Shown one piece after another: positions 1-56,629 of a DNA stretch of 56,629 bases (position 1 is the first letter of the stretch; each line of letters begins with the position of its first letter). Both the position numbers and the translations under genes were made by a program. The notes under the pieces were generated by a model, which did not search any database, was not told the DNA's origin, and was given only the letters and a program-made list of their open reading frames with translations. Origin of the DNA: Bacilli bacterium (GTDB lineage Bacteria; Bacillota_I; Bacilli_A; RF39; UBA660); the NCBI GenBank assembly GCA_017625395.1, contig JAGALD010000006.1, positions 1 to 56,629 of the forward strand, given 5' to 3'.

Positions 1-1
1 A

Positions 2-2050
2 ATTGATGCAACTATAAAAAGAATTGATTCTCCAAATTGTACACTTGATACATTAATGGGGATTGTTAAAGGTCCTGATTTTCCAACAGGCGCAATAGTT
101 GAAGGAATTGATGGAATAAGAAAAGCTTATGAGTCAGGGCGTGGAAAAGTAATCATAAAAGCAAGAACTTCGTTTGAAGAATCAAAAGGAAAACTTGCAC
201 TAATTATTACTGAAATTCCATATGAAGTAAATAAAGCACAATTAGTAAGAAAAATAGATGAAATAAGAATTGATAAAAAAGTAGAAGGAATCCTTGAAGT
301 TCGTGATGAATCTGATAGAGATGGATTAAGAATTGCAATAGATTTAAAGAAAGATTGTAATAAAGATGTAATATTAAATTACTTATTAAAAAACACTGAT
401 TTACAAGTTTCTTATAACTTTAATATGATTGCTATAGTAAATAGAGCACCTAAACAATTAGGACTTGCAGCAATATTAGATGCATATATTGTTCATCAAA
501 AAGAAGTGATTATTAAAAGAACTAAATTTGATTTAGAACATGCAAAAGCAAGACTTCACATTGTAGAAGGATTAATTCGTTGTCTTTCAATATTAGATGA
601 AGTAATAGCTGTAATTAGAGGAAGTAAAAATAAAAGTGATGCAAGAGAAAATCTTGTTAAAGAATTTGGATTTACTGAAGCGCAAGCAGAAGCAATTATT
701 ACATTACAATTATATAGATTAACAAATACAGACGTAACACTATTAGAAGAAGAACTTAAAAATCTTAAAGCTATGATTGAAGGATTACAAGCAATTTTAG
801 ATGACGAAAACGTTTTGAAAAATGTCATGAAAGATGAACTAAGAAAAATAAAAAAAGAATATGCAACAGCAAGAAAAACAGATATAAAAGATGAAATAAC
901 AGATATTAAAATAGATAGTATCGATATGATTACTAAAGAAGATGCAATTGTTATGGTAACAAAAGATGGATACATTAAAAGAACATCATTAAGAAGTTAT
1001 CAAGCAAGTGGAGACGATATACCATTAAAAGATAATGATTATGTTTTAGGACTATATGAACTTAATACTTTAGATGTATTGTTATTATTTACTAATTTAG
1101 GAAATTATTTGTATATTCCAGTTCACACAATTCCATCACTAGTATGGAAAGATTTAGGAAAACATGTAAGTAATTTAATAAAATTAGAACAAGATGAAGA
1201 AATTATTTCTGTAGTACCAGTAACTGACTTTGATTCTAAAGAATATATAGTTATTGCAACAGTTAATGGAATGATAAAGAAAACATCTCTTGAAGAATTT
1301 AAATCAATTAGAAATTCAAAACCAATTTGTTGCATGAAATTAAAAGATGATGATGCAGTAATAGATGCTTTCCTATTAAAAGAACAAGAAATATTTATAT
1401 CAACAGCAAATGCTTACGGATTATGGTTTGATTCAAGTGAAATTCCTGTCGTAGGACTTAAAACTAGTGGGGTTAAATCAATTAACTTAAAGGATGATAA
1501 AGTAGTATCTGTTTCAAACTTTAATAAAGAAGATACAGAATATATATCTATAATTACAGAAAAAGGAACAGGAAAAAGGGTTAAACTATCAGAATTTGAT
1601 AAATCATCTCGTGCAAAACGTGGATTAATGATTTTAAGAGAAGTTAAGACAAACCCATACCGTGTAATTAAATCATTTGCAATAAATGCAAAACATATAA
1701 TTGGACTTAAAGGAAATGATATTAAATACATAAAATTAACTGAATTATCAATTGTAGATAGATATTCTACTGGAACAACAATAAGTAAAGAAAAATTAAA
1801 AGACGCATTTATAGTAACAGAATTACAAAAAAGAGATACTATTAAAGACCAAAATAATAATGTTTCACAAGACTCTCCTACAGTAGATATTACTGATGAA
1901 GTATCGAATGAAGAAGAACTTGAATTTATTGTTGAAGAAGTAGAGGTTAAAAAAGAACCTGAAGTACCAAAAAGAGTAAAAGATGAAATTTTACTTAGAG
2001 AAATAGATGATAGATTAATGACAATAGAAGACTTTCTAAATTCAGACTAA
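2..2050 (+). CDS. parC: DNA topoisomerase IV subunit A (GyrA/ParC family), C-terminal ~680 aa; 5' end outside window
   Basis: The frame of ORF 56..2050 stays open to the window edge. It shows GyrA/ParC-type sequence (ITEIPYEVNKAQLVRKIDE) and repeated beta-pinwheel CTD blades. No GyrA-box (QRRGGKG-like) at the CTD start (YQASGDD instead) and an acidic tail, which favours ParC over GyrA. Confidence 0.8.
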   Translation: MDATIKRIDSPNCTLDTLMGIVKGPDFPTGAIVEGIDGIRKAYESGRGKVIIKARTSFEESKGKLALIITEIPYEVNKAQLVRKIDEIRIDKKVEGILEVRDESDRDGLRIAIDLKKDCNKDVILNYLLKNTDLQVSYNFNMIAIVNRAPKQLGLAAILDAYIVHQKEVIIKRTKFDLEHAKARLHIVEGLIRCLSILDEVIAVIRGSKNKSDARENLVKEFGFTEAQAEAIITLQLYRLTNTDVTLLEEELKNLKAMIEGLQAILDDENVLKNVMKDELRKIKKEYATARKTDIKDEITDIKIDSIDMITKEDAIVMVTKDGYIKRTSLRSYQASGDDIPLKDNDYVLGLYELNTLDVLLLFTNLGNYLYIPVHTIPSLVWKDLGKHVSNLIKLEQDEEIISVVPVTDFDSKEYIVIATVNGMIKKTSLEEFKSIRNSKPICCMKLKDDDAVIDAFLLKEQEIFISTANAYGLWFDSSEIPVVGLKTSGVKSINLKDDKVVSVSNFNKEDTEYISIITEKGTGKRVKLSEFDKSSRAKRGLMILREVKTNPYRVIKSFAINAKHIIGLKGNDIKYIKLTELSIVDRYSTGTTISKEKLKDAFIVTELQKRDTIKDQNNNVSQDSPTVDITDEVSNEEELEFIVEEVEVKKEPEVPKRVKDEILLREIDDRLMTIEDFLNSD

Positions 2051-2119
2051 GTCTTCTTTTTATTTGACTTCATTCTAATCAAATGCTAGAATAATGAGAA
2101 AAATGGAGGTATTTATTTT

Positions 2120-2629
2120 ATGTCTTGTTTAAATATTAGAAATGATTATATTTTTGAAAGACTTTTAAAGGCACGTCAAAATAAAGAATTAGTCAAAGTA
2201 GGAGAAGACCATAAGAAAAGAGAATATTATTATATTGGAAATGAAGTGTTTTTAAGAACAAACCAAGAAGACGATTCTTTTGATTTAATGGAATTACCAG
2301 TTTCAAGAGAAAAGTCAGGAAATGTTGCAATGGTTACAGTTGTACCTTGCGAAAGAAAGATAAAGTTTTATGCACCACTTTGCTCAGGTTTTCAAGTAGT
2401 AATTGCAGAAGCTCAAAAAAAAGGTATATACTGGCATTATCAAAATAATGCAAGCTGCTTTGAAGAAAAAGAAACTAGCCTAAAATATACTATTGAAACA
2501 TTACAAGAAAAAGGAAAATTTTATGGAAAAAATACACCAGAATATGCCGAAGCATTAGAAAGAATAATTACTAATGTATGTGACTTTAATAAAGAAGCCT
2601 CATATTCTAGAAAAAAAATAAAAAGATAG
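2120..2629 (+). CDS. hypothetical protein (169 aa)
   Basis: Intact ORF preceded by a GGAGG RBS. No motif recognised. Confidence 0.55.
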   Translation: MSCLNIRNDYIFERLLKARQNKELVKVGEDHKKREYYYIGNEVFLRTNQEDDSFDLMELPVSREKSGNVAMVTVVPCERKIKFYAPLCSGFQVVIAEAQKKGIYWHYQNNASCFEEKETSLKYTIETLQEKGKFYGKNTPEYAEALERIITNVCDFNKEASYSRKKIKR

Positions 2630-2663
2630 TACATTTTACTAATATTTGCATATTATTTATTAG

Positions 2664-3002
2664 GTGATGGATATGTCTAAAGAGAAATTTATTAAATTTG
2701 TTAAAGCAAATCCTAATTTAGTAGATTATGTAAGAAAAAATAATGCATCATGGCAAAGCTTATACGAAACATATGCATTGTATGGTGAAGATGAAAATGT
2801 TTGGAATAAATATCTAAATAGCAAGGATACATCAATTAATGAATTAGTAACAATAATTAAAAGTATTAATTTAGAATCAGTAAGAAAAGTAGTTGATGGA
2901 TTACAAAAAACAATAACATTAGTTCAAGAAATTGGTGGACCTAAAGAAACATTACAAGAAGAATACCAAAAAAGTGCTGTGTATGAGGATTTAGATGATT
3001 AA
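2664..3002 (+). CDS. YlbD-like protein
   Basis: KFIKFVKANPNLVDYVRKNNASWQSLYETYALYGEDENVW resembles the B. subtilis YlbD family. It sits in ylbD-ylbE order. The AGGTGA RBS suggests the true start is ATG 2673. Confidence 0.5.
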   Translation: MMDMSKEKFIKFVKANPNLVDYVRKNNASWQSLYETYALYGEDENVWNKYLNSKDTSINELVTIIKSINLESVRKVVDGLQKTITLVQEIGGPKETLQEEYQKSAVYEDLDD

Positions 3003-3216
3003 TGAAACAATATTTAAAATTAAACAAAATCAGATGTTATATCATTATCTAAAATATCATTCATATTGGTATAAAAGAATATTTAGAGACCCAACAAGCG
3101 TAGATCAAATGATTAATGAAATGAAAGAAGAATACAAATTAACACCGCAAGATAAAATAGAAACAATTTGTAAGAAAATGAATATGGTTAGTAGTCTATT
3201 AGAAGTGTTTAGCTAA
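2995..3216 (+). CDS. YlbE-like protein
   Basis: YHYLKYHSYWYKRIFRDPTSVDQM resembles the YlbE family motif (..P.WYR.L.R.P). It overlaps the upstream gene by 8 nt, indicating coupling. Confidence 0.5.
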   Translation: MINETIFKIKQNQMLYHYLKYHSYWYKRIFRDPTSVDQMINEMKEEYKLTPQDKIETICKKMNMVSSLLEVFS

Positions 3217-3229
3217 GCACTTCTTTTAT
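3196..3229 (+). terminator. candidate rho-independent terminator
   Basis: GAAGTG-loop-CACTTC stem overlapping the stop codon, followed by TTTTATT. Confidence 0.45.
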
Positions 3230-3272
3230 TGTGTGAATAAATTATAAGTGATATAATCTAGTTGGTGATTTT

Positions 3273-5519
3273 ATGAAGAAAGTTGAATTATTAAGTCCAG
3301 TTGGAAATATGGAATGCTTATATCAAGCAGTAATGAATGGTGCAGATGCTGTATATCTTGGTGGTAAAAAATTTGGAGCAAGAAAATTTGCAAATAATTT
3401 CGAAAATATAGAGTTAATAGAAGCAATTAAATATTGTCATTTATATGGAGTAAAAATATATGTTACAGTAAACACTATGATTTATGATAATGAATTTGAA
3501 GAAGTAATTAATTATGTTGCATTTCTTCATGAAAATAATGTTGATGCTGTAATTGTTCAAGATATTGGCTTAATATCTGTACTAAAGAAAATATTTCCTA
3601 ACCTAGAAATTCACATATCAACTCAATCTCATAATACAAATAAATATGGAGTAGAACTTCTAATGTCATATGGAGCATCAAGAGTAGTATTTGCACGTGA
3701 ATTATCACTTAGCGAAATCAAAAATATAGACGTTGATATAGAAAAAGAAGTATTTGTTCACGGTGCTCTTTGTGTAGCATATTCTGGATGTTGCCTATTT
3801 AGTAGTATGAATGGTGGAAGAAGTGGAAATAGGGGAGAATGTGTAGGTTCATGTAGACTTCCATATAAGCTTTATAAAAACGATAAACTAATAAGAACTG
3901 ATGGTAATTATTTGTTAAGTACAAAGTCGTTATGCACAATAGATAAAATTGGAGAACTAATAGATAGCGGTATTACTTCTTTTAAAATTGAAGGAAGAAT
4001 GAAAAGCCCAGAATATGTAGGATACATTACTAGATTATATAGAGAAAAAATAGATTCATACTATAAAGAAAAAATACTAAATATAGAACAAACCGAACTA
4101 GATAATATTAAAAAACTATATAATAGAGAATTAACTCACGGATATTTATTTAACGAATTTGGAAAAACATTAATGAATATTAAAACATCTAATCACATTG
4201 GAATAAAACTAGGAAAAATTATAAATATTGATAAAAAATACATAAAAATAAAACTAGAAAATGATTTAAATCAAGAAGATGGAATAAGGTTTGACAACGA
4301 CAAAGGAATGATTGTTAATAAATTATATAATGCTAAAGGACTTTTAGTAAGTTCATTAAAAAAAGGAGAAATAGCATTAGTCGATAATAAAATTTCATTA
4401 ACTGAAGGAAATACAGTAAGAAAGACAATTGATAGCCTATTAAATAAAAGCCTATCAAAATTACCAAATAAAAAAATAAACGTAACGATATTATGCAAAG
4501 CCCATATTGGTAAACTTCTAGAAATTACAATAAGTGATTCAAAAAATGAAATTACAGAATATGGAAATATAGTAGAAGAATCAATTAATAGTCCAACAGA
4601 AGAATCACGTATTAAAGCACAATTAGAAAAATTAGGAAATACTCCTTTTATAAGTGTAGATACAAAAATAGAAATGGATAAAAATATTTTTATATCTATT
4701 AAAGAGTTAAATGATTTAAGAAGAACTATAGTAGAAAAATTAGTAACAAAAAGAGAATACGATATTCCAAAACCATTTATAAAAAAAGAAATAAGTAATA
4801 TTAAAAGAGATATTAAAAAAGATGAAAAATTAAAAATTAATATTTTAGTAAGAAATGAAGAACAATTAAAATGTGCAATAGAAGAAAATCTTAATAACAT
4901 ATATGTTAATGATTATAACTTATATAATAAATTTTCTAAGATTCCAAATGTATATTATAGGACAAATAGAGTTCCAAATAATTTTATAGAATTTGAAAAT
5001 AAAAATATTTTAGCAACAGAATTAGGTGCTATTTCTAAATATTCAAAAAGTAATAATGTAGTAGCCGATTATTTTTTAAATGTAGCAAATATAAATTCAG
5101 TTAATGCTTTAAGGAATATGGGGGTATCACTTGTAACCATATCAGTAGAATCTAATATAGAAAATATAAAATCAATAGCAAAAATAAACAACAACGTAGA
5201 AATAGTCGTATACGGAAGACTAGAGTTAATGGTATCAAAGTATTGCCCTTTAAATATGCTTATAAATAATGATGAAAAAAGATGCTCATTATGCACTACA
5301 AAGGATAAATATTATCTAAAAGACCAATATGACAACATGTATCCAATTGTAAATGAAAAACATTTAACTCACATATTACACTATAAAAATTTAAATATAA
5401 TTAATGACATTTCAGAATATAAAGAATTAGGAATTAATAACTATAGAATAGAATTATACGATGAAGATAAAAAACAAATAAAAGAAATTATTAATGAAAT
5501 AAGGAATAAATATGAATAG
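3273..5519 (+). CDS. peptidase U32 family protein (long, two-module form)
   Basis: U32 signature EVFVHGALCVAYSGCCLFSS and SFKIEGRMKSPEYV. GGTGA RBS. Confidence 0.85.
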   Translation: MKKVELLSPVGNMECLYQAVMNGADAVYLGGKKFGARKFANNFENIELIEAIKYCHLYGVKIYVTVNTMIYDNEFEEVINYVAFLHENNVDAVIVQDIGLISVLKKIFPNLEIHISTQSHNTNKYGVELLMSYGASRVVFARELSLSEIKNIDVDIEKEVFVHGALCVAYSGCCLFSSMNGGRSGNRGECVGSCRLPYKLYKNDKLIRTDGNYLLSTKSLCTIDKIGELIDSGITSFKIEGRMKSPEYVGYITRLYREKIDSYYKEKILNIEQTELDNIKKLYNRELTHGYLFNEFGKTLMNIKTSNHIGIKLGKIINIDKKYIKIKLENDLNQEDGIRFDNDKGMIVNKLYNAKGLLVSSLKKGEIALVDNKISLTEGNTVRKTIDSLLNKSLSKLPNKKINVTILCKAHIGKLLEITISDSKNEITEYGNIVEESINSPTEESRIKAQLEKLGNTPFISVDTKIEMDKNIFISIKELNDLRRTIVEKLVTKREYDIPKPFIKKEISNIKRDIKKDEKLKINILVRNEEQLKCAIEENLNNIYVNDYNLYNKFSKIPNVYYRTNRVPNNFIEFENKNILATELGAISKYSKSNNVVADYFLNVANINSVNALRNMGVSLVTISVESNIENIKSIAKINNNVEIVVYGRLELMVSKYCPLNMLINNDEKRCSLCTTKDKYYLKDQYDNMYPIVNEKHLTHILHYKNLNIINDISEYKELGINNYRIELYDEDKKQIKEIINEIRNKYE

Positions 5520-5805
5520 CAAGATACTAAATAAGCTTGATGAAATAACATCTATAATTGATGAATGTGAATTAATAACAAGAATATCTTTTTTAAAAAC
5601 AAAAATATTTGAAGATAAAAAATTATTAGATAAAATCAAGTTAATACAAGATGACAGTATAAAATATGGAAATAACTATATAAATATAAAAAAAGAAATT
5701 TTAGCTAATCCATATTTTAAAGAATATAAAGAAATAGAAACAGAACTTTATTTTTTAACAAAAGAAATAAATGATAGATTAAAATCTTTAATAAAAGGTG
5801 ATTAA
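5512..5805 (+). CDS. YlbF/YmcA-family protein (putative)
   Basis: ~97-aa helical protein immediately upstream of rsmD, as ylbF is in Bacillus. Weak family resemblance only. Overlaps the U32 stop by 8 nt. Confidence 0.4.
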   Translation: MNSKILNKLDEITSIIDECELITRISFLKTKIFEDKKLLDKIKLIQDDSIKYGNNYINIKKEILANPYFKEYKEIETELYFLTKEINDRLKSLIKGD

Positions 5806-5807
5806 TA

Positions 5808-6353
5808 ATGAAAATAATTAGTGGTACATTAAAAGGTAGAACAATAAAAGGTTATGATATAGAAGGAACAAGACCAACAATGGATAGAGTAAAAGAATCA
5901 TTGTTTGGAACTATTCAAAATAATGTTAGAGAAAGCATTGTTCTAGACTTGTTTGCAGGATCTGGTAATTTAGGTTTTGAGGCAATTAGTAATGGTGCAA
6001 AATTCTGCTACTTCAATGATCATAATAGAAAATGCACGTCTTTAATAGATAAAAATATAGAATTATTCTTAATTAAAGAACAAACAAAAGTATTGAATTT
6101 AGATTATAAAAAAGCATTAAAATATTTTTCAGATAATAAAATAAAATTTAATTTGATATTTTTAGATCCACCATATAAAAATGACTGCCTTAATGATGTA
6201 GTAAATTATATTTATGACAATAACTTATTGGAAAAAGAGGGAATAATAGTTTGTGAAACATCAGCACTTTATCTAAATATTTCATGTTATGAAAAAATAA
6301 AAGAAAAAAAATATGGTGATAAGTATATAACCATATATAAAAATAATCTTTGA
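5808..6353 (+). CDS. rsmD: 16S rRNA (guanine966-N2)-methyltransferase RsmD
   Basis: IISGTLKGRTI..., TRPTMDRVKESLF, SAM motif LDLFAGSGNLGFEA and catalytic DPPY (IFLDPPYKND). Confidence 0.9.
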   Translation: MKIISGTLKGRTIKGYDIEGTRPTMDRVKESLFGTIQNNVRESIVLDLFAGSGNLGFEAISNGAKFCYFNDHNRKCTSLIDKNIELFLIKEQTKVLNLDYKKALKYFSDNKIKFNLIFLDPPYKNDCLNDVVNYIYDNNLLEKEGIIVCETSALYLNISCYEKIKEKKYGDKYITIYKNNL

Positions 6354-6395
6354 TTAATTTATTTTATCATTGTATAATGAATAATAGGTGATGGT

Positions 6396-7385
6396 ATGAA
6401 GTTAAATAATAAAGGATTTGCATTTTCTACTATGCTATATGGTGTGTTATCTTTGATAATAATTGTTTTAATGTTAGTATTTGGAGTTATGAAAGCCGCA
6501 AAAAATGAAAACAGTTATTATGCTGAAGTCTTAGAAAACACACTTAACAAATGTGTATCGGAAGAGGTAGCTCTTGAAAATTGTTATAGCGCAGGTGGAA
6601 ATTGTGACCCTACAGCATATTATGTTTGCATGGGAATAAACGGTGAGAAAGATGACGAAGGTGGTCTTATTATTGCAGAAAAACTAAAAGAAAATGTTGT
6701 AACAACAGGAGATGGGCTATACCAAGATGGTGATTCAAACAGATATATATACCGTGGAATAAAAGTAAATAATTACATAAATTATTCAGGATTAACATGG
6801 CGTATTGTATCAATTGAAGCAGATGGAAGCGTTAAAGCAATTTATCCCGGATATAGTGAAATGCTGGCATGGGATAGCAATAATAAAGAATCTTGGGAAG
6901 GAAGTAGTTTGAACAACTATCTAAATAATGAATTTTATTCATCGTTAGCAGATACATCAGGACTATCAAAAAAAATATGGCATACAGGAAGAATTTTTAA
7001 TACAGGAGTAATGCCAATAAATGAATTAATTATTCAAGAAAATAAATCAGAATATACAGGTAGCAGTGATACAAATGGACTTATTGGACTATTAAGTGCA
7101 AGTGATTATATTAAAGCATCCCTTAATGATACCTGTTCAAACGATGTTTTAAGTAGTACAACATGTAATAGTTGGATATCCGTTTATAAAAGTTGGTTAA
7201 TAAATTCTAATGGTGATATACCAGAACAAGAACCACAACAAGCGTACTATTTTAGTAATGACAATAAATTAAGTACATTAACTGTAGAAACAACATATGA
7301 TGTTTTACCAACAATTTTCTTAAAAAGAACATTTACAATTAATGGAGGTGATGGAACAGTTAGTAATCCTTATACAGTGCACTAA
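6396..7385 (+). CDS. membrane-anchored secreted protein with pilin-like N-terminus and DUF6273-like domain
   Basis: N-terminus MKLNNKGFAFSTMLYGVLSLIIIVLML resembles a class III (prepilin) signal but has no Glu at +5. The body has WRIVSIEADGSVKAIY...WEGSSLNNYLNNEFYSSL, typical of a DUF6273-like module. Confidence 0.5.
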   Translation: MKLNNKGFAFSTMLYGVLSLIIIVLMLVFGVMKAAKNENSYYAEVLENTLNKCVSEEVALENCYSAGGNCDPTAYYVCMGINGEKDDEGGLIIAEKLKENVVTTGDGLYQDGDSNRYIYRGIKVNNYINYSGLTWRIVSIEADGSVKAIYPGYSEMLAWDSNNKESWEGSSLNNYLNNEFYSSLADTSGLSKKIWHTGRIFNTGVMPINELIIQENKSEYTGSSDTNGLIGLLSASDYIKASLNDTCSNDVLSSTTCNSWISVYKSWLINSNGDIPEQEPQQAYYFSNDNKLSTLTVETTYDVLPTIFLKRTFTINGGDGTVSNPYTVH

Positions 7386-7394
7386 CTAATAATC

Positions 7395-8144
7395 ATGATA
7401 AGTTTTTTTGTAGGTTTTCTTGGAATAATTTGTGGACTTATTGTACTTGTACTAATTGTATACTTCTTTCTAGTATATAAATTTAATCAATTGGGATTTA
7501 AAGGACTTAATCTTTTCAAAATAAAAGAAGAGATAGAACAAAATTCTAATTTAAATCCAAAACAAGTAAGTGGTATGACAAATTTGCTATTACCAAGAAT
7601 TATGAACGATTTTCCTGATTTTGATATTAATCATTTATATTTACAAACAGAAAAAAGTATAAGAACAATATTAAATTCAGTAGAAAATAAAGATATTTCT
7701 ATTCTTGAAGATAAAGATTTTAATTTAATTAACAAAAAATTAAAACTTCAATTGGAAGATTTGATAAATAGTGATATACTGTATAAGTATGATGATATAA
7801 AATTTCACAAACACGCATTAAAAAGCTATTCAAATAGCGATGGTGTTGCAACAATTGAGGTTTCATCATCACTAGAATATTTTTATCAAAAAGAAAAAGA
7901 TGGTAAAAAGTTAAAAAACGACTCTATAAAGAAACAAGTTAGATATATAACTAAGTTTGTTTATATCGTCGATAGCAGTGCTTATGAAAAAGATATTAAT
8001 GTATACGGTATTAATTGTCCAAATTGCGGTGCAGTTATTGAAACATTGAAATCCAATAAATGTAAGTATTGTGGCAGTGGGCTTAACATTAAAATAGTAA
8101 ATCTATTAAAATGTTGGAAACTCATTGATTGTAAAGAAAATTAA
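7395..8144 (+). CDS. membrane protein with C-terminal zinc ribbon
   Basis: N-terminal TM helix and C-terminal CPNCG...CKYCG. Its position upstream of the SPFH gene recalls the ydjG/H-ydjI arrangement. Confidence 0.5.
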   Translation: MISFFVGFLGIICGLIVLVLIVYFFLVYKFNQLGFKGLNLFKIKEEIEQNSNLNPKQVSGMTNLLLPRIMNDFPDFDINHLYLQTEKSIRTILNSVENKDISILEDKDFNLINKKLKLQLEDLINSDILYKYDDIKFHKHALKSYSNSDGVATIEVSSSLEYFYQKEKDGKKLKNDSIKKQVRYITKFVYIVDSSAYEKDINVYGINCPNCGAVIETLKSNKCKYCGSGLNIKIVNLLKCWKLIDCKEN

Positions 8145-8163
8145 TTAATTTTAGGAGGATAAT

Positions 8164-9426
8164 ATGGGATTAATTAAATCAGCTGTTCAAGCTATAGGGG
8201 GAACATTCGGAGATCAATGGAAGGATCTCATTAGTTGCGAAGACATGGGCAACGATACTTTAATGGTAAAGAAAACAACACCAACAGGTCAAATTTCAAA
8301 AGATAGTAGAATTATCGTAGCACCAGGACAAGTAGCAGTAATATATGATTCAGGAAGTATTCTTGATGCAACTGCTGAAGAAGGTGCATATAACTTTGAT
8401 CAATCTACATCACCATCATTCTTTGCTGGACAATTTGGAGCAGTGTTCAAAGAAATGTGGCAAAGATTTACATATGGTGGTACACCAGCAAAAGAACAAG
8501 CGGTATTCTTCTTCAATATAAAAGAAATCAAAGACAACAAATTCGGAACAGGAACACCAATTCCATTCCAAGATTGGTCACATCCAATTCCAAATCAAAT
8601 GACTGGTACAATGTCTCCAATGAGAGTACAAGTTAGATGTTATGGTAAATATACATTTAAAATTACAGATCCAGCAATATTCATGAGAAATCATGCTGGT
8701 ACAGCAAATGTTGTTACTAAAGATGATTTAGTAGAACAAATGAGAAGTGAAGTAATCGCTGCTTTCCAAAACGTTTTAAACGAACTTGGAACTAGTGAAC
8801 ATAAAACACCAGTATTAGAATTACCAAGTAATACTGATGAAATCAAAAAAACAATGGATGAAAAGGTTTTCGATAAACCAATTCGTGATAGAGGACTTCA
8901 ATTAGTAGGATTTGCTGTTGAATCAGTAACACTAGATGATGAATCTTCTAAGAAAATTGATAATTATGAATTATCATCAAACTCATTTATGCAACAAGGA
9001 ACACTTGTTGGTGCATATGCTAATGCAGTTCAAGATGCAGCAAACAATGAAGCAGGTGCAATGAACGGATTTATGGGTGTAGGTATGATGAATATGGCTA
9101 GTGGCGGAATGGTTGGCGGAGCAGCTCAAACACCATTTGCAAATAATGGTGGTGCAGCTTCAACTCCAGTTGATCCATATGCTAAACCACAACCAACACC
9201 AGCACCAGAAGTTGCAGCAGTTCAAGCACCAACAGCAACTCCAGTAGCACCAGCTCCAGTACAAGAAGGAGTTAAATGTCCTAACTGTGGAACAATGATT
9301 ACTGGAAAATTCTGTATGGAATGCGGAACTAAAGCACCATCAAATGAACCTAAAAAATGTCCAAAATGCGGTTTAGAAGCAAGAGGAAAATTCTGTACTG
9401 AATGTGGAACAAAAATAGAAGAGTAG
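8164..9426 (+). CDS. SPFH/band-7-like ('virion core protein'-type, YdjI-like) protein with two C-terminal zinc ribbons
   Basis: Strong GGAGG RBS. N-terminus MGLIKSAVQAIGGTFGDQWKD is typical of the YdjI-like SPFH family. A Pro/Ala-rich linker is followed by CPNCG..CMECG and CPKCG..CTECG. Confidence 0.65.
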   Translation: MGLIKSAVQAIGGTFGDQWKDLISCEDMGNDTLMVKKTTPTGQISKDSRIIVAPGQVAVIYDSGSILDATAEEGAYNFDQSTSPSFFAGQFGAVFKEMWQRFTYGGTPAKEQAVFFFNIKEIKDNKFGTGTPIPFQDWSHPIPNQMTGTMSPMRVQVRCYGKYTFKITDPAIFMRNHAGTANVVTKDDLVEQMRSEVIAAFQNVLNELGTSEHKTPVLELPSNTDEIKKTMDEKVFDKPIRDRGLQLVGFAVESVTLDDESSKKIDNYELSSNSFMQQGTLVGAYANAVQDAANNEAGAMNGFMGVGMMNMASGGMVGGAAQTPFANNGGAASTPVDPYAKPQPTPAPEVAAVQAPTATPVAPAPVQEGVKCPNCGTMITGKFCMECGTKAPSNEPKKCPKCGLEARGKFCTECGTKIEE

Positions 9427-9458
9427 GTTATAATACCTATTCTTTTTTACATAAAAAA

Positions 9459-9480
9459 AGCAAACAAGTTATTGTTTGCT
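9459..9480. terminator. bidirectional terminator hairpin between convergent genes
   Basis: AGCAAACA-agttat-TGTTTGCT, flanked by an A-run upstream and a T-rich run downstream. Confidence 0.65.
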
Positions 9481-9489
9481 AATTTTATT

Positions 9490-10404
9490 TTAATGAATAA
9501 ATATATCTAAAATTCTTTCTGTATTTTTAAAGTTAATCTTTGCAATTTCTTTAAGTTTATCTTTACCATATTGATTAACAACTTCTTTACCAATAGAATC
9601 AACGTCTTTTCCAGCTCCCTTAGGAAGAGGTATATGAAGACTATCACTAAGTTTTTCAAATTCTTTTAAAAATATATATCTACTTATAACTGAAGCACAC
9701 GCTACAGCTAAATTCTTATCTTCAGCTTTTGTCATAAAAGTTATTCCACGTTGAATAGCAGGATTACCACTTAAATATTCATAATATCTTTGCTCTCGAG
9801 CGAACTCATCAACAATTATATAATCATATTCAGGATTTTCTTCATTAATCATTCTAAATAATACTTTATTATGCATTATTGCTTTTATTTTATTTATATT
9901 GTAACTATCACTATACTTATCATTATATTCCTGATTAGTCATAATTAAACTTTTATATTTAATATGTTTAATAAGTTCAGGAGCAATCTTTAATATTTTA
10001 TTATCATCTAGTTTTTTTGAATCCTTAATTCCAATACTTTCAATTAATTCGATTTGATCTTTTCTAACATAAGCACTTGTTACTATAATAGGTCCGAAAT
10101 AATCACCAGTACCAACTTCATCAGATCCAACAGAAGAAGAGTAGTAATATTTTTCTTCTTCTTTTTTTAATTTAACTTTGTCTATTTTTGATTGACCATC
10201 TATTTCACGCCACATATCAGCATCAACATCAGCACTGACACCTTGAAACATAACTTTCCCTGATTCATACATAGTAATTACAGTATCCAAGTCTTGTGCT
10301 TGAAACACAACATATGGAATTACTTTGTCTCTTTTTTTATCTTCATAATACTTGATCATTTTTTCTCTTGTTTGTTCACTTACTTTTAATACAACATTGG
10401 CCAT
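9490..10404 (-). CDS. rnhC: ribonuclease HIII
   Basis: N-terminal RNase HIII domain (...MYESGKVMFQG) and catalytic GSDEVGTGDYFGP. GAGGTGG RBS. Confidence 0.9.
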   Translation of the reverse strand: MANVVLKVSEQTREKMIKYYEDKKRDKVIPYVVFQAQDLDTVITMYESGKVMFQGVSADVDADMWREIDGQSKIDKVKLKKEEEKYYYSSSVGSDEVGTGDYFGPIIVTSAYVRKDQIELIESIGIKDSKKLDDNKILKIAPELIKHIKYKSLIMTNQEYNDKYSDSYNINKIKAIMHNKVLFRMINEENPEYDYIIVDEFAREQRYYEYLSGNPAIQRGITFMTKAEDKNLAVACASVISRYIFLKEFEKLSDSLHIPLPKGAGKDVDSIGKEVVNQYGKDKLKEIAKINFKNTERILDIFIH

Positions 10405-10540
10405 ATTTCCACCTCGTAATAATTATAACACGCAAATAAGAAAAATACTTTAAATAAACAAAATTTAATATATTAAAAAAATATTATAAAATAATATTTG
10501 AATATATTATAAAAAAAAATAAAAAATATTAATTTCATAC

Positions 10541-10569
10541 TTGCATAGGTAAAAAAAGTATGTTATTAT
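10541..10569 (+). promoter_or_regulatory. sigma-A-type promoter for the tRNA pair
   Basis: TTGCAT, 17-nt spacer, then TGT-TATTAT (extended -10), ~17 nt upstream of the first tRNA. Confidence 0.5.
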
Positions 10570-10585
10570 TAATTAGTCAGTTGAT

Positions 10586-10662
10586 GGACCCTTAGCTCAG
10601 TTGGTTAGAGCATCCGGCTCATAACCGGGCGGTCATAGGTTCGAGTCCTATAGGGTCCACCA
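10586..10662 (+). tRNA. tRNA with CAU anticodon (elongator Met or lysidine-dependent Ile2), CCA encoded
   Basis: Cloverleaf folded by hand: acceptor GGACCCT/AGGGTCC, D arm GCTC..GAGC, anticodon stem TCCGG/CCGGG with loop CTCATAA, T arm ATAGG-TTCGAGT-CCTAT. The G1-C72 pair excludes an initiator tRNA. Confidence 0.9.
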
Positions 10663-10671
10663 TTATATGTT

Positions 10672-10756
10672 GCGGGTGTGGCGGAATTGGCAGACGCACT
10701 AGACTTAGGATCTAGCGCCGTGAGGCTTGCAGGTTCAACTCCTGTCACCCGCACCA
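10672..10756 (+). tRNA. tRNA-Leu (UAG anticodon), long variable arm, CCA encoded
   Basis: Acceptor GCGGGTG/CACCCGC, anticodon stem CTAGA/TCTAG with loop CTTAGGA, long extra arm, T loop GGTTCAACTCC. Confidence 0.9.
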
Positions 10757-10766
10757 TTAGAGTTTC

Positions 10767-10805
10767 ACTTGAACTTTTCTATGCTCTAGAAAGTCAAGTT
10801 TTATA
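10767..10805 (+). terminator. rho-independent terminator after the tRNAs
   Basis: ACTTGAACTTTTCT...AGAAAGTCAAGT imperfect hairpin followed by TTTTAT. A second weaker hairpin plus T8 lies at ~10815..10850. Confidence 0.6.
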
Positions 10806-10898
10806 AGGAAAGTCGCTTGTTTGACAAAGTGATTTTTTTTGTTTGCTTGAGATTTTGGAGTGAAAGGAGTGTTGGATAATTATAAAATGGAAACTACT

Positions 10899-10986
10899 AT
10901 TAGAAATAGAACAGAAATCAATCGGAAATTAATCAGAAATGAAACGGAAATTATTCGGAAGTAAAACGGAAAAAAATCGGGAACTT
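10899..10986 (+). repeat. array of 8 direct repeats with exact 11-bp phasing (core [TA]C[GA]GAAAT)
   Basis: GAAAT-type cores at 10903, 10914, 10925, 10936, 10947, 10958 (GAAGT), 10969 (GAAAA) and 10980 (GGAAC). The array ends directly against an extended -10, TGATATAAT (10988..10996). Confidence 0.85.
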
Positions 10987-11034
10987 ATGATATAATATAA
11001 TCAAATAGAAAAATAGTAATTTATGGAGGAAACA

Positions 11035-11355
11035 ATGATAAAAAAAATATTATATTTTTTACCTTTTGTATTAGGATGTGCTTTATATGTTTTTTTGGGT
11101 ATAGTATCTTCGTTTGGTTCGATAAATCCTTTTGTATGGATAGCATTAGTAATGTTACTTGTTGCAGGATTACTTATGAAAGATAATAAATGGTGGGGGT
11201 GTTTTTTTGGAATAACTATAGGTATATTACTAATATATATGGGAAATCAAGAAACAGGACAAATTATTAAAGAAATACCATTTGGCATTATTATGTGCGT
11301 TTACTATATAATATGTGGAAAACTTTCTTATAAAAAATCTAGCAGAAAAGAGTAA
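11035..11355 (+). CDS. small integral membrane protein (106 aa, ~3-4 TM)
   Basis: The GGAGG inside ORF 11023 serves ATG 11035 (MIKKILYFLPF...). Hydrophobic throughout with a basic C-terminus. Confidence 0.6.
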   Translation: MIKKILYFLPFVLGCALYVFLGIVSSFGSINPFVWIALVMLLVAGLLMKDNKWWGCFFGITIGILLIYMGNQETGQIIKEIPFGIIMCVYYIICGKLSYKKSSRKE

Positions 11356-11419
11356 TAATATACAATTTATAGAGCAGAAAAAATGCTCTTTTTTAATTGG
11401 TGTAGTGATAAAAAGTACT

Positions 11420-11472
11420 GATGGAAATGAAACGGAAATTATTCGGAAATTAATCGGAAATCACTCGAATAG
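11420..11472 (+). repeat. second array of 4 (5) 11-bp-phased GAAAT repeats
   Basis: GAAAT at 11424, 11435, 11446 and 11457. The 25-mer GAAATGAAACGGAAATTATTCGGAA (11424..11448) is identical to 10936..10960. Confidence 0.85.
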
Positions 11473-11519
11473 CGATTTTTGGTATAGGAGTTTCAAAAGA
11501 CTTGTGATATACTGAAAAT

Positions 11520-11598
11520 GTCAACGAGGGACAGTTCATATAAGGTACGAGTATCGCACCATTTATAAAAATAATCTTGAGAAATCAAGATTTTTTTA
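11520..11598 (+). ncRNA. candidate short transcript (~75 nt) of unknown class
   Basis: An extended -10 TGATATACT (11505..11513) is followed ~60 nt later by an intrinsic terminator. There is no RBS-led ORF between them. Confidence 0.25.
11573..11598 (+). terminator. rho-independent terminator
   Basis: AATCTTGA-gaaa-TCAAGATT followed by a T-run. Confidence 0.65.
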
Positions 11599-11738
11599 AT
11601 TTATTAGAAGAAGAAATGTATAATTAAATATATTTCTTTTTTTATGATAAAATTAAGAAAAGATAACAGTTGAATTGTTATTAATATTTTGGTATTATAA
11701 CACTTGCGGATATTTATTATCGAAGTATGGGTGGTTTT

Positions 11739-12440
11739 ATGGATAAAAAAATAACAATAACAGATTTTTTAGATATATTATATACAACAGCACTACAACA
11801 ACCATTTTTTGAATTATTATTATCAGATATTTATACAATGATAAGAATTGTTGATGAATCATATGAGTTTAGGGACTTAAGAAGCATGATAGAGCCTTGT
11901 GATTTAAGTCAGGTAAATTTATTTAAAGGGCAAAGAATTGCAGGAAAAAGAATAATACCAAATATTTCTGAAGAAAGAAGAAAAGAAATTGAAGAAAAGT
12001 ATCAACACATAATAGATAGATGTAATGATTTAATGTATGCTAACCATTTAATAGAATTAACAGGTGAAGAAACAAATGAATTAGCAAGTATTGAATTAGA
12101 TTCACCAGATGGAATATATACTCTAGGACATAGTGACATGGGATATTCATCTAGTGAAATTATCGTATATACTGATGGAGAAATAGAAAACGTAGAACCT
12201 GATGATAGCCCTATAGATAGAAATTATTCCTCAATAAGAAACATAAAAATATCAAATTCTACATATACAATTCTTAAAATGATGCGTGATAATGAACCAA
12301 CATATATATCTGCAAAAAGTAAGATTTTAAGTAATCACCATATACTTGGAGAAATAAAAAATGTAATTAGTGGAAGAACAAGTCATTATAAATTATTAGA
12401 CAGAGAAAATCCAAAAGTATATATATTAAGACGACAATAG
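11739..12440 (+). CDS. hypothetical protein (233 aa)
   Basis: GGGTGG RBS before ATG 11739 (ORF track start is 11727). No motif recognised. It lies 7 nt upstream of the next gene. Confidence 0.55.
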   Translation: MDKKITITDFLDILYTTALQQPFFELLLSDIYTMIRIVDESYEFRDLRSMIEPCDLSQVNLFKGQRIAGKRIIPNISEERRKEIEEKYQHIIDRCNDLMYANHLIELTGEETNELASIELDSPDGIYTLGHSDMGYSSSEIIVYTDGEIENVEPDDSPIDRNYSSIRNIKISNSTYTILKMMRDNEPTYISAKSKILSNHHILGEIKNVISGRTSHYKLLDRENPKVYILRRQ

Positions 12441-12447
12441 AAAGGAT

Positions 12448-13059
12448 ATGCAAAATATGACAGTAGAACCGTATTTTTTTCACGGTATTAGAAGATTAAA
12501 TTTAGATGCTTTATATAAAATTATTGATAGTGGTTATATATTACCAAGAAGCATGTTAAATGGCGCAGTTACAGATTGTAATAACATATTTAATGGTAAT
12601 AGTTGGATATCAATTTCCCAAAAAAGTTTATATGATCCCACTGGTATGAGATATTTTAGAGATTCCTACAGTGAATGGATTCCAAATAATCTTTGTATTG
12701 TGATAAACCCTAATATAAAAGATATAAGATATACCAATTATATAGATGCAGACGAATTTTATCCAGATGAAAGAAAAAGATTAGTAAAAGACGAATCTGA
12801 TACAAGATATTCATATTATATAGACGAAGTACAAACTAAAAAACCAATTTTTATAGATGATTTTTTAGCAATAGGATATCCATTAGAAAGATTTAAATCA
12901 ATTAAATCTCAAGAAGAAATAGATAAAGATCTAGAAACAATTTATAGTATGTTAGAACAAAAAGGAATAACAATACCAGTTTTAAATAGTAGTATTGAAT
13001 CATTTGCTGATAATGAAAAACAAATGATTTTATCAAAAATAAAAAGACCTAAAAAATAA
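12448..13059 (+). CDS. hypothetical protein with possible ADP-ribosyltransferase-like (H-Y-E type) motifs
   Basis: YFFHGIRRLNLDALYKIIDSGYILP resembles the H-G...NL..I...G motif 1 of PARP/Tpt1/DarT-type ART folds. A later YYIDEVQTKKPIFIDDFLAI could supply the catalytic Glu strand. Motif-level guess only. Confidence 0.5.
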   Translation: MQNMTVEPYFFHGIRRLNLDALYKIIDSGYILPRSMLNGAVTDCNNIFNGNSWISISQKSLYDPTGMRYFRDSYSEWIPNNLCIVINPNIKDIRYTNYIDADEFYPDERKRLVKDESDTRYSYYIDEVQTKKPIFIDDFLAIGYPLERFKSIKSQEEIDKDLETIYSMLEQKGITIPVLNSSIESFADNEKQMILSKIKRPKK

Positions 13060-13062
13060 CTA

Positions 13063-13085
13063 AAACTTCCGTAAGGAAGTTTTAT
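13063..13085 (+). terminator. rho-independent terminator
   Basis: AAACTTCC-gtaa-GGAAGTTT followed by TATT. Confidence 0.65.
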
Positions 13086-13233
13086 TAGTATACTAATAAA
13101 TAATAAGGAAAAACTAGTAATACACACACATAATATTTACATGTTTAGTTGACACTTTGAGTTGACTGTTTTTATTTACTATTAAATAATTTTATTGTAT
13201 TATATTATTTGTAATTAATATGCAGGTGATAAT

Positions 13234-14034
13234 ATGGAGAATGTTAAAATTGTATTTGTAGATTTAGATGGAACATTAAAAGATAATGAAGGAAAAGTAA
13301 GTATAAGAAATAAAAAAGTTTTTGAAAGATTGATGGATAAAGGAATCAATATAGTAATAGCAACTGGAAGATCATTACCGGATGCAATGACTTACAGTAA
13401 ACAATTTTCTACAAGTAATTATGTTATCTCATCTAATGGTGCAGAAATATATAATTATCTAACAAAAGAAACTATATATAAAAGTATAATTTCAAAAACA
13501 GATGTTTTAATGATTGATGAACTTGTACAAAAATATGATTTGTTTTTTATAGCAAATTGTCTAGATAAAACATACACTAACAAACCATATAATGAGCCAG
13601 GTAAAAAAGTCGTTTCAACACTAAAAGAAATAGAAGAAGATATTTCACAAATAATAATTGAATCATTTGAACTTGAAAAAATGAAATTATTTAGAAGAGA
13701 TTTTGGAAATATAGAACATTTAAAGATATCAAACAAATCAAGAAATCCTGAAAACACTGATGAAATATTATTCTATGATATTACATGCAATGATGTTTCA
13801 AAAGGAAATGCGGTCAAAATATTATGTGAATATTTAAAAATAAATATGGATAAAACAATGGCTATTGGAGACTCAAACAACGATTTAGAAATGCTTCAAA
13901 ATGTTCAAGTAAAAGTGGCTATGAATAATGCAACCGAAGATATTAAAAAAATTGCTAACTATATAACATTATCAAACGAACAAGAAGGAGTAGCAATTAT
14001 TTTAGAAAAACTATATAGTGAAATAGATAATTAA
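13234..14034 (+). CDS. Cof-type HAD-IIB phosphatase
   Basis: FVDLDGTL (motif I), ATGRS, GDSNNDLEM (motif IV). AGGTGA RBS. Confidence 0.85.
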   Translation: MENVKIVFVDLDGTLKDNEGKVSIRNKKVFERLMDKGINIVIATGRSLPDAMTYSKQFSTSNYVISSNGAEIYNYLTKETIYKSIISKTDVLMIDELVQKYDLFFIANCLDKTYTNKPYNEPGKKVVSTLKEIEEDISQIIIESFELEKMKLFRRDFGNIEHLKISNKSRNPENTDEILFYDITCNDVSKGNAVKILCEYLKINMDKTMAIGDSNNDLEMLQNVQVKVAMNNATEDIKKIANYITLSNEQEGVAIILEKLYSEIDN

Positions 14035-14045
14035 AAGGAGAAATT

Positions 14046-16037
14046 ATGATTGGTATAAAAAAAGAAGAACCTAGCGATATTAAAAAAATAATAGATAATA
14101 TCAGAGCTCTTGGTATTGATATGATTGATGAAGCCAAAAGTGGTCATCCTGGAATTGTTTTAGGAGCTGCTCCTATAATAACAACTTTATATGCAAATCA
14201 CATCAAAGTTGATATAAATGATGATAAATGGATAAATAGAGATAGATTCGTTATGTCTGCAGGACATGGATCAGCACTTTTATATTCAACACTTTTTATG
14301 GCAGGATACAATATACCTTTTGAAGAACTTAAAAACTTTAGACAAATGAATTCACAAACTCCTGGACATCCTGAAATAGGTGTTACAAAAGGAGTTGACG
14401 TATCAACCGGTCCATTAGGAGAAGGACTAGCAACAAGTGTAGGTATTGCAATCAGTGAATGTTATTTACGACAACACTTCGGAAAAGATCTTATAAATTA
14501 TTATACATATGTATTATGCGGAGATGGAGACCTTATGGAAGGTATAAGCTATGAGGCATGTTCTCTAGCAGGACTTCTAGAACTTAATAAATTAATAGTA
14601 TTATATGACTCTAACGATGTTACACTAGATGGGGCTTTAAAAACCTCTTTTAATGAAAATATTAAAAACAGATTTGAAGCAATGAATTGGAATTATCTAT
14701 TGGTAAGTGATGGAGAAAACACAGAAAGCATAGATGAAGCAATAAATAAAGCAAAATCACAATCTAATAAACCAACTATAATTGAAATTAAAACTACTAT
14801 AGGAAAATACAGTAAAAACGAGGGAACTTCTACTGTACATGGTTCTCCATTAGAGAAAGAAGATATAACAGATATTAAAAACAAACTTGGATTAAGAGAT
14901 ATACCTTTTACAATTTCCCTTGAAGTAAAAGACTCATTCCAAGAAAAAATTGTTTCAAGAAATACACAAGTAATAGAACAGTGGTATTCAAAATACAACA
15001 ATCTAAATAGTAGTGAACTACAAGAACTAGAAAAATTAGTTCATAATAGAAAACCAATCAAAATAAAAGACATTTATTATAATTCACCAGATGATGGAAA
15101 AGATGCGACAAGAAATGTCTCAGGAAAAATAATCAATTCAATTGCAACAACATATCCATTTATAATTGGTGGATCTGCTGACGTATCAAAATCAACAACA
15201 GCAAGAATAAACGACACCCTTGACTTTAGCGCAAATACACCAAGCGGAAGAAACATCAATTTTGGAATAAGAGAAAATGCAATGGCTGCAATTGCAAATG
15301 GTATGGCACTTTGTAATTTGACACCATTTGTATCAACATTCTTTTCATTTTCTGATTACCTAAAACCTGGTATTAGAATGAGTGCACTTATGGATTTACC
15401 TGTCATTTACGTGTTTACTCATGATTCGATAAGTGTTGGAGAAGATGGGCCAACACATCAACCGGTAGAGCAATTAGTTTCACTAAGAAGTATTCCAAAT
15501 TTTGATACATATCGTCCAGCTGACGCAAATGAAGTAATTGGTTCATATAAAGCAATATTAGAACTTAGAAAACCAGCTGCATTAGTATTAGGAAGAAACA
15601 AAGTAAAAATACAAGAATCAACTAACAGTAGTGAAGTAATTAATGGAGCTTATATAGTAAAAAAAGAAAATAAAAAATTAGAAGGAATCATTATATCAAC
15701 TGGAGAAGAATTAGAACTTGCCATGGATGTATATAATAACCTAATAGAAAAAGGATATGGAATTAGATTAGTAAGTATGCCATCCATGTCAAGATTTGAA
15801 AAACAAAAAGATGAATATAAAGAAGAAATTCTACCTAAGAATGTTAAAACATTTGTAATTGAAGCATCATCTTCTATGTCATGGTACAAATATGTAAAAG
15901 ACAGTAATTATTTATTTACTGTAGATGATTTTGGTGCTAGTGGAAAAAGAAAAGAAGTCTTAGAAAAATATGGATTAACAACAGAAAATATCCAACCAAA
16001 AATTGAACAATTATTAAACGAAAACAAAAAGAAATAG
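14046..16037 (+). CDS. tkt: transketolase
   Basis: SGHPG, ThDP motif GDGDLMEGISYEA, HDSISVGEDGPTHQP. 663 aa. Confidence 0.95.
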   Translation: MIGIKKEEPSDIKKIIDNIRALGIDMIDEAKSGHPGIVLGAAPIITTLYANHIKVDINDDKWINRDRFVMSAGHGSALLYSTLFMAGYNIPFEELKNFRQMNSQTPGHPEIGVTKGVDVSTGPLGEGLATSVGIAISECYLRQHFGKDLINYYTYVLCGDGDLMEGISYEACSLAGLLELNKLIVLYDSNDVTLDGALKTSFNENIKNRFEAMNWNYLLVSDGENTESIDEAINKAKSQSNKPTIIEIKTTIGKYSKNEGTSTVHGSPLEKEDITDIKNKLGLRDIPFTISLEVKDSFQEKIVSRNTQVIEQWYSKYNNLNSSELQELEKLVHNRKPIKIKDIYYNSPDDGKDATRNVSGKIINSIATTYPFIIGGSADVSKSTTARINDTLDFSANTPSGRNINFGIRENAMAAIANGMALCNLTPFVSTFFSFSDYLKPGIRMSALMDLPVIYVFTHDSISVGEDGPTHQPVEQLVSLRSIPNFDTYRPADANEVIGSYKAILELRKPAALVLGRNKVKIQESTNSSEVINGAYIVKKENKKLEGIIISTGEELELAMDVYNNLIEKGYGIRLVSMPSMSRFEKQKDEYKEEILPKNVKTFVIEASSSMSWYKYVKDSNYLFTVDDFGASGKRKEVLEKYGLTTENIQPKIEQLLNENKKK

Positions 16038-16053
16038 CAATATTTCTTTTTTT
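16030..16053 (+). terminator. rho-independent terminator after tkt
   Basis: AGAAATA-gcaa-TATTTCT followed by T6. Confidence 0.6.
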
Positions 16054-16100
16054 CGACTTAATTCGCCATTGTAATTTAATATTATGATATTGGTGATTAT

Positions 16101-16526
16101 ATGAGGATATATTATGCATTTAAAATAAAAAAAGAATTCTATGATATTTATAAAGAAACCCCAAGTGTTTTGTATAATTTCTTAAACCAATTATATTATT
16201 TTAAAAAAGAAGACTTAGATTATGGAAATGAATTATTTAGACAAATTGCAAATAAATTTGATAAAGAAGAATTAGACAAAAGACTATTCATAAAACTACA
16301 TAACAAAATGAAATATTGTAAAAGAGGAGACGAACATATTATTAATAATCTATATCGTGATGAAGTAAGTATTATGAAAATTAAAAAAAGTTATATTGTT
16401 ATTAACTCAAATAAAAACTGTACAGAGTTTTTTGACTTTCTAAATGAAGAAGATGATTCAATATTTATTTGTGACTTTAATAATCATGACTATTTTTATG
16501 CTAATCAAGTAAAAATGCTTGTATAA
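16101..16526 (+). CDS. sirA: SirA (YneE)-like sporulation inhibitor of replication (putative)
   Basis: MRIYYAFKIKKEFYDIY... parallels B. subtilis SirA MERHYYTYLIKEEFANHY. The tkt-sirA-yneF order is conserved. Confidence 0.45.
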   Translation: MRIYYAFKIKKEFYDIYKETPSVLYNFLNQLYYFKKEDLDYGNELFRQIANKFDKEELDKRLFIKLHNKMKYCKRGDEHIINNLYRDEVSIMKIKKSYIVINSNKNCTEFFDFLNEEDDSIFICDFNNHDYFYANQVKMLV

Positions 16527-16568
16527 ATTTAATATTTCTAGTATATTATGTACAGGAGATGATTAATA

Positions 16569-16784
16569 ATGGAATTATTCTTAGATATATTAAAAGTATT
16601 AGGAATTTTAATCGTTGGTGCTGTAATTGGTTTCTTTATAGCAAGACATTACATGATGAAATATTTAAAGAAGAACCCACCAATAAATGAAGAAATGATA
16701 AAAGCACTAATGTCACAAATGGGAAGAACACCTTCACAAAAACAAGTAAATCAAATGATGAAACAAATGGAAAAGTATATGTAA
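16569..16784 (+). CDS. yneF: UPF0154 membrane protein YneF
   Basis: [45 protein letters not shown] is nearly collinear with B. subtilis YneF. Confidence 0.85.
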
Positions 16785-16796
16785 GTATACTTTTTT
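16771..16796 (+). terminator. rho-independent terminator
   Basis: AAAAGTATA-tgtaag-TATACTTTT followed by TT. Confidence 0.6.
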
Positions 16797-16825
16797 ATAT
16801 TATAAAAATAAAATAAAACTTATTA

Positions 16826-16854
16826 TTGACGTAAAGAGATTCATATGTTAAAAT
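16826..16854 (+). promoter_or_regulatory. sigma-A promoter of the rplU operon
   Basis: TTGACG, 17 nt, TAAAAT, with TG at -15/-14. Confidence 0.6.
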
Positions 16855-16859
16855 TAATA

Positions 16860-16950
16860 CGTTTGTAGCCTCTATAGCTCAAACCGCATTGAAAAGGTTA
16901 AAACTATTTAGTACCTTAAGAGCGAGTCAGAATTATAAAAAAGGAGGAAA
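16860..16950 (+). promoter_or_regulatory. 5' leader of the rplU-prp-rpmA operon (L21-leader-type position)
   Basis: ~95-nt untranslated leader between the promoter and the RBS, as in Firmicute L21 leaders. Structure was not verified by hand. Confidence 0.4.
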
Positions 16951-16954
16951 ATAC

Positions 16955-17257
16955 ATGAAAGCAGTTATTAAAGTTGGTGGAAAACAAGTTCTTGCATCTT
17001 TAGGAGATACTATTTATGTAGAAAAGATTAATGGAAACGTTGGAGATGTTGTTAGATTTAACGAAGTATTAATGCTTGATTCTAAAGTAGGTAATCCTTA
17101 TGTTGATGGTGCAGTTGTTGAAGGTAAGATTGAAAAACAAGGTAAACAAAAGAAAATCTTAGTGTTCAAATACAAACAAAAAGATAGAGCAAATCGTCGT
17201 ACACATGGACACAGACAACCTTATACAAAAGTAACTATTACTAAAATTGAAGGATAA
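16955..17257 (+). CDS. rplU: 50S ribosomal protein L21
   Basis: AAGGAGG RBS then MKAVIKVGGKQV... The ORF-track start at 16889 is an in-frame upstream extension through the leader. Confidence 0.95.
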   Translation: MKAVIKVGGKQVLASLGDTIYVEKINGNVGDVVRFNEVLMLDSKVGNPYVDGAVVEGKIEKQGKQKKILVFKYKQKDRANRRTHGHRQPYTKVTITKIEG

Positions 17258-17259
17258 TA

Positions 17260-17574
17260 ATGATAAGAGTAAAAATATCAAATAAAAATAATTTAGTTAA
17301 TCAAGTTCAAATACTTGGACATGCTGACTATGACGAATACGGAAAAGATATCGTATGTAGTGCTGTATCAAGTATTGTTACAACTACAATTAATGGAATA
17401 TTAATGTTTGATAAAAATTATATTTCATATAGTGAAAATAAAGATAAATTTGAAATTATAATTAATGTTCACAATGAAATAGTAGATAATCTAATAAATA
17501 ACATGTTAAATATGTTAAAAGAAATAGAAGTTGATTATCCTAAGAATATTAAATTAAAGGAGGAGAACTTATGA
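17260..17574 (+). CDS. prp: ribosomal-processing cysteine protease Prp
   Basis: [21 protein letters not shown] (His/Cys dyad context), located between rplU and rpmA. Confidence 0.9.
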
Positions 17575-17861
17575 ATATGTTAAAGTTAAATTTACAATTA
17601 TTCGCTCACCACAAAGGACAAGGTTCTACATCTAATGGACGTGACTCTGCTGGACGTAGACTTGGTGCTAAAGCAAGTGACGGAGAATTTGTTACTGCTG
17701 GATCTATTTTATATCGTCAAAGAGGAACAAAAATTCATCCAGGTGTTAACGTAAGAAGAGGTAGTGACGATACACTATATACTACTGTAGCTGGTGTTGT
17801 TAAATTTGAACGTTTAGGAAAAGATAGCAAACAAGTTAGTTGTTATCCAGTTGCTGAATAA
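17571..17861 (+). CDS. rpmA: 50S ribosomal protein L27 with Prp-cleaved N-terminal extension
   Basis: [26 protein letters not shown]. The extension ends in the Prp cleavage context (F-A). Confidence 0.95.
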
Positions 17862-17873
17862 TTAGTATTACAA

Positions 17874-17900
17874 AAAGAAGCATTTGCTTCTTTTTATTTT
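17874..17900 (+). terminator. rho-independent terminator
   Basis: AAAGAAGC-attt-GCTTCTTT followed by TTATTTT. Confidence 0.7.
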
Positions 17901-17942
17901 TATAATATTATGTTATAATAGCTCTTACTTGGGGGTAATACT

Positions 17943-18674
17943 ATGAGTATGTTAGTAAGTGATTATGACGGAACATATGCAAATGGAGAAAGAAATATAA
18001 ACCTAAATTCATATGCAATAAATGGTCTTTTGTCAACAGGACACACATTTGTATTATCAAGTGGAAGAAGTTATGAATCTTTGTTAAGAAAAACTAGAAT
18101 AAATGAAATACCATATTCATATTTAGGATGTGCAGATGGTAATTTTCTATTTGATAGTGAAGGAAACTTACTACAAGGATTCTTTATGTCACACGAGATA
18201 ATAGATAAAATTGAGAAATTGAAAAAAGCTGCTTTATATGAGAGAATAGATTATACATACGAAAGAGAATATTCAACCATTTACAAGCCAAATGAAAAGT
18301 TAGGTAGTATTTCTTTTGTAGTAAAAGAATCAAATAGAACAGATGAATTATTAGAAGAATATAATAGACTTAAAGAAGAAAATCCTGACTATAATTTTAT
18401 GCCTTATTCGTATAATGGTACAATATATTTTATGATAAGACCAAAAGGAGTATCAAAAAGCAGTCCTATAATATATCTTCAAGATAAGCTACAAATACCA
18501 AATAGTGAAATATTTACTATTGGTGATGGTGATAATGATTTAGAAATGATAAGAGACTACAATGGTTTTGTTATAGGAGATAACAAGGCTTTACATGAAG
18601 TTGCATTAGGAGAATATCATTCGGTTCATGCTTTAGCCGATGATATTGCAAAGAAAAAAGTAAAAAGGAGGTAA
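17943..18674 (+). CDS. HAD-IIB family hydrolase
   Basis: SDYDGT (motif I variant), SSGRS, GDGDNDLEM. Confidence 0.7.
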   Translation: MSMLVSDYDGTYANGERNINLNSYAINGLLSTGHTFVLSSGRSYESLLRKTRINEIPYSYLGCADGNFLFDSEGNLLQGFFMSHEIIDKIEKLKKAALYERIDYTYEREYSTIYKPNEKLGSISFVVKESNRTDELLEEYNRLKEENPDYNFMPYSYNGTIYFMIRPKGVSKSSPIIYLQDKLQIPNSEIFTIGDGDNDLEMIRDYNGFVIGDNKALHEVALGEYHSVHALADDIAKKKVKRR

Positions 18675-18678
18675 TAAT

Positions 18679-19950
18679 ATGTTTGTTGATGAGGTATTAA
18701 TAAAAGTTGAAGCAGGCCGTGGTGGGGATGGCTGCCTTGCTTTTAGAAGAGAAAAATATATTCCAATGGGAGGACCTTTTGGAGGAAACGGTGGAAGAGG
18801 ATCTAATATTAAATTCGTTGTAGACGAAGGACTTCACACTTTAATAGATTTACGATATATGAAAGTAATTAAAGGTGATAAAGGAGAAAATGGATCAGGA
18901 AAAAACCAAAACGGAAGTAATGCAGAAGATGTTATCATAAAAGTGCCACAAGGAACTATAATAACTGATACAGATACTAATCTTATATTAGCAGATTTAA
19001 AAAACAAAAATGATGAAGTTATAGTTGCATACGGTGGAAGAGGTGGAAGAGGAAACACTGCCTTTAAAACACAAAGTAACCCTGCACCAAACTTTGCAGA
19101 AAACGGTGAACCAGGTGAAACAAGACAATTAAAGGTAGAATTAAAGCTTCTAGCTGATGTAGGGCTTGTAGGAATGCCTAGTGTTGGAAAAAGCACAATC
19201 ATATCAATGATAAGTCGTGCAAAGCCTAAAATTGCTGCATATCACTTTACAACATTAACCCCAAATTTAGGCGTTGTTAAAGAAAAAAAAGGAAGAAGCT
19301 TTGTTGTTGCAGATCTTCCAGGATTAATTGAAGGAGCATCAAATGGCGAAGGACTAGGAGATAGATTCCTAAAACACATAGAAAGAACAAGAGTTATAGC
19401 ACACGTTATAGATATGTCAGGATTTGAAGGAAGAAATCCATATGATGATTATGTAACAATTCGTGAAGAATTAAAACAATTCAATGAAAACCTATTAAAA
19501 AGACCAGAAATAATTATTGCAAACAAAATGGATATGGATAGTGCTAAAGATAATTTAGAAGAATTTAAAAAGAAAGTAAAAGATGTAGAAATATATCCAA
19601 TTACTGCAATTACAAATGAAGGATTAGAAGAAGTAGTAACAAAACTTGCCGATTTACTTGATGAAATACCTGCTGAACCATTATACGAAGAAGAACAATT
19701 TGAATCATTTGTATTATACAAATTTAAGAAAGAAGAACCATTTACAATCACAAAAGAAGGAGAAATATGGATTGTAAAAGGAAAAGAAGTAGAAAGACTT
19801 CTTCAAATGACTCGCTTCGGTACAGAAGAAGCAACAGCAAGATTTGCCAATAAACTAAGAAAAATGGGAATAGATCAAAAATTAATAGAAATGGGAATTG
19901 AAGAAGGAGATATAGTTCGAATTCTTGATTTTGAATTTGAATTTAAATAA
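18679..19950 (+). CDS. obg: GTPase Obg
   Basis: MFVDEV...GGDGC..FRREK, Gly-rich Obg fold, G1 GMPSVGKST, G3 DLPGLIEGA, NKMD, C-terminal OCT domain. Confidence 0.95.
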   Translation: MFVDEVLIKVEAGRGGDGCLAFRREKYIPMGGPFGGNGGRGSNIKFVVDEGLHTLIDLRYMKVIKGDKGENGSGKNQNGSNAEDVIIKVPQGTIITDTDTNLILADLKNKNDEVIVAYGGRGGRGNTAFKTQSNPAPNFAENGEPGETRQLKVELKLLADVGLVGMPSVGKSTIISMISRAKPKIAAYHFTTLTPNLGVVKEKKGRSFVVADLPGLIEGASNGEGLGDRFLKHIERTRVIAHVIDMSGFEGRNPYDDYVTIREELKQFNENLLKRPEIIIANKMDMDSAKDNLEEFKKKVKDVEIYPITAITNEGLEEVVTKLADLLDEIPAEPLYEEEQFESFVLYKFKKEEPFTITKEGEIWIVKGKEVERLLQMTRFGTEEATARFANKLRKMGIDQKLIEMGIEEGDIVRILDFEFEFK

Positions 19951-19961
19951 AGGAGATTTAA

Positions 19962-20729
19962 ATGAGTACAAGTGTTAAATTAGATAATGTTATGGATTTC
20001 TTTCCAGAATATTTAAAAGATAATGATTTTTTTGGAGCAACATTTTTAAGTGCAGTAAAACCACTTAAAAACTTAAATTTAATAAAATTAAGATATGGAT
20101 ATTATTTCTTTACACCATATAATATCGATGCAGATAACTATTTTCCTGTATCAATATCAATATCAAAAAAAGGTACAGTTGAAATCGATGTTGAATCTCA
20201 ATCTACAAAAGAGGATAATAAGGAAAAATCAAGTAGTGATTACACTAAAAGAAAAAAACAAATTTTAGCAGTAAAAGAAAAAGATGGTTCGTATTCAATA
20301 TCAACACGTTCTGTTGCATTATTAAATAGAGTGTATGGAATTTTTAATATGGAAACAGAACAACAACAAACATTTGAAAAAAGAAATTATGATTATAATG
20401 GAGAATTAGCTAAAACAGTAGTAAGAGCATATGATCCTAATACAAAATGTACAAATGAACAACCAAAGTGGAATGATAGTATTCCATATAGTGAAACTAC
20501 AACATACTATTTGAGTCCAGATGATGCAATAATAGAAGAAACACGATCAAACAATGGATATAAACGTGCATACTATGTAACTTTAACAGATGGAAAAATA
20601 GTTAGTAAACAAGAACTTACAGGTGATGCATATAAAGAATGTTTTGATAAATATGAAGAAAAAAGATATACTGTAAAATCAGAAGGAAGAATTAATAATA
20701 AACAATTAAGGAAGGAAAATAAACAATAA
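19962..20729 (+). CDS. hypothetical protein, paralogue A (255 aa)
   Basis: Shares P.YLK.N..F...FP.S/T.SI.K.G.V and YxLSP blocks with the next ORF. GGAG RBS. Confidence 0.6.
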   Translation: MSTSVKLDNVMDFFPEYLKDNDFFGATFLSAVKPLKNLNLIKLRYGYYFFTPYNIDADNYFPVSISISKKGTVEIDVESQSTKEDNKEKSSSDYTKRKKQILAVKEKDGSYSISTRSVALLNRVYGIFNMETEQQQTFEKRNYDYNGELAKTVVRAYDPNTKCTNEQPKWNDSIPYSETTTYYLSPDDAIIEETRSNNGYKRAYYVTLTDGKIVSKQELTGDAYKECFDKYEEKRYTVKSEGRINNKQLRKENKQ

Positions 20730-20733
20730 AAAT

Positions 20734-21498
20734 ATGGATTGTGAACGGCTTATTACAGCACTACCAAATTATTTAAAAGAAAATGAATATTTTAAATTTT
20801 TATTAGAAGAATTAACTATTCCAATAAAAAAAATTTCGGGAACAAAAGTAGCAGAAACATATCACTTCTACGTCCCAATAAAAGAAAAAGAGTTCTTTCC
20901 ATTTACTCTTTCTATAGATAAAGATGGAAAAGTATCATTAGCAAATTCATGGGTTGATATAAAACAAATAGAAGATGGAGAGAATATTTTTGTAAAACGC
21001 TTTTCAAGTGTAACCGCTGAAAAACTTGAAAATAAGGATTTTATAATATCAAATCGTGATATATCAGTAGAACAAATGCAAATTGATAGAATGAAAAGAA
21101 ACCCTAACTCAAAAGACTCAATCGAAATTATATCTGAAGTAAAAGAAGTTAAATTTCAAACATTAGAAGTTAGAAAATTTGATTCAAATGGATCCTTAAA
21201 ATCAATCCATATTAAAAGATATACACCATATTTTGTAACTGATAAAAATGATAAAATATGGGAAGAGGTATCTTCTATACAAGAAACCTCTCAAAGATAC
21301 TTTTTAAGCCCAAGCGAATCAATTTTATCTATTGTTAATCATGATAATCAAGATGAACAATATTACTACGTAGAAGAAACAAATACAGATGAAGAAACAA
21401 GAACCAAAATAAATAAAGAACAATATTTAGAATATTTAAATCAAAATAAAAAAACAAATTTAGGACCAAAAAAAGTATTAATCCCACAAAAAAAATAG
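20734..21498 (+). CDS. hypothetical protein, paralogue B (254 aa)
   Basis: Collinear similarity to 19962..20729. Separated from it by only 4 nt. Confidence 0.55.
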   Translation: MDCERLITALPNYLKENEYFKFLLEELTIPIKKISGTKVAETYHFYVPIKEKEFFPFTLSIDKDGKVSLANSWVDIKQIEDGENIFVKRFSSVTAEKLENKDFIISNRDISVEQMQIDRMKRNPNSKDSIEIISEVKEVKFQTLEVRKFDSNGSLKSIHIKRYTPYFVTDKNDKIWEEVSSIQETSQRYFLSPSESILSIVNHDNQDEQYYYVEETNTDEETRTKINKEQYLEYLNQNKKTNLGPKKVLIPQKK

Positions 21499-21524
21499 TT
21501 TTGTATTAACAAAACTTTTTTATT
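21497..21524 (+). terminator. rho-independent terminator
   Basis: AGTTTTGT-atta-ACAAAACT followed by T6. Confidence 0.7.
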
Positions 21525-21580
21525 TTAAACTTTTAGTGACTTTATTATTATTTTATGATAGAATTCTTGTAGGTGATTTT

Positions 21581-21991
21581 ATGAAAAACAGAAGTGAATT
21601 AAGAGAAATTGCAATGAAAGTTATATATCAAATATATATATTTCAAAATAGTGATTCAGAATATAATGTTAATGAGTTAATTAAAGAACAATTAGAAGTT
21701 AAAAATGAGTTTGTTGATGAACTCGTAAATAATGTAATTAAATTACAAAAAGAAATAAGCGAACTTGCTAATAAATATTTAGTTGATTGGAACATAGAAA
21801 GATTAAGTAAGGTTGATAAAGCAATACTAAGTATAGGAATATATGAACTAGTATATACTGAAACACCTAGTGTTGTTGCAATTAACGAAGCAATTGAACT
21901 TTCTAAAAAATATAGTGATGAAAAAGTTACTAAAATGTTAAATGCAACATTAGATAAGATTTATCACAATGAGGAATGTAATGAACAATAA
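21581..21991 (+). CDS. nusB: transcription antitermination factor NusB
   Basis: AGGTGA RBS then MKNRSELREIAMKVIYQ... and the ...AINEAIELSKKY motif. The ORF-track GTG at 21536 lies in the terminator/promoter region. Confidence 0.9.
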   Translation: MKNRSELREIAMKVIYQIYIFQNSDSEYNVNELIKEQLEVKNEFVDELVNNVIKLQKEISELANKYLVDWNIERLSKVDKAILSIGIYELVYTETPSVVAINEAIELSKKYSDEKVTKMLNATLDKIYHNEECNEQ

Positions 21992-23231
21992 TTATATTAC
22001 AGTAACACAACTTACTAAATATATTAAGTATAAAATAGATAACGATCAAAATTTAATGAAAATATATCTTAAAGGTGAGATATCTAATTTTAAAGCACAT
22101 TCTAGAGGACATATGTATTTCACTATTAAAGATGAAAATACAAGAATTAATGCAATAATGTTTAGTACATATGCATCAAAATTAAAATTTATGCCAATAG
22201 ATGGAATGAAAGTATTAATCTCTGGAAAAGTAAGTGTATATGAGCAAACAGGAAGTTATCAAATATATGTTGATTCGTTAGAAGAAGATGGTCTTGGAAA
22301 TTTATATGTAGCTTTTGAACAACTTAAGAAAAAACTAGAACAGGAAGGTCTTTTTGATCAAAGTAAAAAGAAACCAATACCTAAAATGCCATCTAAAATA
22401 GGAATAATAACTGCACCAACCGGAGCAGCAATAAAAGATATTCTCTCTACATTAAAAAGAAGATGGCCAATAGCTGAAACAATTCTTTTTCCAAGTTTAG
22501 TTCAAGGTGCAGAAGCAGCAACAGATATAGTAAGAAATATTGAACTATCTAAAAACTATGATTTAGATGTTTTAATAGTAGGACGCGGTGGTGGTTCTAT
22601 CGAAGATATGTGGTGTTTTAATGAAGAAATAGTTGCGCGTGCTATATATGATTTAGATGTTCCAGTAATATCTGCAGTAGGGCATGAAATAGATTTCACA
22701 ATAAGTGATTTTGTTGCAGACTTACGTGCACCAACACCAACTGGAGCAGCAGAAATGGCAGTTCCTAACATTAATGATGTTATTAATTATTTAAAACAAT
22801 TAGAAATAAGAACTATTAATTCGATTACAAATATAATAAAAATAAATAAAGAAGCATTAAACAAAATAACAGAAAATTATATTTTAAAAAATCCAATTAC
22901 AATGTATCAAATAAAAGAAGAAAAGTTTGATAATTTATTTGATAGACTTATAAATAGCTATAAAAAAATTATTTCTGATAATAAAAACAAACTTGTATTA
23001 ATAACAAATAATTTAAATAATGGAATAATTAATAATTTAAATAATAATAAAAATAGATATTTAACTACTATAAGTAAATTAGAAGTTCTAAATCCATTAA
23101 ATACAATAAAAAGAGGATATTCTATTACAAAAAAAGAAGGAAAAGTTATCACAAGCACAAAAGATGTTAAAAGAAATGATAATCTTCAATTAGAACTATC
23201 TGATGGAACAATTGATGTAGAAGTATTATAG
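21969..23231 (+). CDS. xseA: exodeoxyribonuclease VII large subunit
   Basis: OB-fold N-terminus (VTQLTKYIK...GEISNFK.HSRGHMYFTIKD), then GIITAPTGAAIKDIL and GRGGGSIEDMWCFN. The start may be ATG 21981. Confidence 0.9.
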   Translation: MRNVMNNNYITVTQLTKYIKYKIDNDQNLMKIYLKGEISNFKAHSRGHMYFTIKDENTRINAIMFSTYASKLKFMPIDGMKVLISGKVSVYEQTGSYQIYVDSLEEDGLGNLYVAFEQLKKKLEQEGLFDQSKKKPIPKMPSKIGIITAPTGAAIKDILSTLKRRWPIAETILFPSLVQGAEAATDIVRNIELSKNYDLDVLIVGRGGGSIEDMWCFNEEIVARAIYDLDVPVISAVGHEIDFTISDFVADLRAPTPTGAAEMAVPNINDVINYLKQLEIRTINSITNIIKINKEALNKITENYILKNPITMYQIKEEKFDNLFDRLINSYKKIISDNKNKLVLITNNLNNGIINNLNNNKNRYLTTISKLEVLNPLNTIKRGYSITKKEGKVITSTKDVKRNDNLQLELSDGTIDVEVL

Positions 23232-23240
23232 GAGGCTAAC

Positions 23241-23471
23241 ATGGCTAATAAAAAAGAAGAATTAAGTTTTGAAGAATCTTTAAAAAATCTTGAAACAATA
23301 GTTAAAGATTTAGAAACTGGAAACGTAGCATTAGATGATGCAATTAACAAATTTACAGAAGCAATGAACCTTGCAAAAAATTGTAACGAAAAACTAACAA
23401 ACGCAGAAGAAAATATAAATAAAATATTAAAAGAAAATGGAAAACTTGAAGACTTTTCTATAGAACAATAA
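23241..23471 (+). CDS. xseB: exodeoxyribonuclease VII small subunit
   Basis: LSFEESLKNLETIVKDLETGNVALDDAINKFTEAMNL. GGAGG RBS. Confidence 0.9.
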   Translation: MANKKEELSFEESLKNLETIVKDLETGNVALDDAINKFTEAMNLAKNCNEKLTNAEENINKILKENGKLEDFSIEQ

Positions 23472-23497
23472 AATACTAATTTTTTAGTATTTTTTTA
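23471..23497 (+). terminator. rho-independent terminator
   Basis: AAATACTAA-tttt-TTAGTATTT followed by a T-run. Confidence 0.7.
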
Positions 23498-23575
23498 TTA
23501 TCAAAATTTACCAAACATTATTTTAAATAAATTAAAAATAATAATAATGTAGTTTAATTAAAAGGAGATGAATTC

Positions 23576-24559
23576 ATGAATTTTAAGAAAAAACTACTAT
23601 TATTATTCTTCCTTTTTGCATATTTTATTCCATGTATTACATTTGCATATTCTGATAAGGTTATATTAGGTGGTAATAATATTGGTATAACTGTTAATAC
23701 AAAAGATATTTTAGTTGTAGGATTTTACAAAGTAGACGGAAAATATATTGGTAGAGATGCAGGTATTAAAATAGGAGACAGTATTACTAAAATAAATGGT
23801 ACAAAAGTAAATACAATTCCGCAAATGATAGAAATAATTAATAATGAAATGAAAAACAATTCTATTTTAATTACAGTAAAAAGAAACAATAAGGAATTAG
23901 ATCTTAAACTAAACCTTGTAGAAAAAGAAGATACCTATAAAACAGGTCTATATATAAAAGACCAAATAACAGGAATAGGAACATTAACATATATTGATCC
24001 AGAAACTAATATATATGGAGCATTAGGGCATGAAATAATAAACTCAAGCAATAGCAAATTAGTAGAAATATCTGGAGGAAAAATATTTAAAGCAAGTATT
24101 ACAGGAAATACTAAAAGTACTATAACTTCTACTGGTGAAAAAAATGCTATTTTTGATTCAAATACAACATATGGAACAATAAAAGAAAATACTACTAAAG
24201 GAATATATGGAAAATATTCATCCAGAAGTAATAACGAAAAATTAATTGAAGTAGCAGATAAAAATGAAATAAAACTAGGTAAAGCATATATTTATACAGT
24301 ATTAAAAGATAATGATATTGGAAAATATGAGATTAATATAATCAATATTAATAAAAATAGTACCACTAAAAACATATTGTTTGAAATAACAGATAAAACC
24401 TTGATAGAAAAAACTAATGGTGTAATTAAAGGTATGAGCGGAAGCCCAATTGTTCAAAATGACAAATTAATAGGAGCAGTAACTCATGCAATAGTAAATG
24501 ATAATACAAAAGGATATGGAATATTTATAACTACAATGCTAGAAGAAGGAGAAAATTAA
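23576..24559 (+). CDS. spoIVB: SpoIVB peptidase (S55) with PDZ domain
   Basis: Signal/TM N-terminus, PDZ-like GDSITKINGTKV, catalytic contexts GALGHEI and GMSGSPIVQNDKLIGAVTH. Confidence 0.85.
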   Translation: MNFKKKLLLLFFLFAYFIPCITFAYSDKVILGGNNIGITVNTKDILVVGFYKVDGKYIGRDAGIKIGDSITKINGTKVNTIPQMIEIINNEMKNNSILITVKRNNKELDLKLNLVEKEDTYKTGLYIKDQITGIGTLTYIDPETNIYGALGHEIINSSNSKLVEISGGKIFKASITGNTKSTITSTGEKNAIFDSNTTYGTIKENTTKGIYGKYSSRSNNEKLIEVADKNEIKLGKAYIYTVLKDNDIGKYEINIININKNSTTKNILFEITDKTLIEKTNGVIKGMSGSPIVQNDKLIGAVTHAIVNDNTKGYGIFITTMLEEGEN

Positions 24560-24581
24560 GAGACTTTAAGTCTCTTTTTTA
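24559..24581 (+). terminator. rho-independent terminator
   Basis: AGAGACT-tta-AGTCTCT followed by T5. Confidence 0.65.
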
Positions 24582-24649
24582 ATAAAAATTATCAAGTTGA
24601 AAAAAGATTTATCTTGTAGTAACATAAGAAAAAAGAAAGGAATAAGAAA

Positions 24650-25297
24650 ATGAATAAAAAATTTTTACCTAAAGTATTTGGTTGGATGTTTATAGGACTT
24701 CTAGTAACTTTCTTAACAGCATATACAGTATCATTAAATGCAAAGATGCTAGAAAACATTTATTCAAGCTTTTGGACAATAATTATTTTTATAGTTGAAA
24801 TTATAATATCATTTACATTATCAACGAAAATAGACAAATTAAGTGGTACGACAGCAACATGCCTATACATATTCTTTGCCTTTATAACAGGGCTATCATT
24901 TTCATTTATATTTTTAGCATATGAAATGGCTTCAATCATTATAATATTCTTAGTAGCAGCAATATTATTTGGAATTTTTGCACTAATAGGAAAATATACC
25001 AAAATAGATTTATCAAAAATCAGAACATATTTAACAATGGGATTATTTGCAGTTCTAATAATAATGTTTATAAACTTTTTTATAGCAAATAATACAATAG
25101 ATATTATTGCTTGTATTATTAGTATAATAGTCTTTCTAGGATTCACAGCATACGATATTCAAAATATCTGTGAAAATAGTATGTATTATGATATTGAAGA
25201 AAGAAATATTGCTATAATAGGAGCATTTTCAATATACTTAGACTTCATAAATTTATTTATGGACTTATTAAGACTATTTGGTGATCCAAGAGATTAA
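24650..25297 (+). CDS. BAX inhibitor-1/YccA family membrane protein
   Basis: 7-TM profile and the family-typical N-terminus FLPKVFGWMFIGLLVTF with a C-terminal ...LDFINLFMDLLRLFG. Confidence 0.8.
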   Translation: MNKKFLPKVFGWMFIGLLVTFLTAYTVSLNAKMLENIYSSFWTIIIFIVEIIISFTLSTKIDKLSGTTATCLYIFFAFITGLSFSFIFLAYEMASIIIIFLVAAILFGIFALIGKYTKIDLSKIRTYLTMGLFAVLIIMFINFFIANNTIDIIACIISIIVFLGFTAYDIQNICENSMYYDIEERNIAIIGAFSIYLDFINLFMDLLRLFGDPRD

Positions 25298-25322
25298 AAC
25301 AGTAAATAAATACTGTTTTTTT
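25297..25322 (+). terminator. rho-independent terminator
   Basis: AAACAGTA-aataaa-TACTGTTT followed by a T-run. Confidence 0.7.
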
Positions 25323-25335
25323 ATTTTGTTAAAAA

Positions 25336-25363
25336 TTAGCAGTCATATATTGACAAGTGCTAA
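25336..25363 (+). promoter_or_regulatory. CIRCE-like operator 1 overlapping the -35 box
   Basis: TTAGCAGTC-N10-AAGTGCTAA versus consensus TTAGCACTC-N9-GAGTGCTAA. The spacer is one nt longer than consensus. Confidence 0.6.
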
Positions 25364-25378
25364 ACATAATATTATAAT
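25350..25378 (+). promoter_or_regulatory. sigma-A promoter of the hrcA operon
   Basis: TTGACA, 17 nt, TATAAT (perfect consensus hexamers). Confidence 0.8.
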
Positions 25379-25382
25379 GTAT

Positions 25383-25409
25383 TTAGCACTGTAAAATTAG
25401 AAGTGCTAG
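25383..25409 (+). promoter_or_regulatory. CIRCE operator 2
   Basis: TTAGCACTG-N9-AAGTGCTAG, located between the -10 and the RBS. Confidence 0.8.
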
Positions 25410-25418
25410 GAGGTATAC

Positions 25419-26408
25419 ATGTTAACCAATAGACAAAATGAAATATTAAAATTAATTGTCTTAGAGTATATTAAATTAGCAAAACCCGTAGGTTCTAATT
25501 TGATATGTGACAGGTTAAAATGTTCTAGTGCCACTATAAGAAGTGAAATGGCGGCATTAGAAGAACTTGGGCTTTTAGAAAAAACTCATACTTCTAGTGG
25601 AAGAGTACCAAGCGAAGAAGGTTATAGATATTATGTAGATAATTTAATGAAATTAAAAGAAATTAGTGCAGAAGACATGCTAAAACTTCAATTAATATTC
25701 AATAATAATCAATTAGAATTATCTGATTGCTTAAAAAGAAGTTTAGAAATAGTATCCGATATAACTAATTACACTTCAGTTGTACTTGGTAATAAATCAC
25801 ATGAAAATACACTAAAAGAAGTTAATATAGTGCCACTGTCAAATTCTTCAATGACAGTAATTGTTATAACTGATAAAGGCTTTGTTGAACATAAGACAAT
25901 AAATGTAAATGGTATTAGTTTAGAAGAAATTAAAAAAACTGTTAATTTGATTAATAATCTAATAATAGGAACACCAATTGATGAAGTATCATCTAAACTA
26001 GAATTTGAAATTAAACCAATTATAGGAAATTATGTTAAAGAACATGAAAGGCTATATAATGTGTTCTACAATGTTTTTACAAACTTCACAAATAGAAATG
26101 TTGATGTTGTTGGTAAAAACAATATTCTAAAGCTTCCAGAATTTAGCAGTGTTGAAAAAGTAAGAGACATAATGGATAAACTGGATGATGATAACATTGA
26201 AAAAATTGTTGAAGAAGATGATCTTAATAACATAAAAGTATATATTGGTAAAGAAAGCAAATTAGATGACGATATGACAGTTATTAAGACTAAATATAAA
26301 ACAGATAAAGAAGAAGGTACAATTGCAATTATTGGACCTAAACGTATGGAATACGATAGAGTAGTTAATTTACTTGAATTTATAAAAAATAATATTGAAA
26401 ACAAATAA
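25419..26408 (+). CDS. hrcA: heat-inducible transcription repressor HrcA
   Basis: MLTNRQNEILKLIV.EYI....PVGS and SSATIRSEMAALEELGLLEKTHTSSGRVPS. Confidence 0.95.
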   Translation: MLTNRQNEILKLIVLEYIKLAKPVGSNLICDRLKCSSATIRSEMAALEELGLLEKTHTSSGRVPSEEGYRYYVDNLMKLKEISAEDMLKLQLIFNNNQLELSDCLKRSLEIVSDITNYTSVVLGNKSHENTLKEVNIVPLSNSSMTVIVITDKGFVEHKTINVNGISLEEIKKTVNLINNLIIGTPIDEVSSKLEFEIKPIIGNYVKEHERLYNVFYNVFTNFTNRNVDVVGKNNILKLPEFSSVEKVRDIMDKLDDDNIEKIVEEDDLNNIKVYIGKESKLDDDMTVIKTKYKTDKEEGTIAIIGPKRMEYDRVVNLLEFIKNNIENK

Positions 26409-26417
26409 GGAGACGAA

Positions 26418-26999
26418 ATGAGTAAAGAAATAAAAAACGAAGAGGAAATAAAAAATGAAAACAATGTGCATAATCCTGAGTGTGCAAATGATTCTCATGA
26501 ATGTTGTTGCAATAAAGGATCTAATTGCAATTGTCAAGAAGATGAATTAAAAAAACTTAAAGACACCATTATAGAAATGGAAGGTAAAATTAAATATCAT
26601 CAAGCAGAATTAATCAACTATAGAAAAAGAAAAGAAGAAGAAACATCAAATATGCTTAAGTTTGCTAATCAAGATTTAATTCTTGAACTTATTCCAATAG
26701 CTGACAACTTTGAGCGAGCAATCAAGCTAGATGATAGTAATTTAGATGATGGATTATCTAAATTCTTAGCAGGATTTAAAATATTATATTCTCACTTAGT
26801 TGAAACACTTAAAAAGTTTGGTGTTGAAGAAATAGAAACAATTGGAAAAGAATTTGATCCAAACTTCCACGAAGCTTTAATGGTTTCAAATGATAAAGAA
26901 AAACCAGATGACGTTATCGTTGAATGTCTTTTAAAAGGATATACTTTAAAAGGCAAAGTAATAAGAGCTGCTAAAGTAGTAGTAAATAAATTAGATTAA
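26418..26999 (+). CDS. grpE: nucleotide exchange factor GrpE with Cys-rich N-terminal segment
   Basis: GrpE core (YRKRKEEE...DLILELIPIADNFERA...FDPNFHEA...). The N-terminus HNPECANDSHECCCNKGSNCNCQ is atypical. Confidence 0.9.
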   Translation: MSKEIKNEEEIKNENNVHNPECANDSHECCCNKGSNCNCQEDELKKLKDTIIEMEGKIKYHQAELINYRKRKEEETSNMLKFANQDLILELIPIADNFERAIKLDDSNLDDGLSKFLAGFKILYSHLVETLKKFGVEEIETIGKEFDPNFHEALMVSNDKEKPDDVIVECLLKGYTLKGKVIRAAKVVVNKLD

Positions 27000-27022
27000 T
27001 AAAACAATTTGAAAGGAAATGA

Positions 27023-28870
<1,848 letters not shown>

Positions 28871-28932
28871 TTAAATAAATTACGAAGGAAGTTCTAGGAA
28901 ACTAGAACTTTACTTCTATTAAAAGGAGAACT

Positions 28933-30759
28933 ATGAGCGAAATTAAAAATAGAAGTGAAATAAGTAATGAATATAAATGGGATTTAACTGCTATATATAA
29001 AAGCCTTGAAGATCTTAAAAAAGATGAAAAAAAAGTACAAAAACTAATAGATGAATTACCAAAATATGAAGATATTATGTTAAATAGTGCTAAAGACTTA
29101 TATGATACTACAACAAAAATGTTTGAAGCAGCAAGAATAGTAGAAAAAATATATACTTATGCACATTTAAAATATAATGAAGATATTACATTATCCTCTT
29201 CAATAGAATTATTAGAAAAAGCAACAAATATAAATATTAAATTCAATCAAAAAATATCATATTATGACTCAAAATTGTTAAGTATAGAGTATTCAACTAT
29301 TGAAAATTTTTATAAAGATTATGAAAAATTAAAAGAATATGAATTGTTTTTTCAAAAAAACTTCAGATATAAAAAATATATGCTAAGTGAAACGGAAGAA
29401 AAATTAATTGCAGATTTACAAAAAACTTTTACTGATAATGAAACATTATTTAGTAATTTAACTGATTCTGATATAGATTTTGGAACAATAACTGATGAAG
29501 ATGGAAATAAAGTAGAACTTACAAATACAAATTATAGTAAATATGTTAAATCAAACGATAGAAGAGTAAGAAAAGAAGCATTCCTTACGTTATATAATGT
29601 TTATAAAAGATTTAAAACAACACTAGCATGTTGTCTTGAAGGAGAAGTAAAATCTAATGTAACGTTTGATAAAATAAGAGGATATGAAAACTCTCTTCAA
29701 GCATCAATGTATAAAGATGAACTTGAACCAAAAGTATATAACGCATTAATAGAAAGTGTATCTAAAGGACTAGAACCATTATATAAATATTTTAGATTAA
29801 AAAAAGAAGTTCTTGGATTAAAAGAATTTCATATATATGACACATATGCAAATATGATAGAAAAATATAACAAGAAGTATAGTTACGAAGATGCCAAAAA
29901 AATTATAAAAGAAGTATTATCAATTTTTGGAGAAGAATACTCATCATATATCGATAAAGCATTTAAAGAAAAATGGATAGATGTATTACCTAATAAAGGA
30001 AAAACAGGTGGAGCATTCTCTGGTGGAGGATATGATACTTATCCATACATCCTTACAAACTTCCAAAATGAATATGATGATATATCTACTTTAATACATG
30101 AATTAGGTCATTCTATGCATAGTTATTATTCAAGAAATAATAATACATACCCATATAGCAGTTACTCTATAGTAGTAGCAGAAGTAGCATCAACAGTAAA
30201 TGAATTACTACTTGCAAAACACATATTAAAAACATCGACAGATATCGAAGAAAAATTATACATTTTAGATAGACTTATGAGTTTATTTAAAGGAACAATT
30301 TATAGACAAACAATGTATGAAGAATTTGAAAAATTCCTATATGAGAAAATAGAAAAAGAAGAAAGTCTTACTGCAGATATCCTATGTGATAAATTCTATG
30401 AATTAAATAAAAAATATTTTGGAGAAGATGTTGTATTAGATGATGAAATAAGATACGAATGGGGAAGAATGCCACATCTATATTACAATTTCTATATGTA
30501 TAAATATGCAACTGGGCTATCTGCTGCTTGCTACATCGTAAATTCTATATTAGATGGAAAAGAAAATGCAGTTGAAAACTACATAAAATTCCTAAAAACT
30601 GGTAGTACTATGGCACCAAACGAAGAATTAAAAATAACTGGTGTTGATTTAACAAAAAGTGAAGTATGTGATAATGCTATAAAGATGTTCTCCGAAATAG
30701 TAGACGAATTTGAAAAAACATATAATGAGTATAAAAGAAGTGGTGGAGTAAATGAATAA
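28933..30759 (+). CDS. pepF: oligoendopeptidase F (M3B)
   Basis: N-terminal YKWDLTAIY, zinc motif HELGHSMH, 608 aa. Confidence 0.9.
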   Translation: MSEIKNRSEISNEYKWDLTAIYKSLEDLKKDEKKVQKLIDELPKYEDIMLNSAKDLYDTTTKMFEAARIVEKIYTYAHLKYNEDITLSSSIELLEKATNINIKFNQKISYYDSKLLSIEYSTIENFYKDYEKLKEYELFFQKNFRYKKYMLSETEEKLIADLQKTFTDNETLFSNLTDSDIDFGTITDEDGNKVELTNTNYSKYVKSNDRRVRKEAFLTLYNVYKRFKTTLACCLEGEVKSNVTFDKIRGYENSLQASMYKDELEPKVYNALIESVSKGLEPLYKYFRLKKEVLGLKEFHIYDTYANMIEKYNKKYSYEDAKKIIKEVLSIFGEEYSSYIDKAFKEKWIDVLPNKGKTGGAFSGGGYDTYPYILTNFQNEYDDISTLIHELGHSMHSYYSRNNNTYPYSSYSIVVAEVASTVNELLLAKHILKTSTDIEEKLYILDRLMSLFKGTIYRQTMYEEFEKFLYEKIEKEESLTADILCDKFYELNKKYFGEDVVLDDEIRYEWGRMPHLYYNFYMYKYATGLSAACYIVNSILDGKENAVENYIKFLKTGSTMAPNEELKITGVDLTKSEVCDNAIKMFSEIVDEFEKTYNEYKRSGGVNE

Positions 30760-31873
30760 AAAAGATTATTATGAGACATTAGGTGTATCAAAAGATGCCT
30801 CAGATGCTGAAATAAAAAGCGCATTTAGAAAATTAGCAAAACAATACCATCCAGATGTTTCAAAAGAAAAAAATGCAGAAGCAAAATTCAAAGAGATTCA
30901 AGAAGCATATGCAGTACTATCTGATGAGCAAAAACGTAGACAATACGATCAATTTGGTCATGCAGCGTTCGATGGTGCACAAGGTGCCGGAGGATTCGGC
31001 GGTTTTGATGCATCAGGATTCGATTTTGGTGATATATTTGATAGTATCTTTGGTGGCGGATTTGGTTTTGGTGGAGGAAATGCAAGAAATACAAATAGAC
31101 CAAGATCAGGAAATGATAGACTTATAAGAATAAGACTAACTTTTGAAGAAGCTATTTATGGATGCGAAAAAGATATTAAACTTGAAATTAATGATAAATG
31201 TGATGAATGTGATGGTAAAGGTGGATTTGGTGAAGAAACATGTTCTAGTTGTCATGGAAGTGGTACTGTAACAACAGAACAAAGAACAATGTTTGGAACA
31301 TTTATGTCAAAAACAACTTGTAGTAAATGTAATGGTCTTGGTAAAAGCTTTAAAAAATCATGTTCTAATTGCCATGGTAATGGACGAGTTATAAGTAATA
31401 AAACAATAACCGTCAATATTCCAAGTGGTGTTGATAATGGAAATAGATTAAGACTTTCTGGAAAAGGAGAAGCAGGAATAAACGGCGGTCCTAACGGAGA
31501 CTTGTATTTGGAATTTGTTGTAGAAGATCATGACTTTTATGAACGTGATGGAGATGATATTTATTTAACAGTTCCAATCACTATAACAGAAGCAGTACTA
31601 GGATGCAAAAAAGAAATTCCAACAATTCATGGTAATATCAAGTTATCAATACCAGCAGGAAGTAATAACGGAGACAAACAAAGAATTAAAGGAAAAGGAA
31701 TTGATAATGAGTCATCAAGAAGAAAAGGGGATATGTACATTATTCTAGATGTTAGAATACCTAAAAAATTATCTCGTGAACAGAAAAAATTATTTGAGTC
31801 CCTTGAAGATACTGATTTAAATGATTCAAATATTGAAAAATTTGAAAAATTTACAAATAAAAATGATAGATAG
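30752..31873 (+). CDS. dnaJ: molecular chaperone DnaJ
   Basis: J domain (DYYETLGV...HPD), G/F-rich region, four CxxCxGxG zinc motifs. Confidence 0.97.
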   Translation: MNKKDYYETLGVSKDASDAEIKSAFRKLAKQYHPDVSKEKNAEAKFKEIQEAYAVLSDEQKRRQYDQFGHAAFDGAQGAGGFGGFDASGFDFGDIFDSIFGGGFGFGGGNARNTNRPRSGNDRLIRIRLTFEEAIYGCEKDIKLEINDKCDECDGKGGFGEETCSSCHGSGTVTTEQRTMFGTFMSKTTCSKCNGLGKSFKKSCSNCHGNGRVISNKTITVNIPSGVDNGNRLRLSGKGEAGINGGPNGDLYLEFVVEDHDFYERDGDDIYLTVPITITEAVLGCKKEIPTIHGNIKLSIPAGSNNGDKQRIKGKGIDNESSRRKGDMYIILDVRIPKKLSREQKKLFESLEDTDLNDSNIEKFEKFTNKNDR

Positions 31874-31904
31874 ACAATATATTATAATGTATTGTCTTTT
31901 TTTA
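31872..31904 (+). terminator. rho-independent terminator after dnaJ
   Basis: AGACAATA-loop-TATTGTCT followed by T7. Confidence 0.7.
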
Positions 31905-31946
31905 TAGATTGTGTTATAATTAACTGCATTCAAAAAGGAGGAGTAT

Positions 31947-33263
31947 ATGTTAAATTCAAATGTTAAGAACTTGAAAATATTTAAAACTGGGCTTGCATTA
32001 ATGTTAGCATCAACACTTGCATTTGCAGAAGCTCCTCAAGAAGAACATTATTTAATGCAAAATGATTATGTTCAAACAACAACCAAAGTAAATATGCGAA
32101 CAGATAACAGTATATACGGAGATTTAATATATGAAATTGAATCAAATCAAGCATTACAAAGAATATTATCTTGCAGTGATAACTGGGATTTGGTTATATA
32201 TAAAAATAAAATTGGTTTTGTGTGTAGAGATTATGTAATAGATGTATCAGAAAAAATTGATGATTTAGAAATAGAACATCAAGATGGATATATTAAAGCA
32301 AATACAGGAGTTAATTTAAGACTAGGACCAAGTACAAACGATAAAATCATAAGTAGCCTATCTACTGACGATTTAGCAGATGTACTAGGGAAAACAACTG
32401 ATGGATGGTATCTAGTATTATATAAAGGAAAAATTGGATATGTTTCAGGTGAATATGTTCAATATCAAGAATCAATTCCATTAAAAAGTGAAGACGGAAA
32501 GTTATATATTTATAGTGAGTCTAATGTAAATTTTAGAACCGAGCCAAAAAAAGACTCTGATAAAATAACATTAATAAAAAAAGGAAATAAATTAGAAGTT
32601 ATATCACAAGAAGAAAACGGCTGGTACAAAGTATTATACAATGGTCAAATAGGGTACGTAAGTAACGAATTTACGACATTTAATCCACCTGGATCATATA
32701 GAAACGATGTATTAAGAGTGGTATATGCAAAAGGAGAAATAGAATTAAAAAATTCTCCAAATCAAGATGCAGGAACCATCTATACAATGAATAAATATGA
32801 AACATGTGAAGTACTCGCTGCAACAAAAGATAAATACTTCGTAAGATGCGCAGGAAAAATTGGTTATATTTCAAAAGATAAAACAAGTCCATTATATAAT
32901 ACATTTGTAGTTATAGATATAAACGATCAAAAATTAGTTTTATATCAAGATGATCAAATCCTGCTAGAAACAAATATCGTAACTGGACAAAAAGATCAAT
33001 ATGACACGCCAGAAGGCCTATATAGCATTAGAAACAAAAAAACAGACACATTCTTAGTAGGAGAAGACTATTTCACTCACGTTGACTACTGGATGCCTTT
33101 TAACGGTGGAATAGGATTACATGATGCAACATGGAGAAGAAAATTTGGTGGAAATATTTATGAAAAAGACGGAAGCCATGGATGCGTAAATATACCTGCA
33201 GAATATGCGGATGATATATTCTACACAGTAGAAAAAGGAACAAAAGTATTAGTACACAAATAA
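31947..33263 (+). CDS. L,D-transpeptidase (YkuD domain) with repeated SH3b domains
   Basis: Signal peptide and about four SH3b-like repeats (..GWY.V.Y.G.IGYV...Y). Catalytic HDATW...SHGCVNIP. Confidence 0.85.
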   Translation: MLNSNVKNLKIFKTGLALMLASTLAFAEAPQEEHYLMQNDYVQTTTKVNMRTDNSIYGDLIYEIESNQALQRILSCSDNWDLVIYKNKIGFVCRDYVIDVSEKIDDLEIEHQDGYIKANTGVNLRLGPSTNDKIISSLSTDDLADVLGKTTDGWYLVLYKGKIGYVSGEYVQYQESIPLKSEDGKLYIYSESNVNFRTEPKKDSDKITLIKKGNKLEVISQEENGWYKVLYNGQIGYVSNEFTTFNPPGSYRNDVLRVVYAKGEIELKNSPNQDAGTIYTMNKYETCEVLAATKDKYFVRCAGKIGYISKDKTSPLYNTFVVIDINDQKLVLYQDDQILLETNIVTGQKDQYDTPEGLYSIRNKKTDTFLVGEDYFTHVDYWMPFNGGIGLHDATWRRKFGGNIYEKDGSHGCVNIPAEYADDIFYTVEKGTKVLVHK

Positions 33264-33268
33264 AAAGT

Positions 33269-33295
33269 AAAGACATATTAAAATGTCTTTTTTTA
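33269..33295 (+). terminator. rho-independent terminator
   Basis: AAAGACAT-attaaa-ATGTCTTT followed by a T-run. Confidence 0.7.
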
Positions 33296-33374
33296 TTACA
33301 ATTTATGTTATACTATTATTAATATCAAAACAACATACATTATTACATAATAAATAAGAAAGGATAGAATTTAT

Positions 33375-33788
33375 ATGACAACGAATAATCAATCATATAA
33401 CAGAATAAGAAAATTTATAAGAGAAAATCCGGATTTAAACGAAAAAAGAAAAAGAATGTTAATACACTATGCAACACAATTATATACTAATAACGTAGAA
33501 AACGTAGAAGTAGTAAATAGTGAAGATATTCTTGACGATTTAAGAGTATTAAATGAATATTTAAGTCAAGGCGAAAATACAACTGTCGTTGCAAAAAGAC
33601 TTCAAGAAGAATTAAATATATTTGCAATGCTTCAAGAACATTATAAAAATGGCACAGATAATTTAGATGAAATTTCAGCAGCATTAGATAAATTATTTCT
33701 AGAAACTGACTTAGGAATCAGAGAAAAAAGTAATTTGTCATATTCATTGATAAAAGAAAGACATAGAAAAGAGACAAGAAGACAATGA
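33375..33788 (+). CDS. hypothetical protein (137 aa), upstream partner of the RelE/ParE-like gene
   Basis: Its stop overlaps the next start (ATGA, 33785..33788). Helical, with a basic C-terminus. No motif recognised. Confidence 0.55.
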   Translation: MTTNNQSYNRIRKFIRENPDLNEKRKRMLIHYATQLYTNNVENVEVVNSEDILDDLRVLNEYLSQGENTTVVAKRLQEELNIFAMLQEHYKNGTDNLDEISAALDKLFLETDLGIREKSNLSYSLIKERHRKETRRQ

Positions 33789-34687
33789 GTAAAGACGATT
33801 TAAAAATTTTATTTAGAGAAGCTGAAAAAATAAATCTCAATGACTTATCATGTGATAATACAAAAAAATTAAAAAGTATAAAACAAATATATCAATTTAT
33901 ACAAACTTTAAATACCAATTATAAAGGAATAATTGAAAAATTTGAAACAACAAAAATAAGATTTGATGACTATTATGATGCAGAAAATTATCATGGACTA
34001 GAAATAATAAATTATTTTAATGAATCATATCCATATAATGACAAAGCCGAAGTATGTGAACTATTTGCATTATATGTTATATTGAAAAACGCTCAAGATT
34101 TAATTTGTGGTTTTGACTTATATGATGGTGACATAAACACATTATATGACGAATTAAACAATAATGGATATTTTGAAGATATATTATCTATGATTGATTA
34201 TTTAGAAGAAAAAAGAGCATTAAGAGAAGAACAAGAAGAAAATGAATTAGATTTTTTAAATCCAGATAACAAATACAAAATATTATTTACAGGATTTGCA
34301 CATAAAGACATTTTAAGTCTTGAAAAAAATACCAAAAAATCATTAATTAAGAAAATATCAAAACAGCTAGCAACTAGTGAAGTAGTCCCATTAACCGAAG
34401 CTGTTGACCATGTTAAATGCTTATATGATTTTCCATTATTTAGAGTTCAACTAGCCGATGATTATAGAATTGCATACATAAGAAGAAAAAATGTAACAGC
34501 AATTTTAGGAATTACCTTAAAAACAGGAAGAGACATTGACTACAGTAGATATGACGCAATAGCAAAAAACTCAGAGCAAATATATAGAGAAATAGATTTA
34601 TTTTCAAATGATTTGTTAGATGGTGATTCACAACATTATAAAACAGTTGCCCATCTTCAAGAATTAAATAAAAAAAGAAATAAATAA
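33785..34687 (+). CDS. protein with C-terminal RelE/ParE-superfamily toxin-like domain and ~160-aa N-terminal extension
   Basis: YKILFTGFAHKDILSLEKNTKKSLIKKISKQL...LFRVQLADDYRIAYIRRKNVTAILGITLKTGR.DY follows the RelE/ParE pattern (y.i.ft..a.kdl..L.k....i.k.i..L...R.RvGDYRiiY.i......il.v..R...Y). Confidence 0.55.
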   Translation: MSKDDLKILFREAEKINLNDLSCDNTKKLKSIKQIYQFIQTLNTNYKGIIEKFETTKIRFDDYYDAENYHGLEIINYFNESYPYNDKAEVCELFALYVILKNAQDLICGFDLYDGDINTLYDELNNNGYFEDILSMIDYLEEKRALREEQEENELDFLNPDNKYKILFTGFAHKDILSLEKNTKKSLIKKISKQLATSEVVPLTEAVDHVKCLYDFPLFRVQLADDYRIAYIRRKNVTAILGITLKTGRDIDYSRYDAIAKNSEQIYREIDLFSNDLLDGDSQHYKTVAHLQELNKKRNK

Positions 34688-34721
34688 ACTACCAAAAAAA
34701 TAGCCTACCAAAGGAGAATAT

Positions 34722-35921
34722 ATGAAAAAAACTTTTATTGCGGTATCAATAATTTGTATACTAACAATTATTTCAACATATATTTATAATTATCACATAA
34801 AAGAAGAAAATAATACATCTAATGAAGAAAATATAAACATAGATGCATATTATAGCGAATTAGTTAAAACAAACAACAATGGAATAATATATTCGATAGA
34901 TAACAATACATATACAAAAGTAGGGGAGTATAAAAAAGATATTAAATTATACTTAGATAAAATTAATAATGAGTACTTTCAAATAAAAGGTACAAATTAT
35001 TATATTAATTACCAAGATGTAGAAAAATATACTGAACCAATTCAAGAAAGATATAAAAAATATCTACCATTAGGAAAGAAAATTATTACAGCGAATGAAT
35101 ATAATTTATACCAAGACAAAAATTCATACATAACTTTAAAAGAATCTAAAACTTTCGAAGTTATTTACATTGATAATAATAAATATTATGTTTTATTCAA
35201 TGATATACTTTACTACATATTAAAAGATAATATTATTAAAGAAGAAACAATTACCAATATAGTATCAAACACAAAAAACATTCCCGTATTAAATTATCAC
35301 TTCATATACGATAAAGACTATGAAAAATGTAATGAAATAATATGTATTGAAAAAGCCTTATTTGAAACACACTTAAAATATTTAAAAAATAATAATTTTT
35401 TAACACTTACAATGAACGAATTTAATTTATGGATGGATGGAACATTAAATTTACCAGAAAAGGCCGTCTTAATTACTTTTGATGATGGAGCACTTGGTAC
35501 TAATACTCATTTAATAGAATTATTAGAAAAATATGACATGAATGCAAGTTTATTTCTAATTACAGCATGGTGGCCAAGATCAAAATATGAGTCTCCTAAT
35601 TTAGAAATATATTCTCATGGTCACGATATTCACTTGGATAACTACTGTAAAAAAGGACCAAGAGGATATTGCTTAACTAAAGAAGAATTAATAGAAGACT
35701 TCTCATTATCTATTCCATTAGTAGATAATAATTTAGCTTTTTGTTATCCATTTTATGCTTATAACAATACAATAATTGAAGCATTGAAAGAATTAAAATT
35801 TGAACTAGCATTCATAGGTGGAAATAAAAAAGCCAAACAAAGTGACAATAAATATTTAATACCAAGATATATTATTTACTATAATACTGATATAAATATA
35901 TTCAAAAAAATAGTTAATTAA
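34722..35921 (+). CDS. membrane-anchored polysaccharide deacetylase (NodB domain)
   Basis: N-terminal TM helix, NodB motifs LITFDDGALGT and YSHGHDIH. Confidence 0.8.
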   Translation: MKKTFIAVSIICILTIISTYIYNYHIKEENNTSNEENINIDAYYSELVKTNNNGIIYSIDNNTYTKVGEYKKDIKLYLDKINNEYFQIKGTNYYINYQDVEKYTEPIQERYKKYLPLGKKIITANEYNLYQDKNSYITLKESKTFEVIYIDNNKYYVLFNDILYYILKDNIIKEETITNIVSNTKNIPVLNYHFIYDKDYEKCNEIICIEKALFETHLKYLKNNNFLTLTMNEFNLWMDGTLNLPEKAVLITFDDGALGTNTHLIELLEKYDMNASLFLITAWWPRSKYESPNLEIYSHGHDIHLDNYCKKGPRGYCLTKEELIEDFSLSIPLVDNNLAFCYPFYAYNNTIIEALKELKFELAFIGGNKKAKQSDNKYLIPRYIIYYNTDINIFKKIVN

Positions 35922-35930
35922 AAGGATCAA

Positions 35931-37154
35931 TTAATTTTGACCCTTTTTTAATTTATCAATAGATTCTTTTATTTGTTTTAATGATCTTTCATATTGTGAT
36001 GTAGTCTTTGGTTCATAATAATTTTTCTTTTTTAAATTATCAGGCATATATTCTTGTACCACAAAGTCGTTAGGATAATCATGGGGGTATAAATAGCCTA
36101 CAGCAGTCGAATTGATATGATTAGGCACTTTACTGCATCTACCAGTTCTAACGTCTTCTAGCGCCTTATTTATAGCTAAATAAGCCGAATTAGATTTAGG
36201 AGATAAAGCCATCTCTATTACAATCTCTCCCATAGGTATAACAGCCTCAGGAAGCCCAACTAATTCTGATGCATCAATGGCAGCTTTTAATCTTGGACCA
36301 AGCGAAGGATTAGCAAGTCCAATATCTTCATAACATATAACACTAAGTCTTCTATAAATACTATCTAAATCTCCAGCTTCTAAAAGTCTAGCAAGATAGT
36401 GTAGGGAAGCATTAACATCACTTCCTCTAATAGACTTTTGAAATGCACTTAACACATCATAATGCCCATCTTCATTCTTATCATGAAAAAAAGCAGGTTT
36501 ATTATTAATTCTTTTCACTTGTTCAACATCAACTTTCTTATCACTAGAAGAATAATATGATATTTCAAGTAAATTATAAGCATATCTTAAATCATTACCA
36601 GATAAAGCTGCAATATACTTAATCGCTTCATCATCTATTTCAATACCCTCTAAATCAGAATGTTTCGTAGCTTTTTTTAATCCTTCAATAATATCATCTT
36701 CTTCAAGAGGTAATAATTCAAATAAATGGCATCTGCTTCTAATTGCAGGATTAATCTTATGATAAGGATTACTTGTAGTCATTCCTATTAAAGTAATCAA
36801 ACCGCTTTCAATCTGCGGAAGAAGTAAATCTTGTTTATCTTTATTTAACCTATGAATCTCATCCATAATTAAAACAATACCATCGTACATCTTTGCTTCT
36901 TCAACAACTATATCAAAATCATGTTTATTATTAATAGTAGCATTTAAAAATCTATATCTAACCCCTAAATCCTTAACAATAGCATTAGCTATAGAAGTTT
37001 TACCAATACCAGGTCTCCCATATAATATCATAGAAGGTAACTTCTTATTATTAACAAGATTTCTTAATACTTTATTTTCTCCTAATAAATGTTTTTGGCC
37101 AATAACTTCATCAATAGAATTAGGAGCAAGTTTTATTGCTAAAGGTTTTTCCAT
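35931..37154 (-). CDS. rarA: replication-associated recombination protein A (RarA/MgsA AAA+ ATPase)
   Basis: Walker A GRPGIGKTS, Walker B LIMDEIHR, and MgsA C-terminal ...HYDVLSAFQKSIRGSD.NASLHYLARL. GAGGTGG RBS serves ATG 37154. Confidence 0.92.
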   Translation of the reverse strand: MEKPLAIKLAPNSIDEVIGQKHLLGENKVLRNLVNNKKLPSMILYGRPGIGKTSIANAIVKDLGVRYRFLNATINNKHDFDIVVEEAKMYDGIVLIMDEIHRLNKDKQDLLLPQIESGLITLIGMTTSNPYHKINPAIRSRCHLFELLPLEEDDIIEGLKKATKHSDLEGIEIDDEAIKYIAALSGNDLRYAYNLLEISYYSSSDKKVDVEQVKRINNKPAFFHDKNEDGHYDVLSAFQKSIRGSDVNASLHYLARLLEAGDLDSIYRRLSVICYEDIGLANPSLGPRLKAAIDASELVGLPEAVIPMGEIVIEMALSPKSNSAYLAINKALEDVRTGRCSKVPNHINSTAVGYLYPHDYPNDFVVQEYMPDNLKKKNYYEPKTTSQYERSLKQIKESIDKLKKGQN

Positions 37155-37263
37155 AAAAACCACCTCAAAAATATTGTATCAAACATTTGTTTATTAATCA
37201 ATTTCTTTTCATTTATACTTACATATATCAATATTTGTTATATAATATATATAAGGTGTAATT

Positions 37264-38187
37264 ATGGAAATAGATATATATGACAATATAAATAATGAAA
37301 TAAAAGATAGCATAATAGATTATATAAATTATTTAAGAGTTGAAAGAAGACTTTCTAAAAATACATATAATTCTTATGAAAAAGATTTAAAAGATTATTT
37401 AATATTTTTAAATAAAAAAGATATAACAACACTTAAAAAAATAGAAAAAAAACATATAATCGATCATTTAGAATACTTAAATAAAAATAAATTAACAACA
37501 ACCTCTATAGCAAGAAAATTAACTGCTATTAAAAATTTTCATAAATATATATATGCCAAAGAATTAACAAAAGATGATGTATCACTTACAATAGAAAGGC
37601 CAAAATTAAGAAAAGCATTACCAAATGTTTTAACAATAGAAGATGTAGATAAACTTCTAGATATTAAACTAAATACACCATTTGACTATCGTAATAAGGC
37701 TATGTTAGAATTACTTTATGGAACTGGTCTACGAATTACTGAACTTTTAGACTTAAAAATAACAGATATTGATTTTGAAAACTGTATTCTAAGATGTTTT
37801 GGTAAAGGAAGCAAAGAAAGAACTGTTCCAATAGGAGAATATATCATTGACGCATTAAATGAATATTTGCCAAAAAGAAATATCCTTTTAAAAGGCAAAA
37901 AAGAAGATTATTTATTCTTAAATAATTTAGGTGGACGACTAAGTAGATTTAGTTTTTTTAAGATACTTAAGAAAATGTTAAAGGAAAGAAATATTAATAA
38001 AAATGTTTCACCACATAGTCTAAGACACAGTTTTGCAACGCATATGTTAGAGTACGGTGCCGATTTAAGAAGTATACAAGAACTTCTAGGCCATAGTGAT
38101 ATTTCAACTACAAGAATATATACACATATTACTAATAAAAAAGTTACAGATGATTATATTGAATATCATCCACGAAGTAAAAAATAG
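37264..38187 (+). CDS. xerD: site-specific tyrosine recombinase XerD
   Basis: Core-binding N-domain, then ...GLRITEL..., HSLRHSFATHMLEYGADLRSIQELLGHSDISTTRIYTH (R-H-R-Y catalytic set). Lies upstream of deoB as ripX does in Bacillus. Confidence 0.85.
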   Translation: MEIDIYDNINNEIKDSIIDYINYLRVERRLSKNTYNSYEKDLKDYLIFLNKKDITTLKKIEKKHIIDHLEYLNKNKLTTTSIARKLTAIKNFHKYIYAKELTKDDVSLTIERPKLRKALPNVLTIEDVDKLLDIKLNTPFDYRNKAMLELLYGTGLRITELLDLKITDIDFENCILRCFGKGSKERTVPIGEYIIDALNEYLPKRNILLKGKKEDYLFLNNLGGRLSRFSFFKILKKMLKERNINKNVSPHSLRHSFATHMLEYGADLRSIQELLGHSDISTTRIYTHITNKKVTDDYIEYHPRSKK

Positions 38188-38199
38188 GAGAGTGTAAAA

Positions 38200-39369
38200 A
38201 TGAATTTTAAAAGAATATTTTTACTTGTTTTAGATTCACTGGGTGTTGGTGAAGCAATTGACGCAAATAATTATGGAGACAATGGTGCTAACACATTAAA
38301 ACATATCATGGATAATTATGACCTTTTTATTCCAAACCTTAAAAAGTTAGGATTTGTTGACACAATAAACATGAATGAAAATGATAATGTTGATGCATAT
38401 TACACAATTGCAAGACCAACAAATACTGGAAAAGACAGCCTAACATCACATTATGAATTAATGGGAATTAAAAGTACTGTGCCATTTAAAACATTTACAG
38501 AAAAGGCATTTCCAAGAGAACTATTAGAAAAAATAGAAGAAGTAACTGGAAAAAGAGTTATAGGAAATAAAGTAATAAACGGTGATGCTATTATAAATGA
38601 ATTAGGAGAAAGACACTTATCTTATGGAAGCCTAATAATTTATACATCTGCTGACTCAACACTTCAAGTTGCAGCACATGAAGATATAATACCAATACCT
38701 AAACTATATAGTTATTGTGAAAAAATAAGAAAAATAACTCTTTCTGATGATTGGCGAATTGCAAGAGTTATTGCAAGACCATTTACTGGAAAACCCGGAA
38801 AATTCAAATTTACTAATGATAGATGCGACTATTCTGTAAAACCACCACATAAAAGTGTAATGGATTATTTGAAAGAAAAAGATTATAGTGTTATATCAAT
38901 AGGTAAAATTAATGATATATTCGATGGTGAAGGAATAACTAAAATTGTAAAATCATCTTTCAATAATATGGATACATTAAACAAAATGACTGATATCATG
39001 AGTAAAAAATTCACAGGACTTTGTATTGCAAACTTAAGTGATTTTGATGCATTATATGGTCATAACAGAGATGTTGAAGGATATGCTAAAGCAATAGAAG
39101 AGTTTGATGTTGAAGTATCAATGATACTAAATAAATTAGAAAATGATGATCTATTAATAATTACTGCAGACCATGGAAATGACCCAACATTCCCTGGGAA
39201 CTCACATACAAGAGAAAATGTACCAGTAATCATATTTGGAAGAAAATTCAAAACACCAAAGAAATTAGAAATATTAGATAGTATGGCAGATATAGCGGCA
39301 ACAATAGCAGAAAACTTTGAAGTAGAAAAACCTGAAATAGGAACAAGTTTTTTAGACAAATTAAAATAA
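38200..39369 (+). CDS. deoB: phosphopentomutase
   Basis: RIFLLVLDSLGVGE, ...ITADHGNDPT...HTRENVP. Confidence 0.93.
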   Translation: MNFKRIFLLVLDSLGVGEAIDANNYGDNGANTLKHIMDNYDLFIPNLKKLGFVDTINMNENDNVDAYYTIARPTNTGKDSLTSHYELMGIKSTVPFKTFTEKAFPRELLEKIEEVTGKRVIGNKVINGDAIINELGERHLSYGSLIIYTSADSTLQVAAHEDIIPIPKLYSYCEKIRKITLSDDWRIARVIARPFTGKPGKFKFTNDRCDYSVKPPHKSVMDYLKEKDYSVISIGKINDIFDGEGITKIVKSSFNNMDTLNKMTDIMSKKFTGLCIANLSDFDALYGHNRDVEGYAKAIEEFDVEVSMILNKLENDDLLIITADHGNDPTFPGNSHTRENVPVIIFGRKFKTPKKLEILDSMADIAATIAENFEVEKPEIGTSFLDKLK

Positions 39370-39379
39370 GCTTTTAAGC

Positions 39380-39565
39380 TTATTTTTTCTTTTCATAACT
39401 ATTACATAAAGTATCATCTTTACTTGTAACATCATCATTACAACATGAAGAACCAACTCTTATCTCATTTAATTTACAATGATTACTATTACAATCATTA
39501 TATAAACAAGTTAACACATTACATTTAATCTTTGAATTAAAATTATTAGAAACTTCCTTTCCCAT
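39380..39565 (-). CDS. DUF1540-like small Cys-rich protein
   Basis: GGAGG RBS then MGKEV... with the pattern C.V..C.YN....C.L..I.VG...C....T.C. Confidence 0.6.
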   Translation of the reverse strand: MGKEVSNNFNSKIKCNVLTCLYNDCNSNHCKLNEIRVGSSCCNDDVTSKDDTLCNSYEKKK

Positions 39566-39662
39566 ACTTACCTCCATTAATATTATTAACAATATATAAT
39601 ATTAATATTTATTAATATTTAAAAAAATGATACAATTTAACATATAAAGAGTAGGTGTAATA

Positions 39663-40820
39663 ATGATTTTAAATTATATTATAATAATTTTATTAAATTT
39701 ATATATATTATTTAATAAAAAACAAAGAAAAAAAGAAAAACTAATTAAACTTATCAATTTTACAAATATAAATGTAATTACAATAAATTTATTATATTAT
39801 TTAATAGCTTTTATCTACAAATTAAACATTAACTATATTGATTTATCATTTTTAATAATAAACATAATATCATATATACCAATAGCATTATTAAAAAAGA
39901 AAAATAAAAGAAAAGAAGTTATTAACGAAGAAGAAAAAACTATTAATTATATGTTCAAATTATCCATACTTTCATACATATTAATACAAAGAGTAGGGGA
40001 CATAGAAAAACTAAATATTGCAATATATATATATTCACTAATAATAGTCTTTATAGCAATATTAATCTCTAAAATAATTAAATTTTTAATAAATAATAAA
40101 CATATAGTAGTATTTAAAGAAAATGAAGAAAAAGATTATTTAAATGATATAAAATTTAATACTAAAATAATAATTAATAAATTTTACAATTATATAATAT
40201 ACATACTAGCATATATATTATTTATATATATAAAATTTCCATATTATTACATAATATATCCAACAATATTAATAATTTCTCTATATATTATCTACAAAAA
40301 AATTAAAAAAATTAAAAATCAATCTAAAAAACTATATCATAATATTTCGATAATAAAAGAAAAACCTGGAATTAATTATGCATTTCAATTTAATAGAGAT
40401 ATTCTTTTTACAAAAAATATTATGTTAGCCAGCATATTTTTTGTAATAACAGTATTAATTTATTTCTTAATAGATATTACAGCATTTACTTACATAGCAA
40501 TAGAATTATATATAATATTAATATATATTATATTGTGTGATAAAAAAAAGAATATATACAACGTATATTCCTTAAATTCAGAATTTATAGATAAAAAAAG
40601 ATATAAAACATCAATTAATATTCCAATATCTAAAATAAAACAAATAAACATATTCAATATAAAATTTTATAAAATAGAATGTATAACAGACAACAATATT
40701 AAATATGAATCTGAAATAATATTATATGATCCAGAACTTTATATAGATAATATAACAATATATCTAAATACAAATAATATAGATGATTATATAATAATGA
40801 CTAATGAACTATATATGTAA
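39663..40820 (+). CDS. polytopic membrane protein of extreme Ile/Lys/Asn/Tyr composition (385 aa)
   Basis: AGGTG RBS and a long intact ORF in nearly pure A/T sequence, with several hydrophobic segments. It is the last + strand gene before the dif-like site. Confidence 0.5.
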   Translation: MILNYIIIILLNLYILFNKKQRKKEKLIKLINFTNINVITINLLYYLIAFIYKLNINYIDLSFLIINIISYIPIALLKKKNKRKEVINEEEKTINYMFKLSILSYILIQRVGDIEKLNIAIYIYSLIIVFIAILISKIIKFLINNKHIVVFKENEEKDYLNDIKFNTKIIINKFYNYIIYILAYILFIYIKFPYYYIIYPTILIISLYIIYKKIKKIKNQSKKLYHNISIIKEKPGINYAFQFNRDILFTKNIMLASIFFVITVLIYFLIDITAFTYIAIELYIILIYIILCDKKKNIYNVYSLNSEFIDKKRYKTSINIPISKIKQINIFNIKFYKIECITDNNIKYESEIILYDPELYIDNITIYLNTNNIDDYIIMTNELYM

Positions 40821-40848
40821 TTATATAGTTTTTTTATTATTATACAGA

Positions 40849-40876
40849 AGGCAACATAACTTTAATTATAGGAAGT
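40849..40876 (-). other. dif-like XerC/XerD site (left junction of the element)
   Basis: The - strand reads ACTTCCTATAA-TTAAAG-TTATGTTGCCT. B. subtilis dif is ACTTCCTAGAA-TATATA-TTATGTAAACT. That gives 10/11 in the XerC arm and 8/11 in the XerD arm. The site lies 1 nt from the rep stop codon. Confidence 0.65.
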
Positions 40877-40877
40877 A

Positions 40878-41462
40878 TTAAATATTTTTTTTAGAGACAA
40901 GTTCTTGTCTAGTTTTAAATCTTCTAGAATCAATATAAGATTTTAAAAATAATGTATGGTCTTTAGCAACGTTCCACATAATAAATAATTCATTGTCATT
41001 AAGTATATCTAATAAGTCGGAATATTCTAAAATCGAATTATCAATAATAAATTGTTGAATATCTCTTAAAGTTTTAGAAACTTCGGTATAACTTAATGAA
41101 TCAACTTTTGAAACATCGAAACCATTATAAAATGTACGGAATCTATCATCATATTGAAATTTCTCGGGATTATCTAGATGTAAATGATATCTATACATAC
41201 CAACCATAGATTCGAGTTTAATAGGAATAGTACCATTAAGTAGAGTAGTAACGTTTTCCTTTACATTTTTAAATGTAGTAGTATTCTCATAATAGCATAT
41301 TACATGGTAGTGGGGTTTTTTACTCTCCCCTGTCGGATTTACATCTTTATCATGTAATGGACTAAATGCCATTGGTAAACCCGTATTAATGATAATTTCT
41401 TCGTAATCACTTGGAAGTGAATCCGGATAAACTACAAATGCCCAATTTCTACCTTTTTGCAT
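40878..41462 (-). CDS. rep: rolling-circle replication initiator, pMV158 RepB / Rep_2 family (HUH endonuclease)
   Basis: NWAFVVYPDSLPSDYEEII..TGLPMAFSPLHDKD...KKPHYHVICYY (HUH) and MYRYHLHLDN (catalytic Tyr context) are collinear with pMV158 RepB (YPES.PSDW...ISPLHDKD...KAHYHVL...MYLYLTH). AAGGAGG RBS. Confidence 0.85.
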   Translation of the reverse strand: MQKGRNWAFVVYPDSLPSDYEEIIINTGLPMAFSPLHDKDVNPTGESKKPHYHVICYYENTTTFKNVKENVTTLLNGTIPIKLESMVGMYRYHLHLDNPEKFQYDDRFRTFYNGFDVSKVDSLSYTEVSKTLRDIQQFIIDNSILEYSDLLDILNDNELFIMWNVAKDHTLFLKSYIDSRRFKTRQELVSKKNI

Positions 41463-41493
41463 AAAAAACCTCCTTTGTCACACATCACTCTAT

Positions 41494-41516
41494 GGGGGGT
41501 GTCGTAGTAACCCCCC
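41494..41516 (-). other. double-strand origin (dso) hairpin with pMV158-family nick sequence
   Basis: The - strand reads GGGGGG-TTACTACGACA-CCCCCC. The loop contains TACTACGAC, the RepB nick sequence of pMV158 (TACTACG/AC). It lies 32 nt upstream of the rep start. Confidence 0.75.
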
Positions 41517-41544
41517 TTTTTTTTTGTTCTCATTGGCGAACCAC

Positions 41545-41573
41545 CTAGCAAAAAAAAGACTTTTTTTTGCTAG
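41545..41573. other. 13-bp-stem palindromic hairpin (CTAGCAAAAAAAA-gac-TTTTTTTTGCTAG)
   Basis: Perfect inverted repeat seen directly in the sequence. It lies between the zot terminator and the dso. Function unknown. Confidence 0.5.
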
Positions 41574-41658
41574 CTAAACAATTATATTTAAATATATTTA
41601 TCAATTACGAAAAGTGCATAATGCAGTAGCTTATAACTTTTCTTCATTGACAAATAAA

Positions 41659-41691
41659 GGCTTTATGCGTGCAAAGGCACGCATAAATGCC
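41659..41691 (-). terminator. terminator of the structural/assembly operon
   Basis: TTATGCGTGC-cttt-GCACGCATAA (- strand) immediately after the zot stop, followed by a T-rich stretch. Confidence 0.65.
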
Positions 41692-42491
41692 TAATATCGC
41701 ATTTTTTTGAGATATTCTCTTTCCTCATTAGTTGGAAAGAAACTATGTAAAATATCGGCTTTTGTAAGTTCTAAAGAACTATACATAATTGATTTATAAG
41801 GTTTTGAATCACTTTGAAGATACCTCAAATATTTAGAATCATACATTGAACCTACTTTTTTAATTCTAAAAAAGAATCTAAAATAATCAACATCAAGTAG
41901 ATCTTCGTTGACAACATTATTTTCTAAATTTGCTGACATTTCCCAACTACATCTAATATTTACCCAAGCAATACCTAAAAATTTTCTAAATGACTGTATG
42001 TTCCAATATTCCTCGGCAAGAACAAGGATTCTTTTAATTATTCTTGATTGTGATTGACTAGATACATATATATCGTGGTCAAAATGTCTATGAGCTTGGC
42101 AATAATGAGCTATTGAATCAGGAAAATCTTTATATTCCATAGAATCATATTTAGCTTGTACTTCGTCAATATAAAAACTAGAACCTTGAGGAAATTTATT
42201 ATCAAGTGTTAAATCGAAGATTCTACACCTTAAAGACATTATAAAATCACTTTCTACAATTTCACCATTTTCATCATAATAATAATATTTTTTACCTTTT
42301 TTAGGTTTTTTAAATAAAACAGGAAAATCGGTATATTGTAAAACTTCATATATATATTTTTTTCTCAAAATTTTTTCAGTAAACCAAACTTTTAATGGTG
42401 GATTATATTTTTTAAATTCTTTTCTAGCAACATTAACCATAGTCAATGTTTTACCTTTTCCAGGTTTACCTGTTAATATTATTAAAGACAA
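41691..42491 (-). CDS. Zot/pI-family inovirus assembly ATPase
   Basis: Walker A LTGKPGKGKT, Walker B FYIDEVQ, Zot-family QAHRHFDHDIYVSSQSQSRI. TTG start overlaps the upstream gene by 10 nt. Confidence 0.8.
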   Translation of the reverse strand: MSLIILTGKPGKGKTLTMVNVARKEFKKYNPPLKVWFTEKILRKKYIYEVLQYTDFPVLFKKPKKGKKYYYYDENGEIVESDFIMSLRCRIFDLTLDNKFPQGSSFYIDEVQAKYDSMEYKDFPDSIAHYCQAHRHFDHDIYVSSQSQSRIIKRILVLAEEYWNIQSFRKFLGIAWVNIRCSWEMSANLENNVVNEDLLDVDYFRFFFRIKKVGSMYDSKYLRYLQSDSKPYKSIMYSSLELTKADILHSFFPTNEEREYLKKMRY

Positions 42492-42847
42492 TATTCATCA
42501 TCTTCATCATCTTCATTATATTCATCGTGAGAAGTAAAATATTTTTTTATATCTTTTATAGGAAAATAATTTTTTTTCAAATCAAGAATTGAAATATAAT
42601 CTCTTTTTAATTCTTTTTTAGAAATATAATCATTGTTGAGTAAACAACAATTAATAACTAAATCAAATAATTCATAATTTTTTTCATAATATAAATATGA
42701 AATAGCACCACAATCAAAACAAGTAAAAACTATTTCTTGTCTAGTAGCACAATTAAAAATAAAATTATGAGTATGTTTTTTATTTTTACAAATACAATTT
42801 TCATTTAGGACTTTATTTAATTCGTCCATTTCTTTAAAATCAAACAT
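42482..42847 (-). CDS. phage hypothetical Cys-rich protein with acidic tail (121 aa)
   Basis: CICKNKKH...C...CFDCG pattern suggests zinc binding. C-terminal NEDDEDDEY. Confidence 0.55.
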   Translation of the reverse strand: MFDFKEMDELNKVLNENCICKNKKHTHNFIFNCATRQEIVFTCFDCGAISYLYYEKNYELFDLVINCCLLNNDYISKKELKRDYISILDLKKNYFPIKDIKKYFTSHDEYNEDDEDDEYCL

Positions 42848-42864
42848 AAAATAATCCCTCCAAA

Positions 42865-43080
42865 TTAAATTTTAAATTTTCCAATTTCCATATTTTTTTT
42901 AATAAAATATGGATTTTCTTGATATCTATTAAGTACCGTTATATAGCATTTTTTTAATTCTTTATAATCTAAATAATCAACTATTTTCAATAAATCGTGA
43001 TTATGTGTAATAATTAATAATTCTTTTAATTTATTAGATAAAATTAACTTTTTCTTATTTTCAGTCAATTCATAAATCAT
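42865..43080 (-). CDS. phage hypothetical protein (71 aa)
   Basis: AGGGGAA RBS directly after the preceding stop. Soluble and Lys-rich. Confidence 0.5.
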   Translation of the reverse strand: MIYELTENKKKLILSNKLKELLIITHNHDLLKIVDYLDYKELKKCYITVLNRYQENPYFIKKNMEIGKFKI

Positions 43081-43089
43081 ATTATTCCC

Positions 43090-43257
43090 CTACTCTAAAT
43101 TGTCATAATTACCGAAAAATTGTTCTAAAGTTTTTTCGACATCTTTTGATATTGTATTAGCTTTCTTTTTTAATACTAAAAGAAAATATAATTTCTTTAT
43201 AATAAATAAAATTGAATAACATATTAAAAAATAGAGAGCAAATAACCAAAAATCCAT
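43090..43257 (-). CDS. phage small membrane protein (55 aa; not in ORF track)
   Basis: Hand-translated as MDFWLFALYFLICYSILFIIKKLYFLLVLKKKANTISKDVEKTLEQFFGNYDNLE. GAGGTGGTAGT-ATG junction with the upstream ORF. Confidence 0.55.
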   Translation of the reverse strand: MDFWLFALYFLICYSILFIIKKLYFLLVLKKKANTISKDVEKTLEQFFGNYDNLE

Positions 43258-43258
43258 A

Positions 43259-43399
43259 CTACCACCTCATATTCTTTATAATTGTAATAAACTTTAAAAT
43301 TATCATTAAAAAACAATAAATAAATAACAAGATATAAATATTATGCAAACAACCAATAAAAGTTTCATTTTCTACAAACCAATATACATACTGTTCCAT
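43259..43399 (-). CDS. phage small membrane protein (46 aa; not in ORF track)
   Basis: MEQYVYWFVENETFIGCLHNIYILLFIYCFLMIILKFITIIKNMRW. Its start is 2 nt after the upstream stop, with GGGGGAAG as RBS. Confidence 0.5.
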   Translation of the reverse strand: MEQYVYWFVENETFIGCLHNIYILLFIYCFLMIILKFITIIKNMRW

Positions 43400-43401
43400 T
43401 T

Positions 43402-43560
43402 TTATTTCTTCCCCCTATTCAAAAATACAAATACAATTTTAACCAATACTAATATTATTAAAATTTTTAATATAGAAACTGTACCAAATAAAGTAACTGA
43501 ATCTAAAAATACTATAAAATTATAAAATTGTTCGAGAAAGAAATATAATAAATCAAGCAT
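43402..43560 (-). CDS. phage small membrane protein (52 aa; not in ORF track)
   Basis: MLDLLYFFLEQFYNFIVFLDSVTLFGTVSILKILIILVLVKIVFVFLNRGKK, a hydrophobic core with a basic tail. GAGGTGGTAAT-ATG junction. Confidence 0.55.
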   Translation of the reverse strand: MLDLLYFFLEQFYNFIVFLDSVTLFGTVSILKILIILVLVKIVFVFLNRGKK

Positions 43561-43561
43561 A

Positions 43562-43720
43562 TTACCACCTCAAACCTTTTATAAATGACCTTATAACATC
43601 AATAAATAGCTTAAACAAGCTTATAAAGATATACATTACAAATAGTACTCCAAAAGCTTTTAAAAAGTGAAATTCGGCAGGTAAACCACCTAATAACATT
43701 TCAACTAATTCCCACAACAT
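43562..43720 (-). CDS. phage small membrane protein (52 aa; not in ORF track)
   Basis: MLWELVEMLLGGLPAEFHFLKAFGVLFVMYIFISLFKLFIDVIRSFIKGLRW. It starts 4 nt after the stop of the 70-aa ORF. Confidence 0.5.
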   Translation of the reverse strand: MLWELVEMLLGGLPAEFHFLKAFGVLFVMYIFISLFKLFIDVIRSFIKGLRW

Positions 43721-43724
43721 AAAA

Positions 43725-43937
43725 TCAACCCTTTCTAAAAATTTTGTAAGTAAAAATGACTAAATATAAGCTAATAAAGATATAACAACATTGATATAAT
43801 GGACTAGGTAAAATCTTTATAATAGATAAAAATAAATTTACAAGACTAGTTATAATTTGAATACAGCCATAAATACCGTCAATAATAGTACCTAAAATTG
43901 AAACTATAAAATCAAAAACTTGTGTCAAAGCATCCAC
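43725..43937 (-). CDS. phage hydrophobic minor-coat-like protein (70 aa, pVI-like by position)
   Basis: Two or three hydrophobic helices. It directly follows the pIII-like gene. Confidence 0.55.
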   Translation of the reverse strand: MDALTQVFDFIVSILGTIIDGIYGCIQIITSLVNLFLSIIKILPSPLYQCCYIFISLYLVIFTYKIFRKG

Positions 43938-43941
43938 TATA

Positions 43942-45678
43942 TCACTTCCCTATCAATTTAAATAAAATATAGCTCATTGTTAATATAAACAATACAAATA
44001 TAATAGTTCTAATAAACTCCGGAGCTAAATCATAGCAATTTTGTAAAACTAGTGAAAATTGATTAATATCACTAGATAAAGAATCAATAAAATCTTTTAT
44101 TATAGTTAAATAATTATCTACATCATAAGAATCATCAATATTAGTCTGTTGATAAATAATAAAATCATTTTCTAAAATAGTATTAGAATCCTCATAATAA
44201 GTAAATTTATTATCAAGTTTATAATTATTATTAAAGGAAACCATTGTATTTTCATCAACTAATACATAAGCAGTATCAGAAGAAGTAGAAGATTCTAATA
44301 AAAATGTAGAATTAGGCATTACATCAGTATATTTATAAAATTTCAAAGGCTTAGAATCAATTGGGTAAAAATATACATAATCCCATTTCTGCATATTCTC
44401 TTTTCTATAAATTGTAGAAGTAATAGTATCATTAATAGAACCATAATAAGCATTATTAGGTGTAGATTTATAAGATACCATTAAAGCATTATTGGAATTT
44501 AAATTATAAAAATCTAAAAAATTATCATATCTACGATTAAAAGAATCATTAGGGTAAATATAACCATAATTAGCACTAGAAGAAAAATTAAAAACTTTTA
44601 AAGAATTAAGCATATGAAGATTTACATAAATATTATCATAATTTGATAAATCACTTCGACAAGTGGTAAATTCAAAATATTTTTTCTGAAATTGAATAAA
44701 ATCTTTTTGAAGACCAAAATCTTCATAATAAGGTTCATCACTTGTGATCTGATAAGAACAATCTAATTTATCATAAGTATAATAAGTACCATGATTGATT
44801 CTACCAAAAATGTTAACATCATAATTATAATCTAATAAATCCCCTATTCTACCTAACGAAAATTCAGCAACATAATCATCGATATTTTCTTTAGGAATAT
44901 TTGATAAAAATAAACCATTATATGTAGGAATAAAAGAATTATTAACAAAAGTTGGTCCTGTATCAGGTATATTAATATAAACCTCTAAAGGCTCTATATA
45001 TTGATTAAAATCAATAGTAGAATTATTATATTTTAAAGATCTATAATATGCAGTATCAGAAGTACTACGAAGATAATATAATAAAGAATTTTCAAAACTT
45101 GAATAATATGGAACAAAATAGTTCATATTAGATGACAAAGATATATTTTCCTCAAAAGAAGTCAAAGGAAAGTAAAAATTAAAATTATTCCAAGAATTAG
45201 TAGTTGAACCATTTTTTAAAATATTATCGAGAGCAGTTAATCTATTATTCCATTGATTTTCATACGAAGTTGTACCAACATCAAAAGATAAATAAACTCT
45301 ACCACCCATTAAAAAATTAGAAATTTGAAATCTAGAGCCTTTTAATCCCTCAAATGAAACTTGTATTGGATTAGTACCATTATGAAAAATAATTACAATT
45401 TGTTGATTTTGAGTACCACTATTATCAATAGACTTATATAAAATAGTATAGTTATAATTATTTGGATTATTATTTTCAATATAATCTTTAAAATATTCAA
45501 GATAATATTTTATACTTTTATTATCATAAAAAATATTAGATTCATCATTTATATAAGATTTAACCTCTTTTATATCAATATCAAAATATAAATTTTCTTG
45601 AACTAAAGCATAAGCATTTTCCATTAAAAAGAAAGTAGAAAATAAAATTAAAATTGTAAATAATATTTTTTTTATCAT
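43942..45678 (-). CDS. phage pIII-like adsorption/minor coat protein (578 aa)
   Basis: Signal peptide MIKKILFTILILFSTFFLMENAYA, an Asn/Tyr/Ser-rich body, and a C-terminal membrane anchor IIFVLFILTMSYILFKLIGK. It is the only large ORF in the element. Confidence 0.6.
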   Translation of the reverse strand: MIKKILFTILILFSTFFLMENAYALVQENLYFDIDIKEVKSYINDESNIFYDNKSIKYYLEYFKDYIENNNPNNYNYTILYKSIDNSGTQNQQIVIIFHNGTNPIQVSFEGLKGSRFQISNFLMGGRVYLSFDVGTTSYENQWNNRLTALDNILKNGSTTNSWNNFNFYFPLTSFEENISLSSNMNYFVPYYSSFENSLLYYLRSTSDTAYYRSLKYNNSTIDFNQYIEPLEVYINIPDTGPTFVNNSFIPTYNGLFLSNIPKENIDDYVAEFSLGRIGDLLDYNYDVNIFGRINHGTYYTYDKLDCSYQITSDEPYYEDFGLQKDFIQFQKKYFEFTTCRSDLSNYDNIYVNLHMLNSLKVFNFSSSANYGYIYPNDSFNRRYDNFLDFYNLNSNNALMVSYKSTPNNAYYGSINDTITSTIYRKENMQKWDYVYFYPIDSKPLKFYKYTDVMPNSTFLLESSTSSDTAYVLVDENTMVSFNNNYKLDNKFTYYEDSNTILENDFIIYQQTNIDDSYDVDNYLTIIKDFIDSLSSDINQFSLVLQNCYDLAPEFIRTIIFVLFILTMSYILFKLIGK

Positions 45679-46001
45679 GATTTAATTCTCCTTTTATTCT
45701 TTTTATCAGATGAGCGATCGATTTGAGTATCAATATTAGAATTATTAAACTTTAAAAAAGAAATATCAATAAAATCAAAAACTATTAAAGTAATGCTAAC
45801 AAATAAACTAAAACCAATTATTACTAAAATAAACCAATTATTTAACAACATATTACAAAACATAACAAAATAATCTAAAAACATTAAAACTACACTTTTT
45901 AATAAATTTAAAAAATCAGTAAATGTAAATCCCTCAATATTTAACAAATTAAAAAAAGAGCAAAAATCTACATTTAAAAAACTTGTAAAAGTATCAAACA
46001 T
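45675..46001 (-). CDS. phage membrane protein (108 aa)
   Basis: Two or three TM segments and a basic tail DKKNKRRIKS. Overlaps the next gene by 4 nt. Confidence 0.55.
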   Translation of the reverse strand: MFDTFTSFLNVDFCSFFNLLNIEGFTFTDFLNLLKSVVLMFLDYFVMFCNMLLNNWFILVIIGFSLFVSITLIVFDFIDISFLKFNNSNIDTQIDRSSDKKNKRRIKS

Positions 46002-46017
46002 AAATTTTCACCCCCAT

Positions 46018-46206
46018 TTATTTTTTGTGTGTAGCCCAAGAAAAAATTGAACCAACTAAAAATACTAAAAATGCTAAAAACAACCCTAATAAAATTATTT
46101 GCCCCAAAATAGTACCAAGTAAAAATTCTGAGACAAAAGCCCCTAATTGTTCAAATAAAAAATCAAACATTAAACCCATATTACCCAAAAAATCCGTTAA
46201 TGTCAT
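46018..46206 (-). CDS. phage small hydrophobic coat-like protein (62 aa)
   Basis: MTLTDFLGNMG... followed by a long hydrophobic helix ending in ...WATHKK. Confidence 0.55.
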   Translation of the reverse strand: MTLTDFLGNMGLMFDFLFEQLGAFVSEFLLGTILGQIILLGLFLAFLVFLVGSIFSWATHKK

Positions 46207-46253
46207 ATTTTAACCCCTTTCAATAAAGAAAAATAAGAGCTAAATAGCTCCTA

Positions 46254-46469
46254 TTATTTTCTTCTTCCACGTTTACGGAAAGATGCCTTACCAACAAGAC
46301 CTACAACAAGTTTGTAGATAAGTAAAGCAATTCCTAAACCAAACATCAAAGCAATCATAGGATTAGCTATTAAGTTTGATGATACAGTTGTAAACCACTC
46401 TAAGAAACTAGTTAAAATTGTTCCAACAGATTCGATTAGAGCAGTTAATCCAGTAGCAGTACCTTCCAT
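46254..46469 (-). CDS. candidate major coat protein (71 aa)
   Basis: Amphipathic N-terminus, a hydrophobic helix (MIALMFGLGIALLIYKLVVGLVG) and a strongly basic C-terminus KASFRKRGRRK, matching inovirus pVIII architecture. AAGGGGG RBS. Confidence 0.6.
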   Translation of the reverse strand: MEGTATGLTALIESVGTILTSFLEWFTTVSSNLIANPMIALMFGLGIALLIYKLVVGLVGKASFRKRGRRK

Positions 46470-46485
46470 TTATTTAACCCCCTTT

Positions 46486-46704
46486 TTACAATTTTCTATT
46501 TAAAAAACGAATAATTTTTTTTATTAAACGTTTTTTAAGCGTATTTGTTCTTTTTTGTTCAAAATATAAATCGTCAATAACAAGAACAACTTCATGATTA
46601 TAAGAATTTTTATAACCAACAAAATAATCAACGTAATATGTCTTGATAATTTTATAATAATAAGTCTTATTATTTGGATTAAACCAAATTATTAATCTTT
46701 TCAT
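46486..46704 (-). CDS. phage hypothetical protein (72 aa, Tyr/Lys-rich)
   Basis: Its ATG shares one nt with the upstream stop (TAATG). Soluble and basic. It could be a DNA-binding (gV-like) function by position only. Confidence 0.5.
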   Translation of the reverse strand: MKRLIIWFNPNNKTYYYKIIKTYYVDYFVGYKNSYNHEVVLVIDDLYFEQKRTNTLKKRLIKKIIRFLNRKL

Positions 46705-46877
46705 TATTTTTTAGAAAGATTATAAGACATTATTAATATTTTGGCTTTATCAGATTTAACAGTTTGTTCTATTGTTGAACCGTCTGCAAGGTTAAATACT
46801 AAAGAATAATATTCTCTTACTTCACCTGTATCTTTGGCATTAAAAGTCTTTTTAACTAACTTACAATTTAAATCCAT
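46704..46877 (-). CDS. phage hypothetical protein (57 aa; not in ORF track), first gene of the operon
   Basis: AAGGAGGG RBS then MDLNCKLVKKTFNAKDTGEVREYYSLVFNLADGSTIEQTVKSDKAKILIMSYNLSKK. Confidence 0.55.
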   Translation of the reverse strand: MDLNCKLVKKTFNAKDTGEVREYYSLVFNLADGSTIEQTVKSDKAKILIMSYNLSKK

Positions 46878-47200
46878 AAGTCGACCCTCCTTTTATAAAT
46901 AATTATATTAATTTTAGTAGCGAGGTGCTGTCTTTTGTGGTAGTTTTTGTAATAACAGATAAAATCACAAACATTATATTATTAAATTTCAATTTCAAAA
47001 TAAACAGCACACATGAAAAAATTAAACACATAACTCAGGGGAATTTTGTGTCTAGAACATAGCCTCTAAGGGTAGCTATGTTATGATTACAAAATATAAT
47101 CATAAATAGAGTATAACGTGTAATCACTTTGTTGTCAATACGAATACATACAAAATGACATCAGAATAATATAATATTGATTAGAAAGTGAGGGGAATTT

Positions 47201-47365
47201 ATGATCAATAACATAATACCAACAACAATAAGAATAGAAGAACAAACAAAAACAGCTATAGAAGATATAGCAAAAATAGAACAAAGAAGTTTTAATAAAA
47301 TGGTAGAATATATTCTACAAAAATATATTATAGAATATATGGAAAAGCAAAATAAAAAAGACTAG
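47201..47365 (+). CDS. ribbon-helix-helix (CopG/Arc-type) DNA-binding protein (54 aa; not in ORF track)
   Basis: GAGGGG RBS. MINNIIPTTIRIEEQTKTAIEDIAKIEQRSFNKMVEYILQKYI fits a beta-strand/helix/helix RHH pattern. It is divergent from the phage operon. Confidence 0.6.
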   Translation: MINNIIPTTIRIEEQTKTAIEDIAKIEQRSFNKMVEYILQKYIIEYMEKQNKKD

Positions 47366-47394
47366 AAATACGGTCTTTTTTTTAACCCTCCGTC

Positions 47395-47568
47395 GTTCCC
47401 TTTTAAGGGAACCGCAAAAAACACCCCTACGGGGGTTTTTTGCGTTTGTTCCTCCCCCTTTTTTTATTCTAAAAAAACCGGGTTTGCCCTTTTTCTAAGG
47501 GCAGTCGCACCCCGGAACAAGAACCCATTCGAGAAAAAAAAACTAGCTCACTTATGAAATCGCTAGTT
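47395..47568. other. GC-enriched cluster of four stable hairpins (candidate single-strand origin / packaging signal)
   Basis: Hairpins at 47395..47412 (GTTCCCTT/AAGGGAAC) and 47413..47444 (CGCAAAAAAC.CCCC-tac-GGGGGTTTTTTGCG). A nested pair CCGGG..TGCCCTT-loop-AAGGGCA..CCCGG at 47478..47515, and AACTAGC-14 nt-GCTAGTT at 47541..47568. Confidence 0.5.
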
Positions 47569-47583
47569 TAAATTTAATATTTT

Positions 47584-55751: not shown

Positions 55752-56468
55752 TCACCTCAAAAATTCATAATTAACTACACTTAATATAAAAAGAGAGCTA
55801 GTTTCAGTTCTTAACACATTATCACCAAAACTAATTGCTTCAAAGCCACTTTCCATAAGTAACTTTTCCTCTTTTTCCGAAAGACCACCTTCAGGTCCTA
55901 TCACAAATAATATTTTATCATCAATATCAACTTTTGATAATACACTTTTAATAGATTTTGATTTCTCATTTACACTACAAATAAATTTATGCGTGAAATC
56001 TAAGGATTTTAACTCATCTAGTTTACATATTCTTTCAATTTTAGGAATATCAGTTCGTTTTGATTGCTCACTAGCTTCCTTTAAAACTTTTCTCCATCTT
56101 TCAATCTTCTTAGTCTCTTTACCATCCGGTTTAACAACTGATCTCTCACAAGAAATTGGAATTATTTCAAAAACACCAAGCTCTGTTGATTTTTGAAGAA
56201 TATAGTCCATTTTTTGTTCTTTCACAAGAGCTTGCGCAATAGTTACCTTAGGAATTTTCCTAACATTTTCCAAAACAGACTCTATAACCCTACACTTAAC
56301 AACTTTATCTAAAGAAGTAATCTCACATATATGTAAAACACCAGAACAAACAACTTCTATTTTATCTTTCAAAGACATTCTCATAACTTTTATAATATGA
56401 TAGCTATCATCTTCAGAAAGTATAATATCTTCATAATTATCAATTTTTGAAACAAAATATCTTTGCAT
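55752..56468 (-). CDS. rsmE: 16S rRNA (uracil1498-N3)-methyltransferase RsmE
   Basis: MQRYFV...H..KV.R., C-terminal GPEGGLSEKE....GF..ISFGDNVLRTET. Confidence 0.9.
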   Translation of the reverse strand: MQRYFVSKIDNYEDIILSEDDSYHIIKVMRMSLKDKIEVVCSGVLHICEITSLDKVVKCRVIESVLENVRKIPKVTIAQALVKEQKMDYILQKSTELGVFEIIPISCERSVVKPDGKETKKIERWRKVLKEASEQSKRTDIPKIERICKLDELKSLDFTHKFICSVNEKSKSIKSVLSKVDIDDKILFVIGPEGGLSEKEEKLLMESGFEAISFGDNVLRTETSSLFILSVVNYEFLR

Positions 56469-56469
56469 A

Positions 56470-56629
56470 TTAATCCTCCTTTAGATAGCAATAAACACTG
56501 TTAACAGTATCTAAAAAATTATCATAATTAGTATTAAACCATTTAACAGCAAACTGATTATTAAAAAAAGTATATTGTCTTTTAGCATATCTTCTAGAAT
56601 TTCTTTTAATAAGCTCTATTGCCTCATCT
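56470..56629 (-). CDS. miaA: tRNA dimethylallyltransferase MiaA, C-terminal fragment (5' end outside window)
   Basis: Hand translation of the - strand gives ...[33 protein letters not shown]...YCYLKED*, which contains the MiaA motif [11 protein letters not shown]. Its stop lies 1 nt before the rsmE ATG. Confidence 0.7.

Follow-up and report, generated by a model that had tools for sequence, protein, structure and literature searches.

A predicted pMV158-type rolling-circle origin in the control region of an inovirus-type prophage from an RF39-like gut bacterium

In the filamentous Ff phages (f1/M13/fd), an intergenic region separates the last morphogenesis gene from the initiator gene. It holds a plus-strand origin that an HUH initiator nicks, preceded by a series of terminators and hairpins, and the nicked strand is both the coding strand and the packaged strand. 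The filamentous phages described in the reviews consulted as integrating at dif by hijacking the Xer system of their host (IMEX) come from Proteobacteria and carry a Rep_trans initiator (RstA). Among plasmids, pMV158 has its nick at the GpA within TACTACG/AC, a sequence in the IR-I hairpin loop; two or three 7-bp proximal direct repeats (PDR) lie just 3' of IR-I in all members of its family, and distal repeats, which pMV158 needs in vivo, are found in most of them (PMC1851628). That inoviruses exchange replication modules with plasmids is an established view (Kazlauskas 2019; Roux 2019).

Here we describe a locus in a low-GC, RF39-like member of the Bacilli that combines features of all these systems. 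The window, by which we mean the whole 56,629-nt stretch of DNA analysed, contains an element of ~6.7 kb between two dif-like sites. We consider it very likely that positions 41463..41690 are the intergenic control region of a filamentous (inovirus-type) prophage, with a pMV158-type origin and a RepB-like mechanism assigned by homology.

The centre of this region is an IR-I-type hairpin on the minus strand, GGGGGGT-TACTACGAC-ACCCCCC (41516..41494, within aaaaaaaaaGGGGGGTTACTACGACACCCCCCatagagtgatgtgtgacaaaggaggttttttATG). Direct reading and single-stranded DNA folding give a 7-bp stem (left arm 41516..41510, right arm 41500..41494) and a 9-nt loop (41509..41501), and the hairpin ends 31 nt before the rep start codon at 41462. 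The loop 9-mer is the very sequence mapped by experiment as the RepB substrate (PMC1851628), and by analogy with pMV158 a nick is predicted between G41503 and A41502. A preliminary description of this DNA had reported a G6/C6 hairpin just upstream of the Rep start, a pMV158-family nick sequence in its loop and G/C runs that are conspicuous in A/T-rich DNA. All three observations hold, and the G/C runs indeed stand out because the GC content of the window is only ~25%. Folding of the full intergenic region (41463..41700) gives -49.1 kcal/mol, with a z-score of -8.6 against shuffled sequences. The window has two exact copies of this 9-mer, against ~0.2 expected from a composition estimate. The second copy (54259, plus strand) can be put down to chance, since it has no G/C runs beside it and falls within a radical-SAM (MiaB-like) gene. 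The 23-nt hairpin itself cannot be a chance occurrence, because the same structure is found on the rep strand at 30 other related loci.

Downstream of the hairpin, after a gap of 3 nt, two phased 7-nt repeats (GAGTGAT GTGTGAC; 41477..41490, minus strand) match the pMV158-family PDR and appear to be their equivalent, a putative secondary Rep-binding site; at 5/7 identity they are the weakest proximal repeats among the 31 origins compared. They are followed by the rep Shine-Dalgarno sequence AAGGAGG (41469..41475, minus strand), 6 nt 5' of the ATG. On the other side, the hairpin is adjoined by an A9 tract (41517..41525, minus strand) that would make an easily melted flank. Judged by its motifs, the rep-proximal 40 nt (41516..41477) is a pMV158/pE194-family double-strand origin of the "nic locus" type, and the strand that would be nicked is the coding strand of all phage genes. 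Neither Tandem Repeats Finder nor a seed-6 repeat search found distal direct repeats or iterons of a bind locus in 40700..41800. Direct reading and the ORF list show neither an ORF nor room for a CopG or antisense control module between the origin and rep. A small ORF does occur at this position in four relatives (L009-L011 and L015). Within the intergenic region no sigma-70-like promoter for rep reached the tool threshold. A TATAAT can be seen by eye at 41586..41581, with -35-like hexamers 12 or 19 nt away, and we do not claim it as a promoter because this spacing is non-canonical. At Rfam gathering thresholds, the only matches in the window are two tRNAs at 10.6 kb, and none falls inside the element.

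The closeness to pMV158 is best seen in the plasmid sequence itself (NZ_MZ396393, found by tblastn), where direct reading of the double-strand origin gives G7-CTACTACGA-C7, the PDR AGTGCCG AGTGCCA and then three copies of CGGCGACTTTT. As in this streptococcal plasmid (pMV158/pLS1), TACTACG/AC lies in the loop of a hairpin with G/C runs, 7-nt repeats stand immediately 3' of it, and rep follows the origin on the same strand. Unlike pMV158, which has three 11-bp distal repeats (the bind locus) and copG, the window has neither, and it leaves no space for a Pcr-type promoter since rep starts 31 nt after the hairpin. In addition, pMV158 is a plasmid, whereas the replicon described here is a chromosomally integrated phage. 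Another close plasmid origin is that of pADB201 from Mycoplasma mycoides (NC_001382), which also has a low-GC, Mollicute-like host. This origin (GGGGGCTACTACGATAGCCCCC-AAT-GAGTGAT TTGTGAC ATGTGAC) has proximal repeats nearly the same as those of the window (ATA-GAGTGAT GTGTGAC), and the pADB201 Rep is 43% identical to the window Rep. In pADB201, however, there is a third proximal repeat, distal repeats of 22 bp occur three times, a CopG-like ORF separates the origin from rep, and the nick loop ends in GAT where that of the window ends in GAC.

The rep gene (40878..41462, minus strand) encodes a 194-aa RepB-like HUH rolling-circle initiator, identified by Pfam and by alignment to PDB sequences. 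It comprises an origin-binding/nuclease domain (PF01719, Rep_OBD; E 2e-35, 121.9 bits, cut-off 24.6) and a C-terminal oligomerisation domain (PF21861, RepB_C; E 3.8e-7, 30.4 bits, cut-off 27.3), the same two-domain arrangement as in RepB. Its best PDB match by phmmer is pMV158 RepB (3dkx, E 1e-17; ~31% identity). The aligned pairs of Rep and RepB are H37/H39, D40/D42, H51/H55, H53/H57, Y92/Y99 and Y104/Y115. From the roles of the RepB residues (PMC5030251), H37, D40, H51 and H53 are predicted to be metal ligands and Y92 the catalytic residue; all five active-site residues are kept. The presence of RepB_C suggests that the protein is probably a hexamer. The HYHVI and MYRYHLH motifs named in the preliminary description were both found, and its assignment of Rep to the Rep_2/pMV158 RepB family is borne out by the two domain matches and the PDB match. 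The alignment with pMV158 that it proposed brings the active-site residues, nick sequence, hairpin and 7-nt repeats into correspondence. Homologues of Rep are encoded by 472 plasmids (tblastn), mainly small Gram-positive and Mycoplasma plasmids. In a rough neighbour-joining tree, the window Rep groups in one clade with the Reps of prophages and inoviruses, next to which plasmid Reps are placed, an arrangement that agrees with the proposed family; the pADB201 entry in this tree is a 9-aa fragment whose position carries no meaning.

Between zot and the nick hairpin, the minus strand carries four further structures. An intrinsic-terminator-like hairpin with a T-rich tail (41659..41691) starts within the zot stop codon and consists of a perfect 11-bp stem, extendable to 15 pairs, followed by TTTATTT; it is the strong terminator that had been proposed here. 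Next comes a long imperfect hairpin found by inverted-repeat search and folding (41595..41656; 21-nt arms, 86% complementary), a candidate packaging signal or minus-strand origin. Its arms TTGTCAATGAAGAAA/TTCGTAATTGATAA recur in one related prophage (L014) and its parts ATTTGTCAAT/ATTGACAAAT in a hairpin after zot in Dulem virus 59. A perfect A8/T8 palindrome, CTAGCAAAAAAAAG-T-CTTTTTTTTGCTAG (41545..41573), had been described with a 13-bp stem and has in fact 14-nt arms, 100% complementary, around a 1-nt spacer. It is a candidate minus-strand origin element or regulatory site. Palindromes of the CTAGG...CCTAG or T/A-run type occupy the same relative position in six relatives, and pMV158 carries GATTTTTTCTCCGAAAAAATC just upstream of IR-I. 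The last structure is a small hairpin, GTTC-GCCAATGA-GAAC (41526..41541), whose loop is kept while the stem varies: in the equivalent position upstream of the nick hairpin, L012 has TTGGC-GCCAATGA-GCCAA, and L011 and L009 have TTGCC-GCCAATGA-GGCAA. With only three distinct relatives, this evidence is weak. A scan of the genome collection for the GCCAATGAG hairpin gave relevant-looking matches in L011, the L012 contig and one small Oscillospiraceae contig, too few examples for covariation statistics. The three other matches, in Acidobacteriota, Paceibacterota and Thermoanaerobaculaceae MAGs, are presumed to be chance.

Their position and the analogy to the intergenic region of Ff make these four structures candidates for a packaging signal or minus-strand origin. 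The likeness to Ff is one of layout: gpII is unrelated to Rep in sequence, the nick sequence differs and Ff does not integrate. The motif TAGCG[T/A], which we take to be the ssoA loop consensus, is absent from the intergenic region of the window. It is found in the L002-like form and also in L006 and L016 (TAGCGAAGCGT), and we assign no ssoA.

The genes next to the Rep-origin module appear from their sequences to form an inovirus morphogenesis module of Zot and small membrane-type ORFs. The zot gene (41691..42491, minus strand) encodes a 266-aa pI-like morphogenesis ATPase (Pfam 24.6 bits, cut-off 20.3; PHROG_197, E 3.6e-10), 33% identical to the Zot of Dulem virus 59. In all, 15 ORFs are co-oriented, and by inspection nine of them encode proteins of 46-72 aa with hydrophobic cores. 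Thirteen, mostly small, lie beyond zot (42482..46877, minus strand) and have no Pfam or PHROG match. On size and composition only, a 578-aa ORF is a putative adsorption protein and a 71-aa ORF, with a hydrophobic core and a basic tail, is coat-like; the 71-aa and a 72-aa ORF have homologues in related prophages. A divergent ORF (47201..47365, plus strand) encodes a 54-aa ribbon-helix-helix (Arc-like) regulator (PHROG_582, E 5.5e-6; Pfam RHH_4 under its cut-off) with an 82% identical homologue in L008. Beyond it, a G+C-rich cluster of 4-5 stable hairpins (47380..47560, minus strand; fold z = -6.7) is a candidate single-strand origin or packaging signal, and two relatives, L007 and L008, have comparable G+C-rich hairpins upstream of their nick sites.

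The origin is conserved across phages and plasmids. We compared 31 related origins, including those of pMV158, pADB201, GenBank Inoviridae, IMG/VR contigs and prophages in gut Bacilli MAGs. All 31 have the same hairpin, with the nick site in its loop, and immediately beyond it two or three 7-nt repeats in tandem. The 9-mer of the loop hardly varies, if at all, while the flanks diverge; extensions of the stem covary (CATGGGGAG/CTCCCCATG, CCCCTGGGGG/CCCCCAGGGG, CACTATGGGGG/CCCCCATAGTG), and the 7-nt repeats differ in sequence between elements, as expected of Rep-specific binding sites. Among hairpin-bearing IMG/VR contigs, 9 of 10 encode both Zot and a Rep_2 initiator.

The same order is found in complete circular Inoviridae genomes. 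In Dulem virus 59 (PP511793) and bajarodino virus 14 (PQ006174), faecal-virome Inoviridae considered here together with the Rep_2 family iPF_00199, zot is followed by an intergenic region, a G5-6/TACTACGAC/C5-6 hairpin, 7-nt repeats and rep, as in the window. Their Reps are 55-56% identical to that of the window and their genomes measure 4.5-7.1 kb. These are free circular genomes, whereas the phage in the window is integrated, and their structural genes are largely unrelated in sequence to those of the window. Dulem virus 59 and bajarodino virus 33 encode a recombinase of their own downstream of rep, and bajarodino virus 14 a repressor; at that position the window has no recombinase and a dif-like attP instead. 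Roux et al. (2019, Supplementary Table 5) list iPF_00199 as "RCR, Rep_2" with 71 members, and 37 GenBank inovirus records encode this Rep. The combination of a plasmid Rep with a filamentous phage is thus already common in public databases. The preliminary description had presented the locus as a clear modular chimera of a rolling-circle plasmid and an inovirus; the order of Rep, origin and Zot is as it stated, but the novelty of the chimera was overstated, since these family members and records already catalogue such elements. An explicit account of pMV158-type origins in inoviruses was not found in the literature searched, an absence that does not amount to novelty.

Homology with RepB suggests how the module may work. 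With the replicative form double-stranded and supercoiled, the 194-aa Rep would bind the repeats together with the right arm of the hairpin, and cruciform extrusion would expose TACTACG/AC in the 9-nt loop of the 7-bp G6T/AC6 stem. Tyr92, aided by Mn2+ held by H37/D40/H51/H53, would then cut the DNA at G41503/A41502, in the strand that codes for all the phage genes. From the 3'-OH, the polymerase and helicase of the host would drive synthesis and displace the plus strand; when one round is complete, Rep would cut the regenerated site again and ligate the displaced strand into a circle, which could become double-stranded again or be packaged and extruded through the Zot-type machinery. In the integrated state there is a single copy with one nick site on that strand, so rolling-circle replication alone could not free a circle without prior excision.

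Both ends of the element are marked by dif-like sites on the minus strand. Site A (ACTTCCCATAA-TTAATA-TTTTAAGAATT; 47584..47611) is the left prophage boundary and pairs a good XerC arm with a degenerate XerD arm. Site B (ACTTCCTATAA-TTAAAG-TTATGTTGCCT; 40849..40876) is the right boundary, starts 2 nt past the stop codon of rep and shares 20 of its 28 positions with B. subtilis dif, ACTTCCTAGAATATATATTATGTAAACT (PMC3025954). A clade dif consensus, ACTTCCTATAATTGATATTATGTTAACT, is found after rep in 13 relatives. The element lies at the replication terminus: the cumulative GC skew has its maximum, and gene orientation switches, at ~35-40 kb. The host xerD (37264..38187) keeps its synteny with deoB and rarA in every relative, and Pfam detected no recombinase domain in the five element ORFs of at least 100 aa. 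Like the known dif-integrated filamentous phages, the element has no integrase, sits at the terminus dif and has one good and one degenerate dif-like flank; it differs from them in its low-GC Bacilli host and its Rep_2 initiator. We read it from these features as a candidate Xer/dif-hijacking element (IMEX) in a host of Gram-positive lineage. The predicted attP junction is ...AAAATATTTAATACTTCCTATAATTAA[TA/AG]TTTTAAGAATTAAAATA... and the predicted empty dif ...TTCAACTTCCCATAATTAA[..]TTATGTTGCCTTCTG...; the circular attP junction had no match in JGI metagenomes, where the phage may be absent.

The dif-flanked architecture recurs in five relatives (L006, L009, L010, L012 and L017), and in more than 10 other species related prophages are found in this dif slot; in L009 they form a tandem array, another point of likeness to the known dif-integrated phages. 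The slot of L005 is occupied by an origin and rep only. Two attP designs can be distinguished, one that retains the XerC arm (the window and L012) and one that retains the central region and the XerD arm (L006, L009, L010 and L017), which would imply two different strand-exchange routes. In tandem arrays, replication could run from one nick site to the next, releasing phage circles. CTXphi releases circles between successive nick sites of tandem arrays in this way. On nearly balanced grounds, we tentatively regard the Rep_2 inoviruses of RF39-like gut Bacilli as an IMEX family characterised by an attP abutting the rep stop, the dif slot in more than 10 species, the two attP designs and arrays that could release circles from the chromosome. 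The literature searched held no account of IMEX in Gram-positive hosts, which again is not in itself evidence of novelty.

A different reading accepts the origin and takes the prophage to be cryptic and immobilised, its Rep-origin module a fossil that no longer drives replication. The single integrated copy with one nick site fits this idea, as do the weak proximal repeats (5/7), the lack of distal repeats in the region searched and the failure to detect a rep promoter in the intergenic region; slot-mates are decaying, with a broken rep in L021 and L030 and the reduced element of L005, and all six public contigs carrying this Rep hold the integrated form. However, every ORF of the element is open, the catalytic residues of Rep are all kept, the nick 9-mer is exact and its hairpin perfect, and across its full length the element is 99.9% identical in copies from three independent samples. 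The two dif-like boundary sites are also intact, so that Xer-mediated excision could still occur. Immobilisation is in our view unlikely, and this copy may still be active.

Still less probable, and in our view very doubtful, is that Rep and its origin are a separate integrated rolling-circle plasmid or RS1-like satellite beside a rep-less phage. The lone origin and rep at dif in L005, the tandem arrays of distinct elements in L009 and the strong terminator dividing rep from zot would suit such an arrangement. Against it, the window has no dif-like junction between zot and rep, Pfam and PHROG reveal no other replication gene in the element, and free circular inoviruses and IMG/VR contigs share the zot-origin-rep adjacency. 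The G6/C6 hairpin might finally be a mere transcriptional element (a terminator, attenuator or rep operator) or a chance match; it does lie in the rep 5' leader, and G/C hairpins can be terminators. It lacks a T-tract, however, its loop matches the mapped RepB substrate, and in relatives it can be far from rep or downstream of it (L004, +1213; L003, -181), a placement that does not fit a leader element. With the loop conserved in 31 origins while the flanks diverge, the conservation pattern effectively refutes this explanation, which we regard as barely credible. We retain the pMV158-type origin of an inovirus-type prophage as the preferred reading.

For an uncultured gut prophage, the locus provides a plus-strand origin and a predicted nick site (G41503/A41502) at single-base precision, and it shows that the pMV158 "nic locus" has been carried unchanged into a whole filamentous-phage lineage, apparently without the bind locus. 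This supports the view that plasmids and inoviruses swap modules and does not alter it. The dif context possibly matters more. In a gut lineage that is uncultured and little known, many species have these phages at dif. If the Xer recombinases of the host do integrate them, IMEX biology would reach beyond the Proteobacteria of existing reviews, and a complete dif beside rep would mark the terminus in fragmented MAGs.

Read directly on the - strand, the origin runs GAACAAAAAAAAA-GGGGGGT-TACTACGAC-ACCCCCC-ATA-GAGTGAT-GTGTGAC-AAAGGAGGTTTTTT-ATG, the ATG at 41462 being the start of rep, downstream of the hairpin and repeats. When folded as single-stranded DNA, the nick hairpin (41516..41494, -) has 7 pairs and a 9-nt loop (41509..41501, -) that is exactly TACTACGAC. 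The G6/C6 runs are conspicuous because the GC content of the window is only ~25%. Sequence reading, single-stranded DNA folding and a repeat search confirmed all the coordinates and motifs of the preliminary description, which had proposed a plasmid-type origin driving a phage-like element. A second exact TACTACGAC, at 54259-54267 (+), was rejected as an origin and judged a chance occurrence because it lacks G/C flanks, and any hairpin context, and lies within a MiaB-like radical-SAM gene.

The 194-aa Rep (40878..41462, -) matches Pfam Rep_OBD (PF01719, formerly Rep_2; E = 2e-35) and, above cut-off, the RepB C-terminal oligomerisation domain (PF21861). Its closest solved structure is pMV158 RepB (3dkx, E = 1e-17). 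Residues H37, D40, H51, H53, Y92 and Y104 align with RepB His39, Asp42, His55, His57, Tyr99 and Tyr115, of which the first four bind Mn2+ in RepB, Tyr99 is catalytic and Tyr115 is a conserved structural tyrosine (PMC5030251). Homologues were found by tblastn in 472 plasmids, mostly small ones from Enterococcus, Staphylococcus, Lactococcus, Streptococcus and Mycoplasma, at up to 50% identity. Given the Pfam, 3dkx and plasmid matches, Rep falls within the Rep_2/RepB cluster, as the preliminary description had proposed.

In the pMV158 family, the nick sequence is highly conserved, proximal repeats lie downstream of the nick in all members and distal repeats are present in most; RepB cuts the GpA in the loop of the inverted repeat IR-I and touches its right arm and the proximal repeats (PMC1851628). 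The pMV158 double-strand origin, also read directly, consists of GGGGGGG-CTACTACGA-CCCCCCC, TAT, the proximal direct repeats AGTGCCG AGTGCCA, an A-tract and three CGGCGACTTTT distal repeats. That of the Mycoplasma plasmid pADB201 reads GGGGGC-TACTACGAT-AGCCCCC-AAT-GAGTGAT TTGTGAC ATGTGAC, and its first two repeats are almost equal to those of the window. We compared 31 distinct origins from plasmids, GenBank inoviruses, IMG/VR contigs and MAG prophages. All 31 present the nick 9-mer in a folded loop and two or three tandem 7-nt repeats directly 3' of the stem, and the stem extensions outside the G/C run covary. The repeat sequence is element-specific (GTGCATT, GGTCTGT, GTGCCAT, GGCCATT, GTCCATT, GGGATGA and others), as would be expected of Rep-specific recognition sites. 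Of the 31 origins, the window has the most imperfect repeats (5/7 identity). Unlike pMV158, the window origin yielded no distal repeats (the bind locus) in repeat searches; it also has no CopG gene, nor space for one, and can therefore be described as nic-locus-only. These comparisons support the locus as a true nic-type origin of the pMV158 family, which serves an inovirus prophage and is paired with its cognate RepB-like initiator.

A zot/pI ATPase gene (-; Pfam and PHROG) precedes the intergenic region. Further upstream are 13 more co-oriented ORFs, most of which are short and membrane-type; among their products are a 578-aa protein and a coat-like protein of 71 aa. An Arc/RHH regulator gene (47201..47365, +; PHROG) is divergent. 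The modular chimera of plasmid replication and inovirus assembly initially noticed is thus real but not novel, since several sources already document it. The 37 records returned by a tblastn search of deposited phages with Rep all belong to Inoviridae from faecal viromes, and 9 of the 10 hairpin-bearing IMG/VR contigs encode Zot and Rep_2. In the complete circular genomes of Dulem virus 59 and bajarodino virus 14, Zot, the intergenic region, the same hairpin (~50 nt upstream of rep) and Rep follow in this order. An inovirus protein family "RCR, Rep_2" with 71 members is listed in Supplementary Table 5 of Roux et al. (2019), and inovirus rep genes have repeatedly been swapped for plasmid ones (Kazlauskas et al., 2019). 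We found no explicit account of a TACTACGAC hairpin origin in inoviruses in the searchable literature; such an origin is a direct consequence of the Rep family.

The 238-nt intergenic stretch folds at -49.1 kcal/mol, against -21.6 kcal/mol for shuffles (z = -8.6), and a promoter scan of it gave no sigma-70-like match for rep above threshold. Two structures already noticed there were borne out: a terminator-like hairpin (41691..41659, -) that starts in the zot stop codon, with an 11-bp perfect core, up to 15 pairs and a T-rich tail, and an A8/T8 palindrome (41545..41573, -) whose 14-nt arms are 100% complementary. Relatives carry A/T-run or CTAGG palindromes at the position of the latter. A long imperfect hairpin (41595-41656, -) lies 3' of the zot terminator; its arms, TTGTCAATGAAGAAA / TTCGTAATTGATAA, recur in the related locus L014 and partly in Dulem virus 59, and counterparts lie at ~7650-7740 in L014 and 740-815 in locus L001. 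That its sequence is kept between phages whose Reps share just 56-60% identity suggests a sequence-specific role, for example as a packaging signal or promoter. Directly upstream of the nick hairpin, a small hairpin (41526-41541, -) has the loop GCCAATGA, also found in three relatives (L012 ~7860, L011 ~4636, L009 ~7622); the loop is invariant and the complementary stems differ (GTTC/GAAC, TTGGC/GCCAA, TTGCC/GGCAA), in too few cases for statistics. The intergenic hairpins are thus partly conserved, and their arrangement shares the Ff order of terminator/packaging hairpin, minus-strand origin, plus-strand origin and initiator gene. By this anatomy, those upstream of the nick site are tentative candidates for packaging and minus-strand-origin elements. 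At 47380..47560 (-), 4-5 stable hairpins form a G+C-rich block (z = -6.7) that adjoins the left attachment site in DNA of otherwise 20-25% GC; this block is a second candidate, for a single-strand origin, a packaging signal or a folded phage attachment site (attP). Similar hairpins lie upstream of the nick site in the related loci L007 and L008.

The window spans the replication terminus, since a peak in cumulative GC skew and a switch in gene orientation (+ to -) coincide at ~35-41 kb. Its only Rfam gathering-threshold matches are two adjacent tRNA genes (10586-10753, +). The prophage is bounded by dif-like 28-mers in direct repeat, ACTTCCTATAA-TTAAAG-TTATGTTGCCT on the right (40876..40849, -), 2 nt past the rep stop codon, and ACTTCCCATAA-TTAATA-TTTTAAGAATT on the left (47611..47584, -); dif of B. 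subtilis is ACTTCCTAGAATATATATTATGTAAACT (PMC3025954). The 6.7 kb between them hold the entire phage and no recombinase or integrase gene, and host xerD (37264..38187) lies 2.7 kb from dif within a conserved xerD-deoB-DUF1540 block. This signature, dif-like flanks and no integrase, is shared with CTXphi, VGJphi and TLCphi, integrative elements exploiting host Xer recombinases (IMEX; PMC5357621). The prophage looks like a case of such Xer/dif hijacking in a low-GC Bacilli host, and its integration would depend on Xer. Between dif and the DUF1540 gene, a 385-aa ORF of extreme composition (39663-40820, +; ~16% GC) encodes a multi-pass membrane-like protein with no Pfam match and no tblastn homologue in any relative; this gap is only ~0.5-0.6 kb in the related loci L010 and L016, and the ORF may be what is left of some other dif insertion.

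The same slot, p206-mnmA-HTH261 / element / dif / DUF1540-deoB-xerD-rarA, is filled by a Rep_2 element in more than 10 species-level MAGs of uncultured gut Bacilli (records titled, for instance, "Mycoplasma sp. CAG:877" or "Tenericutes UMGS1110", and rabbit, goat and Hadza MAGs). Here rep is immediately followed by a complete dif (consensus ACTTCCTATAATTGATATTATGTTAACT), and the opposite boundary is a half-site repeat, as in L010 (5.2 kb), L006 (5.0 kb), L017 (5.4 kb) and L012 (7.0 kb). Two attP designs occur: the XerC arm is retained in the window and L012, and the central region plus XerD arm (17/17 nt) in L006, L009, L010 and L017. In L009 an element of 5.35 kb and one of 4.25 kb lie in tandem, and both have a hairpin and a rep of their own; in L005 the origin and rep alone are left (1.1 kb), and rep is broken in L021 and L030.

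Viewed in the light of RepB/pMV158 and Ff biology, the anatomy and homology of the locus would fit the following scheme. Rep would bind the right arm and repeats on the supercoiled replicative form, IR-I would be extruded, and Tyr92 would cleave at G41503/A41502 on the window - strand. All phage genes have this strand as their sense strand, and it would be the displaced, packaged plus strand, as in Ff; the regenerated site would be re-cleaved and ligated at termination. Because one integrated copy offers a single nick site, circles could not be released by rolling-circle replication alone, and release would require prior Xer-mediated excision or a tandem partner as in L009. Metagenome contigs from three other samples (L047-L049) also contain this prophage in integrated form, at 99.9% identity. 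The L049 contig ends within the dif site, 10 nt past rep, perhaps because the assembly graph branches at the attachment site. The predicted circular junction had no match in JGI metagenomes, where the phage may be unrepresented.

The reviews and literature searched (including PMC5357621) contained no IMEX outside Proteobacteria. The dif/Xer setting, which recurs in many species of an uncultured lineage, is a more novel lead than the origin itself.
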